Of a stretch of 64,000 bases of DNA, positions 1-64,000 are shown one piece after another. Both the position numbers and the translations under genes were made by a program. Source of the DNA: a virus; IMG/VR virus record IMGVR_UViG_3300022752_000001, positions 1 to 64,000 of that record; one strand, 5' to 3'. The notes beneath the pieces are model-generated. The model saw only the letters and a list, made by a program, of their open reading frames with translations, was not told the DNA's origin and searched no databases. Position 1 is the first letter of the stretch. Each line of letters opens with the position of its first letter.

Positions 1-5
1 TTCAT

Positions 6-1238
6 TTATAACTCCGAACTAAAGTCAATATATGTTGTGGTTGAGCTATTACTAATTACTGATTGAGAATAACCAAGTGAAGCCACTGCAGAGTTTGAAG
101 TGTAAAGCAACATTTGAGTAATTGGTGCTGGCTCATTTGCCGCTGCGTAACCATATATATTAGTTAGATTATTAGTTGTAAGTCTTAATTGGAATTGGGA
201 AGCAGGGCTTGCAGAAACAGTTGGTACACTCCTCATTGGAGCTGGGAATTTTATAAGACCTTCAAGCTGCGTTGTAAAATACATATAACCTTGGAAAAAG
301 AATTTTGTGGCTGCTGTACTGAATATTTTCCAATAATACCTCTGACACAACGCCAACTCCGTCCCATACGGCCTGCGCTCAAATTCGGTTGCGGTTGAGC
401 CTGCTTCGAGTTGAACTCCTGTGATTTCCCATGTTGCACCATTTGTCCCAACAACGCTTGTTGCGCCTGTTGCACCAAGTTTACCTCCGCCCCAAGCACC
501 AGCAGTTCCATTGAAATCAGATCCAACTCCAAGCCCAAAATAAACCCTTATGCCAATTCCGCTGTCGGTAAGCCATGTTCCGCTAGTATCACCAGAGGCA
601 GTTATGGTTTTTTGTTCCCATGTGTTTGCCGATGAAATTGTATATGTAAATGGGTATGCCCTTGCGGTTGCTGAGTTTGCAAATACTCCTCCAAATGTTC
701 CAGTAAGGCTTGACTTGACCCAAAATGACAATGTTACTGATCTTGCTCCAGACGTTCCCCATCCAAGATCAGATGAATTAAGTCCTTCAATAAACTGTCC
801 TAATAAGAAATAGTCCGATGAAACAATCGAATAAGCTGATGACGATGTAATCTTTAATGATTTATTGTTATTTCCAGCACTTTCTGGTGATGATATTGTT
901 ACTTGTTGTGCTGTAAGTTTTGAAGCCTGTGTAAGAGAAAAATTCCACCTATCTAATGTATAACTACCATTAGAAGGAGTCACACTCGCCCCAGCATTCC
1001 TCTGGTCGATCCGCATATCGCCGTTGATGATGCGGTTTCTAAAGGATTGATTATTGAGGTTGTTAACCGTAACTAAGCCGCTTGAACTAACGGAAAGAAT
1101 ATCCTGTGTAGTCGCACCACTATTCCCCCTCGCCAGCTTGATCGTGCCATCGGGTGAGGATGGGACGGAGAGGGTGAAGTTCTGCGTGGCTGTGGAGGAT
1201 TGACCGATCTGGACTGAGTTGGCTTTGATTAGGCTCAT
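6..1238 (-). CDS. tail fibre protein
   Basis: FRNRIINGDMRIDQR and QLEAGSTATEFERRPYGTELALCQRYY motifs typical of phage tail fibres; ATG at 1238 overlaps the upstream stop (ATGA). Confidence 0.8.
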   Translation of the reverse strand: MSLIKANSVQIGQSSTATQNFTLSVPSSPDGTIKLARGNSGATTQDILSVSSSGLVTVNNLNNQSFRNRIINGDMRIDQRNAGASVTPSNGSYTLDRWNFSLTQASKLTAQQVTISSPESAGNNNKSLKITSSSAYSIVSSDYFLLGQFIEGLNSSDLGWGTSGARSVTLSFWVKSSLTGTFGGVFANSATARAYPFTYTISSANTWEQKTITASGDTSGTWLTDSGIGIRVYFGLGVGSDFNGTAGAWGGGKLGATGATSVVGTNGATWEITGVQLEAGSTATEFERRPYGTELALCQRYYWKIFSTAATKFFFQGYMYFTTQLEGLIKFPAPMRSVPTVSASPASQFQLRLTTNNLTNIYGYAAANEPAPITQMLLYTSNSAVASLGYSQSVISNSSTTTYIDFSSEL

Positions 1239-1486
1239 GGTTTTTCTCCAAGGACTTGCGGCCACACGGCCTTGATCTCATCGGGCGAGTTACCAGCAAT
1301 CTCGGTTTGGGTCACATCCCGCAAAGCCTGTTTCTTGGAGGCAATCTCAGCCTGTTTTGCGGAATCGCCAGCCTCAACTGCCTTCATAAATTCGATGTCG
1401 AGCGAGGCAAGGAGGGGCTGGCGAACCCCACGCCATTTATTTTTCCAGATGGCCTTAGCCTTGTCGGGGTTGATGGTAATGCTCAT
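1235..1486 (-). CDS. tail fibre assembly chaperone-like protein
   Basis: R-x-PLLASLD...KKQALRDVT motif; located among fibre genes. Confidence 0.65.
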   Translation of the reverse strand: MSITINPDKAKAIWKNKWRGVRQPLLASLDIEFMKAVEAGDSAKQAEIASKKQALRDVTQTEIAGNSPDEIKAVWPQVLGEKP

Positions 1487-1671
1487 TCGGCGTACTCCCA
1501 AGCGTTGCGGAAGGTTCTGTCGGAAGGAACTTCGGAGGCATCCACAATCTTGTACGGACGGCCAGCGGGAACGTCCTTGACGGCAAGCTCCTCGATGGTT
1601 CCGTTCCAGTTGGGGGATGGAACAATGACGGCCACGCCGCCTTCGGTGGTTTGGTAGATAATTCGTTTCAT
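1483..1671 (-). CDS. small tail fibre assembly-associated protein
   Basis: KDVPAG..YKIVD..EVPSDRTFRNAW motif common beside fibre genes. Confidence 0.6.
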   Translation of the reverse strand: MKRIIYQTTEGGVAVIVPSPNWNGTIEELAVKDVPAGRPYKIVDASEVPSDRTFRNAWEYAE

Positions 1672-1672
1672 A

Positions 1673-2173
1673 TTATGAGCCAAAAATTATTACGCAGGCG
1701 GTTGATGGATCGGCAACATAACCAGCTCCAGAAAAATCATTTGTACATTGAAGCCTTATTGAGGATGTGGATTGCGAAAAATTTGGACCAACCCCCCATT
1801 GGTTCATATATGCGTCAAGATATGAGTCAACTCCATGAGTTGCAAAGGCGTAGTCGGAATTGCTCATGGAGGTCGAAAAGTTAATTGTATAATCACCCGT
1901 TCCATTATCCGTAATCGAGCTAACATTAAAATCATCCCGAATCGCAACTGTTCCAGTTCCATTAAAATTCACCCAAGCCTTCGCCGTGCGCTTGGCCACG
2001 TTGTCGGCTTCCGTGCCGCTGGTGGAGAGTTTCCCATAGGTGATCGCCCCATCGCTTACCTTTGCCGTGGTGACTGCGCTTGAGGCTAGATCGTCAGCCG
2101 TGACGGACGCATCAGGCAATCCACCAGCGGAGATACCTGTGATTGTTCCAGTTCCGTTGATTGAGATGGGCAT
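1673..2173 (-). CDS. short tail fibre/tip protein
   Basis: AKAWVNFNG...NVSSITDNGTGDYTINF motif of fibre C-terminal domains. Confidence 0.65.
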   Translation of the reverse strand: MPISINGTGTITGISAGGLPDASVTADDLASSAVTTAKVSDGAITYGKLSTSGTEADNVAKRTAKAWVNFNGTGTVAIRDDFNVSSITDNGTGDYTINFSTSMSNSDYAFATHGVDSYLDAYMNQWGVGPNFSQSTSSIRLQCTNDFSGAGYVADPSTACVIIFGS

Positions 2174-2174
2174 A

Positions 2175-3491
2175 TTAAACCACCGTCCAAACCCCGCCTG
2201 TCGGGATTGTTACAGTGACTCCTGTGTTCACGGCGATCGGGCCGGCCGACACTGCGTTTTTATTGCTGGTCATCGTGTAGTCTGTTGTCACGGTTTGATC
2301 ATTCTCCCAGAAAATTTTATCAGATCCACCCCCGACAGCCCCCGCGGCTATGGTGATCGCGTTGGATGTAACCGATGTCACCCGACCTTTTGCGTCTACT
2401 GTGATGGTTGGAATGGATGAAGTACTTCCGTAACTGCCAGCCGTTACTCCGGTGGAAGCCAGGGTGGCTGTTCCTGTAACATTTGCTGATCCGTCAAAAA
2501 CCCCGGAAGTGTAAGAAACATCGCCCGTAATGCCGATTGTCCGCCCGGTAGCCAGACTTGTAGCGGTTGCGGCGTTGCCGGTGCAAGAGCCTGCCGAACC
2601 AGACACGTTCCCGGTAACATTTCCCGTAACGTTTCCAGTCACATTTCCAGTTACGCCGCCTGTAGCCGTAATCGCTCCGGTGACTGCCAAGGTCCCAGAT
2701 AATGTCTGAGATGCCCCTGCTATCGTGCCGGTTAAGGTCGGAGAAGCTGACATAACTACGTTGCCTGTGCCAGTAATAGCGTTGGATACCAGGGATTTGT
2801 CGGAGCCCGTAAAAACGGCTTGAAGCGCTGTAGTCGAAGAAACGATTGGAGCAGTTGTAAAAGTGCTAGCCCCCGATACCGAAAGAGTGTTTAACGCGGT
2901 ATCTCCTCCAATTGTGACTGTTCCAGTAGGCCCGACACTAAGGCGGGCAACCCCGTTTGTCGTCAAAGCTGTTGTGTTGGCTGCAGGAAAATACACGCCT
3001 GTGTCTTCGTCCCCAAAAGTTGTAATGGATGGGGCAGAGGCTGTTCCTGCTGAAAACTTAAAAGCTCCTGATATACCTGACCCAGCCGCTTCCCACCCAG
3101 AAGCCGTCTTTACTTTCATTCCAGGCATTGAGGTCGAATAATATAAATCGCCGGTTTGAACTGCCGACCCATCCAGGCGGAGAGTTGGGTCAGTGGCGCT
3201 AGTTCCTATAAATGTTGTGTAGTACCGGTTCAGCTCGCCGAGCTTGTCATAAACGGTTTGAACCTTGGTCATGTTGTTCGAAACGTTTACGACCTGCGTA
3301 TTGCTTCCCGCCACAGTATTGATGGAAGCTATATTGGTCGCGTTTGTTAAAACGCTACTGATACTGTTTGAGACAACATCAATCGAAGAAAGGTTTCCGG
3401 CTACTACGGCGATATCCCCGCTATCAACCGTAGCAGTACCTCCAATGGCGGAATCTCCGATGACTGTTACCGGGGTGATTACTTCGCTCAT
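2175..3491 (-). CDS. tail fibre protein
   Basis: G/T/S-rich; GNVT repeats; GVTAGSYG..TVDAKGRVT; GGGSDKIFWEN C-terminus. Confidence 0.75.
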   Translation of the reverse strand: MSEVITPVTVIGDSAIGGTATVDSGDIAVVAGNLSSIDVVSNSISSVLTNATNIASINTVAGSNTQVVNVSNNMTKVQTVYDKLGELNRYYTTFIGTSATDPTLRLDGSAVQTGDLYYSTSMPGMKVKTASGWEAAGSGISGAFKFSAGTASAPSITTFGDEDTGVYFPAANTTALTTNGVARLSVGPTGTVTIGGDTALNTLSVSGASTFTTAPIVSSTTALQAVFTGSDKSLVSNAITGTGNVVMSASPTLTGTIAGASQTLSGTLAVTGAITATGGVTGNVTGNVTGNVTGNVSGSAGSCTGNAATATSLATGRTIGITGDVSYTSGVFDGSANVTGTATLASTGVTAGSYGSTSSIPTITVDAKGRVTSVTSNAITIAAGAVGGGSDKIFWENDQTVTTDYTMTSNKNAVSAGPIAVNTGVTVTIPTGGVWTVV

Positions 3492-5212
3492 ATGATCGGC
3501 ATGATCCCCCCGAGCGAGAAGTTCTGCGCCTGAACCCGAATTGAATGGTGCTCTCCGGTTTTCGATTCCCTGAGTTCATCGCGAAGAAGCATAAGTGCTT
3601 TTTGTTCGTGAATGGCGGATTGCTCGGCGTTGCTTGTGATTGTCAAAGCGGCCAGGGCCATATTAAAGATGGCGGGGTAGTTTTTAATACTCATAACGTC
3701 GCTGTCGTTGGTTTTGTAGACCGGACGTTTTTTGACTAATAGACGGACGTACGAGCTGCTGGCCCAGTTTCCGCGAACAAAATAAGCACGATACTGAACA
3801 TTGTTTACCCTGGTCTCGCCCCTGGCGACCATGCAAGGCGAAGCGGTCAGGTTGGAAGGGTTGTTGGAATCAATATCCGTCTGTTGATACCCGGGACCGT
3901 TTTCCTTGAAGTCGTAAAATTCGTCGTAGACTGGGATTGGAGACCCATTGAAAGTGGCCCCAAGAATGGCCTCCACGTCGTTGGGCACGTAAACAAGACC
4001 GTCTGTCTGGTTAATTGTAAGTGTATAGGTCTTGATTGTGCCTACAAAAGTACCCATCCGCATGCACTGCTCTTCGCTTTGGTTGATGTAGCGAGTCAAC
4101 TCCGAGTCGGACAAACGCAAACCGTTGGGGGCCTCAAGAGCAAATCTGGCTTTCATATAACCAAGAGTTCCGGGGATAGCTGTCGACAAAGCCGTCGTGT
4201 AGGTTCCGTGCCGTTTAGATTCCAGCTCCACATTGAGCTCTTCTTCCAACATCTTAATAGCCTCGGCTTCAAACTTGGCGGCTTGGTCCAAGTTGAGTTG
4301 CGCGTTTTTTGATGATAGTGAAAGCGCAGTCAAAGCCAGGACAGCTAACTTAACGATCTGGTAGTTGGACACAGGAAGTGCAGCTGTATCAGAGACAATG
4401 TAGCTGTAAGTCGGAAGGGTCAGGCCATCCTTGACTCCGTAACGTAGCGAAGACAACAACAACCGTTTTTTGGTAATCAGGAGGTCTTGAGCCTTGTTGA
4501 CCAGGTCAAACAGTTTTGCGTCCTCAAGCTTGATGCCAAACTCAAGATCCAAACCAAGCTTGGCCCGAACATACCCCATTGTGCCAACGGCATGAGTAGA
4601 AAGTTTTGATTGGTAAACAAGCCGACGAGCTTCCTCGACTGTCATATCGGTCTTGTATGCCATGTGCTCTACGGCTTTGGCTTGGAGACTGGTCGCCATA
4701 TCTACTTGATTGTTTTCCTCGCGCCAGAGGGCAAGAACCATCAGCTTCAAAGCTTCGAGGTCAGAAATAATCAATTCGTCCGAATCATTTGCCACCTCGA
4801 CCATCTTTTTCTTGCCCGTAACAATTACGCTTGTGGGAACAGGGCTAACCGAAGAATCAATTCTGAATTGAATGACGTTAGCGGTTGAACCGATAGGTTC
4901 AAAGTTTAGGGGCACCAAATCGCCGTCATCATGAATAAAAACGTAAGCGTTATCACAAAGCAATACGTTGCCTGCTGCAAGGCTGGCATTATTGTTTTTA
5001 GCCACACGAACAATCGACTCCAACTGAGAGGGCAAAGTAAACACACCGGAGGTAACATCAACCTTGTACTTGGCAACCGCCCCCACCCACGCACGGATTG
5101 CGTGAAGTCGGCGCTGAGCCTGGTTGACGCGTTGAACCACCCGAGCGTCCGTTGAAGGAACGCCGTTGTCGACGACGCGCGCGATTTCAGATTTGATTTC
5201 GCCAAATGTCAT
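3488..5212 (-). CDS. head-tail adaptor/tail tubular protein A-like with three internal repeats
   Basis: MTFGEIK..VNQAQRRL-type N-terminal helix repeated three times; position in tail module. Confidence 0.5.
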   Translation of the reverse strand: MTFGEIKSEIARVVDNGVPSTDARVVQRVNQAQRRLHAIRAWVGAVAKYKVDVTSGVFTLPSQLESIVRVAKNNNASLAAGNVLLCDNAYVFIHDDGDLVPLNFEPIGSTANVIQFRIDSSVSPVPTSVIVTGKKKMVEVANDSDELIISDLEALKLMVLALWREENNQVDMATSLQAKAVEHMAYKTDMTVEEARRLVYQSKLSTHAVGTMGYVRAKLGLDLEFGIKLEDAKLFDLVNKAQDLLITKKRLLLSSLRYGVKDGLTLPTYSYIVSDTAALPVSNYQIVKLAVLALTALSLSSKNAQLNLDQAAKFEAEAIKMLEEELNVELESKRHGTYTTALSTAIPGTLGYMKARFALEAPNGLRLSDSELTRYINQSEEQCMRMGTFVGTIKTYTLTINQTDGLVYVPNDVEAILGATFNGSPIPVYDEFYDFKENGPGYQQTDIDSNNPSNLTASPCMVARGETRVNNVQYRAYFVRGNWASSSYVRLLVKKRPVYKTNDSDVMSIKNYPAIFNMALAALTITSNAEQSAIHEQKALMLLRDELRESKTGEHHSIRVQAQNFSLGGIMPII

Positions 5213-6036
5213 CAGGTAGTCGGGTAGTAAGGAATCCTTCTAACCGTCCCGTTGATTGTTACGTGAAGCCATCCAACAGCAGTAGCTGGCAGAGCGGGTC
5301 CGCCACCTGCGGAAGCTGATGTAGTCGATGTTGTGGCGGAAGGCAGAACCACGCTCCCTGCAGTTAAAGCTCCTGTCGTTGTGATATTAGCGGCGGTCAA
5401 CAAACCTGCGGAGTTGATAGAGGCCGCCGTGAGAGAAAGCGACCCGCCCGTGATTGCCCCAGTACCAACATTAATTGCAGTGGCTGAAACAGTACCGCCA
5501 GAGGAAGTAATGTTCCCGGATGCGGTAATAGCTCCGGCCGTAATGCTCAAGCTCCCGCTAGATACGGTAATCCCATCTGTTGTAGAAATACCGCCCGTGA
5601 TTGCTAGAGTTCCGCTAGTGGGGTGAATAAGAGCCGGAGTTGTAAGCGAAGTGTCTGTCTTAATCGCCCCGACAACATCAAGCTTTGTCGTTGGGGTTTC
5701 TGTACCAATTCCAACTCGACCCGCGTAGGTGCCCGTATTGTCAATCGAAAGGGCGGGGTTGATCAATCGAATGTTTCCACCCGAGACAGTAAACCCGCTG
5801 GTAAACGTGTTCTGCGCGCTGATTGAAATCCATCCTCCGTTGTAGATCTTTAGAGTTGGATTGGCCGTGGAAGAGTCCAACCAGATCTTGGACTGATCAT
5901 TTGGAGCCGTTGTGCTAAGTACAAACACGCTGGCGTCGGAAACGGGTACAGAAAGGTTTTCTGCAAACAAAGCCAGCAACTCTTGGGGAGTTGAGTACTT
6001 TGTGCCGGCTGGAAGTGTAGATGCGAGTAGAGCCAT
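5212..6036 (-). CDS. tail fibre/virion protein
   Basis: GRVGIGTETPTTKLDVVG fibre repeat; G/T/S-rich. Confidence 0.6.
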   Translation of the reverse strand: MALLASTLPAGTKYSTPQELLALFAENLSVPVSDASVFVLSTTAPNDQSKIWLDSSTANPTLKIYNGGWISISAQNTFTSGFTVSGGNIRLINPALSIDNTGTYAGRVGIGTETPTTKLDVVGAIKTDTSLTTPALIHPTSGTLAITGGISTTDGITVSSGSLSITAGAITASGNITSSGGTVSATAINVGTGAITGGSLSLTAASINSAGLLTAANITTTGALTAGSVVLPSATTSTTSASAGGGPALPATAVGWLHVTINGTVRRIPYYPTT

Positions 6037-6039
6037 AAT

Positions 6040-6735
6040 TTAACTTGTGCCTCCTAAAAGTTCGTTTCCTATAATTGTCAGGGTATTCCCCTGAGTTACG
6101 ACCGCTTTAGAAGTCGCAACATAAGCTGTTCCTGTGCCCAAATTGCCGCCATTCACCCCAACACTATTTCCCCCAACCAAGTAAGAAGAAGGCCAGGTTC
6201 CGTGTGTGTAATTGTACCGACCCTGAAAGCTATACCCAGGATCAATGCCAGCCCCACCGCCACCGTCCCCCAAGGCATTATTGTCACGATTTTGTGTTAT
6301 GGCATGCCCCCCTGATCCACCCGAACCAATTACCCCGCTATTTTGAATGGTAAGCGGGTAACTCAATAAAATGGCTGGTCCGCCTGGCTCAGAGTTGACG
6401 GCTTGCCCAGTTTGATCACAACAACCGCTGGAGCTAGCTGCACCGCCTTTTCCAGCAATAACGCCATTTGCGGGGCTATTTGTTGTGCCTCCGCTGGTGG
6501 CCGGCACAATAAGCTTAATATTTGACCCTGCGGGCCAAGACCCTGTTTGCAAAGAGTAAGTGCTTGTGGAGGTACTTCCAATGTTTCCAAGGACAGTAAA
6601 CTCTACGGTTGCTCCAGTGCCCACATAAGGATACTGAGCTTCAAACAATGTGCGTAAATTAAGGTTGTAGGAGTTGGTATCAGCGGTACCGATATTCAGC
6701 TTGAATGTCGCGCTGTCGACGATGCTAACCATCAT
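6040..6735 (-). CDS. glycine-rich virion/tail protein
   Basis: GVIAGKGG, GGPAI, GSGGSGG glycine-rich motifs; context. Confidence 0.5.
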   Translation of the reverse strand: MMVSIVDSATFKLNIGTADTNSYNLNLRTLFEAQYPYVGTGATVEFTVLGNIGSTSTSTYSLQTGSWPAGSNIKLIVPATSGGTTNSPANGVIAGKGGAASSSGCCDQTGQAVNSEPGGPAILLSYPLTIQNSGVIGSGGSGGHAITQNRDNNALGDGGGGAGIDPGYSFQGRYNYTHGTWPSSYLVGGNSVGVNGGNLGTGTAYVATSKAVVTQGNTLTIIGNELLGGTS

Positions 6736-6739
6736 GGCG

Positions 6740-7342
6740 TTAGCTCACGTACCCAAAGGATATGGTTGCGTTGGCGACAGTGCCTGAAAGATTTGAAAAA
6801 GTAGCTGTTACGCTCGTACCCGCGGCAATTACTGTTCCATTAGCCAGTGCAGGAGAAAGCGTGATTGTAGCCGACCCAGACCCGAAAGTAGTCGTCACGG
6901 CTGTATTAATTGTCATGGCATGTGTAGTTTTAAAAAGAACAACCGTTTGGGTGTTGTAGGGTTGAAAAACATTTGCGCTCACCTGTTGGCGAAGGCTGGT
7001 AGACCCAGCGGCCGTAATAAGACCCTGATCGTTTACAGTAAATGTAGGTACAGCACTATTTGAGCCATAAGAGCCAGCGGTCAACCCGGAACGGGTTTCA
7101 AGATTTTCAGGGAGAATTGTACCAAGAGCAATTTTGGCCCCGGTAATGGTGCGGGCGGCAATCTTATCAGTCGTCACCGACGAATTTGAAAGCTGCTGAG
7201 AGGACACTGAACCGCTGGATAGAATATTCCCACGAAGTTCTGAAATAGCAATTTTCTTGGTAACAGAAGAATTTACGACCGGAAACACATCCGTGCTGCT
7301 CAAAGTCCCTGAAAAAGATTGAAGGTCGGTAATCTTAGGCAT
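6740..7342 (-). CDS. tail fibre-like protein
   Basis: MPKITDL start, VTTDKIA/ITGAKIA repeats, GLTAGSYG motif; AGGAG RBS. Confidence 0.6.
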   Translation of the reverse strand: MPKITDLQSFSGTLSSTDVFPVVNSSVTKKIAISELRGNILSSGSVSSQQLSNSSVTTDKIAARTITGAKIALGTILPENLETRSGLTAGSYGSNSAVPTFTVNDQGLITAAGSTSLRQQVSANVFQPYNTQTVVLFKTTHAMTINTAVTTTFGSGSATITLSPALANGTVIAAGTSVTATFSNLSGTVANATISFGYVS

Positions 7343-7375
7343 AGCGGAATCTCCTATTCTGGGCTACTGGCTCCT

Positions 7376-7576
7376 TTATGTCAATAATGAAGTATCGCTT
7401 TGATCCGTAATAGGTTCGCCAAAAAGGGTCGATCCGCCTGACAAGGTCAAAGTACCGGGCTCAGTGAGTAGTTCTTCCGAAATTACAGAGCTACAAACCT
7501 CTGAGTAATGGAGAAATAAAGAAGTTTCTACAGCGTCAAGCTGTTGCCACTGTGTCTTATTAAGTTCGGTGCTCAT
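7376..7576 (-). CDS. hypothetical protein
   Basis: ORF coupled to the upstream gene. Confidence 0.45.
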   Translation of the reverse strand: MSTELNKTQWQQLDAVETSLFLHYSEVCSSVISEELLTEPGTLTLSGGSTLFGEPITDQSDTSLLT

Positions 7577-10500
7577 CAGATATTCCCTCCAACCTGCTCA
7601 ACCAAGGTCTGACAATGTAAAAACATCTTCTGCAAGGTCGCATTGCCCGTCCAAACAATGCGTGCTTGAAAGTCATACCCATGTGAGAACATCCTATTGG
7701 TGATAGGATCAGCTTGCTCCCGGGGATTCATCAATCGAATTTGAGGCGCAAATTGAGGTTTGAGGTTAGGGAGTGTTGTGAAGAAACCAGTTGTGTCCAC
7801 TACATCTGGCGTAGTACCAGTCTGGTTAAACCCATACGGTGTTACGGTTACGTCGTAGGAGGAATTTGGCAAAATGCTTGGGTAGGAAAGCTTGATATAA
7901 AGGTAGTTACCTGTCGGCCGGTAAAGATTAATAAATCTTGAAGCGGTTCTATCCGTAGGAAGATTTACGTTTACTGTCCTAAATGAACCATAAAAAGCTG
8001 TATAATCAGCCGTACCACTCACAAGAGCCGATACCTCTGTTGGGGTTAGGGTGGAGACAAGATAAGACACGCCGATGTAGTAAGGTGCAGATCCGGTACC
8101 GGGAGGGGTCGTGCCGGTTGTAAAATCAAGTCGAAGCCCCAAACCGCGAGTAAGACGAGTCGAGTACTTTGTGAGGTCTGTTTTGTACAAAACAGCTGAT
8201 AAACTAGCCAGGTTACTCGGCGTCAAATACGAGTTCAGTCCTGTCTTTGTAATTGCTTCTCCGCTTAAAGCCCGAACAGAAACTGAAGTTTCAGGCAACA
8301 TGTAGAAGTTATCCCAAAATATCCAGCTGGGGTACTGGTCTGGTTTGTAATAAACCTCTACATCCGTTTGGTCTCTAAGATTTGAAAACCAAAAGTCTGA
8401 TCGTATAAGTTTTTTGAGTTCAAACATTGAACGGAATGAATAGGCCGATGTTTCCAGCTCAGCCCGGATAGGTACTGATCCGGAAGATGTGCCTGTAACG
8501 GCAAGAGCAAACGTAGAAGAGTTTTCTGCCGGCAAAGCGCCAGACGCAACCGCAGAAACGTATATAAAACCAGTAGTGTTGATTGGTCCAAGGTCAACTT
8601 CAGCAGTAGTTTTTCCAGAAGCCTGAGTAGACAGGTTGACGGAAAGATTTTTTAAGAGAGGAGAGATTCTTGCGTCGGAAGTAAATGTTTCTTCTGAAAC
8701 ATCGTAATTACTCACAGCATATGAGATTGATACACCCTGAGTGCCCATGCCAAAAGAAGTCCATGTTGTGGCAGAAGACTCGTTTTCAGTGCTAAGAATA
8801 AGTTTTACACTCTGCGGCCCAAGCGCAGCTATTCTGCTAAGGTCAAACTTGGCTTTACGAGTTCCTGCGAGACTTGTGGTCTGATAAGTGCCGGACAAAA
8901 GACTGTTTGTAAAAACCAACTCACTCCCGGCAATCGGGCGATCCTCGTGAGCGGTCGAATCGATCTCCCAGACGCTGTTTAAATTACAGCTGATGCCAAG
9001 AATGAATGCTTTGTTTCTGCGTCCAAAATCACCCGCAATGACTTGAAGCATATCTATGCCTGTCCACACTCCGTCATAAGCCGCAGCCGTTTTGCCAAGA
9101 CTCCCTGTCATCGAATTAAAATCCAAACTAATCAGGGCTTTGTAGATTTTTTTGGCCTTACTATTGAGGGTTTCGGGTTGATACTCTTGAGGCAAAGCGG
9201 TCATCAACACACGACCGCGGTCTGTGTAAGCTAAGCTGACGTCCTGTAAAAGATGAATCGGTTCCTGATTGAGAATGTAATTCATTTCGGCGCTCATCGC
9301 CGTGTTTCCGTATGTCTCCATTTCAGCGGTGGCGTTCTTGTATGTACGAAGTCCGTCATTGGACCGGAAAAATAAATCCCCGTTAACCTGAGCAAAAGCA
9401 TCGGGCCCTACGGCTCCAATGTTTGTGTAAAGAACAGTCTGGAAGCCCGCCGTAGTACCCCACTGGGATCTTGGCGTAGTCACAGCAAAAGTGGCGGCCC
9501 CGAATTCGCAAAATACAAACAACTGTCCTTGTCCTGCTACAGTGTTCTGAGTGGGGACAAACTGCATTCCCGTGATTCTTCCCATAAACGAAGGCATGAG
9601 AAGGCTTCCACCCTCATTAAGATATGTGTTTTCAGTATTGAAAAGAACAGACGCTCTAGGATCAGACAACGGGTAATTGATAGCTCCGGAGCTCGTTGTT
9701 CCGGCTTTTACGTTTACATGAGACCCAACAAGATCGAGGGCCTGAATCTCAAAACGGTTTGCGTTGGCTACAAAAAGTCTCCCTTGCCCGTACGACATAA
9801 TTGACCCTGTCGGAATCTCTGAAGGATTTTCCAAAATTGCGTAAGCTTTAGCGCCAGACCCGCCGCCACCCGAGAACGTAATTGTAGGTACTGAGGTGTA
9901 ACCTGACCCAACATTGGAAACCGTGATTCGTTCAACTTGGCCGCTTGTAGCGCTAACCGCAGCAGTAGCGGTTGCCGTTGTGCCGCTTCCGCCAGGAGCT
10001 GAAATAGTTACAGTAGGAGCTGAGGTGTACCCAGAACCTCGATTTGTAACGATAACAGATACAACTGTTCCACTTCCGACACCCGTTGAAAGAGCGGGAT
10101 TGGAGGTTACATAAGCTCGTCGAATGTTTTCTCCGTCAAATATAAATGGAGCGTTAATACCGTCTTGAATAATCAAATACTTTTCAGCCTGGCAGAAATA
10201 ATGACGATTGGTTTGATGGTTCTGATCTGGCCAAGGTCTTTCAGAAGCGGAAGAATCTCTTGAAAATCTTAAAGCCAACGAAGCGTTAGTTGAGCCAACA
10301 ACATAAGCTTTTGCGTTTTTGCTGAAACCGGTTCCGCCGTCGGATACAGTGACGTAATTAAGCCCGCCGGATACAGTTGTTGCGGAAGCCGCAAAGTCAG
10401 TTCCAGTTTTTCCAAGCAGAACTCCAGCCGGCAAAGGATCTTCAATGATGACCTTGGAACTATTGGTAAGCCCGGCGCCTGCGGTAGCTTTTCCAGCTCC

Positions 10501-11199
10501 AGCAACACGCAACGTATAGTACGTGGTGTCCATGAACTTTGGTAAGTTAACGTAACCAACAGAAGGATTATAGATGGTGTAAGAGCCAACAGACGAACCG
10601 ACTGAGGAGGAAGAATTAGCCGTGTAGGTAAAAGAGGTTAAGGTCGGTGTTGAAAGGATTGTGGCGTCTGTGACGTTCAGATGCGCCTGAAGTGTGCTGG
10701 CAACTGTGACTTTATCCCCGGGGTTTAATTGATGCGGAACGCTTGTCGTAAGCGTAGCTGTTGTGCCGGTGCAAGTGATGCTGACAATTGTTTTAGGTGA
10801 AGTTGTGGTACCGGAAGTGCCGTTGATTCGGATAATCTTCTTTGTTTGCGGGTCAATCCGGTAAAGCCAACCACTTGCGGCCGCAATAATGTAGGTCTTC
10901 CCCTTTCCTGCGTCAGCCAAGTCAGAAGCCTCGTCCCGATTGGCGGGTTGAGTAAAAAGCGTAGCTCCTTGAAAATAACCACCCTGGAAAGACTCAAGCG
11001 CGTCCGGGTCTTCGGGATCGGATTGCAGATCGAGTTGAACAAAACCGGGTCTGGTTTTTACGGTGCCGCCCCGGGCTGTGACGTTCACGCCGAGGGCATA
11101 ACTTTTTTGGCTGATCATGTTTGGTTCCTTTGAGGAATCCATGCCACTTTCCAGCCCGTTAAACCCTGCTACCTGACGTCCTACATCTTTTATGGCCAT
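7576..11199 (-). CDS. tail tubular B/DNA stabilisation (nozzle)-like protein with beta-rich insertions
   Basis: [16 protein letters not shown]-terminus, [13 protein letters not shown], 1207 aa, [12 protein letters not shown] repeats; podoviral position. Confidence 0.6.
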
Positions 11200-11229
11200 A
11201 TTGTTATTTTCTCAGAAATGAAAGACGTT

Positions 11230-11649
11230 TCAACCTTTGGACCTCAATACATCCCAGTTATCTCGCCAGGCTGAGTTGGTAGCTAAATAAATAGACTTTG
11301 TCTTGGGCAGCTTGTTTCGGGGCATGACAAAGACAGCGTCCAAAGGAATATGATAAAAAATGAAAATGTCGCAGTCAGTTTTGTTGTAGATCACCTTTTT
11401 CTTGCATGTTTTAAGAAGGGCTCCGTACCCGTAGCCAGGACCTTTTACAGCCAGAAACTTAAGCTTATTTCGCACCTTGGTATCAGAAGCCCCAGAAGTG
11501 GTTTTAACCTGGACTCTTCTGAGCTTGCCTCTCCAGTCGGTTATCAAATCGTACCCCTCGTCGATTACGGGCGTGCAAACAAGAAACCCCTGCTCCAAGA
11601 GCTTTGCGGCCACTCTTTGAACGCCAATAGCCCCTATACGAAGGCTCAT
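11230..11649 (-). CDS. PD-(D/E)XK endonuclease, group I intron-associated (I-Ssp6803I-like) family
   Basis: P..DEGYDLITD.....RVQVKT catalytic motif and YNKTDCDIFIFY. Confidence 0.7.
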   Translation of the reverse strand: MSLRIGAIGVQRVAAKLLEQGFLVCTPVIDEGYDLITDWRGKLRRVQVKTTSGASDTKVRNKLKFLAVKGPGYGYGALLKTCKKKVIYNKTDCDIFIFYHIPLDAVFVMPRNKLPKTKSIYLATNSAWRDNWDVLRSKG

Positions 11650-12173
11650 AGCCAAGACCTCCCCAGGACATTGATCGCAAGCCTGCGACGCCTATAAACC
11701 CCATCTCCGTCGCGGGAACCGCCACCGTTTGTGTTCCCTTCAATCGTTAAAAGCCATTCCCCGTCATTTTTCTCTACAAGCCCGGTATGCGCTACCCGAC
11801 CCATACTGTTAAACCATATCCCAAAGACGTCGGCTGGCTTAAGCGGTATGCCCTTTCTGGATCTATCCCAAATAGGATGGTACAACATTGTGGGCGACCA
11901 AGCCGTCCGGGGGTATGGGTTGAGGGGGCGGGTAAAAGTCTTGTCCCCTACCCAAACAACAAAAGCCGCGCACCAAGGCGCTCGAGTACCTTTTAAACCT
12001 ACCGAGTCTAGGATCTCGTCCACCACGGGCCCGTCGTTCTGTCCCGTAGCTTCTGTGATCCCAATGGCTTTTCTGGCCGTTTCGACAACCCGACTCCTCG
12101 CATCCGCATCACCCAAAGAAATATTGGGGTAGGCAAGAACAAGAGTAATCGCAAAAACATATCTTACCGGCAT
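11646..12173 (-). CDS. CHAP-type endolysin
   Basis: PWCAAFV, HTGLV, TIEGNT motifs; hydrophobic N-terminus. Confidence 0.85.
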   Translation of the reverse strand: MPVRYVFAITLVLAYPNISLGDADARSRVVETARKAIGITEATGQNDGPVVDEILDSVGLKGTRAPWCAAFVVWVGDKTFTRPLNPYPRTAWSPTMLYHPIWDRSRKGIPLKPADVFGIWFNSMGRVAHTGLVEKNDGEWLLTIEGNTNGGGSRDGDGVYRRRRLAINVLGRSWL

Positions 12174-12505
12174 GACAGGATGGCTGCCAGTAACAGGACG
12201 GAAAACATGACTGCAAAAACAAACAGCCTTGTCCTAGGTCCCGATTCCTTCCAGTCATCGCTGAGCGCACCTCGGTCGACGTATTGATCAAGTATCTTCC
12301 AATCCAACTGAAGCACCGTCCAAGCCATGAACGTGCAAAATAGAAATCGAACAGCACCAAATGCCAGGACGTGCAGAGAGCCGAGATCTACGGTTCCAGC
12401 CGTAGTGTCAAAGCCTTGGAGAATTGGCCCTAAAAAGAAAAAGATGATAGTGGCTACAGCAATAGCCAAAAGCCCCTGTATGTTTGAGAATAGCCAGCGT
12501 TTCAC
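12164..12505 (-). CDS. holin-like membrane protein
   Basis: three hydrophobic segments next to the endolysin. Confidence 0.5.
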   Translation of the reverse strand: MKRWLFSNIQGLLAIAVATIIFFFLGPILQGFDTTAGTVDLGSLHVLAFGAVRFLFCTFMAWTVLQLDWKILDQYVDRGALSDDWKESGPRTRLFVFAVMFSVLLLAAILSCR

Positions 12506-12885
12506 CAGGGAATTCCAATGAACTTACGAACTACCCAAAAGATGGGTCCACGTGCGGCAAAAAGAATTGCGGCAATCAAAGCCCCCCTCCACATCCATAA
12601 CTCACCTAGGGCTTTACGCTGTTTGGCTTTCCAGATCTCAGCGTCTTTAACAGCCTCGTTACGTTCTTTGACTGCTGCCTCAAGAGCTTCGGTATTTACA
12701 AAACAAGCCTGCTTTGCTGATTCTAATTGCTTTTTAGCCTCTTCAATATGAACTTTAGCTTCCGGGTTGGCTACAGCTGAGGCCGCATCCAGCCTAGCTT
12801 CGGCAGTCGCAAAGTTGGGCAAACGCTTGGGAGATACGGTAGAACAACCCGTAAAAAGCAACGCAACCACTAGTAGGGTCGGCAT
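12502..12885 (-). CDS. lipoprotein with C-terminal TM segment (spanin candidate)
   Basis: lipobox LFTGC, coiled coil, C-terminal hydrophobic helix, lysis cassette. Confidence 0.5.
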   Translation of the reverse strand: MPTLLVVALLFTGCSTVSPKRLPNFATAEARLDAASAVANPEAKVHIEEAKKQLESAKQACFVNTEALEAAVKERNEAVKDAEIWKAKQRKALGELWMWRGALIAAILFAARGPIFWVVRKFIGIPW

Positions 12886-12924
12886 ATGTACGAGTATCAA
12901 TTACTTCCTTAATTTTGTCAATAA

Positions 12925-13131
12925 TTAACGGCCGTTGAGCTTTTCCCAAAACCATTGCCCAAACATTGTAAACCCCAAGGTAAGTGTAGCGACAATCCCG
13001 TATCCCCTATTGATGTGTCCTTCAACCTTATGAATACGATTGTCGTGGCCGGTAAGTAAATCGATCGTGGAGTCGACTTTAGTCTCGATACGAGCCAAAC
13101 GCTCCCTGATCTCGGATTGGTCTTCGTTCAT
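12925..13131 (-). CDS. XhlA/holin-like small membrane protein
   Basis: ERLARIETKVD coiled coil plus C-terminal TM segment. Confidence 0.5.
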   Translation of the reverse strand: MNEDQSEIRERLARIETKVDSTIDLLTGHDNRIHKVEGHINRGYGIVATLTLGFTMFGQWFWEKLNGR

Positions 13132-13412
13132 TTGAGATTCGCAATAACTGGCCGTAGCCGGTCGCAAATTGCGTCCCCGTTTAGCCCGAGCAAATGCCAG
13201 AGCTCATTCTTTTTGTTGAAGAACCAGGCAAAGTGCTGCTTGGTCATCAAATCCTCTGGGTACGCAGATCGGGTGCCGTATTTCTGAGCGTATTTCAAAT
13301 CCCAAACGGCCTGCTCAACGATAGCCAGGCCGAGGTCTTTGATTAAATGCTCAGGACATCCCGGTCTCGATTGAGTCGACGAAGTCGCCTTCTTGGGCTT
13401 GCGGGGTTTCAT
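13128..13412 (-). CDS. hypothetical phage protein (start uncertain)
   Basis: LAIVEQAVWDL...WFF motif; nearest in-frame ATG overlaps the upstream gene. Confidence 0.4.
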   Translation of the reverse strand: MKPRKPKKATSSTQSRPGCPEHLIKDLGLAIVEQAVWDLKYAQKYGTRSAYPEDLMTKQHFAWFFNKKNELWHLLGLNGDAICDRLRPVIANLK

Positions 13413-13596
13413 TCGAGGCCATTTCGTCCTTGGGAGCAGCTTCTTCTTTTTTCTCGCCGACGGGATTACCCTCGACTGAGGAAAGGCAAAACATATCGCC
13501 TTTGATGTAGCCCTCTGCCATGAACTCAAACGTCTCACCTTCTTTAACTCCATCGGGGAGTGTAAAACCTTGCGGAATCGGAAATTCTACTTTCAT
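13351..13596 (-). CDS. small acidic protein, paralogue of 13593-13934
   Basis: FPIPQGF..P.GVK.GETFEFMAEG..EG.PV aligns with the neighbour. Confidence 0.6.
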   Translation of the reverse strand: MKVEFPIPQGFTLPDGVKEGETFEFMAEGYIKGDMFCLSSVEGNPVGEKKEEAAPKDEMASNETPQAQEGDFVDSIETGMS

Positions 13597-13934
13597 AGTT
13601 CAAAACCTTTCTCAACGGAATCTACGAACGCCATGCGTTCTCTTTCCTTGTCCTCTTCGCTCTCAACTCCTGGATTAGGAACTGGAAGACCTTCCAATTT
13701 GGTTACAACGAGCTCTTCCCCATCGATGATACCTGAAGCTACAAAATCAAACTCAGCTCTAGGTTTGACTGGAGTAGGTGCTGAAAACCCAACAGGAAGT
13801 GGAATACGTATTCCGGAAACCTTATCTGTGCTCTTAGGTTCACCAGCAGCTTTGGCAGTCTTAGAGTCTTCAGCCTTTGCTTTAGCCTCAACCTTGCCCT
13901 TGCCAGAAGGGAGAACCAGGAGGATAGATTCCAT
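13593..13934 (-). CDS. small protein, paralogue of 13351-13596
   Basis: IPLPVGF..P..VK..AEFDFVASG..EG.PV. Confidence 0.6.
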   Translation of the reverse strand: MESILLVLPSGKGKVEAKAKAEDSKTAKAAGEPKSTDKVSGIRIPLPVGFSAPTPVKPRAEFDFVASGIIDGEELVVTKLEGLPVPNPGVESEEDKERERMAFVDSVEKGFEL

Positions 13935-13939
13935 TTTAT

Positions 13940-13978
13940 AAAAAGTGACTGCCCCAGGGGGATTGAACCCCTGGGGCA
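13940..13978 (-). terminator. intrinsic terminator after the capsid gene
   Basis: 11-bp GC-rich stem TGCCCCAGGGG/CCCCTGGGGCA with a downstream T-run on the minus strand. Confidence 0.7.
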
Positions 13979-13992
13979 ATCGTTCGAATCAA

Positions 13993-15492
13993 TTAGGCTA
14001 CGAAGTCGAGGACAGCCTCGCCGCGTTTGTGACGGATCACATAGCCCCATTCCGGACGAACCGGCTTGGAACCGTTTGCGAACGTCGCGCGGAAGAAGCC
14101 CACCGAGCCGTCGGGGTTGGAATCCCGATCGGGGATGTTCTTCCACTTGAAGTCACCACGATAACCCTGAGCGTCAAAGCCCATCTGTCCCATCGAGCCG
14201 AGAGGCTTCGGAACAACGGAGTGATACACTTCGTTGATCAAGATGATGGAGTCTTCGTAAGCAGCCGACAGGTAGTTCGTGTTGATGTCATATTTGTTGC
14301 CCTTGGTGGCCGAGGTGCGAACAAACGGGAACACGCGCTTCCAAGCAAAGATCTTATCATTGCTCGCTGCGCTAGCCACGGCGGCGGTCAAAACGATGGT
14401 CGTCGCAGTCACGGAAGAAACCGTGCTGGCAGCCGACCTAACCGTCGTACCGTCGTTGGCAGTAACAACAACCACGTCACCGGCTTCAACACCGTGTCCG
14501 GAGGCAACCGTGTAGGTAGCCGAGGCCACAGCGCTGGCAGTCAAGGCGATACGGTTATAGCGAGGAGGATACGGATCAATGATGTGGTAGAAGCCACCGT
14601 AGGACCGTTCCACGCCGAGAGGAGCAAGCAGCTCATTCGGCTTGGTGGAGTAACGGAAGTCACTACGAATGTCGTTGTTGAGCTTGATGATGTCGTCGCT
14701 GGTCTCAGCGCTGGTGATCAAGTTGAACACAGGCGCACCGTTTTCCTTGCCTTGAGCGGCCACACCGGCGCCGTCACGCAGCAACCGCATATAGATCCGA
14801 CGCAGGATTCCCTGGGTCAGTTTGCTGGTCGCGTCAACCACGGGGCTGAAGGAGGATGCGTCACCGGAAACCGTCGCGAAATCCAAAGTGGAACTCGTAG
14901 AAACGGTCGTCGGGGTCACCTTGTTCTGAGCCAACCGGACGTATTCGTCCTGGTAGCGAGTCGTCCAGACCAAAGCGGTTTGCTCGGTCAGGATGTTCAT
15001 GATCTGGGTCAGCTGCTCTTTCCGGCGCACGGGGTAGCGCAAATCTTCGAGCGAAATGTTCGGAGACTCGAGCGCAACACGACGGAGGTCGTAGGTGCGG
15101 AGGGTTTGAGCAAACTCAACGTTAGCGAACTTGGGCAGGCTAATGTTGTTGTTGGCGTCCGTCGAAGCAGTGGCCGAGCCGGCCGGGCTTTGCGTATACG
15201 CATTGAAGCTGGTGTAGGTCTGATCGGTGGGGTTGGACCCGAGGATCGCCGAGGAGCCCTGCCAGACCGACTGAAGATCGAAATCATTCTGCCGTCCGTT
15301 ACGGGCCGCCTGGGGGATAGAACGCTCGTAGGTCAGCACGCTGACCCGATCGCCCATCTCTTCGGGGAAGGTATCTTGTTTAATTAGTTTGAGCCAAACG
15401 TTGTTATCGACCGTTTTGCGGTAGATCTCGGGCCCAATTCGTCCAGCTTCCTTAACCAGGAGCTGCTGAATATTATCATACACAGTAGACAT
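13993..15492 (-). CDS. major capsid protein
   Basis: strong AAAGGAG RBS, biased codon use, terminator, position downstream of portal and scaffold, GDFKWKNI..NPDG..GFFRATF C-terminus. Confidence 0.75.
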   Translation of the reverse strand: MSTVYDNIQQLLVKEAGRIGPEIYRKTVDNNVWLKLIKQDTFPEEMGDRVSVLTYERSIPQAARNGRQNDFDLQSVWQGSSAILGSNPTDQTYTSFNAYTQSPAGSATASTDANNNISLPKFANVEFAQTLRTYDLRRVALESPNISLEDLRYPVRRKEQLTQIMNILTEQTALVWTTRYQDEYVRLAQNKVTPTTVSTSSTLDFATVSGDASSFSPVVDATSKLTQGILRRIYMRLLRDGAGVAAQGKENGAPVFNLITSAETSDDIIKLNNDIRSDFRYSTKPNELLAPLGVERSYGGFYHIIDPYPPRYNRIALTASAVASATYTVASGHGVEAGDVVVVTANDGTTVRSAASTVSSVTATTIVLTAAVASAASNDKIFAWKRVFPFVRTSATKGNKYDINTNYLSAAYEDSIILINEVYHSVVPKPLGSMGQMGFDAQGYRGDFKWKNIPDRDSNPDGSVGFFRATFANGSKPVRPEWGYVIRHKRGEAVLDFVA

Positions 15493-15616
15493 ATTAGGTA
15501 TTCTCCTTTCAGAGAAATAAGAGTTTTAAAAACAAGAGGAGAAACCAACACGGTTTCCCGTAGTTTTCAAAGTTGGATCTCCCGGCGGCATCCCGAGACT
15601 TTTATTGCCCGCGTGA

Positions 15617-15669
15617 CCACTTCCATTTTTATAGGTCGTGCCCTCAAAACCCGCTTCCGTTTTTATAGG
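15617..15669 (-). repeat. 19-bp imperfect direct repeat in the capsid leader
   Basis: CCTATAAAAAYGGAAGYGG at 15651-15669 and 15617-15635. Confidence 0.8.
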
Positions 15670-15696
15670 ATCTCTAAGGCAGATGAGAGTATGCGT

Positions 15697-15718
15697 TACT
15701 GTCTTTTGTTTGTCAATA
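15697..15718 (-). promoter_or_regulatory. capsid promoter -35 embedded in a palindromic operator
   Basis: minus strand TATTGAC-aaacaaaa-GACAGTA; TTGACA-17-CATACT. Confidence 0.65.
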
Positions 15719-15975
15719 CCTAATTTATGCGTTGACCCGCTCCCTAACAAGAACGCATTTATACCAACCCGTCACCGGGTGGATTGGACTATATCTTGGC
15801 GTCGTTAGACGCCCCGCTTGTTCGTGCTGGTTATTAAGGCTTCCTAAGCCTCCAGTAGTCTCTACACCTTACATGCAAGCGTGCATGTCTTGGCTCGGTA
15901 TTGTCTTGGGGATCTCCCAAGAGTTCCACCGAATTAAAGCAGTATGGGCCTAATCTGAAAAAGAACTACTCAAAA
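15714..15975 (-). ncRNA. group I intron/ribozyme (IA-like, no internal ORF)
   Basis: P AAUUCGGUGGAA, Q AAUACCGAGC, R AAGGUGUAGAGACUA, S AAGAUAUAGUCC; complementary P3, P4, P5, P6, P7, P7.1, P8 and P9 (GUGA loop); splice sites inferred. Confidence 0.85.
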
Positions 15976-16502
15976 ATAGCATATCTACAACAAACACCAA
16001 TGCTATTTCCGTAAGAGATTACCCTACGTCTACCAGTATTTGGGGATCCTGGGACTCGGCTCAATACAAATTTGTCCCAAGAAACCCATACTTTAATGAG
16101 CTTATTGATTGGTAGACCTCCAGAATGGTAGGAGTTAAGAAAAGAGTATAAGTTTGGGGATACAGACTGCCAGAACGAATACCTAGGGTTGCTAGAGTCA
16201 GCATATGTCGGAGAACCATATAGAAAATTTTCTTTCCAACTATACTTATTGATGCTTGGGTAATACCGATATGTTGGTGTACTGCCCGAAGGCTTTACAA
16301 ATTCAAAACCAGTAGCTCCGCAATTTTCAATAAACGGACCAGAACCAACACCAGTGTAGAATGTACCAGTTCGCAGTTCAGAAGGAGCTTGCCTAAGATG
16401 AGATATGTTACCAGTTCTAAATGGAGTAGTGTCTCCATGAAATGTAGCAACCTCGTAAATCGTAGGAGCTTTACGGATCTGTAATGGGAGGATGGTGGGC
16501 AT
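15966..16502 (-). CDS. hypothetical virion-region protein (possible 5' exon of the intron)
   Basis: 178-aa ORF; the last codons form the predicted P1 helix. Confidence 0.6.
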   Translation of the reverse strand: MPTILPLQIRKAPTIYEVATFHGDTTPFRTGNISHLRQAPSELRTGTFYTGVGSGPFIENCGATGFEFVKPSGSTPTYRYYPSINKYSWKENFLYGSPTYADSSNPRYSFWQSVSPNLYSFLNSYHSGGLPINKLIKVWVSWDKFVLSRVPGSPNTGRRRVISYGNSIGVCCRYAIFE

Positions 16503-16503
16503 G

Positions 16504-17118
16504 TCAATATCTTAGAGCCACTGGAGAGTGATAATATATATTTGCAAGTGTTACGGAGTTAAGATTTGAGGGTAGTCCGGAAGTTTGCCCAATAACCCCA
16601 ACATGACCCATACTTGCGCCAGCAATTGCGGAATTGTTAAGTGAACCAAAGACTGGCTCGTTCTTTGCAAAATTGCTTCCGACAGTTCCGGCTCCAGTAG
16701 TTGCGATAAAAACAATCGAGGCAATGTACCAACCTTTTGAGTATGCAGAAGACATTGTCTGAGTTTTAGATGGGTTCATATAAGTCGATGTGTTATCGAC
16801 AATTGTTACTGAGTCCACTAGCGTCGAGTCGTAAAGGCTCGAGCCGACGCGATACATTCCCCACACTGCAGTAATTGAATTGCCGCTTTGCCCATAACCA
16901 TTAGCAGCGTAGAAGCCCTTCATTTCTAAAGAATTGGATGGAACGTCGTATTTTATGTAAAATGGAAACAGAGTCATTGTCCCAAGAATTGAAGAATAGG
17001 CTATGGAACCCCCTCCTCCATAGTAATCCCAACAACCATCTGGAGCCCAAGTTCGCTTATTACTTGCGTTGTACTCGGAAATTGGAAAAGGCGGACGAAC
17101 TGGTGCTTTTTGAAGCAT
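16504..17118 (-). CDS. hypothetical beta-rich virion protein
   Basis: ATG just after the upstream stop; S/T/G/Y-rich. Confidence 0.55.
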   Translation of the reverse strand: MLQKAPVRPPFPISEYNASNKRTWAPDGCWDYYGGGGSIAYSSILGTMTLFPFYIKYDVPSNSLEMKGFYAANGYGQSGNSITAVWGMYRVGSSLYDSTLVDSVTIVDNTSTYMNPSKTQTMSSAYSKGWYIASIVFIATTGAGTVGSNFAKNEPVFGSLNNSAIAGASMGHVGVIGQTSGLPSNLNSVTLANIYYHSPVALRY

Positions 17119-17123
17119 AGGTA

Positions 17124-19040
17124 TTAAACCACTTCGGTGACTCTGGCATTTCCAGCTGTAGCAAACACTGCCGTGTGAGCCAAAGAAGTTTGATTTGAAG
17201 GACATTCCCAGTAGTCGCCAGCGGACAGCCTAACCTGGTACGCGGTAGTTGTGCACGTTGCCCCAACTGAAACGTAAAGCGTGCCGGCTCCTTCGTTGAA
17301 CACAGTTAGAGTTTTTCTATTTGCACTCGCTGCAACCAAAGAAGTGGACGCAGTTGTACTAGTAAAAGTGCTCTGAGTTACAGTTGCACCTTGAGAATTA
17401 TTAATCGTTACCGTCCCGCTTACTGGTTGAGTGACCGAAGAACCATCAACTTTAACAGCTGTTGCATTCGCTCCCGTATTCGCAAGAGTTACTTGAAGCG
17501 GATTAGCAGATCCAACGGCAGTACCGCCTTGGTAAGTTTCAGCCTGAGTTTTAAGATTTGTTGCTGTTCCCTGAGAAACAATCGCACTAACCGTTGGTAA
17601 ATTAGAGACGTACCCAATATCGACTCGTCCGTTTACTCGAGTTATCCCACCGGGATTAGCTCCCCCAAGCGAATACGTCGTGGTTTTATAAGAAACAAAC
17701 TTATATTTCCAAGAACCGTATGCTGCTGGGGTAGTAATTCTAAAATATCTAAAAGTATTGTTTTGATTAACATAAGGGTTTGGTTGAGTACAAGATACGA
17801 TAAATCGACCATAATAGTTACTTCGCGTGCCTCCAAATAATTGACCGTAAACAGTACGATAACTATAGGCATCGGTTGAACTAGATGCGGGAATATCATA
17901 ATAAACCCATGTATACTGCCCAGAAGTCCAGCCCGTGTTGTCAGGAGATCCGTCAATATACAAACCACCGTTTATGCCGGCTCCTTCAATAGTAACCACA
18001 ACGTAATCGGCAGTTGTTCCTGCGTCAAAACTAGCTGTAGTCACCGCAGAGCCTGACAACGAAATAGCGCTAGCTGCGCCAACATTGACGACATAATCAC
18101 CAATTGGTTGAGTTTCTTTTGTGTTTAAAGCCGTTCCCGCTGAAGCTCCTTGAACAGTGATTACATCAGATGAGGGTGTCCCAGCAGTTCCAAGAGCTGG
18201 TTGTTTGGCTGCGGTCGAAGCGCCGGCTGGAAGTGGGAGTGAGGAAGCAGAAATTGGTTGAGTTACACCAGATCCATCGACTGGAATCCTACCGGAAACA
18301 AGAGCTGGAATCTTTGCGAGGAGGCTTGTCCAGTTTTGCATCCCACGTTTGATAAACGCAATTACTGAGAATGTTCCGGTATCTGTTGTAGCGGCGGAAT
18401 CGCTGGTTCCCCCAATGTTGGCGTCCGTCACCGTGCCAGAGATGGGGAGGGGATTGTTTGGATTTACTATTTTGTAATCGTTATCGTAATATCCCAACTG
18501 GACTCCATAAGGTGGTTCTGTCCCTCCGTCATCAGAGGCGATACCTCCTTGAGTATTAGTAAATGCATCTGAAGTTAAATTCGCCGTCACCGTACCAGAG
18601 ATTGGCAGAGAAACTCCTCCATTAATACCCTGGACGCTAACAACGTTTGTAGACGGAGTTCCAGCAGTACCGGTGGTAATATAAGTTACGTCCGCTCCAA
18701 CTGAATCAACGATCTTTGTTTTGGCGTTTCCGCTGGTCATATCGTTGATTGTCAACCCGGCGTTGGTGACGTTTACATTCTGGGTAGCTGGAAAAGTAAC
18801 GCTGATGTTCTCTAGGGCTGCTAAGCTTGTGGCGTCTAGCCCAACGATTCCGCTGACCGGAATCGGATTTCCTGTGCTGTTTGTGACCTCAACTTCGTTA
18901 CTGACTGTAACGGGACCCGTTATAGTGGTGGAGCCGGTCTTGGTATCAATGCTCTTCAAAAGACTATTAATCTTCTGAAGAGACCTATTTGGAGCGTCCC
19001 CTATTTTGGGGTCATCGCCTTCTGGGTAGAAAGCGGGCAT
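17124..19040 (-). CDS. head fibre/decoration-like protein
   Basis: 638 aa, repeated NPLPISGTVT/VDGSGVTQP motifs, ANRKTLTVFNEG C-terminus; between scaffold and capsid genes. Confidence 0.55.
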   Translation of the reverse strand: MPAFYPEGDDPKIGDAPNRSLQKINSLLKSIDTKTGSTTITGPVTVSNEVEVTNSTGNPIPVSGIVGLDATSLAALENISVTFPATQNVNVTNAGLTINDMTSGNAKTKIVDSVGADVTYITTGTAGTPSTNVVSVQGINGGVSLPISGTVTANLTSDAFTNTQGGIASDDGGTEPPYGVQLGYYDNDYKIVNPNNPLPISGTVTDANIGGTSDSAATTDTGTFSVIAFIKRGMQNWTSLLAKIPALVSGRIPVDGSGVTQPISASSLPLPAGASTAAKQPALGTAGTPSSDVITVQGASAGTALNTKETQPIGDYVVNVGAASAISLSGSAVTTASFDAGTTADYVVVTIEGAGINGGLYIDGSPDNTGWTSGQYTWVYYDIPASSSTDAYSYRTVYGQLFGGTRSNYYGRFIVSCTQPNPYVNQNNTFRYFRITTPAAYGSWKYKFVSYKTTTYSLGGANPGGITRVNGRVDIGYVSNLPTVSAIVSQGTATNLKTQAETYQGGTAVGSANPLQVTLANTGANATAVKVDGSSVTQPVSGTVTINNSQGATVTQSTFTSTTASTSLVAASANRKTLTVFNEGAGTLYVSVGATCTTTAYQVRLSAGDYWECPSNQTSLAHTAVFATAGNARVTEVV

Positions 19041-19047
19041 GAGTTAC

Positions 19048-20280
19048 TTACCTCAGCCCTTTTTCAAGTGCGTCCAAAAAGCTTACGTCGGAAGCAAGTT
19101 CAGGAGAACCAGTCTTGGCGTCGCCACTACCAGCTCCAGGAGTGGCAGCACGATACTCACCTAAAGCTTTTTTAAGTCCGGCAATCTCGCCCTGACTTTT
19201 TTTCACGTAACCCTGGAACAACTGAACCATAAGAGGCATTGCTACCGCTTGGTAGGTCAAGGCTGCCCGGGTTTCGGTATCCAAATCAGACTGCTCCACA
19301 AGCATGGCTTGTTCACGAAGTCCATCGACTCGAGCGTCCCACTCGGCATTGCCGGTCTTTTTGAGGATCGGCACTTCCTGAGTAAAGCGATTCCAAATCT
19401 CATTATAAGCTGTTGTTGTTTCTTCTTGAGCTTTCTTTTGAGCAAGCTCCTGCTGGCGGGTCTGTTCGGCTTGTTGAGCAAGCTCGCGCTTATTAATCTC
19501 TTGCATAGCCTTCTCGGCATTGGTGAGGATGACATCGCGTTTGTTGTAAAGCGCGTTGAGTTCATCCACACGACGACGGACATCAACGGCGTCAATCGGG
19601 TCAAGATTGGTAAGCATTTCTTTGACTGCTGCCCTGCGCTGAGCTGGATCGTTAATTGCGGCAGCTCGAACCACGGCATCCGCATCCATTTCGTACAGCT
19701 TGGCCATCTCTTGAATGGTATTGGTGGCTTCACGAATGGGCGCATCAATCGCAACCTTGTACTGCTTGGTGGCTTGTACGCGGGCTACAGAAAGCTCGCT
19801 CTCGTACTCGTCTCGTTCGGCTTTGAGTGTCTCAAGTTCTTTGCGAAGAATATCAAGTTCAGGAGAAGTCTCCTCCCCGGAATCCTCAACCTTGGTCGTC
19901 TCCTTGTTAATTTTAGATTCAAGTGCGGCCAGCTTGGCTTTGGTGTCACGGAGTTCGGTCGTAACCTTTGCAAAGGCTGTTTGAGCAGACTTTGTAGCCT
20001 CTTTTGGTAATTCAGGAGTTGCTTCTTCCTTTGCGTCCTCGGGCTCTTTCCCAATCGCCTCGAGCACGTCATCCGGAATATCGAGCTTGTTCTCTAAAAC
20101 CTTGGCGGGCGTTGCCTCTGCCTTCGACTCTGTTTTTGCGGGCTCAGCTTTAGCAACTTCAGGAGTTGCAACAGTTTTAGGTTCGGGAGTTTTTGGAGCC
20201 TCTGCTTGAGGAGCCGCGGGAGTATCCAACGCGACGTTTAATGCATCCAATAATCCAAGCTCAGGAGCGGGTGTGCTCAT
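19048..20280 (-). CDS. scaffolding protein
   Basis: acidic P/E/K-rich N-terminus, long coiled coil, position after portal. Confidence 0.6.
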   Translation of the reverse strand: MSTPAPELGLLDALNVALDTPAAPQAEAPKTPEPKTVATPEVAKAEPAKTESKAEATPAKVLENKLDIPDDVLEAIGKEPEDAKEEATPELPKEATKSAQTAFAKVTTELRDTKAKLAALESKINKETTKVEDSGEETSPELDILRKELETLKAERDEYESELSVARVQATKQYKVAIDAPIREATNTIQEMAKLYEMDADAVVRAAAINDPAQRRAAVKEMLTNLDPIDAVDVRRRVDELNALYNKRDVILTNAEKAMQEINKRELAQQAEQTRQQELAQKKAQEETTTAYNEIWNRFTQEVPILKKTGNAEWDARVDGLREQAMLVEQSDLDTETRAALTYQAVAMPLMVQLFQGYVKKSQGEIAGLKKALGEYRAATPGAGSGDAKTGSPELASDVSFLDALEKGLR

Positions 20281-20570
20281 TCGTTATTTTTTCCTTTGTT
20301 TTCAGTCCAGGGTTCCGGCAACACTGCCGGCTGCTCCGCCAAATTGGTCAGAGCCCCAAAGTTTCTGAGACAGTCATAAAATCCTTCTCGACGTGCGTTT
20401 TGAAGAGCACCCCACAAAGCAATGTCCGCGCCTTGCGGAACGGGCATGGCTTTCGGTAGAGCAAAATCCACAAGTACTTCAAATGCGCGCTCTAAAGCCG
20501 GTTGCTTTAAAAGTTCTCTTAGTTCAAGCTGAAGGTCTTCCCTTTTACGCCATTCGTCGATAGTCATCAT
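20277..20570 (-). CDS. small head-assembly protein
   Basis: short ORF between portal and scaffold with a REG motif. Confidence 0.5.
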   Translation of the reverse strand: MMTIDEWRKREDLQLELRELLKQPALERAFEVLVDFALPKAMPVPQGADIALWGALQNARREGFYDCLRNFGALTNLAEQPAVLPEPWTENKGKNNE

Positions 20571-20616
20571 ATATATCTTATTGACAGACTTGTGCCATTA
20601 TGGCAAGCACAAAATA

Positions 20617-22827
20617 TTAGGAGTTTCTGATCTTGCTTGCGATTTCAGCATCGCGAAGCGCCATCTTCTGCTGGTGATCTGCCAACTTGATCTGCTGATC
20701 AACTTTGGCTTCTTCAACTTTCATCTGCATGGCAAGCTGATGATCTTGCAGTCTGGCCGCCATATTAGGGTCAACTCCGCCCTGCCCACCGCCATTCTTA
20801 GCCATAGCCTCTTGATGCTTTCGCATGTTCTCTTGTTGCGCTCTCATGTTGTTTTCCAAAGCCACGATAGCTTCACGCATAAGGTTGAGCATTTCATTGT
20901 ATTGCCCAACCTCAACTTTCCGCGTGGGATCGCCAGCAATCTGCTGAAGGTGCATCATGGAGTGCTGGTAGTTAAGAGTCAGATAAGCCAAAGCCATATC
21001 TGGCTTGGCGATACCCTGTGAAGTGGCGTCGAGCATTCCGCGAGCATCGGCCAAGTGAACACGAATATGAACCGAGTGGTTTTCGGTAGGCATAACAGAA
21101 ATAGGACGTCCGTCTTGGAACTGAGCGTTTTCGAGCTCGGCAATCTTGGCGTCCGTAGGTAGGCGTTCTTTGAGTTTCCCGGCCGGGAGATACCGATCGA
21201 CCTGGTCGTAACCAACCCGGGCGGCAACACGGTCACGAATAAGATTCTGTTGACCCACTTCGTCAAACCGAGGAAGGAGTTGGATAAATTCGTTGAAGGC
21301 CAAGATACGAGCTCCGCTAGACCCATAACCAACAGCGCGGACGGGCGTGACATCGTAAACATCAATAACCGCTTTCCAAGGCACGCCACGTTGTTCGAGT
21401 CTGGAGCGGAACTTCTGATAACCTTCATAACCGGCATCACCTGGCTGCCAAGTATCTTTCTGCAAACGCTTGAAACTTTCTTTAAGGAGCTTGCCCCAGG
21501 TCACATAAAACAAATTGATGCTGGCCGTGGTCAAAACAGACTCGTTTGCCAATTGAGCTTGAACTTCGGTTGCAGTTCTCTCTTTGCTGCCTTGCACTTG
21601 TTGGTGTGTTCGGTAGCTACCCGTATTAGCTTGGCGGGTCATGGAAAGTTCCTGAACAACCGGCATCACGCTGTTGTTGAAATTCGGGAATGCGGTCGGA
21701 ACTACCTCAAGATTCGGAGGAAGGAATGAAATAGGTCCTGCAAAAGCAAGAGACAAGCGACTCACGTCTTCAGCAGTCTTGGGTTGAAGAACCAAACTGG
21801 TCGACATCATCGAGCCGTCGACCATCGCACAACGAAGACGATTGCTTACCTGGATGTGGGGAAAGATTTTGTAACCCAAGCCACGGATTGAGTGGTAGGT
21901 GCCGTTCCCAACACCAAAAGTAAATAGGTTGAAAGCTTCAGAAGCTTTCTTGAATCGGCTCTCCTTCTTGTACAAAAAGTCGGTGTTTGATCCGTCGCGC
22001 AACCCAATGTAGTGACTGACCGTGCCGTCGTATTCACGTACGTAATAGTGGTTCACGCGAATCTCGCCGGCGCGAGCGTAGGAATAAAACAGATCGTTAT
22101 TCTTAAATTCTTTTTCGAGCTCTTCCCAGCCTTGGTCGGCGGGGCGGTTTCCCTTGTGAAGCGCAGCCAGAGCCTTGCGAACTTCCTCCACATTCCAGCC
22201 AGCTTCTTTGGCGGCCTTGGGATTCTTGATGAAATTATAAAGTTCGTGAGCCAAGTAAACCCGGCGGGCTACGGCAAACTCAATACGATCTTCAGTGGCC
22301 TGTGTGCCGCGCGGAATAAGAAAATCGCCAATCCCGCAAACACGCCAGCGCCAGTCTTTATCGTTCTCAAAAAAGGTAACACCGAGCCCTTGGGAAATAA
22401 AGTGATGGGCCAGTAGTTGAAAATTAAAATGAAATTGATCCCATTCAACCAAAGTCCGGTGAAACTCCTCGGAGATTGCGCCTGCCCAATTCTGCCGTTC
22501 GCTCTCATCGCCGAACGTAGTCTTAACTTCGACTAGCTTCTCCACGCCGTTTACCAAATCGGTGTACGCGGCCAGGGCATTCTCAAGATCGGCCGCGGCT
22601 TCACCAAAGTTTAGGTTGGCGCGATACGCCTGCCCCATACTACGAAGCGTGTTCGGATTGTAGGGCGGATCTCCATCGAACATCGCTTGGACCTTGCTGC
22701 GGTCCTGGTCAGCGTGCGCATCCGACTCTCTCAGCGTAGTATAAATACTGTGAGCCGACTTGGCGTCTTTAAGACGCGCCTTTGGCGGAGCTCCTGTTTC
22801 GCCGATATTTTCGAGTAAGATGTCCAC
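20617..22827 (-). CDS. portal protein
   Basis: 736 aa, ERTATEV motif of podoviral portals, Q-rich C-terminus, follows terL. Confidence 0.8.
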   Translation of the reverse strand: MDILLENIGETGAPPKARLKDAKSAHSIYTTLRESDAHADQDRSKVQAMFDGDPPYNPNTLRSMGQAYRANLNFGEAAADLENALAAYTDLVNGVEKLVEVKTTFGDESERQNWAGAISEEFHRTLVEWDQFHFNFQLLAHHFISQGLGVTFFENDKDWRWRVCGIGDFLIPRGTQATEDRIEFAVARRVYLAHELYNFIKNPKAAKEAGWNVEEVRKALAALHKGNRPADQGWEELEKEFKNNDLFYSYARAGEIRVNHYYVREYDGTVSHYIGLRDGSNTDFLYKKESRFKKASEAFNLFTFGVGNGTYHSIRGLGYKIFPHIQVSNRLRCAMVDGSMMSTSLVLQPKTAEDVSRLSLAFAGPISFLPPNLEVVPTAFPNFNNSVMPVVQELSMTRQANTGSYRTHQQVQGSKERTATEVQAQLANESVLTTASINLFYVTWGKLLKESFKRLQKDTWQPGDAGYEGYQKFRSRLEQRGVPWKAVIDVYDVTPVRAVGYGSSGARILAFNEFIQLLPRFDEVGQQNLIRDRVAARVGYDQVDRYLPAGKLKERLPTDAKIAELENAQFQDGRPISVMPTENHSVHIRVHLADARGMLDATSQGIAKPDMALAYLTLNYQHSMMHLQQIAGDPTRKVEVGQYNEMLNLMREAIVALENNMRAQQENMRKHQEAMAKNGGGQGGVDPNMAARLQDHQLAMQMKVEEAKVDQQIKLADHQQKMALRDAEIASKIRNS

Positions 22828-22861
22828 GTGAACGACTATTCTGTCTACTGTCAGTTAAAAG

Positions 22862-24577
22862 TCAATAATTTAACACAGGGTCTTTGTTGGTGTCGATCAC
22901 ACGATCCAGCCGGCGAGCTTGCTCTTGCCAACCCCCGCTTTTCCTAGCCATCACGGTTCCTCCGGCCATTGCGCCGACTCGTACTCGAATACACTCCAAC
23001 CCAACAAAGGCTGCGTCCGCCAAATCGGGGCTCTTTCCTACCCGCGACTTGTAATCTCTCTTGGATTCTACGACCAGCTTACCCCCGGCCATCGTGGTGT
23101 ATTTCCTGCTGGTTAGTTCTCTAGCCAGCTCAGGAGTCACGCCCTTCAGCTGGCCTGACCGCATAAACTCAACGCCACCGAACCAAAGCTCGGTGACCTT
23201 GTTGCCGTATTTGTCCTTGGCCTCGACCATCGAGCTTGAGCTGATTGGCATAGTGCTAGGCTTTTCTCCAAACTTCACCCGCAGGATTCGTGGAGACCAC
23301 GTCTCGGAGATAATATCGCAAAGCGGATCTCCTGCGCCGGTGGCGTCGACCGCCAGATATTCCGGGGGCACGCCTTGCTTTTGACATTCGGCCATAACTT
23401 GACGAGCCACCTGAAAGTTTCTGGGCTGCGGATCGTTTACGTTCTCTCTGATGATAGTGAAATCTTTAAAGTTCACAGTAGGTCCAGCTTCCTCAGTCCG
23501 TCCGTACTCCAAGAAATACAGCACCGTTCTGTCTCCGCCGTTGGTAAACGAAGGATCAAGTCCAGCAACTACCTTGGGCGGCTCAATCCACTTGGGGGCT
23601 TTATCCACCTCAAACTTGCGGAAGTCTGCTTCCGAGTAAATAGACTCCTCGGCTCCACCAGGAGCTGGGAAGGAACGGATGAATCGCCAAAAAGAAATAC
23701 TGTGCTCGCCGTCGTGGTCTTCGGCGTGCCGTAGCTGTTTTGTTGTAAGCAGGAACGGCCAAGCGTCGTCATGTTCAAGGTTGGGCGTCTTGGCTCCGTC
23801 CAAGTGAAGGCATAAACCCAGCTTGGTCTTCCACTCCTCCTGATCTACCGTGACCGAGTTCCACCCGCCGACAGGGGTGGCAAACATACCAAACGGGTCG
23901 TACTGGCTGGAAAAGTTACCCAGGGCTATGCACTGGAACGTAGGGTTAGCGTTTAGATTGGAGATAGCTTCAAAGACCGAGTTGGTCACGTCGGTGGCCT
24001 CGTCGATGATAAGGAACACCCTCTGGTTCTTAAGACCGATAAGTTTGGCCGTGGCCTCCTTCTCTTTGTCAGGGCTAGACGGCACCAGGGTTATGGACGA
24101 TCGGTCGCTGGACTCTCCTTCCGTCAAAATGATCTTACCCATGGAGTCGATCAATTTTCCCGGAAAGCCTGGAACCTGCAAAAATCGCTCACGAATGCCT
24201 CCCCAAAGGCGTTTGCGGGCTTCCCGGATAGATGTGCTGGTAACCAGAACAAGCGTCTCGTGAGGAGCACACAACCAATTTACAAGCCCCCACATGGCGA
24301 AGGTGGCAGTCTTGCCACTGGACTTGGGGCCAGAGATAGCCAGGTAGTCCTGCTCGCAAGCCGCTTGGATCATACGCTCTGCCCAGGGATGCCAACAGAA
24401 CCCGGCTTTGTTTCGCGTCTTGTGATACGGCCAAAGAAGCTCTACAATGTTCTTGAAATGCTGAAACTTGCCCAAACCCCCCGTTTCGGGGGTCAGCCCA
24501 AGCTTGAAAGCCATAAGCTCAATTTCGAGTTTTCCGGCCCCATCTGGCCATACCTTTCCATACAAAGTCGTTGGCAT
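22862..24577 (-). CDS. terL: terminase large subunit
   Basis: Walker A GPKSSGKT, Walker B LIIDEA, RNase H-like GLDPS...DATG, SPDLADA. Confidence 0.92.
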   Translation of the reverse strand: MPTTLYGKVWPDGAGKLEIELMAFKLGLTPETGGLGKFQHFKNIVELLWPYHKTRNKAGFCWHPWAERMIQAACEQDYLAISGPKSSGKTATFAMWGLVNWLCAPHETLVLVTSTSIREARKRLWGGIRERFLQVPGFPGKLIDSMGKIILTEGESSDRSSITLVPSSPDKEKEATAKLIGLKNQRVFLIIDEATDVTNSVFEAISNLNANPTFQCIALGNFSSQYDPFGMFATPVGGWNSVTVDQEEWKTKLGLCLHLDGAKTPNLEHDDAWPFLLTTKQLRHAEDHDGEHSISFWRFIRSFPAPGGAEESIYSEADFRKFEVDKAPKWIEPPKVVAGLDPSFTNGGDRTVLYFLEYGRTEEAGPTVNFKDFTIIRENVNDPQPRNFQVARQVMAECQKQGVPPEYLAVDATGAGDPLCDIISETWSPRILRVKFGEKPSTMPISSSSMVEAKDKYGNKVTELWFGGVEFMRSGQLKGVTPELARELTSRKYTTMAGGKLVVESKRDYKSRVGKSPDLADAAFVGLECIRVRVGAMAGGTVMARKSGGWQEQARRLDRVIDTNKDPVLNY

Positions 24578-24851
24578 CAGACATTAATTGTCAGTAATCG
24601 AGAATTTGTCAATACAAATTTTTAAGGGGTCATTCACTCAAGCTACTGTATTTCAACTACTTAAATTGGAGCCGGCTGTCGGATTTGAACCGACGACCAG
24701 CGGTTTACAAAACCATTGACTGTCAGTAACTTGTACACGATTTGTCTAGGCTTTTGTTGAGTAAAAACGACTTACAGTTGACACTAATGACGGGCGAGCG
24801 GTCATAAAATGTACAACTTTTCCTTGACGACAGACATTAATTGTCAGTAAT
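24578..24851 (+). repeat. 21-bp perfect direct repeat flanking attP
   Basis: CAGACATTAATTGTCAGTAAT at 24578-24598 and 24831-24851. Confidence 0.85.
24667..24714 (-). mobile_element. attP: attP core = 3' half of tRNA-Thr(TGT)
   Basis: minus strand GGT-TTTGTAA-ACCGC-TGGTC-GTCGG-TTCAAAT-CCGAC-AGCCGGC-TCCA; no D-arm or 5' acceptor strand; next to the integrase. Confidence 0.85.
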
Positions 24852-24864
24852 GTTTCGATTCAGC

Positions 24865-26091
24865 ATGAAAAAAGAATTTAAGCCGATCGAGATCCAAGAT
24901 GGATTCGCCAATGTTAAAATATATCAGTGCGTCAACAATAAGAATTATTTGACGTACATGGTTACGTGGTGGGCCGAGGGGAAAAGACAACGTCGAGCAA
25001 TTGCAGAACTTACCGAAGCAAAGCGCGAGGCTCGTAGAATTGCCAGAGACTTGGCTGACGGAAGAGCTTCGATGGTCGCCGTGTCAAATAAAGAGCTGAT
25101 TTATTTTAGGGACCTAGAAAAAAAGATGGGCGGTACTCCCCTGAGTGAGGCAGTCAACCTGTGGTTGAGAACCAGTGATAACAAACTACCAAAGATCACG
25201 GTTAGTGAAATTTTGAAGGAAATGCTCAACATCAAGCTGAACGATACCTTTATTGAAAAGCGGCAGAAACAAACTCTCCAGGTTCGTTGGGGTAAGTTTG
25301 AGAGGGTTTTTGGTGGCCGAGTTATCTCAACAATCAAGGCCAAGGAATTGGATTCATTCTTGGCCAACCCGGAATGGCAGCCAAGAACTCGACAGCACTA
25401 CCGCGGAGCCATCAGCATGATTTTTGATTACGCCAAGAGGAAGGACTACTTGGAACCAGATAAGGATCACCAAGCTGAAAAGACTGAAAGTATCCGGGTT
25501 AATGACGCTAAATTGGAAAGTTGGTCCGTCGAGGACATGCGTCTAATTTTAAAACACGCCCCAAAAAGGATTATTCCATGGGTTGTTTTGGGTGCTTTTG
25601 CGGGGGTGAGATCGTCCGAAATAGAGAGAATGAACTGGGAAGACCTCGACTGGTCTAGCAATTTGATTTTAATTAAAGGAAAGCTTGTAGGTGGTTCTAA
25701 ATCAAGAGCTAACAACGATAGAACTATTGCAATGACCGACAACCTAAAAGCTTGGCTTAGCCCTTTTAGGCTATATAAAGGAAATATACTTAAAAGTCTT
25801 GGATCAGGTGAAATTAATAAAGACCTGTATGCTTGGCTTGAAGATTTAATTCACAAAATACAAAAGGAAAAACCGCTTTTTACTTGGAAACAAAACGCAA
25901 ATCGTCACAGCTTTGCTACCTACTACTTAGCTATGACAGGAGATGCTTCAACAACTGCACTGGCGATGGGCAATAGCCCGACAATGGTGCTGCGTAGGTA
26001 CAAGACCATCCAGGTGGATGGGAAAACAGTGACCCGGACTATGGCGGAGAGGTACTTCGCAATTCTGCCGGGTCAAGGAGGAACAAATTAA
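24865..26091 (+). CDS. int: tyrosine integrase
   Basis: AGVRSSEI (Arg), NANRHSFATY, GNS..MVLRRY (Tyr). Confidence 0.92.
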   Translation: MKKEFKPIEIQDGFANVKIYQCVNNKNYLTYMVTWWAEGKRQRRAIAELTEAKREARRIARDLADGRASMVAVSNKELIYFRDLEKKMGGTPLSEAVNLWLRTSDNKLPKITVSEILKEMLNIKLNDTFIEKRQKQTLQVRWGKFERVFGGRVISTIKAKELDSFLANPEWQPRTRQHYRGAISMIFDYAKRKDYLEPDKDHQAEKTESIRVNDAKLESWSVEDMRLILKHAPKRIIPWVVLGAFAGVRSSEIERMNWEDLDWSSNLILIKGKLVGGSKSRANNDRTIAMTDNLKAWLSPFRLYKGNILKSLGSGEINKDLYAWLEDLIHKIQKEKPLFTWKQNANRHSFATYYLAMTGDASTTALAMGNSPTMVLRRYKTIQVDGKTVTRTMAERYFAILPGQGGTN

Positions 26092-26281
26092 AGAACAGCA
26101 GGAGAGGAGTCACGAAAGATCGAGTAACCAAACAGTAAAAACAATAAGCTTACCCAAGCACATGGCAAAATTCCTCGAAGAGGAAAGCCGGCGAATAGGG
26201 GTAAACAACGTTTCAGGATTGGTCAGAATGGTTTTGGCACAGTACATCGATGCGCAGGGTAGAAAAACGCTTAAGAGGTGA
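26087..26281 (+). CDS. ribbon-helix-helix DNA-binding protein (non-standard start)
   Basis: VKTISLPKHMAKFLEEESRRIGVNNVSGLVRMVLAQYI fits the CopG/Arc pattern; absent from the ORF track. Confidence 0.65.
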   Translation: MKEQQERSHERSSNQTVKTISLPKHMAKFLEEESRRIGVNNVSGLVRMVLAQYIDAQGRKTLKR

Positions 26282-26432
26282 CTTTGCACCAAAAAGATAA
26301 GACGGAGTAAGGATTAACATTAAAGAGTCATAAATGAAGTCTTATCAAAAAGAAGATTCCCGCAAAAAACACATCTAGTTTTTAATTTGGATTGACTGCC
26401 GTAAGACGGCGTGTTTAGATGTAACACACCGT

Positions 26433-26729
26433 ATGAATCTAATATTGGAAGCTCAGTCTTTTAAAGTCGCAGTCACTCCTTCCAACAAACTTCACATTGT
26501 CGTTGAGAATGTAAATCCATCTGAAGTAAGCAAACAAATCCCAGAAAAGATTTACTCCGTAAAAGAAGCAGCCTCTCGGCTTCATGTTGGCGACCGCACA
26601 ATTCGCCGTTACTTAAACAACAAACGTCATCCCCTCCCTCACTCGAAAGCTGGTGGAATTATCCGCATTTGTGAGTCGGATATCCAGGCGTGGCTCGCGA
26701 ATGATAAATTCGGAGTCGCACGTGAATAG
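26433..26729 (+). CDS. excisionase-like HTH protein
   Basis: YSVKEAASRLHVGDRTIRRYL...GGIIRICESDIQAWL. Confidence 0.8.
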   Translation: MNLILEAQSFKVAVTPSNKLHIVVENVNPSEVSKQIPEKIYSVKEAASRLHVGDRTIRRYLNNKRHPLPHSKAGGIIRICESDIQAWLANDKFGVARE

Positions 26730-27054
26730 TCGTGCCAAGGGTTGTGTCGGTGAGCGTGAGTGGAGAGACGAAGTCAAAAAACGTGGCTACACCGCAAGGC
26801 GTGGCCAGCAGTTCTCTGGGAATCCGGATGCACCCGACGTCATTTCAGAGCTCCCCTTCCATTTCGAAGTCAAAAGGGTTCAGGCCCTCAACGTCGGAAA
26901 AGCTGTTGAACAAGCGGTACGGGACTGCGGAGGGAAACCAATCGCAGTGGCGCACCGTAAAAACAATTCACCCTGGCTCGTGACCATGACCGCGGATTCA
27001 TGGTTCGAGCTGGTAACTAAAGTGCATCCGCCCCGTGGAGAAGAAATAAAATGA
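26722..27054 (+). CDS. Holliday junction resolvase-like PD-(D/E)XK nuclease
   Basis: NSRAKG..GERE, PDVI, FEVKR. Confidence 0.75.
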   Translation: MNSRAKGCVGEREWRDEVKKRGYTARRGQQFSGNPDAPDVISELPFHFEVKRVQALNVGKAVEQAVRDCGGKPIAVAHRKNNSPWLVTMTADSWFELVTKVHPPRGEEIK

Positions 27055-27215
27055 CAGTTGGAGAACTGTTGGAAAAGCTGCAAAAGGTAAGCCCCCACCT
27101 CGACATCTGCGTCGATGTGGATTCGGACTGCTTCGATATCCAGGAAGTTCAGGTCTGGCGAAGTGGAAGTGATGATCCTGAAGGTTCGTTTGTATCGTTG
27201 ATCATCGAAACTTGA
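27051..27215 (+). CDS. hypothetical protein
   Basis: MTVGELLEKL ORF overlapping both neighbours by 4 nt. Confidence 0.55.
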   Translation: MTVGELLEKLQKVSPHLDICVDVDSDCFDIQEVQVWRSGSDDPEGSFVSLIIET

Positions 27216-28486
27216 ATCTTTTTCCTTGGCAGAAGGAAAACGCGTCCCAGTTGATGGACGCCCTGATCAACAACCGTGTGGCGTTGGACGCTAGCGATTG
27301 CGGAACAGGAAAAACGGTCACGGCGGCTTTTGTCGCCAAACAAATGAATATGCCCGTGGCCGTGATATGTCCTAAAGCGGTCATACCTTCTTGGAAGCAT
27401 TGGCTTAAAGAAGCCGGCGTCGAACCCTTGTTTGTGATCAACTACGAAAAACTCCGAACAGGAAAAAAGCACGGCAAGTGGGTTGCCAAGAAATGGCAGT
27501 GGGATCTCCCCTCCTCTACCCTTCTGATTTTTGACGAGGTTCATAAGTGCAAAGGATACAGCAGTCAGAACGGTAAGATCTTGGGTGCGTCTAAAGCCGA
27601 TCATACCGTATTGATGCTCTCAGCTACGGCCGCTCAAAACCCTCTGGATATGCGATGGACGGGCGACCTTCTCGGCATCCATACCGGCGTTAACTACTGG
27701 GGTTGGCTCAAAACCATGAAAGTGGCACAAGCCCCTTGGGGTGGCTTCCAATACTACGGAGGCAAAGAAGGTCTTCTCCAGATTCACGCACATATTTTCC
27801 CCAAGCGTGGCGTACGTACTCGCGTGGAAGAGCTGGGGGATGCCTTCCCTCAAAACAACGTCATGTCCGAGGTCTTCGATATCGATGACCGCATTGGCAA
27901 GCTCTACGGCCAAATGGAGGCCGAGCTGGCGGCCTTGGCAGAGGCTAAGTCCAACGATTTTGACCCATCTGAGCCCCGTACAAGGCTATTAAGACTTCGC
28001 CAGGAGGTTGAACTGCTCCGTGTGCCTGTTCTTACCGAGATGGCGAAGGAACATGTGGAGGCTGGATGCAGTGTCGTTATCTTTACCAACTTCATGCAGA
28101 CCTGCCGGACGCTTATGGAGCGTTTAAATGCCCCTGCAATTCACGGAGAGCAAAGCGCAGAAGAGCGTCAGGAAGCAATCGACAAGTTTCAAGCGAACAA
28201 AGAACACGTAATCATCGTGCAAATTCAAGCCGGCGGTGTCGGACTCTCGCTTCACGATTTACACGGCCGCCCTCGAGTGAGTTTGGTATGCCCGACATAC
28301 TCGGCGATTGATTTAAAACAAGCTCTCGGTCGTATCGCACGCACCGGATCGAAGAGTCATTGCAGGCAATATTTAGTTTACGCCGCAAATTCAGTCGAAG
28401 AACAAGTCGCACGTAAAACAAAATCCAAAATTCGTGAAATTGACTTGCTTAATGACGGCGATCTGGTAGTAACTTTGCCCTCATGA
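27212..28486 (+). CDS. SF2 (SNF2-like) helicase
   Basis: GTGKT, DEVH, SAT, QALGRIAR motifs. Confidence 0.88.
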   Translation: MNLFPWQKENASQLMDALINNRVALDASDCGTGKTVTAAFVAKQMNMPVAVICPKAVIPSWKHWLKEAGVEPLFVINYEKLRTGKKHGKWVAKKWQWDLPSSTLLIFDEVHKCKGYSSQNGKILGASKADHTVLMLSATAAQNPLDMRWTGDLLGIHTGVNYWGWLKTMKVAQAPWGGFQYYGGKEGLLQIHAHIFPKRGVRTRVEELGDAFPQNNVMSEVFDIDDRIGKLYGQMEAELAALAEAKSNDFDPSEPRTRLLRLRQEVELLRVPVLTEMAKEHVEAGCSVVIFTNFMQTCRTLMERLNAPAIHGEQSAEERQEAIDKFQANKEHVIIVQIQAGGVGLSLHDLHGRPRVSLVCPTYSAIDLKQALGRIARTGSKSHCRQYLVYAANSVEEQVARKTKSKIREIDLLNDGDLVVTLPS

Positions 28487-29583
28487 GTACTACTGACAAT
28501 CACGCTAGCTACTCACCGAGCAGCCTCAAGTACTTTGAGCTCTGCCCCTGCTATCAAAAAGACAATTCTGGCGAAGTTCATCCAGTAACTCTCCGCGGAA
28601 CTGCGATGCACAAAGCGTGTGAGACCGGCGAGATGGAAGGTCTCGACTCCACTGAAAAAGCTCTCGTCCACAAATGTCTTTCATTCGTCGAAGCAGCCAA
28701 AGCTGAGTACACGGAAAAGAATTCCAAGTTCATGGACTTGTCCGAACAGAAGCTCGATGTGTTTGACCAATGGGGTTACGTCGATCGCTTTTTCATTTGT
28801 GCAGATGAGGCTGCGATGTTCGATTTTAAATTTGGTTTTAACCCCGTTGACCCAGCGGAGACCAACCCGCAGATGTGGGCGTACGCAATCGGCGTCTTTA
28901 AGAAGTATCCGTACGTAAAGAATCTCAAGCTTCACATTCTCCAGCCCCGTTTGGATTACGTGGATTCCGCTTCATTTACCAGGGACGGAGATCTCCCCAA
29001 GATGAATGCCAGAATCAAGGGCATCATCGAAAGGGCCCGGAATAACACCCCGGATATGGCCCGTCCAGGTGACCAGTGCATCTACTGTTCCCGTATTGCG
29101 ACCTGTGACGCAGTCCAGGCTATGTCCCTTTCCCTGGCCAAGTCTTATGACCTGGCCCACGACGCTCAGCTTCCCGATCTTTTCCACCCAAGCCAGCTAG
29201 CCACACCGGAAAAACGATCACAGGCACAACGCCTCGTACCGGTCCTGGAAGCTTGGTGCGGTTCCGTACGCAAACACAACGTTGAGTACGCGAAGGAAGG
29301 AAACGAGATCCCTGGATATGGTCTTACGGCCGTCCAGGGTGCCAGAAAGATCACGGACGCCAACAAGGCGTACGATTTGGTCAAAGACAAAATCTCGACG
29401 GCTGAGTTTATGGAAGCCGTCACAGTCAACTTCAAGGAGCTAGCTGATCAAGTCGCCAGCAAGGCTCCTCGGGGCACAAAACAAGAAGAACGCGACAACC
29501 TTGAGGATGCATTAACCGAGGCGAACGCCCTGACGCGCGGTAGTGAGTCCTATCAACTAAGAAAAATAAAGGATAAACAATGA
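28483..29583 (+). CDS. Cas4-like PD-(D/E)XK exonuclease (DUF2800-like)
   Basis: SPSS..CP, GTAMH, GYVD..DFKFG, Q..AYA, CIYC....C. Confidence 0.8.
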   Translation: MSTTDNHASYSPSSLKYFELCPCYQKDNSGEVHPVTLRGTAMHKACETGEMEGLDSTEKALVHKCLSFVEAAKAEYTEKNSKFMDLSEQKLDVFDQWGYVDRFFICADEAAMFDFKFGFNPVDPAETNPQMWAYAIGVFKKYPYVKNLKLHILQPRLDYVDSASFTRDGDLPKMNARIKGIIERARNNTPDMARPGDQCIYCSRIATCDAVQAMSLSLAKSYDLAHDAQLPDLFHPSQLATPEKRSQAQRLVPVLEAWCGSVRKHNVEYAKEGNEIPGYGLTAVQGARKITDANKAYDLVKDKISTAEFMEAVTVNFKELADQVASKAPRGTKQEERDNLEDALTEANALTRGSESYQLRKIKDKQ

Positions 29584-30305
29584 AAACTACGTTCCCTAAA
29601 GAACAAAAAGCAAAAGTAGAAGCAAAACCAGAAACAGTAACCGAGTCGAGCAAGGCACTGACGGAGGTTGTTGAACAACCCCTCACCTTGACCACCAATG
29701 CCGGCATGGAGGGAGAATTTAACGTCTCCGACTTCCAGATCCCCCGGCTTAACATCGCCAACAAGACTGGCGAACTCTCCAACGACTTCCCGCCCGGCAG
29801 CATCGTCTTCCGGAAAGAGGTGTCGGTTGGAAATCAGAAGTCTCCTGCCAAGTTGACGATCATCCGCATGGCAAAGAAGTACATGCAGAGGATTCCCTAC
29901 GGCACGGAAGAACGCCCGAAAATCTTTAACACGGCAGCCGACGTGCGTACTGCAGGCGGCACCACCGACATCACTGAGGGTGATATGGATATCTATGACC
30001 CGATCCTCATCCTCACGATGGCCGTCCAAAGCCCCGAAGGCGCACATCCCCTGTTCGCCTTTGAGAAAGACGGAGCCCACTACGCTCTGGCGCAGATGAT
30101 TCTGGCCAAGAGCGCGTACAACAACGCTGGCAAGCAGTTGATCACGGAAGCCACCACGGCTCTCCGCGAGAAGCTCTCTGGCGGCAAGTACGAGTTGGTT
30201 ACCCAACTTCGTTCCAACACAATGGGCAGCTGGTTCACACCAGTGTTCCGTTTGGTCGGCAAGAACACCCCAGAAACCACCGCGTGGTTTGACGGGTTGA
30301 TCTAA
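29580..30305 (+). CDS. putative ssDNA-binding/annealing protein
   Basis: D..IPRLNI motif; between nuclease and polymerase. Confidence 0.45.
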   Translation: MKTTFPKEQKAKVEAKPETVTESSKALTEVVEQPLTLTTNAGMEGEFNVSDFQIPRLNIANKTGELSNDFPPGSIVFRKEVSVGNQKSPAKLTIIRMAKKYMQRIPYGTEERPKIFNTAADVRTAGGTTDITEGDMDIYDPILILTMAVQSPEGAHPLFAFEKDGAHYALAQMILAKSAYNNAGKQLITEATTALREKLSGGKYELVTQLRSNTMGSWFTPVFRLVGKNTPETTAWFDGLI

Positions 30306-30321
30306 AAACTGGGATTCGGCC

Positions 30322-30675
30322 ATGGTGTTACAGGAGAACTGTAAACGGAGCAAGACCTCCGCTCTATTGAAACAGCCGAGTTCCTATCCTCTGCCTCAGG
30401 AAATGGCAAAAAGCACATTCACAGAGATTGTTTATGTCATGACGCGGGGCGGGAAATCAAAAACAGGTTCAACAAAATCAGGCCCCGGACAATGGTACAC
30501 TCGGGATTCGATTCGATACTCGGCGGATCGAGCAGTAAGTCACATGGTCACAGCAATGATGATGTTGGACGGAAATAAAAAAGAGGACAAAGAGGGAGTC
30601 ATCGGACACTTGCAACGAGCTTTATGCAGGTCGGCGATGGTTCTTTATAAAATAAGAAAGGGTCAGCAAAAATGA
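30322..30675 (+). CDS. dATP/dGTP diphosphohydrolase (DUF5664)-like protein
   Basis: W...RY.DRA.SH...G..ED.EG..GHL.RA.C pattern. Confidence 0.4.
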   Translation: MVLQENCKRSKTSALLKQPSSYPLPQEMAKSTFTEIVYVMTRGGKSKTGSTKSGPGQWYTRDSIRYSADRAVSHMVTAMMMLDGNKKEDKEGVIGHLQRALCRSAMVLYKIRKGQQK

Positions 30676-30926
30676 AAACTAAGGGCAAAGCACAAATTTA
30701 TAACAAGAGAACGGGTAAAGATATTGGGCAGATCAAGGTGTTGGACGTAAGGGAAGTTGATAACGTTGAGATCGATCTTCAGATGGAAGACGATGTATAT
30801 AACGAATTCGTATATCTTGGTAGAAAAGATGCTACGAGAGACGATTTCTTCAGCATCGCATTCAAAAAGATGCTGGCAGAAACAATTCAGGATTTGGGGA
30901 AGAAACGGAGCAAAAATGGTAAATAA
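30672..30926 (+). CDS. hypothetical protein
   Basis: coupled ORF. Confidence 0.5.
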   Translation: MKTKGKAQIYNKRTGKDIGQIKVLDVREVDNVEIDLQMEDDVYNEFVYLGRKDATRDDFFSIAFKKMLAETIQDLGKKRSKNGK

Positions 30927-31161
30927 ACTTTTGATGCTCATTTTTCTTAAGCTGGCTCAACGTTGGTTTGGGTTTACCGACATCTACTGCCCAAATGATC
31001 AGGTAGAAGCGATCATTTTTGCGGTAGACCAGAAGCAACATCGGGACGCCATAAAGTCGGCCGCCAAATTCATATATGAAGCCAAAGACGAAAGAACAGC
31101 CGTCGGCGTTTGACGTTGACGTGCCCGAACAAAACACAAGGAACGATCACGGATATCCCAT

Positions 31162-31416
31162 ATGGACGAAATTAGAAATACAGCGAATGAAGCTCCAAAT
31201 CGAGAAATCGAAGTTGGAGAAGAAATAGCCGACGTCTTTAACCCAATATTTATGAGAACATCAGAACAAATACTCGAGCTCGGTCTCCGGCAAATGCGCG
31301 AGGAGAACGAATCCCTGTCATCAGAGAACCGTCGTCTTAAGGACGAAATACGGACTCTCATTGAGCAAGCCCGCCGTGCCGGGTTTGTGGGTGCCACCAA
31401 AGACACGCATCCGTGA
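31162..31416 (+). CDS. coiled-coil hypothetical protein
   Basis: ORF track; heptad pattern. Confidence 0.45.
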   Translation: MDEIRNTANEAPNREIEVGEEIADVFNPIFMRTSEQILELGLRQMREENESLSSENRRLKDEIRTLIEQARRAGFVGATKDTHP

Positions 31417-31561
31417 TCCAACTGGAATTTACATTTATGAAAGACCTTTACCCGACTACCGAAGCAACGGCTCAGGGTACGACCACAACGGTGAATTACA
31501 CCTTCGGCGCTGCGATTGAAAGCGTAAGCACCACAACTCACACAACGAAAGGAAACTCAAT

Positions 31562-31798
31562 ATGAGCGTAGACGTAAGAGTACGCATTTCAGCGGTCGAG
31601 GGTGAACTCAAGTTTGAAGTTCACACCGATCACATGGATGCACAACCGGTCGAAAAGACGGTGGCTGAGGAGCTCAAGGGCCTCACCTGCCGGCTGCTTG
31701 ACCTATATCTCGAAACCCTCAAGGAACCCAAAGAAGAAATCCAAGCCGAATGCGAAACATTGCCATCGATTTCGAATCCTACTACGACAACGAGCTGA
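31562..31798 (+). CDS. hypothetical protein
   Basis: AAAGGA RBS. Confidence 0.5.
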   Translation: MSVDVRVRISAVEGELKFEVHTDHMDAQPVEKTVAEELKGLTCRLLDLYLETLKEPKEEIQAECETLPSISNPTTTTS

Positions 31799-33510
31799 GC
31801 ATTAAGACGCTCGGCCAGTGGCACTACCTACGCGATCCGCGCGGGGAGATCTACATGGTGTCGATGGTTGGTGACGGTATTGAGCCGTATTGCGGTCCCG
31901 TGGACAAGGCTCCCTGGGACAAGATCGACGGCTGCCGGTGGATTGCGCACAACTACAGCTTTGACGGAGCCTGTGTTGAGGCTCTTGGCGACCGAATCAA
32001 GTCGAAGCCTGCGGATTTCTTCTGCACGGCCAATCTTGCGGCCTACCTGGGCTCTCCAAGGGATCTGGAGGGTGCCTGTTCTAACCTCCTTGGTAAGGAG
32101 ATTTCGAAGGACCCGCGCAAAAAGATGAAGGGTAAGAAGTGGTCTAGTATAGCCAATACTGAGTTTGCGGAGGAGATGACGCAATACGCTTTAGCGGATT
32201 CTGTGAGCTGTTTGGAGCTCTACAAGAAGTACGCATCGGAGATGCCGGAGATTGAGCGCAAGTTATCCAAGCACACGATTGAAATGGCGTGGAAGGGTTT
32301 TGCGATTGATCAGCCTCTGGTTAAAGAAGGCATCAAGAAGCTCGATAAAATCAAGTGGGAGGCTGAACAGAAGCTCCCCTGGATGGACAAAGGAGACGGC
32401 GTTGTTCTTTCCATCAAGAATTTTAGGGCTGAGTGCATCAACCAAGGCATCCCCTGGCCTGATTCTCTTTCAGAAGATTCGGAAGAGTGTGCGGTGTGGG
32501 AAAAGAAATACGGCGACAAGGTTCCTTTTGTTGCCGCCATGCGGGATTGGAGAAAATGCAATTCCTACTTGGTTAAGATGAAGGTGCTTGATTCTCGTGT
32601 GCGCCCAGATATGACAGCGTCTTACGGCATGAAGTTCTTTGGGGCGCATACAGGTCGGTTTAGTGGGGATAGCCGCTTTAACGTTCAGAATCTGCCCAGA
32701 GAGCCCCATTTTGGGGTCGATATGCGAGGCTGCATTATCCCTCGTCCAGGCAAGAAGTTCATTGTTTGCGACCTTTCTCAGATTGAACCCAGGGTTCTGG
32801 CCTGGCTTTCCGGGAATACAGCTCTTCTGGAAGCCGTTCGTAACGGGTACGGCATCTACGAAGCCTTTGCCATCTCTGCCAATTTATGGCGGGGGGATAA
32901 AGGAACACTTAAGAAAACCAATACAGCCATGTACCAACTTGCCAAGGCAATGGTGCTGGGTCTTGGGTATGGCGCAGGCGCCAAGAAATTCGCCTACATG
33001 GCCAACACATCATACGGCCTGGAAGTGGACGAAGCAGAGGCGGCAAACATTGTAAGAACATACCGCTCTAAAAATCATCACGTCGTCAATTTTTGGAAGA
33101 AGTTGGAGACGGCCTTCAAACAGTCCAAAGCAGACGGACAATACGAGATCGAGCTCCCCTCTTGGCGCTCCCTCAAATACCGCAACATTCGCACGCAAAA
33201 CCTCGCAAGTGGATACGCAGGATACACAGCTCAGACCATCATGGGTGGTCCTCACGTCAATTTCTACGGTGGGAACTTATGCAATAACACCGTTCAGGCT
33301 ACAGCCCGGGATGTCATGGCCGAATGCATCCTCCGACTCGAAAAGGCTGGCCTACCCCTTGTCCTTCATGTTCACGACGAAGCCGTTGTGGAGGTCGACA
33401 AGGATGTGAAACCAAAAGATGTGGAAATGTTGATGTCGGTAACCCCGGACTGGTTACAAGGCTGCCCGGTCGCAGCCGAGGCCGTGGAAACCGACAGATA
33501 CGTTAAATAG
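31750..33510 (+). CDS. polA: family A DNA polymerase
   Basis: exonuclease DFESY, HTGRFSG, motif A DLSQIEPR, motif B K..VLGLGYG, motif C HVHDE. Confidence 0.93.
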   Translation: MRNIAIDFESYYDNELSIKTLGQWHYLRDPRGEIYMVSMVGDGIEPYCGPVDKAPWDKIDGCRWIAHNYSFDGACVEALGDRIKSKPADFFCTANLAAYLGSPRDLEGACSNLLGKEISKDPRKKMKGKKWSSIANTEFAEEMTQYALADSVSCLELYKKYASEMPEIERKLSKHTIEMAWKGFAIDQPLVKEGIKKLDKIKWEAEQKLPWMDKGDGVVLSIKNFRAECINQGIPWPDSLSEDSEECAVWEKKYGDKVPFVAAMRDWRKCNSYLVKMKVLDSRVRPDMTASYGMKFFGAHTGRFSGDSRFNVQNLPREPHFGVDMRGCIIPRPGKKFIVCDLSQIEPRVLAWLSGNTALLEAVRNGYGIYEAFAISANLWRGDKGTLKKTNTAMYQLAKAMVLGLGYGAGAKKFAYMANTSYGLEVDEAEAANIVRTYRSKNHHVVNFWKKLETAFKQSKADGQYEIELPSWRSLKYRNIRTQNLASGYAGYTAQTIMGGPHVNFYGGNLCNNTVQATARDVMAECILRLEKAGLPLVLHVHDEAVVEVDKDVKPKDVEMLMSVTPDWLQGCPVAAEAVETDRYVK

Positions 33511-33521
33511 GAGCAAATAAA

Positions 33522-33698
33522 ATGGATAACGCGAGGTACATAGTGTTGAGAGACGGTTCAAGAGTGTCCGAACGGACACACCGGACAAAACTGGACGCAC
33601 AAGTCGAGGCTGATTACTGGCATGATATTGTCAGGAGATGGCCTGATGGGTCTGTAGTCCGAATCGAAACCATATTCTTTAAAAGCCGCGGGGAGTAA
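33522..33698 (+). CDS. hypothetical protein
   Basis: AGGAG RBS; 58-aa ORF filling the gap. Confidence 0.55.
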   Translation: MDNARYIVLRDGSRVSERTHRTKLDAQVEADYWHDIVRRWPDGSVVRIETIFFKSRGE

Positions 33699-33702
33699 GG
33701 CC

Positions 33703-35820
33703 ATGAGTCTTTACGCCCTGAAGAACCTGGCTTGCCTGGAGGTCGCTCCAGTCGACGCCTGGCTTCACACAACCCCACTACCCAACATGACCAAGGAGGA
33801 GTTTTCCTCCTGGTCTACCAACCCCTCGACGGATTGGCTGTTTGTGTCCGGTTTTGAGGGTCGTGCGCCCAACCTCCGGGTCTCCCGCGAGAACCAGGCA
33901 GTCAAGATGCACGCCCTTGTGGCGGACTACGACGCTCAGATCACGGCCGAGGAAATGCTTGAGGGTCTTACCCGTCGCTCGAAAGCCGGCATGAAGCCCG
34001 CCTACGCCCATCGCACCATCAGCGGTGGAGTACGGGTTATCTGGCTGTTTGAGAAACCCGTAGCCATTGCGCCCGGGATATTTGATCCCTTCATCACTCG
34101 TCTGATGAAGGAGCTCAATGTCCGCAAGCTGTTCCCTGGACTGGATGACAACATCCGCAAGCCAGAACAGTACTACGCTTGGAATCCTCCAGCCACCGAG
34201 GTCAGTGATAACCGAGTTAAGTTTGATACCCTCTGTGCCCTCCTGGCTTCAGCCTTTGATGCTTCTCACCGCTATCGTGGTGAAGGAGATACCGAGATTC
34301 CCATTGAGAAGATCAAGGAACGGGTGGAAAGCCTGTTTCCTGGTCGACTTCGTGGAACGCTAGATATTAACGGGCGTTGTAACGCTTTTTGGTCTCCGGA
34401 TTCTACCAATCCGTCAGCTTGTATTGTTACGGCAACCGGGATGGTTTCATTCTCGCAAGATCGGGCGTTCTATCCTTGGGCAGATATCTTGGGTGCGGAT
34501 TGGGTCGATGAATTTAACAACACTCGTCTGGGCGGGCCTCTGGGTTCGTACTGGTACGACGGAAGTAAGTATTGGCGCAGGGATATGGAAGGCAGCTGGA
34601 GAGACGCACCTTCGGAGACAGCCCGCAAGGACATTGCAGGCTTGTTTGGTTTAAGTCTCACCAGCGATGCCCGCGGAGATATGTCGGAGACCGACGAAGC
34701 CATGCTTCGCATTCGGGAAAACCGTCGTGTCGATGCCACCGGCCCTGTGCTCTACAGCCATGAGGAAATCGTGCGATTTGGCAGCCGATGCATCCTCAAC
34801 ACCTCCAGGGTAAAAGTGATGCCGCCCAGCAACACTCCTGGAGAGTGGGGCGAGCACTTCCCTTGGACGGCGAGTCTGTTGGACGAGTTCTTTGATCCGT
34901 CTGACAGTCTCCAGTACTTCCTGGCCTGGCTGAAACGGTTCTACACCACAGCCAGCGCCGGGGCCCCCGCCCAAGGTCAGGCCGTGTTTATCGCCGGTCC
35001 GGTCGAGCAAGGGAAAACCTTGATCGGTACCAAGATTGTCGCCGCTCTTATGGGCGGAGGTTGCGATGCCTCCTCCCATATAAGTGGCGGGGATCAGTTC
35101 AATAACGAGCTCTTCGAAGTCGGCGTGCTCAACATTGACGATACCGTCGCTTCGACCAGCTACGAGAAACACCTTCTCTTCACCAACTCGATCAAGAAGT
35201 TCGTCGCCAACACTCAGCACCGCCACCGTGCGATGCGCGAGAACCCAACGACGATCAACTGGATTGGGCGGATCATCTTTACGCTGAATGATGACCCCGA
35301 ATCGATGCGGGCGATCCCCTACACCGACACCTCCATCCTGGACAAGATCATGCTCTTCAAAGCGAGGCACCGGAAGTTCCCCTTCCCTCCTCGCCAGGAG
35401 ATTGATCGGATCTTGGCCAGGGAGCTGCCCAACTTTGCCCGATGGCTTCTGGATTGGAATCCGCCGGCGCACCTGGAAGGCACCAACCGGTTCGGTGTAG
35501 CGAACTACCATCACCCCGACATTTTGGAAGATACGAGAACAACCCACCCTAACCACGCTTTCTCCGAGCTCCTCGATAAGTACCTCATAAATTACAAAAT
35601 CGCGGCGAACGGGAAAAACCCAAAACAGTGGGTTGGTTCAGCGACCGACCTACTCAACAACATGCTTAATGATGCCGAACTCGAAAAGCTCGCACGTCAT
35701 TACGTTTCAAGTCCGGACCGCATGGGTCAGAGATTGGCCAAGATTATGGCCATCCGGCCCGAGCAGGTTATCCGGCGCAAATCAGGAGGAAAAATCACAT
35801 GGGAAATCAATCTGGAATAA
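33703..35820 (+). CDS. primase-helicase (AEP-like plus SF3 ATPase)
   Basis: ADYD and TISGG.R primase motifs; GPVEQGKT, IDD, FTLN. Confidence 0.8.
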   Translation: MSLYALKNLACLEVAPVDAWLHTTPLPNMTKEEFSSWSTNPSTDWLFVSGFEGRAPNLRVSRENQAVKMHALVADYDAQITAEEMLEGLTRRSKAGMKPAYAHRTISGGVRVIWLFEKPVAIAPGIFDPFITRLMKELNVRKLFPGLDDNIRKPEQYYAWNPPATEVSDNRVKFDTLCALLASAFDASHRYRGEGDTEIPIEKIKERVESLFPGRLRGTLDINGRCNAFWSPDSTNPSACIVTATGMVSFSQDRAFYPWADILGADWVDEFNNTRLGGPLGSYWYDGSKYWRRDMEGSWRDAPSETARKDIAGLFGLSLTSDARGDMSETDEAMLRIRENRRVDATGPVLYSHEEIVRFGSRCILNTSRVKVMPPSNTPGEWGEHFPWTASLLDEFFDPSDSLQYFLAWLKRFYTTASAGAPAQGQAVFIAGPVEQGKTLIGTKIVAALMGGGCDASSHISGGDQFNNELFEVGVLNIDDTVASTSYEKHLLFTNSIKKFVANTQHRHRAMRENPTTINWIGRIIFTLNDDPESMRAIPYTDTSILDKIMLFKARHRKFPFPPRQEIDRILARELPNFARWLLDWNPPAHLEGTNRFGVANYHHPDILEDTRTTHPNHAFSELLDKYLINYKIAANGKNPKQWVGSATDLLNNMLNDAELEKLARHYVSSPDRMGQRLAKIMAIRPEQVIRRKSGGKITWEINLE

Positions 35821-36455
35821 TCGAACCGCAAAGATCGGTGGCACCACTATTCAGCACCCCGCTGTTTATCTCGCAGCTGGGACAACCCGATAGCCAATCT
35901 ATCGCGGTTGTAAAACAAGCCGACATGCGTCGGGTCAAAGCCAACAACGGCTGGAGTTCCGTCGACACCAGGATTCTGGACGTCCCGGATATGCAGTATC
36001 TGAAGGCATCTATCCTGCGGGAGATCAGCGCATATGCGTTCGAAGCTCTCGGCCTAAAGAGAAAGTACCAGTTCCAAATCACCAACTCCTGGGTCATGAA
36101 ACATCAGAAAGGTGACTTTGCCCACGCTCATGCACACGAGAACTCACTGATCTCGGGTGTCTACTATGTAGAGACGTACGACAACAGCGGTCCGATTTTG
36201 TTCTCCAAGTCCTTCAAAGACTTCAACCTATTCCCTGCCTTCTTCGGCTGGGAGTTTGAGAAGAGAGACATCCTGAATGCAGACGTGTGGCCAGTACTGC
36301 CCAAGAACGGAATGTTGGTTCTGTTTCCCTCCCACTTGTCGCATCACGTGGAGCCAAGTCAGGCAGACGCCGACCGGTATTGCGTTGCGTTCAACGTGTT
36401 TGTGAAAGGTAAGTTTGGCTCGGAAGAAACCTTCAGTGCCCTGGAGATTCTATGA
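35799..36455 (+). CDS. 2OG-Fe(II) oxygenase (TIGR02466-like)
   Basis: HAHENSLISGVYY, LFPSHLSHHV, RYCVAFN. Confidence 0.85.
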   Translation: MGNQSGIIEPQRSVAPLFSTPLFISQLGQPDSQSIAVVKQADMRRVKANNGWSSVDTRILDVPDMQYLKASILREISAYAFEALGLKRKYQFQITNSWVMKHQKGDFAHAHAHENSLISGVYYVETYDNSGPILFSKSFKDFNLFPAFFGWEFEKRDILNADVWPVLPKNGMLVLFPSHLSHHVEPSQADADRYCVAFNVFVKGKFGSEETFSALEIL

Positions 36456-36751
36456 ATGGTTTAGTTATTTGCCTGGCTGTAGTCGTTTTCATGATCATCG
36501 TCCCGGTGTGCGTCGCTTTTGGATTGTGGTTTAAAGACCGCAAAGACGAAGAACGGAAAGGATATTGGGACTCAGAATGAAAAAGAAAAAACGAATCCGA
36601 AACATCACGGTTCGAAAGCCGTGGTACGTCGAAAACAAGTTTGGCATGTGGAAGACTGCTCCGATTGGCGTCTGTGAAAGACAATGGAGGAAGCGTCCTG
36701 GCTTTTTCGCCCGCCTATTGAGGTGGTTTTTGGAGAAGTTAAACTAACCCG

Positions 36752-36991
36752 ATGACGCTGGATCAGATCAAGAGTTTTTCCAATTCCGTGTCCACCTGGA
36801 TTATCAACGGAATGAGAACAGCTTCGGATGAGCAGCGTGCAGAGAGATATGCCATCTGTCAGGCGTGTCAAAACTTTGACCAACGAGTATTCGGAGGTCA
36901 CGGAGTTTGCAAGATTTGTGGGTGCAATATGCGCACCAAAACGGTGTTCCCCCACGAGAAATGTCCCATTGATAAATGGGGAAAGGTTTAA
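36752..36991 (+). CDS. Cys-rich small protein (DUF6171-like)
   Basis: RYAICQAC...CKICGC..K...CPIDKW. Confidence 0.6.
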   Translation: MTLDQIKSFSNSVSTWIINGMRTASDEQRAERYAICQACQNFDQRVFGGHGVCKICGCNMRTKTVFPHEKCPIDKWGKV

Positions 36992-36993
36992 CC

Positions 36994-37224
36994 ATGCCGC
37001 TAGGAAAACGAGACTATGCCAAGGAATACCGGGAATATCACGGTAAGCCTGATCAAATCAAACGTCGTGCCGGACGTAACGCTGCCCGAAGATCGATGAC
37101 CAAACGTCGTGGTTTGGCTGCCATGCGTGGGAAAGACGTCAATCACAAGGACGGCAACACCATGAATAATGCGGCGTCGAACCTGAATCTTGAGTCAAAG
37201 AGCGTGAACCGGGGTCGCAAGTAG
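36994..37224 (+). CDS. small HNH endonuclease-like protein
   Basis: RDYAKEY..YHG, DVNHKDGNTMNN..NL. Confidence 0.7.
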   Translation: MPLGKRDYAKEYREYHGKPDQIKRRAGRNAARRSMTKRRGLAAMRGKDVNHKDGNTMNNAASNLNLESKSVNRGRK

Positions 37225-37269
37225 TAAGTAGTATTGACTAATATCTGACAGTATTTAATATAAAACCTT

Positions 37270-37593
37270 ATGGCATACGAACCCTCCAGCAGCGATAACG
37301 AAAACTATACGTTACGGAAACTTAACTACTTGGCTTCAGATACTGAAAAGGACACAAGTCTTTCACTTGGACAATATGGGGCTGTTTACAAAACTGCTGC
37401 CGGTGCTCTTTCGGGTGGGCCTTGGGGTGCTATCCAGGCTACTGCCACGGCAGTCGTTAATGTAACCTCTGGTAACTGGACGAACAGTGACGCAACGACT
37501 GCGGTGGACGTTCCTGCAGGTTCGACCATCTTTGGCAATTTTACGGCCATTACCCTGACCAGCGGCAAGATCATCGCCTACAAAAGCGCTTAA
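37270..37593 (+). CDS. putative virion protein
   Basis: GNFTAITLTSGKIIAYK C-terminus; own promoter. Confidence 0.5.
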   Translation: MAYEPSSSDNENYTLRKLNYLASDTEKDTSLSLGQYGAVYKTAAGALSGGPWGAIQATATAVVNVTSGNWTNSDATTAVDVPAGSTIFGNFTAITLTSGKIIAYKSA

Positions 37594-37599
37594 ACTGCC

Positions 37600-38010
37600 A
37601 TGCCGAAACTCGGCTTAGGCTTAAGCTTGTCGGTTCCTATTGTTGGTGGGGGAGTAGCCGCGCCGACAACAATTGCTCTTGGCACACCTTTCCTATATTT
37701 AAGCGGCCTCACGTTTCCATCAGTAGATGGACAATGGTCTAATTTTTCAATTCAAAACCCATATTATTGGGAAGGAGCCTTAAATGGTTGGCTTAGCCAA
37801 TACGGCAGTGGATCAATTACATGGAATTCCTATGACACAAAATGGTACATTGGAGTTCAAGGTTATTATGAAACTGGAGACGAAAATAGTGGTTATGAAA
37901 GCAGAACAGCGGCCAGAATAACAGCATCATCTTCGGCTCTTCCATTATATGGATGGACAAATGAATCATGGGTTACTGGCGGAACACTTGTAATCAGCAC
38001 AACTCCTTGA
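37600..38010 (+). CDS. putative virion protein
   Basis: MPKLGLGLSL N-terminus; aromatic-rich beta domain. Confidence 0.45.
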   Translation: MPKLGLGLSLSVPIVGGGVAAPTTIALGTPFLYLSGLTFPSVDGQWSNFSIQNPYYWEGALNGWLSQYGSGSITWNSYDTKWYIGVQGYYETGDENSGYESRTAARITASSSALPLYGWTNESWVTGGTLVISTTP

Positions 38011-38087
38011 GTCTACCCACCGCATAATAATATATCTTATTTGCCAGTTAATATTGACTGTAAAAAGACAGTAACTAGCATCAACTT

Positions 38088-38561
38088 ATGACTAAAAAAG
38101 AAATCCCTGGACTGTTGATTAGGGGTCTTGGCGTGGCTAAAACAGAGCCCATGCACGACGAGGCGACAGAAGGACCGGAAATCATGGAGGCTTTTGCATC
38201 CTCCCCTGCCCCTGGAGAGTTCTTCTCTACCCTCCTGCACTCGGCCACCATCGCCCATCAAATTCATTTTAAGACTCGTTCTTTTGCCGTTCATAAAGCC
38301 CTTGGCAAGTTCTACGACGAGATTGTGGAACTTACCGATGGGCTCGTGGAGTCTTGGCAGGGCAAGTACGGGTTGGTTCAGAACTTTCCTTTCAAATATG
38401 ACCTTGAGACCGAGGATCCTGAATCATTCCTGGCAGACCTTGATTACTACGTTAAGACGCACCGCGAGCTAGTTTCAGACGATTCTGAGATCCAGAACGA
38501 CATTGATACGATCCAGACCCTGATTAACTCCACCACCTACAAGATCCGCTTCCTCAAATAA
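38088..38561 (+). CDS. ferritin/Dps-like protein (DUF5856-like)
   Basis: H..H..T.SFA.HKALG.FYD...D.LVE..QG.YG; QN.ID.I..LIN.T.YK. Confidence 0.75.
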   Translation: MTKKEIPGLLIRGLGVAKTEPMHDEATEGPEIMEAFASSPAPGEFFSTLLHSATIAHQIHFKTRSFAVHKALGKFYDEIVELTDGLVESWQGKYGLVQNFPFKYDLETEDPESFLADLDYYVKTHRELVSDDSEIQNDIDTIQTLINSTTYKIRFLK

Positions 38562-38565
38562 GTTT

Positions 38566-38862
38566 ATGCCACTGGGCAAAAAAGCTTCTATGCCCTGCAA
38601 CAGCCCGAGGCCAAGCACACGGCCAGGCAAGAAACGGATGGTCAAAGCTTGTGAGGGTGGCAAGGAGAAGCTGGTTTACTTTGGGGCTAAGGGGTACGGA
38701 AACAACTACTCGGCGGCAGCCCGCAAATCATTTAGAGCACGGCATAACTGCGACAACCCGGGGAGCAAGCTAGGTGCCCGTTACTGGGCGTGTAAGAACC
38801 TTTGGGCTGGCCCAGGCGGAGCAACTACTCCCAACCCTAAAGGCCGGCAAGGTAAGTACTAA
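38566..38862 (+). CDS. basic hypothetical protein (DUF6321-like)
   Basis: ARKSFRARHNC...ARYWAC..W. Confidence 0.6.
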   Translation: MPLGKKASMPCNSPRPSTRPGKKRMVKACEGGKEKLVYFGAKGYGNNYSAAARKSFRARHNCDNPGSKLGARYWACKNLWAGPGGATTPNPKGRQGKY

Positions 38863-38913
38863 ATATATCCCTTTGGGGGTATATGTCCCTTTAGGGATAA
38901 ATATTTCAATTTA

Positions 38914-39189
38914 GGGTAACATAAGTTACCCCAAAATACAGGTTACCAGGGCAAGTTACCCCAAAATAACCGCTGTACTTCAATCAGTTACGGCAAAAAG
39001 GGTAACTGGGTAACTTGTTTTTCGACTTTGGGGTTCCCAAGCCCGGCACACACAGCGCAAATATTTCACGCCAGATTATATAGATTAATATATTATAGTT
39101 ACCCTAGTTACCCTAGTTACCCTAAATATTATAACCACAAATACTTAAAATGGGTAACTTTGAAATTTTTGGGGTAACTTAGGTTACCC
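38914..39189. repeat. iteron cluster, putative replication origin
   Basis: about 12 GTTACC/GGTAAC copies in both orientations, including (TAGTTACCC)x3, around AT-rich tracts. Confidence 0.65.
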
Positions 39190-39388
39190 TAAAGCCGCTT
39201 TACCCCGTCATGGGCAGTCCTCTTGGCTAGGACCCAGATAACCGCTGTCGCAGCCAGAAAAATAAGCTTACCTAGGATTTGCCGTATCATTGGCTCGGCT
39301 TTGGTAAAGCGCCCACTTTGTAATCTTGGCTATCAGCCTTTTGCTGTTCACCGGCCTTTGCGTAACCGCGACCTTTGGTTTAGGGGTC

Positions 39389-39715
39389 TTAGCCACGACG
39401 AGGCATCCTACTGTTCAACCAGGCTCTTCGTTTGGCACACGCTTTACAGGTGCTTAAACGACTCCCAAACACCGAATCCAGGGCTTTCGCGACAGGCAAG
39501 GCAAGAACATGCACCAGATCCCCCAGGCCCTTTGATTCGCAGAACCCCGGGTCCTTGGCACAGCTCTGTCGAATGATCTCCTTCCGGTACAGTTCCCTTG
39601 CTTGATACTCCCATGGGTCCTGCCCCTTGGATGAGAGAATCTGAGTTATTAGATCGTCCAGGTTTTCGTGGATCCTCTTGACCGGCCCTTCCTCGTATGT
39701 CCATATGAATTTCAT
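39389..39715 (-). CDS. hypothetical protein
   Basis: GLGDLV...C..C..RR..LN motif. Confidence 0.55.
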   Translation of the reverse strand: MKFIWTYEEGPVKRIHENLDDLITQILSSKGQDPWEYQARELYRKEIIRQSCAKDPGFCESKGLGDLVHVLALPVAKALDSVFGSRLSTCKACAKRRAWLNSRMPRRG

Positions 39716-39740
39716 GACAATCCGTTGACATTAATCCAAC

Positions 39741-40022
39741 ATGCCCCAAAATCGTTTGGTGGATTTGGAAGATCTCAATTTGCGTTTTGTTGATGAAGAC
39801 TCAATCCTGACAGTTCTTTTGGCTGCATGCGTGGACTCCCCGAACAGCGAACTGCAGATCTCCAGGAAAGCCTTTGTGGAGCTCAAGGAGCGAATGAAAG
39901 CTCTCAAGCCCGGCAACAAACCTGTTTTAGTTGCGGTCGATGAACAAGATTCTTTTCGTGTACGGTTCATGGTCAATGAACAAGAAGTGCATGATTTCGT
40001 GCAGGACTTCATACCAGATTAG
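39741..40022 (+). CDS. hypothetical protein
   Basis: ORF track. Confidence 0.45.
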   Translation: MPQNRLVDLEDLNLRFVDEDSILTVLLAACVDSPNSELQISRKAFVELKERMKALKPGNKPVLVAVDEQDSFRVRFMVNEQEVHDFVQDFIPD

Positions 40023-40327
40023 AAATCCGCCTTTTCAAACTCGGACAGCAGCGCCTGAGCGTCGTCCACGTTATCTTCGATATAACCGCGGAGTTTGTGT
40101 TGTAGAACCCGCTCTTCTTTTTTCTGCTCTGCTTTGAGCTCGTTCAGAGCCACGCAGGATTCTTTATGAATCTTAACCTTGTCTCGCAATTCGTCCCGAA
40201 GGAAACAGATTTGCAGGTCCAGATTTTCTAGAAGTTTTTCAGTGCGGTCTATTCCCCGTTTCATCGCTCGCATCCGCGAGCCCATTTTTTGAAACCACGA
40301 TTTAAATTTCACCTTCTCCATGCCCAC
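40019..40327 (-). CDS. coiled-coil hypothetical protein
   Basis: ORF track. Confidence 0.45.
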   Translation of the reverse strand: MGMEKVKFKSWFQKMGSRMRAMKRGIDRTEKLLENLDLQICFLRDELRDKVKIHKESCVALNELKAEQKKEERVLQHKLRGYIEDNVDDAQALLSEFEKADF

Positions 40328-40374
40328 AGTTTGCGGACATGGAGAGGCGAATCAATTAGTCAACGTAAGACAGA

Positions 40375-40635
40375 TTAACGTAATGTTTGCAGCAACGCGT
40401 TTGCCTGCGCTCGTGTCATGCGACTGTCGTCAACATGCACGTCGTAACCACCGTACCATTTTTCTTGTCCCCAAACCGAAGCCTTCGCTTCACCAACCTT
40501 GACTCCACCCGCGTAGAGATCGTAACCGCCGGGCCATTTCTGGGTTCCCCACACGGAAGGACGAATGGCAAAGTCCTCCGCCTGGGCGCCTGCTGCAAAG
40601 GCTACCACGCATAATGCAGCGATTAGTTTCTTCAT
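40375..40635 (-). CDS. secreted protein with internal repeat
   Basis: signal peptide MKKLIAALCVVAFAAGAQA; SVWG..KW.GGYD occurs twice. Confidence 0.6.
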   Translation of the reverse strand: MKKLIAALCVVAFAAGAQAEDFAIRPSVWGTQKWPGGYDLYAGGVKVGEAKASVWGQEKWYGGYDVHVDDSRMTRAQANALLQTLR

Positions 40636-40868
40636 TGTTGAAACAGTATACTGACATCGTTTAGTCAGCAATAAAAATAAATTAAATTTTTCTCATACGT
40701 GTATTTATAGAACTTAAACTTCAGGGGGGGGAGGGTGGGTGTGGGGGTAGTAGCCCAACATTAAGCACTTACACCGCCCCGCAGCCTATTTGTATTATTA
40801 GCAGAGAGAGAAGGGAACCGGATGGATCCCTGTATCTCACAAAACCCCTGCTATAGATAGGAGACACC

Positions 40869-41192
40869 ATGGCATATGATACTCAAACCGTAGTAGCACA
40901 AACCGCAACGACTTACGCACCGAAGAACGATGCGTTGTACTTGACGGTGAAACGGAGCAAGTTCGGCCACCTCGGCACGATCAACCCCAGCTCGACCAAC
41001 GGCTCGGAGCAGGCTGCTGCTCTCGCCGCCCTGGCGAAGATCGCGCTCAGTGGCAAGTGCTTGGACATCAGCGTGCGTCCCGCAAAGGACGATGTGGAGA
41101 ACCTCACCCTGCGCTTCTCGGTGAGTTCGTTCGTTCCGCAGCAGCGGACGTCGTTGGCAGAGCGGCTCGTCACCGCTCACCTCAATAGCTAA
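40869..41192 (+). CDS. hypothetical early protein
   Basis: AGGAG RBS; followed by hairpin 41206-41232. Confidence 0.6.
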   Translation: MAYDTQTVVAQTATTYAPKNDALYLTVKRSKFGHLGTINPSSTNGSEQAAALAALAKIALSGKCLDISVRPAKDDVENLTLRFSVSSFVPQQRTSLAERLVTAHLNS

Positions 41193-41205
41193 TTGAGGCT
41201 CCGGA

Positions 41206-41232
41206 CCCCGTGGGGACTGCAAACCCACGGGG
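41206..41232. terminator. hairpin between convergent genes
   Basis: CCCCGTGGG/CCCACGGGG stem. Confidence 0.55.
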
Positions 41233-41253
41233 AACGGTTTATCAAACCGCTCG

Positions 41254-41715
41254 CTACACAGTGATAACTGGATTACTGGCAGTTACTGACACCGAATCTT
41301 GTGGAAGTTGTTGTAAAACCGCAATGTTCACTGTTTGGGTTTTCGAGCCTTCCGACAAGCCAAAAGCTGTCGTTGCCACACGATTCACCTTTTCCAACGC
41401 AGTGAAATGTTCTTCAACTTCACTACGGGTAGCTGGGGCTTCTGCCTCCAGCGCATTCATCCCGCCCTCAACCTGTTTCTTTAACCTTACTAGATATGAT
41501 TGGGCTTCACCCACCATTTCATTCGTTGCAACACGATGCGCTTCTGCCACTCGTTGCAGAGATTGCTGCTTGTAAGTTGCAAGTTTGAAGCGCGCAACGT
41601 GACTGCGTATCGACGCAGCATTCACGTTGAATCTAGTAGCTAATATCTGAGGTGGAATACCTTTCGCGTATTCCGCTTCAATCGGGCCCCAATCAATCAC
41701 TGAACGCTTTCTCAT
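41254..41715 (-). CDS. terminase small subunit-like HTH protein
   Basis: IDWGPIEAEY..G....LATRFNV..ASIRS N-terminal HTH followed by helices. Confidence 0.6.
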   Translation of the reverse strand: MRKRSVIDWGPIEAEYAKGIPPQILATRFNVNAASIRSHVARFKLATYKQQSLQRVAEAHRVATNEMVGEAQSYLVRLKKQVEGGMNALEAEAPATRSEVEEHFTALEKVNRVATTAFGLSEGSKTQTVNIAVLQQLPQDSVSVTASNPVITV

Positions 41716-41832
41716 GCTGTTGCAACGATTGTACCAGACGTTGCAACGCTATGCAAGTTACTGACAGACATCAGTCATCTTCAACCACGATCGATAAACC
41801 ACAACCCATAACCCATAACCAAGGAGACAACC

Positions 41833-42099
41833 ATGAAAGCAACTTACAAGAACAGCAACAGCTGGTCCCAGATCGACAAGAAATGGCACGAGGACAGGAA
41901 CGAGCGGATCATGATCACAATGCTCTGCCCTTACGCCGTAGGACAGATCATCACTCAGGATAACGGCACCCAGGAGATCGTCAGCCACATCTCCAAAGTC
42001 GACGATGAGTTCATCGTTCAGACCAAGGTCTTGGCTGGTCTCAGCGGCTACTACAAGGTGCAGGCCGACGGCTCCTTGAAGAACGGGCTGAGCCGATGA
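41833..42099 (+). CDS. hypothetical early protein
   Basis: AAGGAG RBS. Confidence 0.55.
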   Translation: MKATYKNSNSWSQIDKKWHEDRNERIMITMLCPYAVGQIITQDNGTQEIVSHISKVDDEFIVQTKVLAGLSGYYKVQADGSLKNGLSR

Positions 42100-42234
42100 A
42101 CCAGTACGCAGTTGTTTATAACGGCCACGTGCAACGGGAGTTCAAGCGTCGTGAAGATGCTTGGGACTACCTGGTGCAACGTGGCTGGCGTTGGTCTGAC
42201 GAAGCCTACATCGCAACCTTTTAATTGAATTTCC

Positions 42235-42282
42235 TGCAACGCGGTACTTTGCCTCCGCGTTGCATCCTGACGGTAAGGCAAA
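42235..42282 (+). ncRNA. H-type RNA pseudoknot upstream of an RBS
   Basis: S1 TGCAACGCGG/CCGCGTTGCA, S2 TTTGCCT/AGGCAAA. Confidence 0.55.
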
Positions 42283-42297
42283 ACAAGAGGTACATAT

Positions 42298-42462
42298 ATG
42301 CGTAACATGATCCCAATCGACCATGTCGAAGTGGAAGAATACACAAACCAATCAACCCTTGATGCCGTGAGCAGCGAGTACGTTGCAATGCGGCACCCCA
42401 TGCTCGAGATGGACGAAGCGTCCATGCGGGCTGAGTGCGTCCGGAGGTTCATCAATGATTAA
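42298..42462 (+). CDS. hypothetical early protein
   Basis: AAGAGG RBS; 54 aa. Confidence 0.5.
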   Translation: MRNMIPIDHVEVEEYTNQSTLDAVSSEYVAMRHPMLEMDEASMRAECVRRFIND

Positions 42463-42784
42463 CCTAACCGAACAACTCGAAGCGATCCGGCCTAGCTTGA
42501 ACCTCAAGCCCAGCCCGGTGCAACCGACGGCCAAAGTTCCGGTACCGGCACAGGTCTTCCGTATCCCTGCCAAGGTGATGCGAGACGGCGTGGCTTGGTC
42601 ACCGACCTATTGGTACAACCCCAAAAGCAACCACGATCGGCAGCGTGCGATGAGCGAGCTGCGGTCTGCGTTGCAGTATGGCACCAGCTTGGAAGGCGCA
42701 AGCGCTTCCCGTTGGGGCGTACAGATCGGAGACAAAACCTTCACCGTCAACCCGGTTGGGCTGACCGAGTGGATCAATAGTTAA
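42455..42784 (+). CDS. hypothetical early protein
   Basis: coupled ORF. Confidence 0.5.
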   Translation: MINLTEQLEAIRPSLNLKPSPVQPTAKVPVPAQVFRIPAKVMRDGVAWSPTYWYNPKSNHDRQRAMSELRSALQYGTSLEGASASRWGVQIGDKTFTVNPVGLTEWINS

Positions 42785-42928
42785 TTATTGACAGGGACGT
42801 GCTAGTAGTTCAATCCTTTAGCACCTTCCTGACAGAAAGGATTTACCCTATGAGCAGCGTATCGACCAAACCCAAGACCCTTAAAGAGTATGCCGACGCA
42901 GCTTTCGGGGCATAAGGAGTAATCATTT

Positions 42929-43213
42929 ATGAAAGTAACCATGCCATACGAGATTATAATTACGGGAAGAAACAAAATGCCACCCGTCCCAAACTTAATT
43001 CGTGGCACCAGAAAAAGCCGGATTCTGTTCCGGCATCCCGAGTCCCAGCGATATCAAAGTATCATCGTGCATCACGATGTGTGGATGAACGAAAGCGGGT
43101 TGGAGTTTATTGACGACAGAACCATGCGGGTCATGGAGTTGGTCAAAGCAAAGCACTCCGGCTTACTCGAAATGCCAAAGACGATTAATCAGAAAGGAAA
43201 ACCATGCACTTAA
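42929..43213 (+). CDS. hypothetical protein
   Basis: TAAGGAG RBS. Confidence 0.5.
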   Translation: MKVTMPYEIIITGRNKMPPVPNLIRGTRKSRILFRHPESQRYQSIIVHHDVWMNESGLEFIDDRTMRVMELVKAKHSGLLEMPKTINQKGKPCT

Positions 43214-43268
43214 AAATTAAACTCAATAAAAGCCAGCAGAAGGTTCACAAAAAAGGAACGGCATCCAA

Positions 43269-43592
43269 ATGACCGTCGAGATTGATTACGCCGAAGCTAC
43301 GTTCCGGCACAAAAACCAGGACTACCTAGCTATCGGCGGAGTAACCCACAATACCGCGTCCGAAGATGTAGGTATTGGAAGCTACGAATACTGGGGCAGT
43401 CGGGAGTATGACTCCAAGGTAGTAGAGGTCAGTGAGTTTGCCGAAGCCAAGTTCGGTGACATCGACATCTACCCTGCCGGGTCAGACACACCACTCTGTG
43501 ACGTATCCCCTGCCCTACTCGAAGCAGCCCAGGAAGCACTGTTCAACAAGACATGTGACCTGGCTGAAGAGAAAGCATTGGAGGCAGCGTGA
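43269..43592 (+). CDS. hypothetical protein
   Basis: GIGSYEYWG motif. Confidence 0.55.
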   Translation: MTVEIDYAEATFRHKNQDYLAIGGVTHNTASEDVGIGSYEYWGSREYDSKVVEVSEFAEAKFGDIDIYPAGSDTPLCDVSPALLEAAQEALFNKTCDLAEEKALEAA

Positions 43593-43740
43593 AACCTACA
43601 CTCAAACAGATCAAAGCAGAGCTAAAGAAAATAACCAAAGACCTAGAGAAGTACCGCAAGTTCATACCCAACGAGCAGGAAGAACTGCTCTGTGTGGGTT
43701 GGATCGAGGCACTGACCTGGGTCTTGGGCGAGGAGGCAAC

Positions 43741-43998
43741 ATGATTGTCACCACAATTGGCGGTCTGAAGAAGAGCTTAAAGACCTACCCCAAGTCGGCA
43801 CAGAACGAGGTGGTCGGTATCGTTTGGTACCGAAAGAAGTTCTTCAAGGATGACGTGGAGAACAAGAAGTTCCTCACGGACGCTGTCTTTGAGGACGCCT
43901 TAAACAGCGTCAACGACGAGGCGGCCGACGAAATGATGGCTGACCAAATTATCGGCCGTCTGCAGGAGATGGAACAAGAAGCAAAGGAGGAAGCATGA
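43741..43998 (+). CDS. hypothetical protein
   Basis: GGAGG RBS before the ATG at 43741. Confidence 0.5.
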   Translation: MIVTTIGGLKKSLKTYPKSAQNEVVGIVWYRKKFFKDDVENKKFLTDAVFEDALNSVNDEAADEMMADQIIGRLQEMEQEAKEEA

Positions 43999-44113
43999 AC
44001 AATATTGAGATACTGAGAGCAGCGCTACAGGACTTTGTAGATTTCTACAATGATCCAAACATGCCGATGGCTGAGCTTGTTAGCCGGGCTCAAGAAGCAT
44101 TAGACAAAACCAA

Positions 44114-44296
44114 ATGAGCTACACCGTACGTGAGTGCGACTGTGGTTCAGGCAAGACAAGCGATTGGGTAAACGACGGCCACGGCATACCGCTGTGCCGG
44201 ACCTGTCCCGATTGCCACGACACAAAGATCAGCAGATACCGTCCCGATATCTTCAGTAGGTATCAGACGGAAGAGCAGATCGATGAAGACTATTGA
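44114..44296 (+). CDS. small Zn-binding protein
   Basis: CDCGSG...CRTCPDC. Confidence 0.55.
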   Translation: MSYTVRECDCGSGKTSDWVNDGHGIPLCRTCPDCHDTKISRYRPDIFSRYQTEEQIDEDY

Positions 44297-44516
44297 TATG
44301 AATCTACCGACCATCAATCGATTAAAGGCAGTCCATCTGATGGACCAGTCAGAGTTGGCGATGCTGGTTGAGCAGTTCAACGCACTGCTTGCCTCGCATC
44401 AACGAGTTAAAGCGGAAGTGGAAACACTACGCCAAACCCTTAGCTCCTACGTTGGCTTCACGCAGAAGCTGACCGAGGAAATCACCCAATACAAAAGGAA
44501 CAAAAGACCACGATGA
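44283..44516 (+). CDS. coiled-coil hypothetical protein
   Basis: ORF track. Confidence 0.45.
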   Translation: MKTIDMNLPTINRLKAVHLMDQSELAMLVEQFNALLASHQRVKAEVETLRQTLSSYVGFTQKLTEEITQYKRNKRPR

Positions 44517-44836
44517 TCAACCTAACCAAAGAACCCATCAACAGGATTGAACCTTGCGATGACAACCCTGGTACACACAAGACCGGGGAGTTACGCAACA
44601 TTACAGCCGACGAGATAACCGCGATCCTTGGCTTCGAGCCCAACTTCTCTGATGATCCAGACAAGGTGGTTCACTCTTGGCTTGGACGATTCAATTACTC
44701 GGATGGAGAACGCAAGATGTTCGCTATCTGGGACTACAAAGGGTCGCACTTAGAGAACAAGTTCAGTACGTGGGGTGACCATGAGTTACTCAACGGACTG
44801 TTTCATGGACATTACAGCCACGGTTTAGGTTGGTAA
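44513..44836 (+). CDS. hypothetical protein
   Basis: DDPDKV..SW...FAIWDYK motif. Confidence 0.55.
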   Translation: MINLTKEPINRIEPCDDNPGTHKTGELRNITADEITAILGFEPNFSDDPDKVVHSWLGRFNYSDGERKMFAIWDYKGSHLENKFSTWGDHELLNGLFHGHYSHGLGW

Positions 44837-44851
44837 ATTACTGACTGTTAT

Positions 44852-45049
44852 ATGTCAGCAACTTATACCATTCCTGGTTGGTTTAGTCCTGCCATGTCTC
44901 GCGCGATCATTCACGCATACAAGGAGGGCTATAAAGTCAGAGAGATCAGTCGTTTATTCAACATTAAGTACAACCAAATCTATCGGTTCCTTGTGCTTAG
45001 CAAGCACTTGATCCCAACCAAGAAAGCCAAAGCCAATGAAAATAAATAA
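44852..45049 (+). CDS. Mor-like HTH transcription regulator
   Basis: RAIIHAYKEGYKVREISRLFNIKYNQIYRFL; operator overlaps its ATG. Confidence 0.55.
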   Translation: MSATYTIPGWFSPAMSRAIIHAYKEGYKVREISRLFNIKYNQIYRFLVLSKHLIPTKKAKANENK

Positions 45050-45422
45050 AATGAATGTCAAAACCTTGAACAACATCAAGGCCCGACTTGAAACGATAAG
45101 TGAGAAGACGGACACGACACCTGCCAAGGGTGACGAGTCCCCCTCCCTTTTCTACAAACACATCATTGAACAACTACAACGCAAGGAGGCCAAATGAACC
45201 TGGCTTTAACCGAAACAATACTTCGATGGGTCTTCCCCTTGTTCTCCATGTTCATCTTCTGGATGGCGTGGCTTCTGCTTAGGGGGCAGCGATGAAGGTT
45301 GCACTCAAACGCATCATCAAACTAGTCGAAGACTGGTGCGACAACCCCAAGAAAGACCACGTTGAGACGCTGAACAAGATCCTTGAAACAGCCCTCGACG
45401 CCTTGAAAGGAGGCAAAAACAA

Positions 45423-45869
45423 ATGAAATCAGCCGTGCTCGATACGTTGGATGAGATGGATGTAGGTATTGACCAGCTTCTACCTACCCCGAGCGATACA
45501 CCTACAGGTAAAAACCTTTGGGCTATCTGCACGGAAAGCCAATGGCTTAGTCGTGCCTGTGGTTGGGAGAAGATTGCCAAAACTTCAACGGATCAGTTCC
45601 CTGATGACAAGGCAACCGTCCGCGCTAACCGCAATACCGGCAAGCCGGACATGATCTACACGGTGTACTTCAACCAAGGTACACGGACACACACAAACAA
45701 TTGGGGTACCTACAAAACAAGAAGCCGATTGATGATTAGCACAATAGGCGAACCAGTTAATCGTCAATTCCACTTCAACGGTAGTTGTCCCAGCGACGGA
45801 GAACTTCAAAAGATCACCGACACAATGGAGTTCATTGAGTCGAGGATCCAGGCCGCGAGTAACGGCTAA
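45423..45869 (+). CDS. hypothetical protein
   Basis: AGGAGG RBS. Confidence 0.5.
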   Translation: MKSAVLDTLDEMDVGIDQLLPTPSDTPTGKNLWAICTESQWLSRACGWEKIAKTSTDQFPDDKATVRANRNTGKPDMIYTVYFNQGTRTHTNNWGTYKTRSRLMISTIGEPVNRQFHFNGSCPSDGELQKITDTMEFIESRIQAASNG

Positions 45870-45929
45870 TCGGTACGGTTCCATGAACCGCGATCGACAA
45901 ATCAATAAACTAAAACGGAGGATACACAC

Positions 45930-46280
45930 ATGGCTTACGTCGTCACAGCGACACCTGACCAGGTTGACTTGTTCGGCAAGGCATCTGATCAGCTCAACAA
46001 AGCAAAGAAGGTACGCGATGATCTCGTCAAACGGGTCTTCATACCTTCGTCCGATAACGGTAACACGCACTGGGCAGGGTCACATTATCAGATCACTGCC
46101 TCTGAAAGGCGTGTTAACCGGTTCGATCTACCCACGTTGATCGAGAAACTTCAGGAGCGTGGCATCGAGGATGCCAACGCGTTGGTTGAATCCTGTCAGA
46201 AAGATTCCATCAGCGTCTCGTTCCGATCCACCGTCCTTGTTGGACGGCTGGCACTACAACTAGCGGAAGCAACTAGCTAA
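45930..46280 (+). CDS. hypothetical protein
   Basis: GGAGG RBS. Confidence 0.55.
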   Translation: MAYVVTATPDQVDLFGKASDQLNKAKKVRDDLVKRVFIPSSDNGNTHWAGSHYQITASERRVNRFDLPTLIEKLQERGIEDANALVESCQKDSISVSFRSTVLVGRLALQLAEATS

Positions 46281-46294
46281 AGGAGATACTCATC

Positions 46295-47041
46295 ATGGCT
46301 AAACTCAAAGCAACTGCACCCGTGTCCGTCGAAGCACTCGACGTACATCCCCTGCCCCCATCAACCGAAACCTTCCATCCCGTAGCGCACGGCAACCTGC
46401 ACAAGATGTTCCTGCAAGCATCCGAGGCTGCCGGACTGACTGTGGTACCGGCTAAGTTCCAGCTCGCACCCAATGGCGAGATGGCAATCGGTACTTACAA
46501 CCTCATCGACTCACGCCTGGACGCGACAGAGACCAAGGCGCAGATCGGTTGGTTCAATAGCTGGGACAAGTCTTGCTCAGCCCGCATGTACATGGCGGAC
46601 GAGATCAAGTGGTGCACCAACGGAATGGTCTTTGCTATGCGGGTGCTGGCCCGTAAGCACACGGCCAACATTCTAGCTGACCTGCCCGGTGGCATAGCCA
46701 AAGCTATGCACGATGCAGTACCCAAGTTCCTGGGTAACCGCATGCGTATCGACACCTACAAGTCGGTGCCCTTGGAGACCAAGGACGCTGACCACTTGCT
46801 CATGGAACACTGGCGTCAAGGTATCCTTGGTGACCGGCAGTTGAAGCGTGCTCACTCCGAGTGGGTCGAGCCTACCTACAATGCGTTCAAAGCACGCAGT
46901 GTCTGGTCCTTCCACAACGCCATCACCGAATCCTTGAAGTCAGCCGTCGTGTTCGATGCTCCGCATCTGACCACGCTAAGCAACGACATCCTGGATTCGT
47001 ACACAAACTTCAGCGAACCCGTATTCGCTGGGGCCAACTGA
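46295..47041 (+). CDS. DUF932 family protein
   Basis: NSWDKS...CTNGMV...RKHT, SVWSFHNAITE. Confidence 0.75.
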   Translation: MAKLKATAPVSVEALDVHPLPPSTETFHPVAHGNLHKMFLQASEAAGLTVVPAKFQLAPNGEMAIGTYNLIDSRLDATETKAQIGWFNSWDKSCSARMYMADEIKWCTNGMVFAMRVLARKHTANILADLPGGIAKAMHDAVPKFLGNRMRIDTYKSVPLETKDADHLLMEHWRQGILGDRQLKRAHSEWVEPTYNAFKARSVWSFHNAITESLKSAVVFDAPHLTTLSNDILDSYTNFSEPVFAGAN

Positions 47042-47047
47042 TTGGAT

Positions 47048-47087
47048 GGGGAGGTGGTCACAATTCGTGACTGCCTCCCCTCCCTTT
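47048..47087 (+). terminator. intrinsic terminator-like hairpin
   Basis: GGGGAGGTGGTCAC/GTGACTGCCTCCCC. Confidence 0.6.
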
Positions 47088-47173
47088 ATGGCAACCGTAA
47101 GCAACAAACTCGGTAAGATTCTAGCCATCCTATCGGTGGTTGGTTTCTTACTCTTACTACTACTGATGAAAAT

Positions 47174-49519
47174 ATGATCATAACAAACTCAAGACAGACA
47201 CCATTCCAGTCAGCACAGTTTGTAGAAAAACAATTCAGTATCCGCATCAACCCTAAACTATTCGAGGCTCTCGGTTCGTTGTACACGGACCCAATCCTAG
47301 CCATCTGCCGTGAGTACATGACCAATGCAGATGAAGCGCACCAGCTTGCTGGTCACAAGCAACCGATCCGGGTTACGTTACCCACGGTACTAAAGCCTGA
47401 GCTTGCCATCGAGGACAAGGGTCCTGGCTTATCGCAAGATAAGATCTTTGAGCTGTTCACCACATACGGTGCAAGCGGCGACGAGAAAGAGACAAGCAAT
47501 GCATACGAGGGTGGCTTTGGTCTAGGCGGTAAGTGCTGGCGGTCCTATGCCGACAGCATCATCGTCGAGTCCAAGCACGACGGGACAAAGACAACCTACT
47601 CGTTCTTTTTGGACGAAACAGGTATGGGTAAGGCTGCTGTACTTGATAAGACCGCAGTCACCGGCACGGGTGTAACCATCCGTATCCCCATCAAGAAGGA
47701 TGACATCGGTACCTTTACTGCACGTGCAGTAAAGATTGGCTCAATGTTTCCTGTCCGACCTACCTTCACCAACCTGACCGACGCACAGTTCAAGGAAGAG
47801 CTGAGCGATGACATGAACTTCGAAACACGCAGTGTTATCCATAAGACGGATAAGTTCACTTACTTCGGTGACGGCAACGCTTCGTTTGTTCGCATGGGTA
47901 GGCTGATCTACCCCGTCAACAGTCAGCATCTTCCCTCCAACTTCAGCGAGATTCTCAAGAGTCTGCTCGAAGCTGGCGTGTTGATTAACTTTGCTGTTGG
48001 CGAACTGGATCTTGCGCCTAGTCGTGAGACGCTTAAGTACACCACCAAAACCGTATCGGCTTTGTTTGGTGAGCTGAAAGCTGCGGCTGACGGGATGGCA
48101 AAAGGTATCTTGAAGGAAGTTAACGACCTTCCCTCCGAACACTTGGCCATCATCAAGATCAACGAGCTGACCCGCAAGTCGTACCGAGGCGGTGGATATC
48201 ACAGTAATCATGTGGAAAAGTTCAGCAGCATGTTGGCTGAGAAGCTGGACAAGAAGTGGACGTGGCAGGGTAAACCCCTTCTGCATAACACCTATGCGCT
48301 GGACAAAGCATTCCCACCTGAGCCGGCTAACTACCAGAACACCACGGTTGAGTACTACAAGTCGCTAGGTTTGAGCAGTCGTGTGTTCTGGTTGAAGAAT
48401 TGGGGTACTAAAAACCTACAGTTCCAAGACGAACGGGAGATCATCCCGTCCAAGCGTGCTGCCTTTGTAACCACGGGCACTCGCATGTCCTCGCCCAATG
48501 CAAGGATTAAAAAGTACCTCAACGATAACAAGGAGTTTGACCACGTTTATGTGCTGGGTCTTAGCGACGCAGCCAAAGCCAAGGTCATGGCCAAGTACCC
48601 GGGATTGATGAGCCTACCGTTCATTGAAGCCGATACCTTGCCGCTACCTGAAAGGGACAGCTCCGGCGATGGCAACACAGCTGCTGGCGTCAAGAGTAAG
48701 AAGCACTGCAAGGGCAACGTGTTTGTGTTCGATGGCAATAACTCGGATGCAGATAAACGTTCAGACTTGTGGAGCATAACCAAAGACTACGACTTAGACG
48801 TACAAGAGATCTATGTCGTGTTGGATAACTTCCACGCGACCACCCTGAAGGGTGCGCACTTTGGTATGTGTCTCAACACCGCCAGGGAAGCATTGGCCTC
48901 AGTAGGTATGAAGTTTGATTACATCCACGGTATCAAGACTAGCGAACTGGATAAGGTTAAAGACTCCAAGTGGTTGCATATCACCGAAGCTTTCGACTTA
49001 GCCTGCGCCAAGCTTGATGCTGACGAAGCATTGAAGGCCAAGGTCTACCCGATCATGGTTTACTCGATGGCAAGCAAAGGACTTCATTGGTCCAGTCGAC
49101 CAAAGAACATGACGGAGAAACAACACGGCAATCTGTCTTATCTGAAAGAAATGCTTAAACGAGTGACCTCGTTTGTTCAAGGCACAAAAGGACTTGATGA
49201 AGTTCTCTTGGATATTAACCGCGAGTTCCAAGCGTTAAGCGATGAACGCGCAACCTACGACAGTTGGTTGAGCATGGCGTATACCCTCGACTTTGATTGG
49301 TCAAAGGTTGTGGGGTATGAGCCAGCAGTCTTCGACAAGATGCGTTTGTTACTCAGACATTACCCACTGCTGCGTTACTTCAATTACAACTCCAATGTTC
49401 TGAACGAAACGTTCAAATCTAAAGGAGTCGCAGCTTTGAATGAATACATAACTTTGAAGCAACCCCTGGTTCAGAAGAATCAGGCTCAGCTTCCCAACAA
49501 AGAAAGAGAGGTAGCATGA
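47174..49519 (+). CDS. rIIA: rIIA-like protein (GHKL ATPase N-terminus)
   Basis: LYTDPILAICREYMTNA, D.GPGLS, GGFGLGGK, GELDLAPSRETL. Confidence 0.85.
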   Translation: MIITNSRQTPFQSAQFVEKQFSIRINPKLFEALGSLYTDPILAICREYMTNADEAHQLAGHKQPIRVTLPTVLKPELAIEDKGPGLSQDKIFELFTTYGASGDEKETSNAYEGGFGLGGKCWRSYADSIIVESKHDGTKTTYSFFLDETGMGKAAVLDKTAVTGTGVTIRIPIKKDDIGTFTARAVKIGSMFPVRPTFTNLTDAQFKEELSDDMNFETRSVIHKTDKFTYFGDGNASFVRMGRLIYPVNSQHLPSNFSEILKSLLEAGVLINFAVGELDLAPSRETLKYTTKTVSALFGELKAAADGMAKGILKEVNDLPSEHLAIIKINELTRKSYRGGGYHSNHVEKFSSMLAEKLDKKWTWQGKPLLHNTYALDKAFPPEPANYQNTTVEYYKSLGLSSRVFWLKNWGTKNLQFQDEREIIPSKRAAFVTTGTRMSSPNARIKKYLNDNKEFDHVYVLGLSDAAKAKVMAKYPGLMSLPFIEADTLPLPERDSSGDGNTAAGVKSKKHCKGNVFVFDGNNSDADKRSDLWSITKDYDLDVQEIYVVLDNFHATTLKGAHFGMCLNTAREALASVGMKFDYIHGIKTSELDKVKDSKWLHITEAFDLACAKLDADEALKAKVYPIMVYSMASKGLHWSSRPKNMTEKQHGNLSYLKEMLKRVTSFVQGTKGLDEVLLDINREFQALSDERATYDSWLSMAYTLDFDWSKVVGYEPAVFDKMRLLLRHYPLLRYFNYNSNVLNETFKSKGVAALNEYITLKQPLVQKNQAQLPNKEREVA

Positions 49520-50358
49520 ACATAATCATAACCGAAAACGACCTGACTGCGGTCATCAACAACAAGTCCTACACCCTTCGAAAGGAACACCCAAACTTCC
49601 GATTGGTGGTGGACGGCATCAAGAACAAGCTTCCTGAAACGGAAATCGTTGACTTGATGGACGTCACTAAGAGCGTTGTTCACTACACCAACGGTAAGGT
49701 GGAAGTGCGTAACGGCCAGGTGTTCTACGACAACGAGCCAGTACAAGGCACGTTGGTAGAGCGTCTGCTCAGCTTTATGCAGGAAGGTCTCCCGCATGAA
49801 CCCTACATAAAGTTCTTAGAGAACCTTATGCAGAACCCCAGCAGTCGTAGCCGGTCTCAGTTGTACCGCTTCCTTGAGCACAAGAGTCTGCCCATCACAG
49901 ATGATGGCTGCTTCCTTGCATACAAGGGGGTCAGAGATAACTACCTGGACTGCCACTCTGGCACGATCGACAACCATCCCGGACGGCGCATTACCATGCC
50001 CCGCTCCAGGATCTCGGACGATCCTGACCTGGGTTGTCACACCGGGTTACACGTGGGTAGCGAGGAGTATGCGACCAGCTTTGGTCAGCGTACCGTCATC
50101 GTTAAGGTTAACCCTCGTGACGTGGTGTCTGTGCCACTCGACTGCGAGTGCCAAAAGATGCGGGTCTGTGAGTATGAAGTGACGTCGGACTACGCCGGCT
50201 CCATGCGTCAGACCTACAGCTCCAACAACACTGGGTATGGCGACAACGCCTACTACAACACCGATGACGGCTGGGGTGAAGAGGATGAGTCGGGTGCGCA
50301 CAGCACATCAGTCCTCAACCCTAATCGTTACGAATACAAGTTCACACATCAGGTCTAA
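49516..50358 (+). CDS. rIIB: rIIB-like protein
   Basis: ITDDGCFLAYK, C..GLHVG, VKVNPRDVVSVP.D....KMRVCEYEV. Confidence 0.85.
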   Translation: MNIIITENDLTAVINNKSYTLRKEHPNFRLVVDGIKNKLPETEIVDLMDVTKSVVHYTNGKVEVRNGQVFYDNEPVQGTLVERLLSFMQEGLPHEPYIKFLENLMQNPSSRSRSQLYRFLEHKSLPITDDGCFLAYKGVRDNYLDCHSGTIDNHPGRRITMPRSRISDDPDLGCHTGLHVGSEEYATSFGQRTVIVKVNPRDVVSVPLDCECQKMRVCEYEVTSDYAGSMRQTYSSNNTGYGDNAYYNTDDGWGEEDESGAHSTSVLNPNRYEYKFTHQV

Positions 50359-50431
50359 TTACTGACTGATGATGGCCAGTAAGGGGCGGTCGCCCCTATT
50401 CGACCGCCCCTGAAAACCATAAGGAGGACAC

Positions 50432-50632
50432 ATGAGTGGAGTTACATACGGACAGTGGCAAGCAAGGATGACGTCTCAAGCTGCAGCTGAAAACTCTCGT
50501 GAATACCACGATCTTAAATGTCAGATGCTCAGGCTAGAGAATCAAAAGCTTAAGGAAGAAATCCTTAAGCTGCAAAAAGACAACAACATAATTGAACGGG
50601 AGCAACAGCTCCAGTCGGATCGTTGGGCATGA
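50432..50632 (+). CDS. coiled-coil hypothetical protein
   Basis: AAGGAGG RBS. Confidence 0.5.
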   Translation: MSGVTYGQWQARMTSQAAAENSREYHDLKCQMLRLENQKLKEEILKLQKDNNIIEREQQLQSDRWA

Positions 50633-50847
50633 GCCTGCTCAACAAAGCAGCAGTTAAACGCAGTGCCCTTGACCTGGCGTCAGCCAAGTTCAAGGAGCGC
50701 AACAAGACTAGGTTGGAGATGGGCATCGCCCCGCTGAAGGCTGCGCCTTCACGGGTCAGCGGCGAGTTCATCGACAACTTCGAAGCCAAGGTGATTGGCT
50801 TACTCAACAGTATGGTCAGCGACCATAAGACAGGAGCAACACTATGA
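50629..50847 (+). CDS. hypothetical protein
   Basis: coupled ORF. Confidence 0.5.
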   Translation: MSLLNKAAVKRSALDLASAKFKERNKTRLEMGIAPLKAAPSRVSGEFIDNFEAKVIGLLNSMVSDHKTGATL

Positions 50848-51116
50848 AGAAACCTAAGATGCATTATTACTTTGGGGAAGTTGAAGAACACAACGGCGAG
50901 TATGAATACAACCAGAAGTATTTATTCAAGACCACAGGCAACCCAGAAGAATATACCAAGAAAGTCGCTCGAGATTGGTACGGCGAAGACTCATCGAGAA
51001 CCGAAGAAGACGGCGGCTTCTGGCATAACGGTGAAGTTATAACTTACCCCGGGTCACATCAGAGAATATCTGAAGACAACTTCAAAGTAATGAAACGGTA
51101 CTTACTTGTACTGTAA
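50844..51116 (+). CDS. hypothetical protein
   Basis: AGGAG RBS. Confidence 0.5.
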   Translation: MKKPKMHYYFGEVEEHNGEYEYNQKYLFKTTGNPEEYTKKVARDWYGEDSSRTEEDGGFWHNGEVITYPGSHQRISEDNFKVMKRYLLVL

Positions 51117-51133
51117 CCGAAAGAAACAACACC

Positions 51134-51772
51134 ATGACATTAGCTATGGCTGAGTCCATGATCGGGGCTCTGTCCAACCCAAGTAAGATGCCCGGCTGGG
51201 GCTGGGGTATCTCCGCACTCAACTGCAACATCGGCAGCAAGCTAAGAGAAGTAGTCGATAGCATATGCGCTGAGTGCTACGCCCTACGCAATCATTACGT
51301 CATGCAGAATGTGGTGCAGGCTCACGCTAAGCGTCAGCTTGCATCCAACCGCGATGATTGGGTCGACCTCATGGCGTTTATGATCAACGCCAAATCAAAG
51401 AACAAAGGCGGAGACGCCTTCCGTTGGTTTGATTCGGGCGACCTTCAGTCGGTACAATTACTGACAAAAATCTGTCAGGTTTGCGTCAAGACACCCAAGG
51501 TAAAGCACTACCTACCTACAAAGGAATACAAGATCGTACAGGATTATGTCCAGGGTGGAGGGGTTATCCCTGACAACCTGTGCATCAGGCTGTCCGCTTA
51601 CATCATTGACGGTCCCCTGCCTCAAGCCTTGGCCCAACGCCTCGGCGTACAGACAGCTTCAACCGTAACTAGCAACGCTACCTGCCCAGCCAAACAGCAG
51701 AACAACAAGTGCTTGGACTGCCGCATTTGCTGGGACAAATCCACACCCAGCGTCAGCTACATCAAACATTAA
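51134..51772 (+). CDS. Gp88-like Cys-rich (Fe-S/radical SAM-like) protein
   Basis: SKMPG, C..CYA, FRWFDSGD, CPA..Q..KC.DCR.CWD. Confidence 0.75.
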   Translation: MTLAMAESMIGALSNPSKMPGWGWGISALNCNIGSKLREVVDSICAECYALRNHYVMQNVVQAHAKRQLASNRDDWVDLMAFMINAKSKNKGGDAFRWFDSGDLQSVQLLTKICQVCVKTPKVKHYLPTKEYKIVQDYVQGGGVIPDNLCIRLSAYIIDGPLPQALAQRLGVQTASTVTSNATCPAKQQNNKCLDCRICWDKSTPSVSYIKH

Positions 51773-51782
51773 GAAAGGATAC

Positions 51783-52355
51783 ATGATACAACCCATTAAC
51801 CCTGTCAATGTTACGGACTACCAAAGAGACGACGCCAACCTTCAAGCCTTCTGGATCTTCTGCGTACTGACCGCCGGCAAGAATGCCGACACGGCAGCAA
51901 AGAAAGTATCGGAGCTACTAAACCGATTCACCACGCAGAAACCCTTTGAGTACATACGACAGCTTGGTCCTATTGCCCTGCGCAACGCCCTGCTCTCCGC
52001 CAAAAGCGGACAGTATGAGCGGATCTCCCAAGCTTTAATGGAGTCATGCAGCCTGAACTTACGACACGCAACAACGGATGAACTGGACGAGGTCTACGGT
52101 GTAGGCCCCAAGACAGCCAGGTTCTTCATCCTACATACCAGACCCTTGGTTAGGGTCGCTGTGCTCGACACCCACATCCTCAAATGGATGAAGAGTGTCG
52201 GCGTAGAAGATGTGCCTGAGGCATCCCCAACAGACAAAGAAGTGTACGAAAAGTATGAACGCATTTGGCTCACGCTTTACCCGTCACACTTCCCCAACTG
52301 CACGCCGGCTCAAGCCGACTTGCTTATCTGGAGATTAATGAGCGGACGCGAATGA
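51783..52355 (+). CDS. HhH DNA glycosylase-like protein (Ogg-like)
   Basis: GVGPKTARFF HhH with Lys; VLDTHI Asp. Confidence 0.7.
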   Translation: MIQPINPVNVTDYQRDDANLQAFWIFCVLTAGKNADTAAKKVSELLNRFTTQKPFEYIRQLGPIALRNALLSAKSGQYERISQALMESCSLNLRHATTDELDEVYGVGPKTARFFILHTRPLVRVAVLDTHILKWMKSVGVEDVPEASPTDKEVYEKYERIWLTLYPSHFPNCTPAQADLLIWRLMSGRE

Positions 52356-52564
52356 GATTCTTTTACCACTTCAACAAACCCTTATCGGTACAACGCAAGG
52401 ACGTCTGGTGGACTATTCACTACCAGGGTCGTTGCGTTCCCATCGCAGGTTTCGACTGCCGTGTGCCGACACACGATCGCAAACGAAAATCACAACCCCG
52501 TGCCGTTGTCTGGGGCGATGCCCATAGCATCAGCATACAAGACAACCGCGCAATTATTACATGA
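52352..52564 (+). CDS. hypothetical protein
   Basis: MRFFYHFNKP coupled ORF. Confidence 0.5.
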   Translation: MRFFYHFNKPLSVQRKDVWWTIHYQGRCVPIAGFDCRVPTHDRKRKSQPRAVVWGDAHSISIQDNRAIIT

Positions 52565-52791
52565 AGGAAAACCCTATGACGACATACGCCATTAAGAATA
52601 ACCGCAACCTTTGGCTCTCAATCGACGATACATGGCTTAGCCTTGAAGAAGGCATACGCCAAGACACGATACGTGGCTACACAGAATTGGACGCAGTTAA
52701 CGAGGATCTACTCAAGTACCAGGAGGAGAAAGCTAATGTTTCCTACCACCCCTGGCAGATGGGTAAGACACGGGAACTGCAGCTTACATGA
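52561..52791 (+). CDS. hypothetical protein
   Basis: coupled ORF. Confidence 0.45.
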   Translation: MKENPMTTYAIKNNRNLWLSIDDTWLSLEEGIRQDTIRGYTELDAVNEDLLKYQEEKANVSYHPWQMGKTRELQLT

Positions 52792-53432
52792 CAGCCGCCA
52801 TTAGGGATCTCTACTACAACCTTAAACAATCCGACATCGACAGCTACACCCGCTACTGGGATGCAATTAATCCCAGAGGAAATAAGATGCGGGAGTTCAA
52901 GTTCTGGATGTTCAGTATCTTTGCAGCCAACATGGGCTGGGAAGACAACGTCAAGTGCATGGAAGCTGTCGGTAACCACAATGATTGGATCGACAATACA
53001 GCCGAGTTGGAACGTAGACTGTACAACGCACGCACTGGTTTATGGCGGAGCAAAGCCAGAGACATCCAGCGTTTCACGCAGTTGTTTATGCACAAGTATC
53101 ACAGCTTTGTGCGTCAATCCAACGAAAGCTGTACCGAATACCGCAATCGCATTGCTGAGACTGTCCCTGGTTTAGGGCTGGCTAAAGCCAGCTTTGCCAT
53201 TGGCATGTTGAATCCTAGCTGCATGGTCGTCTGCTTGGATCGATTAATCTTGCGTGGAATTCATGCATTAAAAGGACGGCAAGTAAACAAAACGGAGTAC
53301 ACAAAAATGGAGAACCATTGGACTAGACTCGCTTCTGACTATGACGTTAAACCGTTCATTGCCAGAGAGATATGGTGGAACAAGCTTCAAGGCTTTAAGT
53401 CCACACGATATTGGAGTAAGACATTGGAATGA
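52788..53432 (+). CDS. second HhH DNA glycosylase-like protein
   Basis: GLW..KA, PGLGLAKASFA, VCLDRLI. Confidence 0.6.
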   Translation: MTAAIRDLYYNLKQSDIDSYTRYWDAINPRGNKMREFKFWMFSIFAANMGWEDNVKCMEAVGNHNDWIDNTAELERRLYNARTGLWRSKARDIQRFTQLFMHKYHSFVRQSNESCTEYRNRIAETVPGLGLAKASFAIGMLNPSCMVVCLDRLILRGIHALKGRQVNKTEYTKMENHWTRLASDYDVKPFIAREIWWNKLQGFKSTRYWSKTLE

Positions 53433-54016
53433 CCAACAAGCGATTATTATGGAGAGCAGATAAAGACTATAAACATTATGAACAAGGAGACATTAAACTC
53501 GGCGTAGATCTTGCCAACTGGGCTCATGCCCAGACGCAAATTGAGCTTAAGAACTCCAAGCAATTAGCCAAGAAAAGCAAAACGTATTGGATGACCTGGG
53601 ATGAATGCAGTGAGTATTACCAAAAGCACTGCAATCATGTACTGCCTCATGATTGTGAGTTTGGCCATAAGAACTGTTCAGATACCCCCAACGGTGTCTG
53701 CGTTTATTGTACCGCCATGTTTGAATACATGCGTGTTCATGAGTCATCGTTGCTTGCTGCATTCCAAGACGAAAGGATCCAGGAGATCCTTGGCCCGGAG
53801 GAAGTCAACGCATACTACCAACGTATGCTTGGCTATGACGCCGAGCTTAACAAAGATATCAACAAGAACCTTCTTAGTAAGAAGTGTCTGATCGATATTC
53901 CTTCAAGATATAAAGGTCAAGGCCAGCAGTTAAAGGAGCTGTACGATGCCTTCAAGGGTCCAAGCCCGATGGTCAGGGCTGACGATCCTCCAGAACCACC
54001 CTGTAAAGTGTTCTAG
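53429..54016 (+). CDS. hypothetical Cys-rich protein
   Basis: last plus-strand ORF. Confidence 0.5.
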   Translation: MTNKRLLWRADKDYKHYEQGDIKLGVDLANWAHAQTQIELKNSKQLAKKSKTYWMTWDECSEYYQKHCNHVLPHDCEFGHKNCSDTPNGVCVYCTAMFEYMRVHESSLLAAFQDERIQEILGPEEVNAYYQRMLGYDAELNKDINKNLLSKKCLIDIPSRYKGQGQQLKELYDAFKGPSPMVRADDPPEPPCKVF

Positions 54017-55347
54017 AAAAGCCTGCCAGACGGCGAGCGTCTCGATCCCCCACCTGCCATGGTGCCAAATCTTCCCGTGTTCACAAAGAAACGTGGAGGG
54101 GGTCGGACGTTCGCCGTTGTGGTAGATGAGGGGCTTGTGCCGTCCTCGTCATCTTCATTTTTTTTAAGCGGTTTAAAGTCGGGAATATTACCGGCAGACT
54201 GAACTCGATTGGCTTGCTTGGCAGCCAGCTCTGCAATCATCCCTTGTGTGTCGGGGTTGCTCAGGAATGACATAATGTCTGGCTCCAGGGCTTTGTCTTG
54301 AATCCCAATGGGTGCTTTGACTGCTTGCTCTGCCATCGCTACGGATTCCTTGACGGAAGGTTTGTAAGTATCTGCGGAAGGTTTGGGCTCAGGCGTCTTA
54401 TTGATTTGCTCCTGCTGTCTCCTGCTCAGCTCTTCAAAAGCCTTTTGGAAGTTACCCTCGGTAGCGTCCATACCTTTTTCTTTAAGCCAGTTGCTAGCTT
54501 CTTCAATCCCGATAGAAGGCACGTTCTTTGTGGGCTGCTCCGGCCCCGCTGACTTTGCGTTAGCTACTGCCGTAGGCTCTTCAGACTTTAAGATACTCAT
54601 AGCGTCCATAGCTTTGTCACCAACCATTGGTAGTAAAGTGCCACCAGCAAAAGCCCCAATCCCCGGCGCCCCCACTCTGCCTCCTAACGCCGCACCAACT
54701 TTTGAACCGATACCAACCAACGCGGTGTTTACTGCCTGACGAGCCAGCCTCTTATTTGACTCAGGTTTATCCAGGGCCTCCGTGAAAGACTGTCCCTTAT
54801 CCATATCTGACTTCATCTCCCATGCTCTACTGACAGCTGGAAAAGCAGCATACGCAGTCGCCATTTTATTATTTAACACCGCCTTACCTATCTTAGAACC
54901 CGAGGCTTTTCCTAAACCCTTACCTGTTGCCTCCTTAAGATTTTTAAATTCTTGCCCCAGGCCCTGCACATATTTTCCAAAAGGTCCCGCTTCTTTAGCC
55001 GCACCGGCCGCCGCCTTACCGGCTGTATCCGCTGCCGCTTTGCCAACCGCAGTCGCTTCAGCCGCAACCGCGTCCTTTGTAGCTTTGGCCGCAGGGTTAG
55101 TGGCTACGGACTTTAACTTGGCGCCCTTGGCTTTAGGGGTTGTAGTTCCAGCGGAAGCTTCAGCCTGCGGAACGCTTTGTGTTGGCTTTTGTTTGCTTGC
55201 CCACCCAGCGGGAAGCTCTGCTTTAACTTCCTTTAGTAAACCCTTTTCAAGCATATCCCCCAAGCGAGTTTGTTTTTCAAGGGGCTGCGTTTTAAGCCAC
55301 TCTCTTATCTTTGCTACCTGCTTGTCGCTTGCGGTCATTGTCGCCAT
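54013..55347 (-). CDS. internal virion/ejection-type protein
   Basis: A/K/G-rich with a glycine-zipper hydrophobic segment; own promoter. Confidence 0.45.
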   Translation of the reverse strand: MATMTASDKQVAKIREWLKTQPLEKQTRLGDMLEKGLLKEVKAELPAGWASKQKPTQSVPQAEASAGTTTPKAKGAKLKSVATNPAAKATKDAVAAEATAVGKAAADTAGKAAAGAAKEAGPFGKYVQGLGQEFKNLKEATGKGLGKASGSKIGKAVLNNKMATAYAAFPAVSRAWEMKSDMDKGQSFTEALDKPESNKRLARQAVNTALVGIGSKVGAALGGRVGAPGIGAFAGGTLLPMVGDKAMDAMSILKSEEPTAVANAKSAGPEQPTKNVPSIGIEEASNWLKEKGMDATEGNFQKAFEELSRRQQEQINKTPEPKPSADTYKPSVKESVAMAEQAVKAPIGIQDKALEPDIMSFLSNPDTQGMIAELAAKQANRVQSAGNIPDFKPLKKNEDDEDGTSPSSTTTANVRPPPRFFVNTGRFGTMAGGGSRRSPSGRLF

Positions 55348-55389
55348 ATGTATTACTCCTTTTTAGCTACTGTCAACTATTAGTCAATA

Positions 55390-55536
55390 TTATCGCTTGC
55401 CTAGCCCGCGTCGAGCTCTTGCTTGAAACTCTTTTTTGCCGTACTTCTTGCGCCCAATCCAAGCGGCCAAGGCTCTCGGATCCTGCGCCCCTTGCTTGTC
55501 CAGCTTGTTAACCAGCTTCTTATATTTGGAAATCAT
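55390..55536 (-). CDS. small basic protein
   Basis: DPRALAAWIGRKKYG; AAGGAG RBS. Confidence 0.6.
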   Translation of the reverse strand: MISKYKKLVNKLDKQGAQDPRALAAWIGRKKYGKKEFQARARRGLGKR

Positions 55537-55697
55537 TTTTGTTTTTGCTCCTTTTCCCATTGATCATCATCACCATCATCGTCTTTATCTTTAAAGGCCC
55601 AAGGCATACGACTGCCTGGGTGCTTAGAAAAAAGCCAGTCAGTTTCTGGATGCTCTTCACGGGCAATCTGTCTTGGTTTTCTTTTTTTACCGGCCAT
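55533..55697 (-). CDS. small charged protein
   Basis: 54-aa coupled ORF. Confidence 0.45.
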   Translation of the reverse strand: MAGKKRKPRQIAREEHPETDWLFSKHPGSRMPWAFKDKDDDGDDDQWEKEQKQK

Positions 55698-55699
55698 GA

Positions 55700-56560
55700 C
55701 TACCCGTTAAAGAACCCCGGGAACGTGTATCTTACTGGTTGTTCGTAGCCGAAAGTCGGCTTATTTAAACTGTTGGCGTAATCATCAAGCATCATGTTGG
55801 TTGCGTTTGACCCAGCCGAATCCCCTGCCCCTGCAAAACTGGACAGCAATCCCGCCAAGCCACCTATAATGTCCATACCATTGCCGGCCACTGCACCGCC
55901 CTCCATACCCTTCCCCATCAAGGCGCCTCGACTCGGGCTAGTCGAAGACATGAGGTTCTCACTAAAAGGAGACATACCACCATTGGCATTTGAACTCATT
56001 GGCTTACTCATTTGAGCCGATTCTTTTTTTAAAGAGAACTCAGGTTGCACATCTACGGGCTGACTGGTGGCCTGATTAGCTGCGGGCATTGATGACTTAA
56101 TCTCGGGGAGCAACCGGTCCACACTCTTCATTGCACCCATGATAGAGTTTGAATACTCGCGGGGATTGGTTGTGGCGTACCCAGAAGTGGCCAAGGCATT
56201 GGCAAAGCCCATAGGGTCTGCTTGCCCGCGAACATTCTTGTACCTATCTGTAGATAAAAACTTGGTGTACTCATCCGCGTACTGGTTGAAGTCATTAAAC
56301 TTTTTGAAGTCGGCCTCAGTATTAATCACCCTGCCGTTGACGGTCTCTTTAGTCGGCATCCGCACGGACGGCCCACCCTTCCACTCTTTAATTCCGCCGA
56401 AATTATTTGCTGCCTTCGCAAGCTTGCTTGTTCCCCAACCAGATTCCATAGCCCACTGCGCTATGACCGCATTACTTGGGACACCTAATCTTGCGGCTAC
56501 GCGTTCGGCGGGGACAACTGCTGCTCTGATGAAGTCGATCTGTTCTTGTCTTGTAGCCAT
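55700..56560 (-). CDS. GH73 (FlgJ-like) glucosaminidase, probably virion-associated
   Basis: IAQWAMESGWG, NNFGGIK, GYATT..YS. Confidence 0.85.
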   Translation of the reverse strand: MATRQEQIDFIRAAVVPAERVAARLGVPSNAVIAQWAMESGWGTSKLAKAANNFGGIKEWKGGPSVRMPTKETVNGRVINTEADFKKFNDFNQYADEYTKFLSTDRYKNVRGQADPMGFANALATSGYATTNPREYSNSIMGAMKSVDRLLPEIKSSMPAANQATSQPVDVQPEFSLKKESAQMSKPMSSNANGGMSPFSENLMSSTSPSRGALMGKGMEGGAVAGNGMDIIGGLAGLLSSFAGAGDSAGSNATNMMLDDYANSLNKPTFGYEQPVRYTFPGFFNG

Positions 56561-56601
56561 ATGTTTATATTCTAATTACTTACGTTTTTTGGTCAATAAT
56601 C

Positions 56602-59600
56602 CTACAGCTTTACGCCTTGTCTGATTAGTTCGGGTGTAATTTGTTTCTTGGCGGTCTCTGACGCTTGCTGGCCAAGCTTCTGTAGATAGTTGTCCAACTG
56701 CTCCGAACTCATTCTTTTGGCCATCGCAAAGAAAGACGGGCGTCGCACAACCTGGGCAATAATCTTTCCCCTCATCTCCCTAAATTTATAGAACTGCTCA
56801 TCGTTTAGCTGGTAATTACCCACCTTGGTTCCTCGTCTTGCGTCCGGGATAAAGGCGTTCTTGGCCATGAAGAGTTTAAACAAGGGATCGGCCTCAGAGG
56901 TGTTAATAAACCTTTGAAGGAATAGCATACGCTCGGGTCCAGCCGGGGCGTTAACAACCTCACCCAGCACGTTGAGTTGAGGTGTCCCGGTCATGCTTTT
57001 AAGGATAGGCACTTTATTAAAGAGCCACTTTCCAACAAAGCTCGTCTGCTGTTGCGGGGTGGGTTCGAAGATCTGGTCGGCTTGTTTGATAACGTTGGGA
57101 ACAGCGTTGCCCACCGCACCGGAGAAGAAGTTCTGCAATGCAGAAACGTCCTGACCCTCAGACGTTCCGTCCAACATCTTAAACAAGTTGGACAACCCTT
57201 GAAGGAATGATTGGTTGAAAGGTACCTGCGCGACGGCGAGGGCGGCCGAGGTCAGCTTCTCGGTCATGTCTTTCTCGCGACCTCTTGGGTAGTTGGATTG
57301 ATCGAACCACGTTCCGACAATCGACAAAGGAATAGCTAGCGGAGTGGAAAGGTAGCTGAGCTTGATGCTGTTGCCCCCGAAAGAGAACGAGTAAGGAACA
57401 TACCCGCCTTCTCGCGCCTGTTTTCTTGCCGCCGGATCGGAAGGCCCCCCACCGGTGATAGTAAACCCATCATCCTGACCGTCATCGTCCTTATCTTTTA
57501 ACATTCCAACTAGACCAGCCAGAACCAACATCGCGCTTGTTCCAATAACTGATTGAATGGCGTACAAACTGCCCTGCTCTATCTTTTTAATCTGTTCCAT
57601 TTGTTCAACCGTCTTAGCCAACCCGCTGGTCTTTTTAGTTCCAGCTTCACCCCAAGCTTTAAAGGCCCTGTATGCGCCGATTGGAGTGTAGTTGATACTT
57701 TCGTTGGTCACGTTTGAAACGATCTTTGTGAAAGGCACAAACAACGGAACAAGGATTGGATGCTCCCTGGACAACGTGCCAATGCCTTCGGCGATGTGCC
57801 CAAGTAACCCGTAGGGTTTATTGTTGTACGTCGCATACAGCGACAGGTCTTCAGCCCTGCGCATGATCGTAGCTCTCTCCGGGTCAGCCTGGATCGCCAA
57901 GTCGCGGAGTTCATACACCCGCTTCGTGAAATCCGCCGTACCAGGAGTCAACTTTTCGCCGATAGCTTGCTTTGTGGCCTGCTCTACGAACGAATCCGTC
58001 TGATTGAGTAGTCTTGCGGTCTCTTCCTCGACCGATAGATCGGTTACTCCACCTTCCACATTCTCGATCGCTTGGATCTGAGCTTGAATAGCGGCAAATC
58101 CTTCCATCGCAGAGCGGCCGAACAATGCGTCTGAAGCAGACATAATCCTGAAAATATATTTACCCTTGGACAGTACCTTCTTCATCAAGGTATCGGTTCC
58201 CATAGACTCAAGGGCATTGATGCTTGCCTCGTCCACGTACTTTCCGTTTGTCCTGGGGTTAATGTCCCCATGAAGAAGGATGCCCTTGGCCTCAGCTAAA
58301 GCGATGGTGTGCATCGAAGCTAAGAATGTTTTATACCCGAGTGTCATGTATTTGATTGCCAGCGCCGGGTTTCCTCGGGTAGCGGCCGCGGCCATTGAGT
58401 ATGTCGCGATGTCAGCGATTGCCTTAAATGCGGTTGACACAAAGTTCATCCAGAAGGTTGCCGGACCGGACAACATGGACATGTACCAGTAAGCGGAAAC
58501 TTGAGGAAGCGCACCCGACTTTGTGGAGTTATGAAGAAGTCTAAGGGCATCATGGAACTTCCTATCTCTTTGGAAACCGTAAGGTGTCCTTGAAGCATCA
58601 ACCATCATCTTGCGAAGAGTTTCAGCCGTGTTTACATCGAACGAAGGGAACTTGCCCAGGCTTTCAATGGTTGAGAGCACGACGTCATCATTGATTGCCC
58701 CCAAGGCAGCCAGCTCAAGGATCTTTCTGGCGTCGCCTGAGATAGCATCCTCGATGGTGTTACCTGACTTGGAGATTGGAGGCTTCACCACTTCATGCAT
58801 TTCCCCGATCAGTTGCTCAATACGCTCGGCCCGAAGCTCAGCGTTATTCATGCCTTTACGGTTTACAATATTCCTGCGGAGCGTGCGGCCACGTAGACTC
58901 AAAGCCTTGCCGAGTTGGGTCTGCATGTTCTTTTGAACCATGTCAGCCAACTCAAATAGCAGGGGCTTGTTCTCATATTCCGGCAGAAGTTTGGCCAACA
59001 CGCTGACAAGGTTTTCTCCGCTGAACTCGGCGTAATGATTTCGGATGATAGTGGCTAGATCTTCCTGATTGGCCTGTGCCAATGCTGCTCCGTATAGTGT
59101 GTTGATCTGCTGGATCAGCGCCTGAACACCAGCATCATTCAGAGTAAGTCCCAATGCTTCGCCTTGAGCCTGCCTAACCTCTTCCCCGAGCGAATCCAGC
59201 TGCTCGCCTACCTTGTTCTTTAACTCGGCTCTTGTTTCCGCAAGTCGAGAGACATATTCACTCACCATCCCGGATGGTGTGCGCATCAGAAATTCTTTAA
59301 GAAGCCTATACCCAATTGAAATTGTTTGGCCCATACCCCGACCCAGACGACTTACCTGTTTTAAAAGGGTTGTTGCCTTGTGAAGCTGTCCAGTCTCCGT
59401 AAACCGACCGATAGCAATGCTGGCTAAGGTGACGATTTGAGTTTGATTAAGATTATAACTCTGATCACCGATATCCACCAACGATGTTTTGTCCGGGTCT
59501 ACGGCGGCTGAAGAAAGCCATACAGCGACTTTGTCTGCGCTCAACTCATTTAGGATGCTTTCGATGCTATCAATAGCACCCAGGTTCTTTAAGTAAGCGA

Positions 59601-62600
59601 TCTCTCCTGCTCTGGTTTTTTCTTCGTACGTGGGAACACCGCCCTCGTTTTCAAATAACTCCGCCCGCCTGGATGCGGCCGCTTCTTGTCTTTGCGCCCC
59701 GATAGGTTTTTCCCGGTTTAACGCTTCCCCAACGGAAGCCAGTCCCTCGGCCTCAATACTCGGCTCGTTAACCGTCGGGGGAGCTACGTAATCAGAGTAG
59801 TAGCGTTCATAAAGCTCGCTGACTTTGTTGTACGTCTCGTAAAGACTTCTGGCTCTCGGGTCGGATGAAGCTTTAAGGGCGCTAAAGAGATTAAAGACCG
59901 AATCAAGCACCGTCCGCAACCAACCGAGGAATGATTTTCTTTGCGCCCTGGCGAAGTTATCCATCGCCATAATTTGCTGACGGGATTGCCCACGGATTAG
60001 GCTCGATACCCGGTCCTGCACCTGAAGGCTTCTTTGAAGCTCCAAGCCTTCGGTAAATATTTTAGCTCCCCTGCTCTTGTCCAACTCCAGAAGTAGCCGC
60101 AAGAACTCAGCCACCAGGACTTCATCGCTTTGCTTGGTTTCCGGGTAAAGTTCGCCAAGAGCTTCCGTAACTGAAACCGCCTTTTGCCCAGGTAGTTTGA
60201 CCTTGAGTCCATTATCTTCTGATCGCAAGAAGTTTGCCGCTTCGCGGACGCGGCCGTTGTAGTAAGACTCCCAAGATACGCCGCCGTTGGGGAACTGAGC
60301 CCTGTATTCTTTACGGAGTTGCTCGAAGTATGAAAGATGCGCCACTTCGTGCGCAATCAGCTGGTCCATCAACTGCTCGGTCAGTTTGTCGTACGTGTTT
60401 CGAGCTACGGGGTCAAGGAAGTTAATGTCTTTCTGCTGGAAAAGTTTTTCTGCCAGAAGCTCAGGGTTAACGAAAATAGTCGAATTTACCGGGTCCATAG
60501 GATTGTCGGAACCGCGAACCGTAAACACCGGGTAGTTCTCCGTGGTGTTCGACTGAAAGTTCACGTTCTTCAACCCCTTGCGTCGGGCCGAGGACCGCAA
60601 ATACTCCATTGCCTTCTCCTGCCTCTGGTCCTGGAGATTAAGAAGGTTAGAATCAAAACTTACACCCGCATCGGCAAACCCTTCTTCTGTCGCGTACTTG
60701 GAGGCTCCTGATACATCCGCCTCAATCTTCCTTACCCTGGAGATGTTGGCCTGCTTGCGGTAAGGGTCGTTGACCTTGCGCATCTCGTTAAGGACGTAGG
60801 CAGGGTCGAAGGAGCTCCGGTTTTCAAAAGCCGGCAGGAGAACATTAAACAAAATATCGCGAACACGAGCCCTGTCGTTTTCAGGGCTGATAAGCTCATC
60901 CGGGCTTAGCGTTCCGTCAAACTTACCTACCGGGTCCAGCAGTTGCTCGAATAACTGCTCCCTTGTGGTGCCATTAAATTTGTAGATTTGGTTTAGCCGA
61001 TTAAGGATAAGTTCTGACGCATCCTTTAACGACGCCATGGGGCTGTTTGCGAGAATGTTTAAAAGGGTCTTCGGCAATGCCCCCACTCGCTTTGGGTTAG
61101 CGGCAAGGTTGATTATCCTTGTCTCTGGAGTTGATTTGTTGCCGATAGGAATTCCGGCCTGCCGAATGTCCTTCCGCAGCTGAGCCGCCCGGTTTTGTTC
61201 ATCAACAATCTCCTGCTCATATTGCCGAAGCGCCTCACGTACTTTTTCAGCATCCGCAAACTCCTGCATGTCGTTGCGTACAAGCTCCTGAAGAATCCCT
61301 TCGTATTGTTCTTTGGCGATTTGACCGAGAACAGCCGGCTCAATGAAAGAGGACGGAATGCCAGGCAGTGCCCCGAATATCGAGTTAAGGAGCTTGCCAC
61401 TGAGAAAGCCCTTACCCTTTCCAGCATCACCAATTTGCGATTCTTCTTTAAGTTTGACGGTGGGAAACAGAATATCCAACTGGGCGTTGCTTTTGCCGAA
61501 CACCAACCCCTGCTGGGCTTTTTCATCACCTTGATACACAGTAGGGACATAACCCGCAGTAAATCCAAACCCTTCGCGCATAACAATGTCATGAACCGCC
61601 CGCCTAATGAAAGGAAGTCCTTCCCTATACTCAGCCATCTGATTGATAAAGGCTTCGTACTTTTTCCTGCGTTTGTCTTTGGTTGGTAGTGTTTCATATT
61701 TGTCTAGCTCCGTGTCGTATGAGTCACCTGCTAAATCTTTTTGGGCGTCATAGTCGTTGCCGCTTTGGTCCGGCAAGAAGGCAACGTCGATAGCCTTTGA
61801 TTCTGTTTCATTTGATTCGACCTTTTCCGTTGTCCCTTCCAATGAGACGAAGGAAACCTCGTTTATTTTCATGTTAGCGGCAATACCCACTACCCGTTTT
61901 GCCAGACCGTCAACGCCACCATAGCCCTCAACTGACAAGGCAGTCACAAAACCGTAAAGCGTATTTGTAGGACGAGACTCGTTTAAGTACTCATCGCCAA
62001 ACTGTTCGCGCATGTCTTCGTACTCAGAAAGAATCTTATTGAGCACGGCGTTGAGTTTCGCGCCATCAGCAGTCTTACTCATTAAGAGGGTTTCAATAAA
62101 CACTCTGCGCATCAACTCACTATCCTTAAAAGTCTCGGTCTGATTGATATTAAGATTGTCGACCAGGTTGTTTGCCTCTTGCTCCGGGATACCGCTTTTC
62201 TTTACGCGACTCAGGAAGTGCTCTCTTGGCCGCCCCGACGTGTTCGGGAACTTCCTAGAGACACCCGCGTTCCAGCCTTTGGTCGTATCGTTGGCGTCCA
62301 CCGGGCTGTACACCACACCACTATTAAATACGTTAACCGCATCTTCAATGAGCCTCGGCAATAGACGAAGTTCATCGGCGTCGAAAGCTCCCTCGTTAAT
62401 AGCCTGCTGGAAGCGAGACTCGACATTCTCCAGGAATAGATAGTTCTGCTTCTCCCTTGTCTTTAGGCTCATTATGTTCGCGAGCCCCTTCTCTAACGAC
62501 TCACGCGTCTTTCCGAATCCGTCTAGGTAGGACTGAGCAACGGCTTGAAGCAAGAGAACTCGGTTCTTAATTTCGTCGTCCGAGAAAGTTACGTCATCCA

Positions 62601-64000
62601 ACGAAAGAGTATCCACACTGGCTGCTCTCTTTTCCCGCAACCATTCGTTAATGTTGTTGCCAAGATCGATAGCTTGTTCACGCGATAGAGCTGCAACCTC
62701 TCCAGTAGTCATTCTTCTTGCCCCATAAGGCAACTGACCAATCCACTCACCTTTAGAGTTATCGTAAACCCCGGTCAGGTAAAATCCGTCGTCGGTAGCA
62801 TCAAAGGAAACGACATTTTGAAGCGCCTGAAGCTGTTGGTTAAACTCCAGAACATCCCTTGAAACAAGAATAGGACTGCTAGAATCCTTAATCGTACTTA
62901 ATATATTCTGATACGTGCTTACCAGATCCTGAATACTAATATCCTTTGGTAGAAAGATATATTGGCCCAGCTTATCCTGCTCTGCGGCTACAGCGGTAGC
63001 GGCTTGGAGACTCTCTTCTTCGGAAGCTACTTCATCTGTCGGACGCTGTGGAAGCGGAGCTTTATCTCCCATGTACTCACCCGTGCGAGGATCTGTAATT
63101 CCTGTAACGATTGCGTAACCATCTTTGGTCGTGACAGGCATCTCTTTGCCCGTCGTTCTGGCAATATAGGAAATTCTTGGAAGAACAATCATCCGAACGT
63201 ACTTGCCTTCGGGGTCTGCTTTGCGGATCAGCTCAGCTTTTTCTGGCGAGATCAACATGCTTAACCTAGCAGACTTAACTTCCTTAGCCCCCTCGGCTGG
63301 TTCAAGAAGCCTATTATAAGCCACTCCACCCATTCCTCTGTCTACCTCGCCCGCGCCCTTCTGTGTTTCTATTTCCGGGATAGATTCGTCGGCAAGCCCT
63401 TCCTCAAACCTTCGCTCACCTTCACTCAACTGCTTATTTACGGACGGGATAGTTTCTCCAGTGGGGCTAAAAGCCGGAACGGTATCCCCAACTACGCCGA
63501 CCCCACCCCCAGCAATTTCTTCCTTAGTGCCTAGTTCGATCTCTTTATTAAATTCGTTTTCTTGGGTCGCAAAGAACGGCTGAAGGAGCCTGTAAAATAC
63601 GCTTGTAAAGTCCTTTGATAATCCAGCTACAGGAGCTTCGGATGTTACAATTCCGAAGGCTGTTTTCATCTCGGTGACCATGATGCTGTCGCCGTGCCTG
63701 ACGACGCCGGTGAAGATGCCAGGGTACGCTCGCACAAACTGAATAGTGTCCTGATCTGCAATAACTACGGGTTCGCCACGGGCCAGTTTTTCTGACACAT
63801 CCAACGCAAACCTACCTCTCCAGTCGGTGCTTGGGATTTCACCAAGCAAACCCTTAGCCTGGGCCCAGCTCATATCTCGGAGTTCTTCCGGGGTCAGTGC
63901 TTTTTGAGCCGACATCTCACGAGTATCGAAAGCTTTAAGAGAGGTGGTCGGGTGTAAAACATCCGTATCCGGCACGATATTTACTCCGCCTGCATTGGGT
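56602..64000 (-). CDS. giant internal virion/polyvalent protein (5' truncated)
   Basis: >2457 aa and open at the window edge; HExxH (AHEVAH); C-terminal PF.K...N and G.GP motifs of ejection-type proteins. Confidence 0.65.
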   Translation of the reverse strand, partial: PNAGGVNIVPDTDVLHPTTSLKAFDTREMSAQKALTPEELRDMSWAQAKGLLGEIPSTDWRGRFALDVSEKLARGEPVVIADQDTIQFVRAYPGIFTGVVRHGDSIMVTEMKTAFGIVTSEAPVAGLSKDFTSVFYRLLQPFFATQENEFNKEIELGTKEEIAGGGVGVVGDTVPAFSPTGETIPSVNKQLSEGERRFEEGLADESIPEIETQKGAGEVDRGMGGVAYNRLLEPAEGAKEVKSARLSMLISPEKAELIRKADPEGKYVRMIVLPRISYIARTTGKEMPVTTKDGYAIVTGITDPRTGEYMGDKAPLPQRPTDEVASEEESLQAATAVAAEQDKLGQYIFLPKDISIQDLVSTYQNILSTIKDSSSPILVSRDVLEFNQQLQALQNVVSFDATDDGFYLTGVYDNSKGEWIGQLPYGARRMTTGEVAALSREQAIDLGNNINEWLREKRAASVDTLSLDDVTFSDDEIKNRVLLLQAVAQSYLDGFGKTRESLEKGLANIMSLKTREKQNYLFLENVESRFQQAINEGAFDADELRLLPRLIEDAVNVFNSGVVYSPVDANDTTKGWNAGVSRKFPNTSGRPREHFLSRVKKSGIPEQEANNLVDNLNINQTETFKDSELMRRVFIETLLMSKTADGAKLNAVLNKILSEYEDMREQFGDEYLNESRPTNTLYGFVTALSVEGYGGVDGLAKRVVGIAANMKINEVSFVSLEGTTEKVESNETESKAIDVAFLPDQSGNDYDAQKDLAGDSYDTELDKYETLPTKDKRRKKYEAFINQMAEYREGLPFIRRAVHDIVMREGFGFTAGYVPTVYQGDEKAQQGLVFGKSNAQLDILFPTVKLKEESQIGDAGKGKGFLSGKLLNSIFGALPGIPSSFIEPAVLGQIAKEQYEGILQELVRNDMQEFADAEKVREALRQYEQEIVDEQNRAAQLRKDIRQAGIPIGNKSTPETRIINLAANPKRVGALPKTLLNILANSPMASLKDASELILNRLNQIYKFNGTTREQLFEQLLDPVGKFDGTLSPDELISPENDRARVRDILFNVLLPAFENRSSFDPAYVLNEMRKVNDPYRKQANISRVRKIEADVSGASKYATEEGFADAGVSFDSNLLNLQDQRQEKAMEYLRSSARRKGLKNVNFQSNTTENYPVFTVRGSDNPMDPVNSTIFVNPELLAEKLFQQKDINFLDPVARNTYDKLTEQLMDQLIAHEVAHLSYFEQLRKEYRAQFPNGGVSWESYYNGRVREAANFLRSEDNGLKVKLPGQKAVSVTEALGELYPETKQSDEVLVAEFLRLLLELDKSRGAKIFTEGLELQRSLQVQDRVSSLIRGQSRQQIMAMDNFARAQRKSFLGWLRTVLDSVFNLFSALKASSDPRARSLYETYNKVSELYERYYSDYVAPPTVNEPSIEAEGLASVGEALNREKPIGAQRQEAAASRRAELFENEGGVPTYEEKTRAGEIAYLKNLGAIDSIESILNELSADKVAVWLSSAAVDPDKTSLVDIGDQSYNLNQTQIVTLASIAIGRFTETGQLHKATTLLKQVSRLGRGMGQTISIGYRLLKEFLMRTPSGMVSEYVSRLAETRAELKNKVGEQLDSLGEEVRQAQGEALGLTLNDAGVQALIQQINTLYGAALAQANQEDLATIIRNHYAEFSGENLVSVLAKLLPEYENKPLLFELADMVQKNMQTQLGKALSLRGRTLRRNIVNRKGMNNAELRAERIEQLIGEMHEVVKPPISKSGNTIEDAISGDARKILELAALGAINDDVVLSTIESLGKFPSFDVNTAETLRKMMVDASRTPYGFQRDRKFHDALRLLHNSTKSGALPQVSAYWYMSMLSGPATFWMNFVSTAFKAIADIATYSMAAAATRGNPALAIKYMTLGYKTFLASMHTIALAEAKGILLHGDINPRTNGKYVDEASINALESMGTDTLMKKVLSKGKYIFRIMSASDALFGRSAMEGFAAIQAQIQAIENVEGGVTDLSVEEETARLLNQTDSFVEQATKQAIGEKLTPGTADFTKRVYELRDLAIQADPERATIMRRAEDLSLYATYNNKPYGLLGHIAEGIGTLSREHPILVPLFVPFTKIVSNVTNESINYTPIGAYRAFKAWGEAGTKKTSGLAKTVEQMEQIKKIEQGSLYAIQSVIGTSAMLVLAGLVGMLKDKDDDGQDDGFTITGGGPSDPAARKQAREGGYVPYSFSFGGNSIKLSYLSTPLAIPLSIVGTWFDQSNYPRGREKDMTEKLTSAALAVAQVPFNQSFLQGLSNLFKMLDGTSEGQDVSALQNFFSGAVGNAVPNVIKQADQIFEPTPQQQTSFVGKWLFNKVPILKSMTGTPQLNVLGEVVNAPAGPERMLFLQRFINTSEADPLFKLFMAKNAFIPDARRGTKVGNYQLNDEQFYKFREMRGKIIAQVVRRPSFFAMAKRMSSEQLDNYLQKLGQQASETAKKQITPELIRQGVKL

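What the first reader, a model, noticed from the sequence alone, without database searches (positions are those of the whole stretch)
15714..15980. ORF-less group I ribozyme at a gene boundary just upstream of the major capsid gene
Seen: the minus strand folds into a full group I core. Pairings: P3 CUGCUU(15942-37)/AAGCGG(15819-14); P4 UCGGUG/UACCGA; P5 CUUGGG/CCCAAG; P6 GCC/GGU; P6a ACAUGC/GCAUGU; P7 GAGACUA/UAGUCC (G-binding site); a P7.1 insertion CUGG/CCAG plus AGGCUU/AAGCCU; P8 GGCGUC/GACGCC; J8/7 AAGAUA; P9 ACCCG-GUGA-CGGGU; P9.1 AUGCGUU/AACGCAU. Known: an insertion between P7 and P3' marks subgroup IA, and phage group I introns usually interrupt conserved coding regions and often carry a homing endonuclease. 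Inference: this one has no ORF, sits at a gene boundary and has only a weak P2. It may be a domesticated ribozyme that processes or splices the late polycistronic RNA rather than a selfish intron.
Basis: partly seen in the sequence, partly recalled or inferred. Interest (0 to 1): 0.9.

Follow-up and report, generated by a model that had tools for sequence, protein, structure and literature searches.

The report
Guide-first group I ribozyme in phage
A real, well-conserved self-splicing-type (group I) RNA enzyme sits at the end of a small phage gene just before the capsid gene's promoter, and its layout suggests that it cuts the long late message there instead of splicing a gene, though no experiment has shown this.

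Summary
The ribozyme is real. RF00028 scores 57.7 bits (cut-off 50) at 15765-16002(-), the only Rfam match in the window. Six related loci keep 98% of 84 modelled pairs, 12 of them with changes on both sides. It has no ORF. Its first ~30 nt overlap the last ten codons of a 178-aa ORF, and it ends 18 nt before the -35 box of the capsid promoter.

It interrupts no conserved gene. A relative has an exact empty site, and the frame downstream is not conserved.

The guide GGCCC lies 3 nt 5' of P3, where a canonical relative (phD2B terminase intron) has its guide. Its only conserved partner, GGGU|C with a U.G wobble, lies behind the core. Five other phage ribozyme families show the same layout with other sequences.

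Best reading (about 0.5): a guide-first (permuted) group I ribozyme. It would cut read-through late RNA at 15735|15734 and might release a 30-nt ring.

Main rival (about 0.25): an ordinary ORF-less intron, 15995-15720.

No RNA evidence could be obtained.

Follow-up agents of this scan described the same layout on other DNA.

The parts
15966..16502 (-). 178-aa ORF of unknown function ('ORF178'). Its last ten codons, including the stop at 15968-15966, lie inside the ribozyme's 5' hairpins.
   Evidence: ORF list. 27 homologues found, 26 aligned; all 26 end in GVCCRYAIF+1 residue. No Pfam, PHROG or NCBIfam match. The fold model is poor, pLDDT 49.6.
15977..15999 (-). 5' hairpin 1. In the rival canonical reading this is P1, with U15996.G15980 as the splice-site wobble.
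   Evidence: Helix 1: 9 pairs, 92.6% of cells paired, no change on both sides. The variable positions are purines opposite U.
15957..15970 (-). 5' hairpin 2 (P2-like), with the loop motif GUUCUUU also seen before the guide in L096 and L122.
   Evidence: Helix 2: 5 pairs, one with a change on both sides. Sequences.
15946..15950 (-). Guide GGCCC, 3 nt (AUA) 5' of P3.
   Evidence: Invariant in 6 of 6 loci. Pairs with 15738-15734. It holds the same position as the guide of the canonical phD2B terminase intron.
15766..15942 (-). Catalytic core: P3, P4-P6a, P7, P7.1, P8, J8/7 and P9.
   Evidence: RF00028 alignment and pair counts.
15765..15765 (-). Candidate terminal guanosine (omega G), 2 nt after P9.
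   Evidence: Last position of the RF00028 alignment. G invariant in 6 of 6. The assignment is inferred.
15735..15764 (-). 30-nt stretch between the candidate omega G and the predicted cut. It holds the 5' strand of the outer helix (AUGC 15758-55), the inner hairpin 15754-15739 and GGGU. It is the predicted small ring if a second step takes place.
   Evidence: Length 30-32 nt in 6 of 6 loci. The inner hairpin has 3 pairs changed on both sides. No ring has been seen.
15734..15738 (-). Target strand GGGU|C. U15735 pairs with G15949 as a wobble. The predicted cut is between 15735 and 15734.
   Evidence: 5 of 5 pairs kept in 6 of 6 loci. The wobble is kept while the flanks differ in five other families.
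15727..15730 (-). 3' strand (GCAU) of the outer helix that encloses the inner hairpin and the target.
   Evidence: Helix 14. The equivalent helices have other sequences in L053, L106 and L154.
15688..15716 (-). Sigma-70-like promoter TTGACA-17-CATACT of the capsid gene. The -35 box starts 18 nt after the predicted cut.
   Evidence: Best site of the 5.5-kb scan, 10 of 12. The hexamers are conserved and the spacer varies in 11 relatives without a ribozyme. The 18-nt distance holds in 6 of 6.
15493..15724 (-). Conserved leader shared with relatives that have no ribozyme.
   Evidence: blastn breakpoints at 15718-15729 in 15 loci without a ribozyme. Consensus fold with 6 pairs changed on both sides.
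13993..15492 (-). 499-aa major capsid protein gene.
   Evidence: Fold matches CUS-3, P22, Sf6 and N4 coat proteins. 42 related loci. A terminator-like hairpin follows at 13981..13947.
15725..19044 (-). 3.3-kb variable cassette between the scaffold-like gene and the capsid leader: ORFs of 638, 233 and 178 aa plus the ribozyme. It is absent from relative L015.
   Evidence: Window 22809..19045 aligns to L015 2..3766, and window 15724..13934 to L015 3766..5572.

Best explanation
This is a catalytically competent-looking group I ribozyme whose substrate helix is built back to front.

Layout. The guide (GGCCC, 15950-15946) sits 3 nt before P3, as in canonical relatives that lack P2. The strand it pairs with (GGGU|C, 15738-15734, with U15735.G15949 as the wobble) lies behind the catalytic core. 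That strand sits inside a small 3' domain made of an outer helix and an inner hairpin.

Inferred mechanism:
1. Late transcripts read through from the terminase-portal-scaffold-cassette genes.
2. A free guanosine nucleotide bound in P7 attacks after U15735. This cuts the RNA 18 nt before the -35 box of the capsid promoter.
3. The upstream RNA (cassette genes plus folded ribozyme) is separated from the downstream RNA (leader plus capsid gene), which would carry the added G.
4. If a second step follows, the new 3' end attacks after G15765 and closes the 30 nt 15764-15735 into a ring.

Shown: the ribozyme, its conservation, the guide-target pairing, and the absence of an interrupted gene.

Inferred: that the pairing is P1, the cut, the choice of omega G, the ring, and any benefit. 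Possible benefits are insulating the inserted ORF178 module from the capsid message, or giving the upstream RNA a protected 3' end.
For: 1. The ribozyme is real and under selection. RF00028 scores 57.7 bits. 98% of 84 pairs are kept, 12 with changes on both sides. Mean pairwise identity among the six loci is 89.6% for the ribozyme against 63.8% for the body of ORF178.

2. No gene is interrupted. L015 has an exact empty site. The 3' flank is the promoter and leader shared by 15 loci that lack a ribozyme, and those 15 loci give 0 RF00028 matches. The long frame after the ribozyme carries stops in L003 and L004.

3. The guide-target pairing is invariant in 6 of 6 loci and was predicted independently by RNAalifold.

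4. The same topology occurs in 16 loci of 6 families with different sequences. In all of them a U in the target keeps its wobble with a G in the guide:
   - GGCCC with GGGU|C (ours and L154)
   - CGCCC with GGGU|G (L053)
   - UUGCC with GGU|AA (L060, L106, L128)
   - UUGGCC with GGCU|AA (L084, L115, L130, L141)
   - UGGUCC with GGACU|A (L096, L156)
. In four families the target follows an inner hairpin inside an outer helix whose sequence differs between families.

5. Control. The canonical, HEG-bearing terminase intron of Lelliottia phage phD2B has a similar core and no P2. Its guide lies 6 nt before P3 and its target lies upstream. Our GGCCC therefore sits at the guide position.

6. Three of our 6 loci have no GGG[U/C] within 150 nt upstream of the guide, so an upstream partner is not conserved.

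7. In six loci of four other families (L053, L084, L096, L115, L130, L154) the next gene starts 2-45 nt after the target.

8. Earlier follow-ups of this scan reached the same layout on other DNA, and one reports an environmental RNA ring joint. These are leads that I did not check.
Against: - There is no RNA evidence here. The two RNA runs are kept only as contigs, hold 0.07-0.11 of the sampled words, and barely touch the ribozyme.
- Within our six loci the guide and target never vary. All covariation for this helix comes from comparing families that I aligned by eye and by position, not through a model.
- A long-range pairing of this kind could be a tertiary pseudoknot of an otherwise ordinary intron.
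- A canonical P1/P10 can be drawn locally (see the first rival).
- The exon side of the proposed P1 is short (3 G-C pairs plus the wobble). The P10-like pairing for ring closure is weak: 4 bp (AUAA with UUAU) in five loci and 3 bp in the window.
- In five loci the guide region can also pair over 8-11 bp with the 3' strand of P9 plus the omega G region. I cannot explain this.
- My general partner count over 101 ribozymes did not discriminate: 43 had partners on both sides.
- Relatives do well without any ribozyme at this place, and a promoter follows it, so a role in capsid expression is not needed.
Confidence: 0.5

Rival explanations
1. An ordinary ORF-less cis-splicing group I intron of 276 nt (15995-15720) sits at the extreme 3' end of ORF178.

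- The 5' splice site follows U15996 (..UGGU|GUUUG) in the local hairpin, with U15996.G15980 as the wobble.
- The 3' splice site follows G15720 (..AG|GUAUUGACA).
- Splicing replaces the tail CCRYAIFE with VLTNKRQ and joins the ORF178 message to the capsid leader.
- The GGCCC-GGGUC pairing is then a peripheral tertiary pseudoknot.
For: - The hairpin is conserved, 9 pairs with 92.6% of cells paired.
- The U.G pair is invariant in 6 of 6, and the variable purines at 15985-15984 always face U.
- The first 5-6 nt after G15720 can pair with the nucleotides just 5' of G15980. Together with P1 this gives a continuous helix of about 10 bp (read).
- The in-frame stop lies 28-30 nt inside the intron, before the core. 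That is the rule described for phage and bacterial group I introns (passages of PMC2504315).
- The 5' exon ends in GCUGGU in four loci, as does the phD2B terminase exon.
Against: - The exon side of this P1 has only 3-4 weak pairs (one G-C).
- It shows no covariation.
- Its guide is not at the position used by canonical relatives, which lack P2 and have the guide 4-6 nt before P3.
- The supposed omega G and the preceding 'UUAG' belong to the promoter module shared with ribozyme-free phages. The inserted unit therefore ends at GCAUA and brings no terminal G of its own.
- No intron-less allele exists among 26 aligned homologues.
- The exon-2 tail differs completely between the two leader types, so selection for splicing is hard to see. 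Yet the ribozyme is far better conserved than the ORF.
- The conserved U.G in the long-range helix across six families is unexplained under this reading.
Confidence: 0.25
2. The fold is kept but does no chemistry that matters. It would be a structured RNA module that travels with ORF178. It could act as a stable 3' end or a barrier to exonucleases. Its conservation could also come from recent exchange by recombination among phages rather than from selection for catalysis.
For: - All four combinations of the two P6a variants and the two P9 variants occur among the six loci. The ribozymes therefore recombine.
- The module [ORF178 + ribozyme] has three different upstream contexts and two leader types.
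- No activity has been shown.
Against: - The catalytic elements (P7 with its bulge, J8/7, J4/5-type joints, a U.G substrate helix) are invariant.
- Peripheral stems change only by compensation. This is the pattern of a working ribozyme.
Confidence: 0.1
3. The ribozyme back-splices the whole capsid message into a circle. The guide region GAUUAGGC (15955-15948) would pair with GCCUAAUU at the capsid stop codon (13998-13991). This idea comes from another first-stage note, e1-6191099.
For: The 8-nt match exists in the window, and GCCTAATT is kept at the capsid stop in all 8 further loci examined.
Against: - In 5 of 6 distinct loci the guide region carries a 2-nt insertion (GAUUAUCGGCC) that breaks the 8-bp match into 5 + 3.
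- GCC-TAA is explained by the conserved Ala-stop codons.
- GGCCC already has a conserved local partner.
- A strong terminator-like hairpin follows the capsid gene.
Confidence: 0.03
4. The whole 3.3-kb cassette is one giant intron carrying three ORFs. The 5' splice site would follow GGGCU at the end of the scaffold-like gene (about 19058-19054), paired with GGCCC.
For: - GGGCU lies about 10 nt before the cassette's left boundary and is complementary to the guide with a terminal U.G.
- The cassette is exactly absent from L015.
Against: - The boundaries seen by comparison (TAAGTA|ACTC on the left, GCATAA|ATTAGG on the right) are not U| and G| splice sites.
- A 5-mer is expected about three times by chance in 3.3 kb.
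- Other relatives carry other cassettes at this place without any ribozyme.
- The module boundary lies at the ORF178 start codon.
Confidence: 0.02

Closest known systems
Canonical phage group I introns with a P7.1 insertion and no P2, for example the HEG-bearing intron in the terminase large-subunit gene of Lelliottia phage phD2B (NC_025450.1). T4 td, nrdB and nrdD are recalled, not examined.
   Same: - The core is of the same type (P4-P6, P7 and J8/7 motifs, P9 with a GNRA-like loop), and both match RF00028.
- The guide lies a few nucleotides before P3.
- The substrate helix has G-C pairs ending in a U.G wobble.
   Different: - In phD2B the target strand is upstream: the 5' exon, then a 9-nt loop, then the guide. 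The intron splits a conserved gene and carries a homing endonuclease gene.
- Here the only conserved partner of the guide lies behind the core. No gene is split and no ORF lies inside.
Engineered permuted intron-exon (PIE) group I constructs, and the back-splicing group I intron of mushroom-coral mitochondria (Chi et al. 2019, known to me only through a passage of PMC8637638).
   Same: The 3' splice site lies ahead of the 5' splice site on the transcript, so the two steps would release the stretch between them as a ring.
   Different: - PIE constructs split the ribozyme into two halves around a large exon. Here the whole core stays in one piece and only the target strand of P1 has moved.
- The 'exon' is a 30-nt hairpin without coding capacity.
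- No ring has been seen.
Lariat-capping ribozyme (GIR1) of twin-ribozyme introns.
   Same: - It is a group I derivative that does not splice but cuts just ahead of a downstream gene.
- The topology is the same: a 5' strand next to the core pairs with a 3' strand behind P9, with a hairpin before it (recalled; Meyer et al. 2014 is cited in PMC8637638).
   Different: - No Rfam match other than RF00028 appears, even at E<=10.
- The core is an ordinary P3-P8/P7 core with P7.1.
- Nothing suggests a 3-nt lariat.
- The helix carries a P1-type U.G wobble.
'Guide-first' or 'back-to-front' group I ribozymes reported by earlier follow-ups of this scan on other phage DNA (e1-6035132, e1-5855837, e1-5855845, e1-6051090, e1-5737508, e1-5915451). 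These are AI notes and unpublished.
   Same: - The ribozyme sits between phage structural genes.
- The guide lies ahead of the core and the cut site behind it.
- A small ring of 19-76 nt is predicted.
   Different: - Here the ribozyme overlaps the tail of an ORF with which it always travels.
- A promoter and a 230-nt leader separate it from the next gene.
- The phage is a 72-kb podovirus-like phage, not a T4-like one.

Membership tests
Group I catalytic intron ribozyme (Rfam RF00028) | Covariance-model score at or above the curated gathering score | tested here: met
   57.7 bits against 50, E 4.9e-12, full model 1-253. Of the five related loci, L003 (54.6), L004 (66.9) and L180 (66.9) pass, while L002 and L179 do not reach the cut-off.
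Group I catalytic intron ribozyme (Rfam RF00028) | Core helices P3-P9 with P7, J8/7 and the P3/P7 pseudoknot, kept by compensatory change | tested here: met
   84 pairs, 98% of cells paired, 12 pairs changed on both sides. Slid controls give 33-41%.
Group I intron in the strict sense (a spliced intervening sequence) | Interrupts a gene, so that removal restores a conserved reading frame or RNA | tested here: not met
   Empty site in L015. The 3' flank is a promoter and leader shared with ribozyme-free phages. The downstream frame is broken in L003 and L004. No homologue of ORF178 has another C-terminus.
Group I intron in the strict sense (a spliced intervening sequence) | P1 formed by the 5' exon upstream of the guide, with a U.G at the splice site | tested here: inconclusive
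   A weak local hairpin with U15996.G15980 can be drawn. But the strand at the guide position of canonical relatives (GGCCC) has no conserved upstream partner: 3 of 6 loci have no GGG[U/C] within 150 nt.
Group I intron in the strict sense (a spliced intervening sequence) | GTP-dependent self-splicing and exon ligation | not testable with these tools
   Only assembled contigs of two RNA runs were on hand. They hold small shares of the stretch and none bridges the ribozyme.
Mobile group I intron with a homing endonuclease | An endonuclease gene inside the intron, or one nearby whose presence goes with the intron | tested here: not met
   No ORF lies inside. The PD-(D/E)XK_5 gene at 11230-11655 (PF11645, E 4.1e-13) is present in 5 of 5 relatives searched, 2 with and 3 without the ribozyme. 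ORF178 matches no family.
Guide-first (permuted-P1) group I ribozymes of phages (a class known only from this scan) | Guide 0-4 nt before P3, pairing with a strand 3' of the P9 domain through a helix that holds a U(target).G(guide) wobble | tested here: met
   GGCCC 15950-46 pairs with GGGUC 15738-34 in 6 of 6 loci. The same holds with other sequences in 10 loci of 5 further families.
Guide-first (permuted-P1) group I ribozymes of phages (a class known only from this scan) | Cleavage at the wobble U and, where claimed, a head-to-tail ring joint | not testable with these tools
   No joint or RNA end could be seen. The ring reported by e1-5915451 is on other DNA and I did not check it.
Lariat-capping ribozyme (GIR1) | Match to the family's model | tested here: not met
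   The scan of 15400-16100 at E<=10 lists RF00028 only.

The most novel reading that the evidence does not exclude
Phages carry a natural class of group I ribozymes in which the substrate strand of P1 has moved behind the core. The RNA enzyme then no longer splices a gene. It cuts polycistronic late messages at gene boundaries and sheds a tiny RNA ring.

This copy is an obligate partner of a small gene. All 26 aligned homologues of ORF178 carry its first 30 nt in their coding tail. It is placed exactly 18 nt before the capsid promoter's -35 box. It would act as a built-in RNA insulator that lets a variable gene cassette sit between the scaffold and capsid genes without disturbing the capsid message. 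The ORF178 stop codon lies 15 nt before the guide, so its folding may be timed by ribosomes that finish ORF178.
Probability: 0.4. Interest if true: 0.85.

Novelty: new variant of a known kind. Interest (0 to 1): 0.65.

Why it matters
Group I ribozymes are known in nature almost only as introns. The lariat-capping ribozyme is the one accepted case of a group I fold turned to another job.

A family of phage ribozymes that keep the full splicing core but have their substrate strand behind it would be a second such case. It would give phages a protein-free way to cut operon RNA at set places, or to make small RNA rings.

This locus is a good test object for four reasons:
- The RNA is short, about 275 nt.
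- The two rival readings predict different and easily told products.
- Natural 'empty' relatives exist.
- The element is tied to one small gene of unknown function next to the most highly expressed late gene.

I found no such natural phage element in the listings of three literature searches. Subscription journals are not covered, and supplements were closed.

Tried and rejected
RNA evidence. The look-up of sequencing runs listed 22 runs, of which 20 hold at least part of the stretch. Only two are RNA (X8, X20), with 0.11 and 0.07 of the sampled words, and both are kept as contigs. Read laying on 13900-19300 with X8, X20, X1 and X2 showed RNA contigs over the capsid gene and leader of relatives, and next to nothing over 15710-16071. 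No joint appeared at 15996/15719 or 15735/15764. This gives no verdict either way.

Exon 2 as coding sequence. The 74-aa frame 15750..15526 is open in the window, but it has stops in L003, L004 and L002 and needs a window-specific 1-nt deletion. Rejected.

RNAalifold's closing helix GUGUUU with AA(A/C)GCAU. I replaced it with the outer 3' helix AUGC/GCAU, which has counterparts with other sequences in L053, L106 and L154.

Giant-intron and capsid-circle ideas. See the rival explanations.

The PD-(D/E)XK endonuclease as the intron's homing enzyme. It is present in 5 of 5 relatives whether or not they carry the ribozyme. Rejected as a specific partner.

ORF178 function. No family matched. The AlphaFold model is poor, pLDDT 49.6, so I made no fold search with it. 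The Atlas structural neighbours all have TM 0.40 or lower.

Pairing between the conserved first 54 nt of ORF178 and the guide region. RNAduplex gave only long, loop-ridden duplexes that differ between loci. No conclusion.

Partner count over 101 ribozymes. Counting upstream against downstream partners of the 12 nt before P3 gave 43 with both, 26 downstream only, 11 upstream only and 21 with neither. The method is too permissive to use.

Pattern scan for more guide-first copies. These are chance matches, and the scan was of no use.

Search of 'phages' with 3.4 kb around the locus gave no match. With the ribozyme alone it gave 7 records with short matches.

L122. A perfect 19-bp complement of the hairpin before P3 lies behind the core and has no wobble. 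It does not fit either model and stays unexplained.

Supplements of papers were not asked for.
Full report
What is there.

The window is 64 kb of a 72,269-bp virus record with direct terminal repeats. On the minus strand the late genes run in this order:
- a terminase large subunit (24577-22862, phrog_2, E 1.9e-13)
- a 736-aa ORF
- a 410-aa Glu/Lys-rich scaffold-like ORF (20280-19048)
- three ORFs of 638, 233 and 178 aa without any family match
- the ribozyme
- a 230-nt leader
- a 499-aa ORF (15492-13993)

The model of the 499-aa product (pLDDT 57.9) matches the coat proteins of CUS-3, P22, Sf6 and N4 (best Foldseek E 2.9e-6, probability 1.0).

RF00028 is the only Rfam family above its cut-off in the window: 57.7 bits against 50, at 15765-16002 on the minus strand. 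It is also the only match in 15400-16100 at E<=10.

I found five further distinct loci that carry the same RNA:
- L002, L003 and L004 from viral contigs (6 of 9 candidate stretches encoded a relative of the 178-aa ORF, some from duplicate records)
- L179 and L180 from metagenome contigs (6 of 42 stretches, 2 of them new)

On the six-sequence alignment A4 I wrote out the structure and counted it. There are 84 pairs and 98.0% of cells form standard pairs, against 33-41% for slid partners. Twelve pairs change on both sides. P6a is swapped wholesale between two variants, and P8, P9 and the inner 3' hairpin change by compensation.

The conserved RNA runs from about 15999 to 15726.

It is not an intron in a conserved gene.

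Relative L015, from a complete 72.8-kb record, aligns with window 22809..19045 and again with 15724..13934, and the two pieces abut at one L015 position. So 19044-15725, which holds the three ORFs and the ribozyme, is a cassette between the scaffold stop codon and the capsid leader.

Fifteen related loci carry other cassettes or none. They resume similarity at 15718-15729 and have no RF00028 match (0 of 15).

What follows the ribozyme is the best sigma-70-like site of the 5.5-kb region, TTGACA-17-CATACT at 15716..15688 with 10 of 12 matches. In the ribozyme-free relatives its hexamers are kept and its spacer varies.

The frame that is open after the ribozyme in the window has stops in L003, L004 and L002.

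The ribozyme travels with the 178-aa ORF.

All 26 aligned homologues (27 found, down to 50% identity) end in GVCCRYAIF plus one residue. The first 30 nt of the conserved RNA encode this tail.

The module [ORF178 + ribozyme] has three different upstream neighbours, with the boundary at its start codon, and two types of leader.

Mean pairwise identity among the six loci:

| Region | Identity |
|---|---|
| First 54 nt of the ORF | 90.6% |
| Rest of the ORF | 63.8% |
| Ribozyme | 89.6% |
| Leader | 66.7% |

All four combinations of the two P6a and two P9 variants occur, so the ribozymes recombine.

Where is P1?

RNAalifold on four sequences paired GGCCC (15950-46, 3 nt before P3) with GGGUC (15738-34), which lies just after a covarying hairpin in the 3' domain. 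I noted then that this helix has a U.G wobble and looks like a P1 with its target on the wrong side.

Three things raised my weight on that reading.

1. Other families show the same layout. Each has a guide 0-4 nt before P3 and a target behind the P9 domain. The sequences differ but the target U always keeps its wobble with a guide G, followed by one or two more pairs. In four families the target follows an inner hairpin inside an outer helix whose sequence differs from family to family. In six loci of four other families (L053, L084, L096, L115, L130, L154) a gene starts 2-45 nt after the target. In the L084 family, AT-rich promoter-like DNA comes right up to the guide.

2. A canonical control has its guide at this position. 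The intron that splits the terminase gene of Lelliottia phage phD2B carries a homing endonuclease gene. It has a similar core and no P2. Its guide lies 6 nt before P3, and its target lies upstream across a 9-nt loop. Our GGCCC is therefore at the guide position of canonical relatives, yet 3 of our 6 loci have no GGG[U/C] within 150 nt upstream.

3. Earlier follow-ups of this scan reached the same layout. They describe 'guide-first' or 'back-to-front' group I ribozymes between phage structural genes on other DNA, and one reports an environmental RNA ring joint. I treat these as leads. I did not check them.

Mechanism proposed.

Read-through late RNA folds into the ribozyme. A guanosine nucleotide attacks after U15735. 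This parts the cassette RNA, with the ribozyme at its 3' end, from the leader-capsid RNA. The cut lies 18 nt before the -35 box in 6 of 6 loci.

If G15765 serves as the terminal G, a second step would close 15764-15735 into a ring (30 nt here; 30-32 nt across the six loci). G15765 is the last position of the Rfam alignment and is invariant.

Only the pairing and its conservation are shown. The chemistry, the ring and any benefit are inferred.

The main rival.

A canonical intron can also be drawn.
- P1 is the local hairpin 15999-15977, with U15996.G15980 as the wobble.
- P10 lies between the first 5-6 nt after G15720 and the nucleotides 5' of G15980.
- The in-frame stop lies 28-30 nt into the intron, as is usual for phage introns (passages of PMC2504315).

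Points against it:
- The helix is weak.
- It shows no covariation.
- Its guide is not at the position that canonical relatives use.
- The 'UUAG' before the supposed 3' splice site belongs to the promoter module of ribozyme-free phages.
- No intron-less allele is known.
- The spliced tail would differ between leader types.

I give this reading 0.25 and the guide-first reading 0.5.

What I could not do.

The cross-family comparison of the guide-target helix was made by position and by eye, not through one model.

In print.

I saw the listings of three searches and passages of three papers:
- PMC5746245 describes an ordinary td intron in an N4-like phage.
- PMC2504315 gives the rules for stop codons and mentions a HEG in P1.
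- PMC8637638 names the coral mitochondrial back-splicing intron as a natural permuted group I RNA, and the lariat-capping ribozyme as a group I derivative.

None of the listed titles or passages describes a natural phage group I ribozyme with its target behind the core.

Verdict.

The element is a new variant of a known kind. The scan has seen the same layout before on other DNA.

Noticed in passing
window 15493-15700 (minus strand) and the matching stretches of L002, L008, L009, L012, L015, L018, L021, L027, L029: The capsid leader is a conserved structured RNA. It has two copies of a CCUAUAAAAA-YGGAAG motif, each in a hairpin, and an invariant GCGGGCAAUAAAAG followed by the hairpin around GGGAUGCCGCC. 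That block is kept even in the otherwise different L002-type leader. A terminator-like hairpin at 15559..15539 lies before the ribosome-binding site. Six pairs change on both sides. In metagenome contigs, depth over 15529-15709 is about 9 times that of the flanks, and the source run's contigs break at 15582-15611. The block is therefore shared by many phages.
   Followed up: partly
window 15725-19044, between the scaffold-like and capsid genes: This is a hypervariable cassette site. L015 has nothing here. Other relatives have 1-3.5 kb of unrelated genes. Several keep only the first ~100 nt of the 638-aa ORF and then diverge, which fits a conserved N-terminal anchor with variable distal parts.
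   Followed up: partly
window 16449-16502 (first 54 nt of the 178-aa ORF): This stretch is 90.6% identical among six loci, against 63.8% for the rest of the ORF, and synonymous sites are also kept. An RNA or DNA signal may overlap the start of the gene, or it may be a recombination joint. I found no convincing pairing with the ribozyme.
   Followed up: partly
window 11230-11655 (minus strand): A free-standing PD-(D/E)XK_5 endonuclease gene (PF11645, E 4.1e-13) with a weak match to PDB chain 2OST_A, labelled 'Putative endonuclease'. It is conserved in 5 of 5 related phage records whether or not they carry the ribozyme.
   Followed up: yes
L122:5935-6260 (minus strand): A related ribozyme in which a perfect 19-bp complement of the hairpin and loop before P3 lies behind the core, with no wobble pair. 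It sits between ORFs called on the opposite strand. It fits neither the canonical nor the guide-first layout.
   Followed up: no
L002, L003, L004, L179, L180 (alignment A4 columns 53-63 with 235-245): In the five relatives the guide region can also pair over 8-11 bp with the 3' strand of P9 plus the candidate terminal G and the next three nucleotides. In the window a 2-nt deletion cuts this to 5 bp. It may be an alternative, inactive fold or a product-like mimic.
   Followed up: no
L053:6330-6600 (minus strand): In this relative the predicted cut lies two nucleotides before the AUG of a 901-aa structural ORF, and the AUG itself is part of the outer 3' helix. Cutting would leave an almost leaderless message.
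   Followed up: partly
L096:8096-8486: A tmRNA gene (RF00023, 109 bits) lies on the same viral contig as a guide-first type ribozyme.
   Followed up: no
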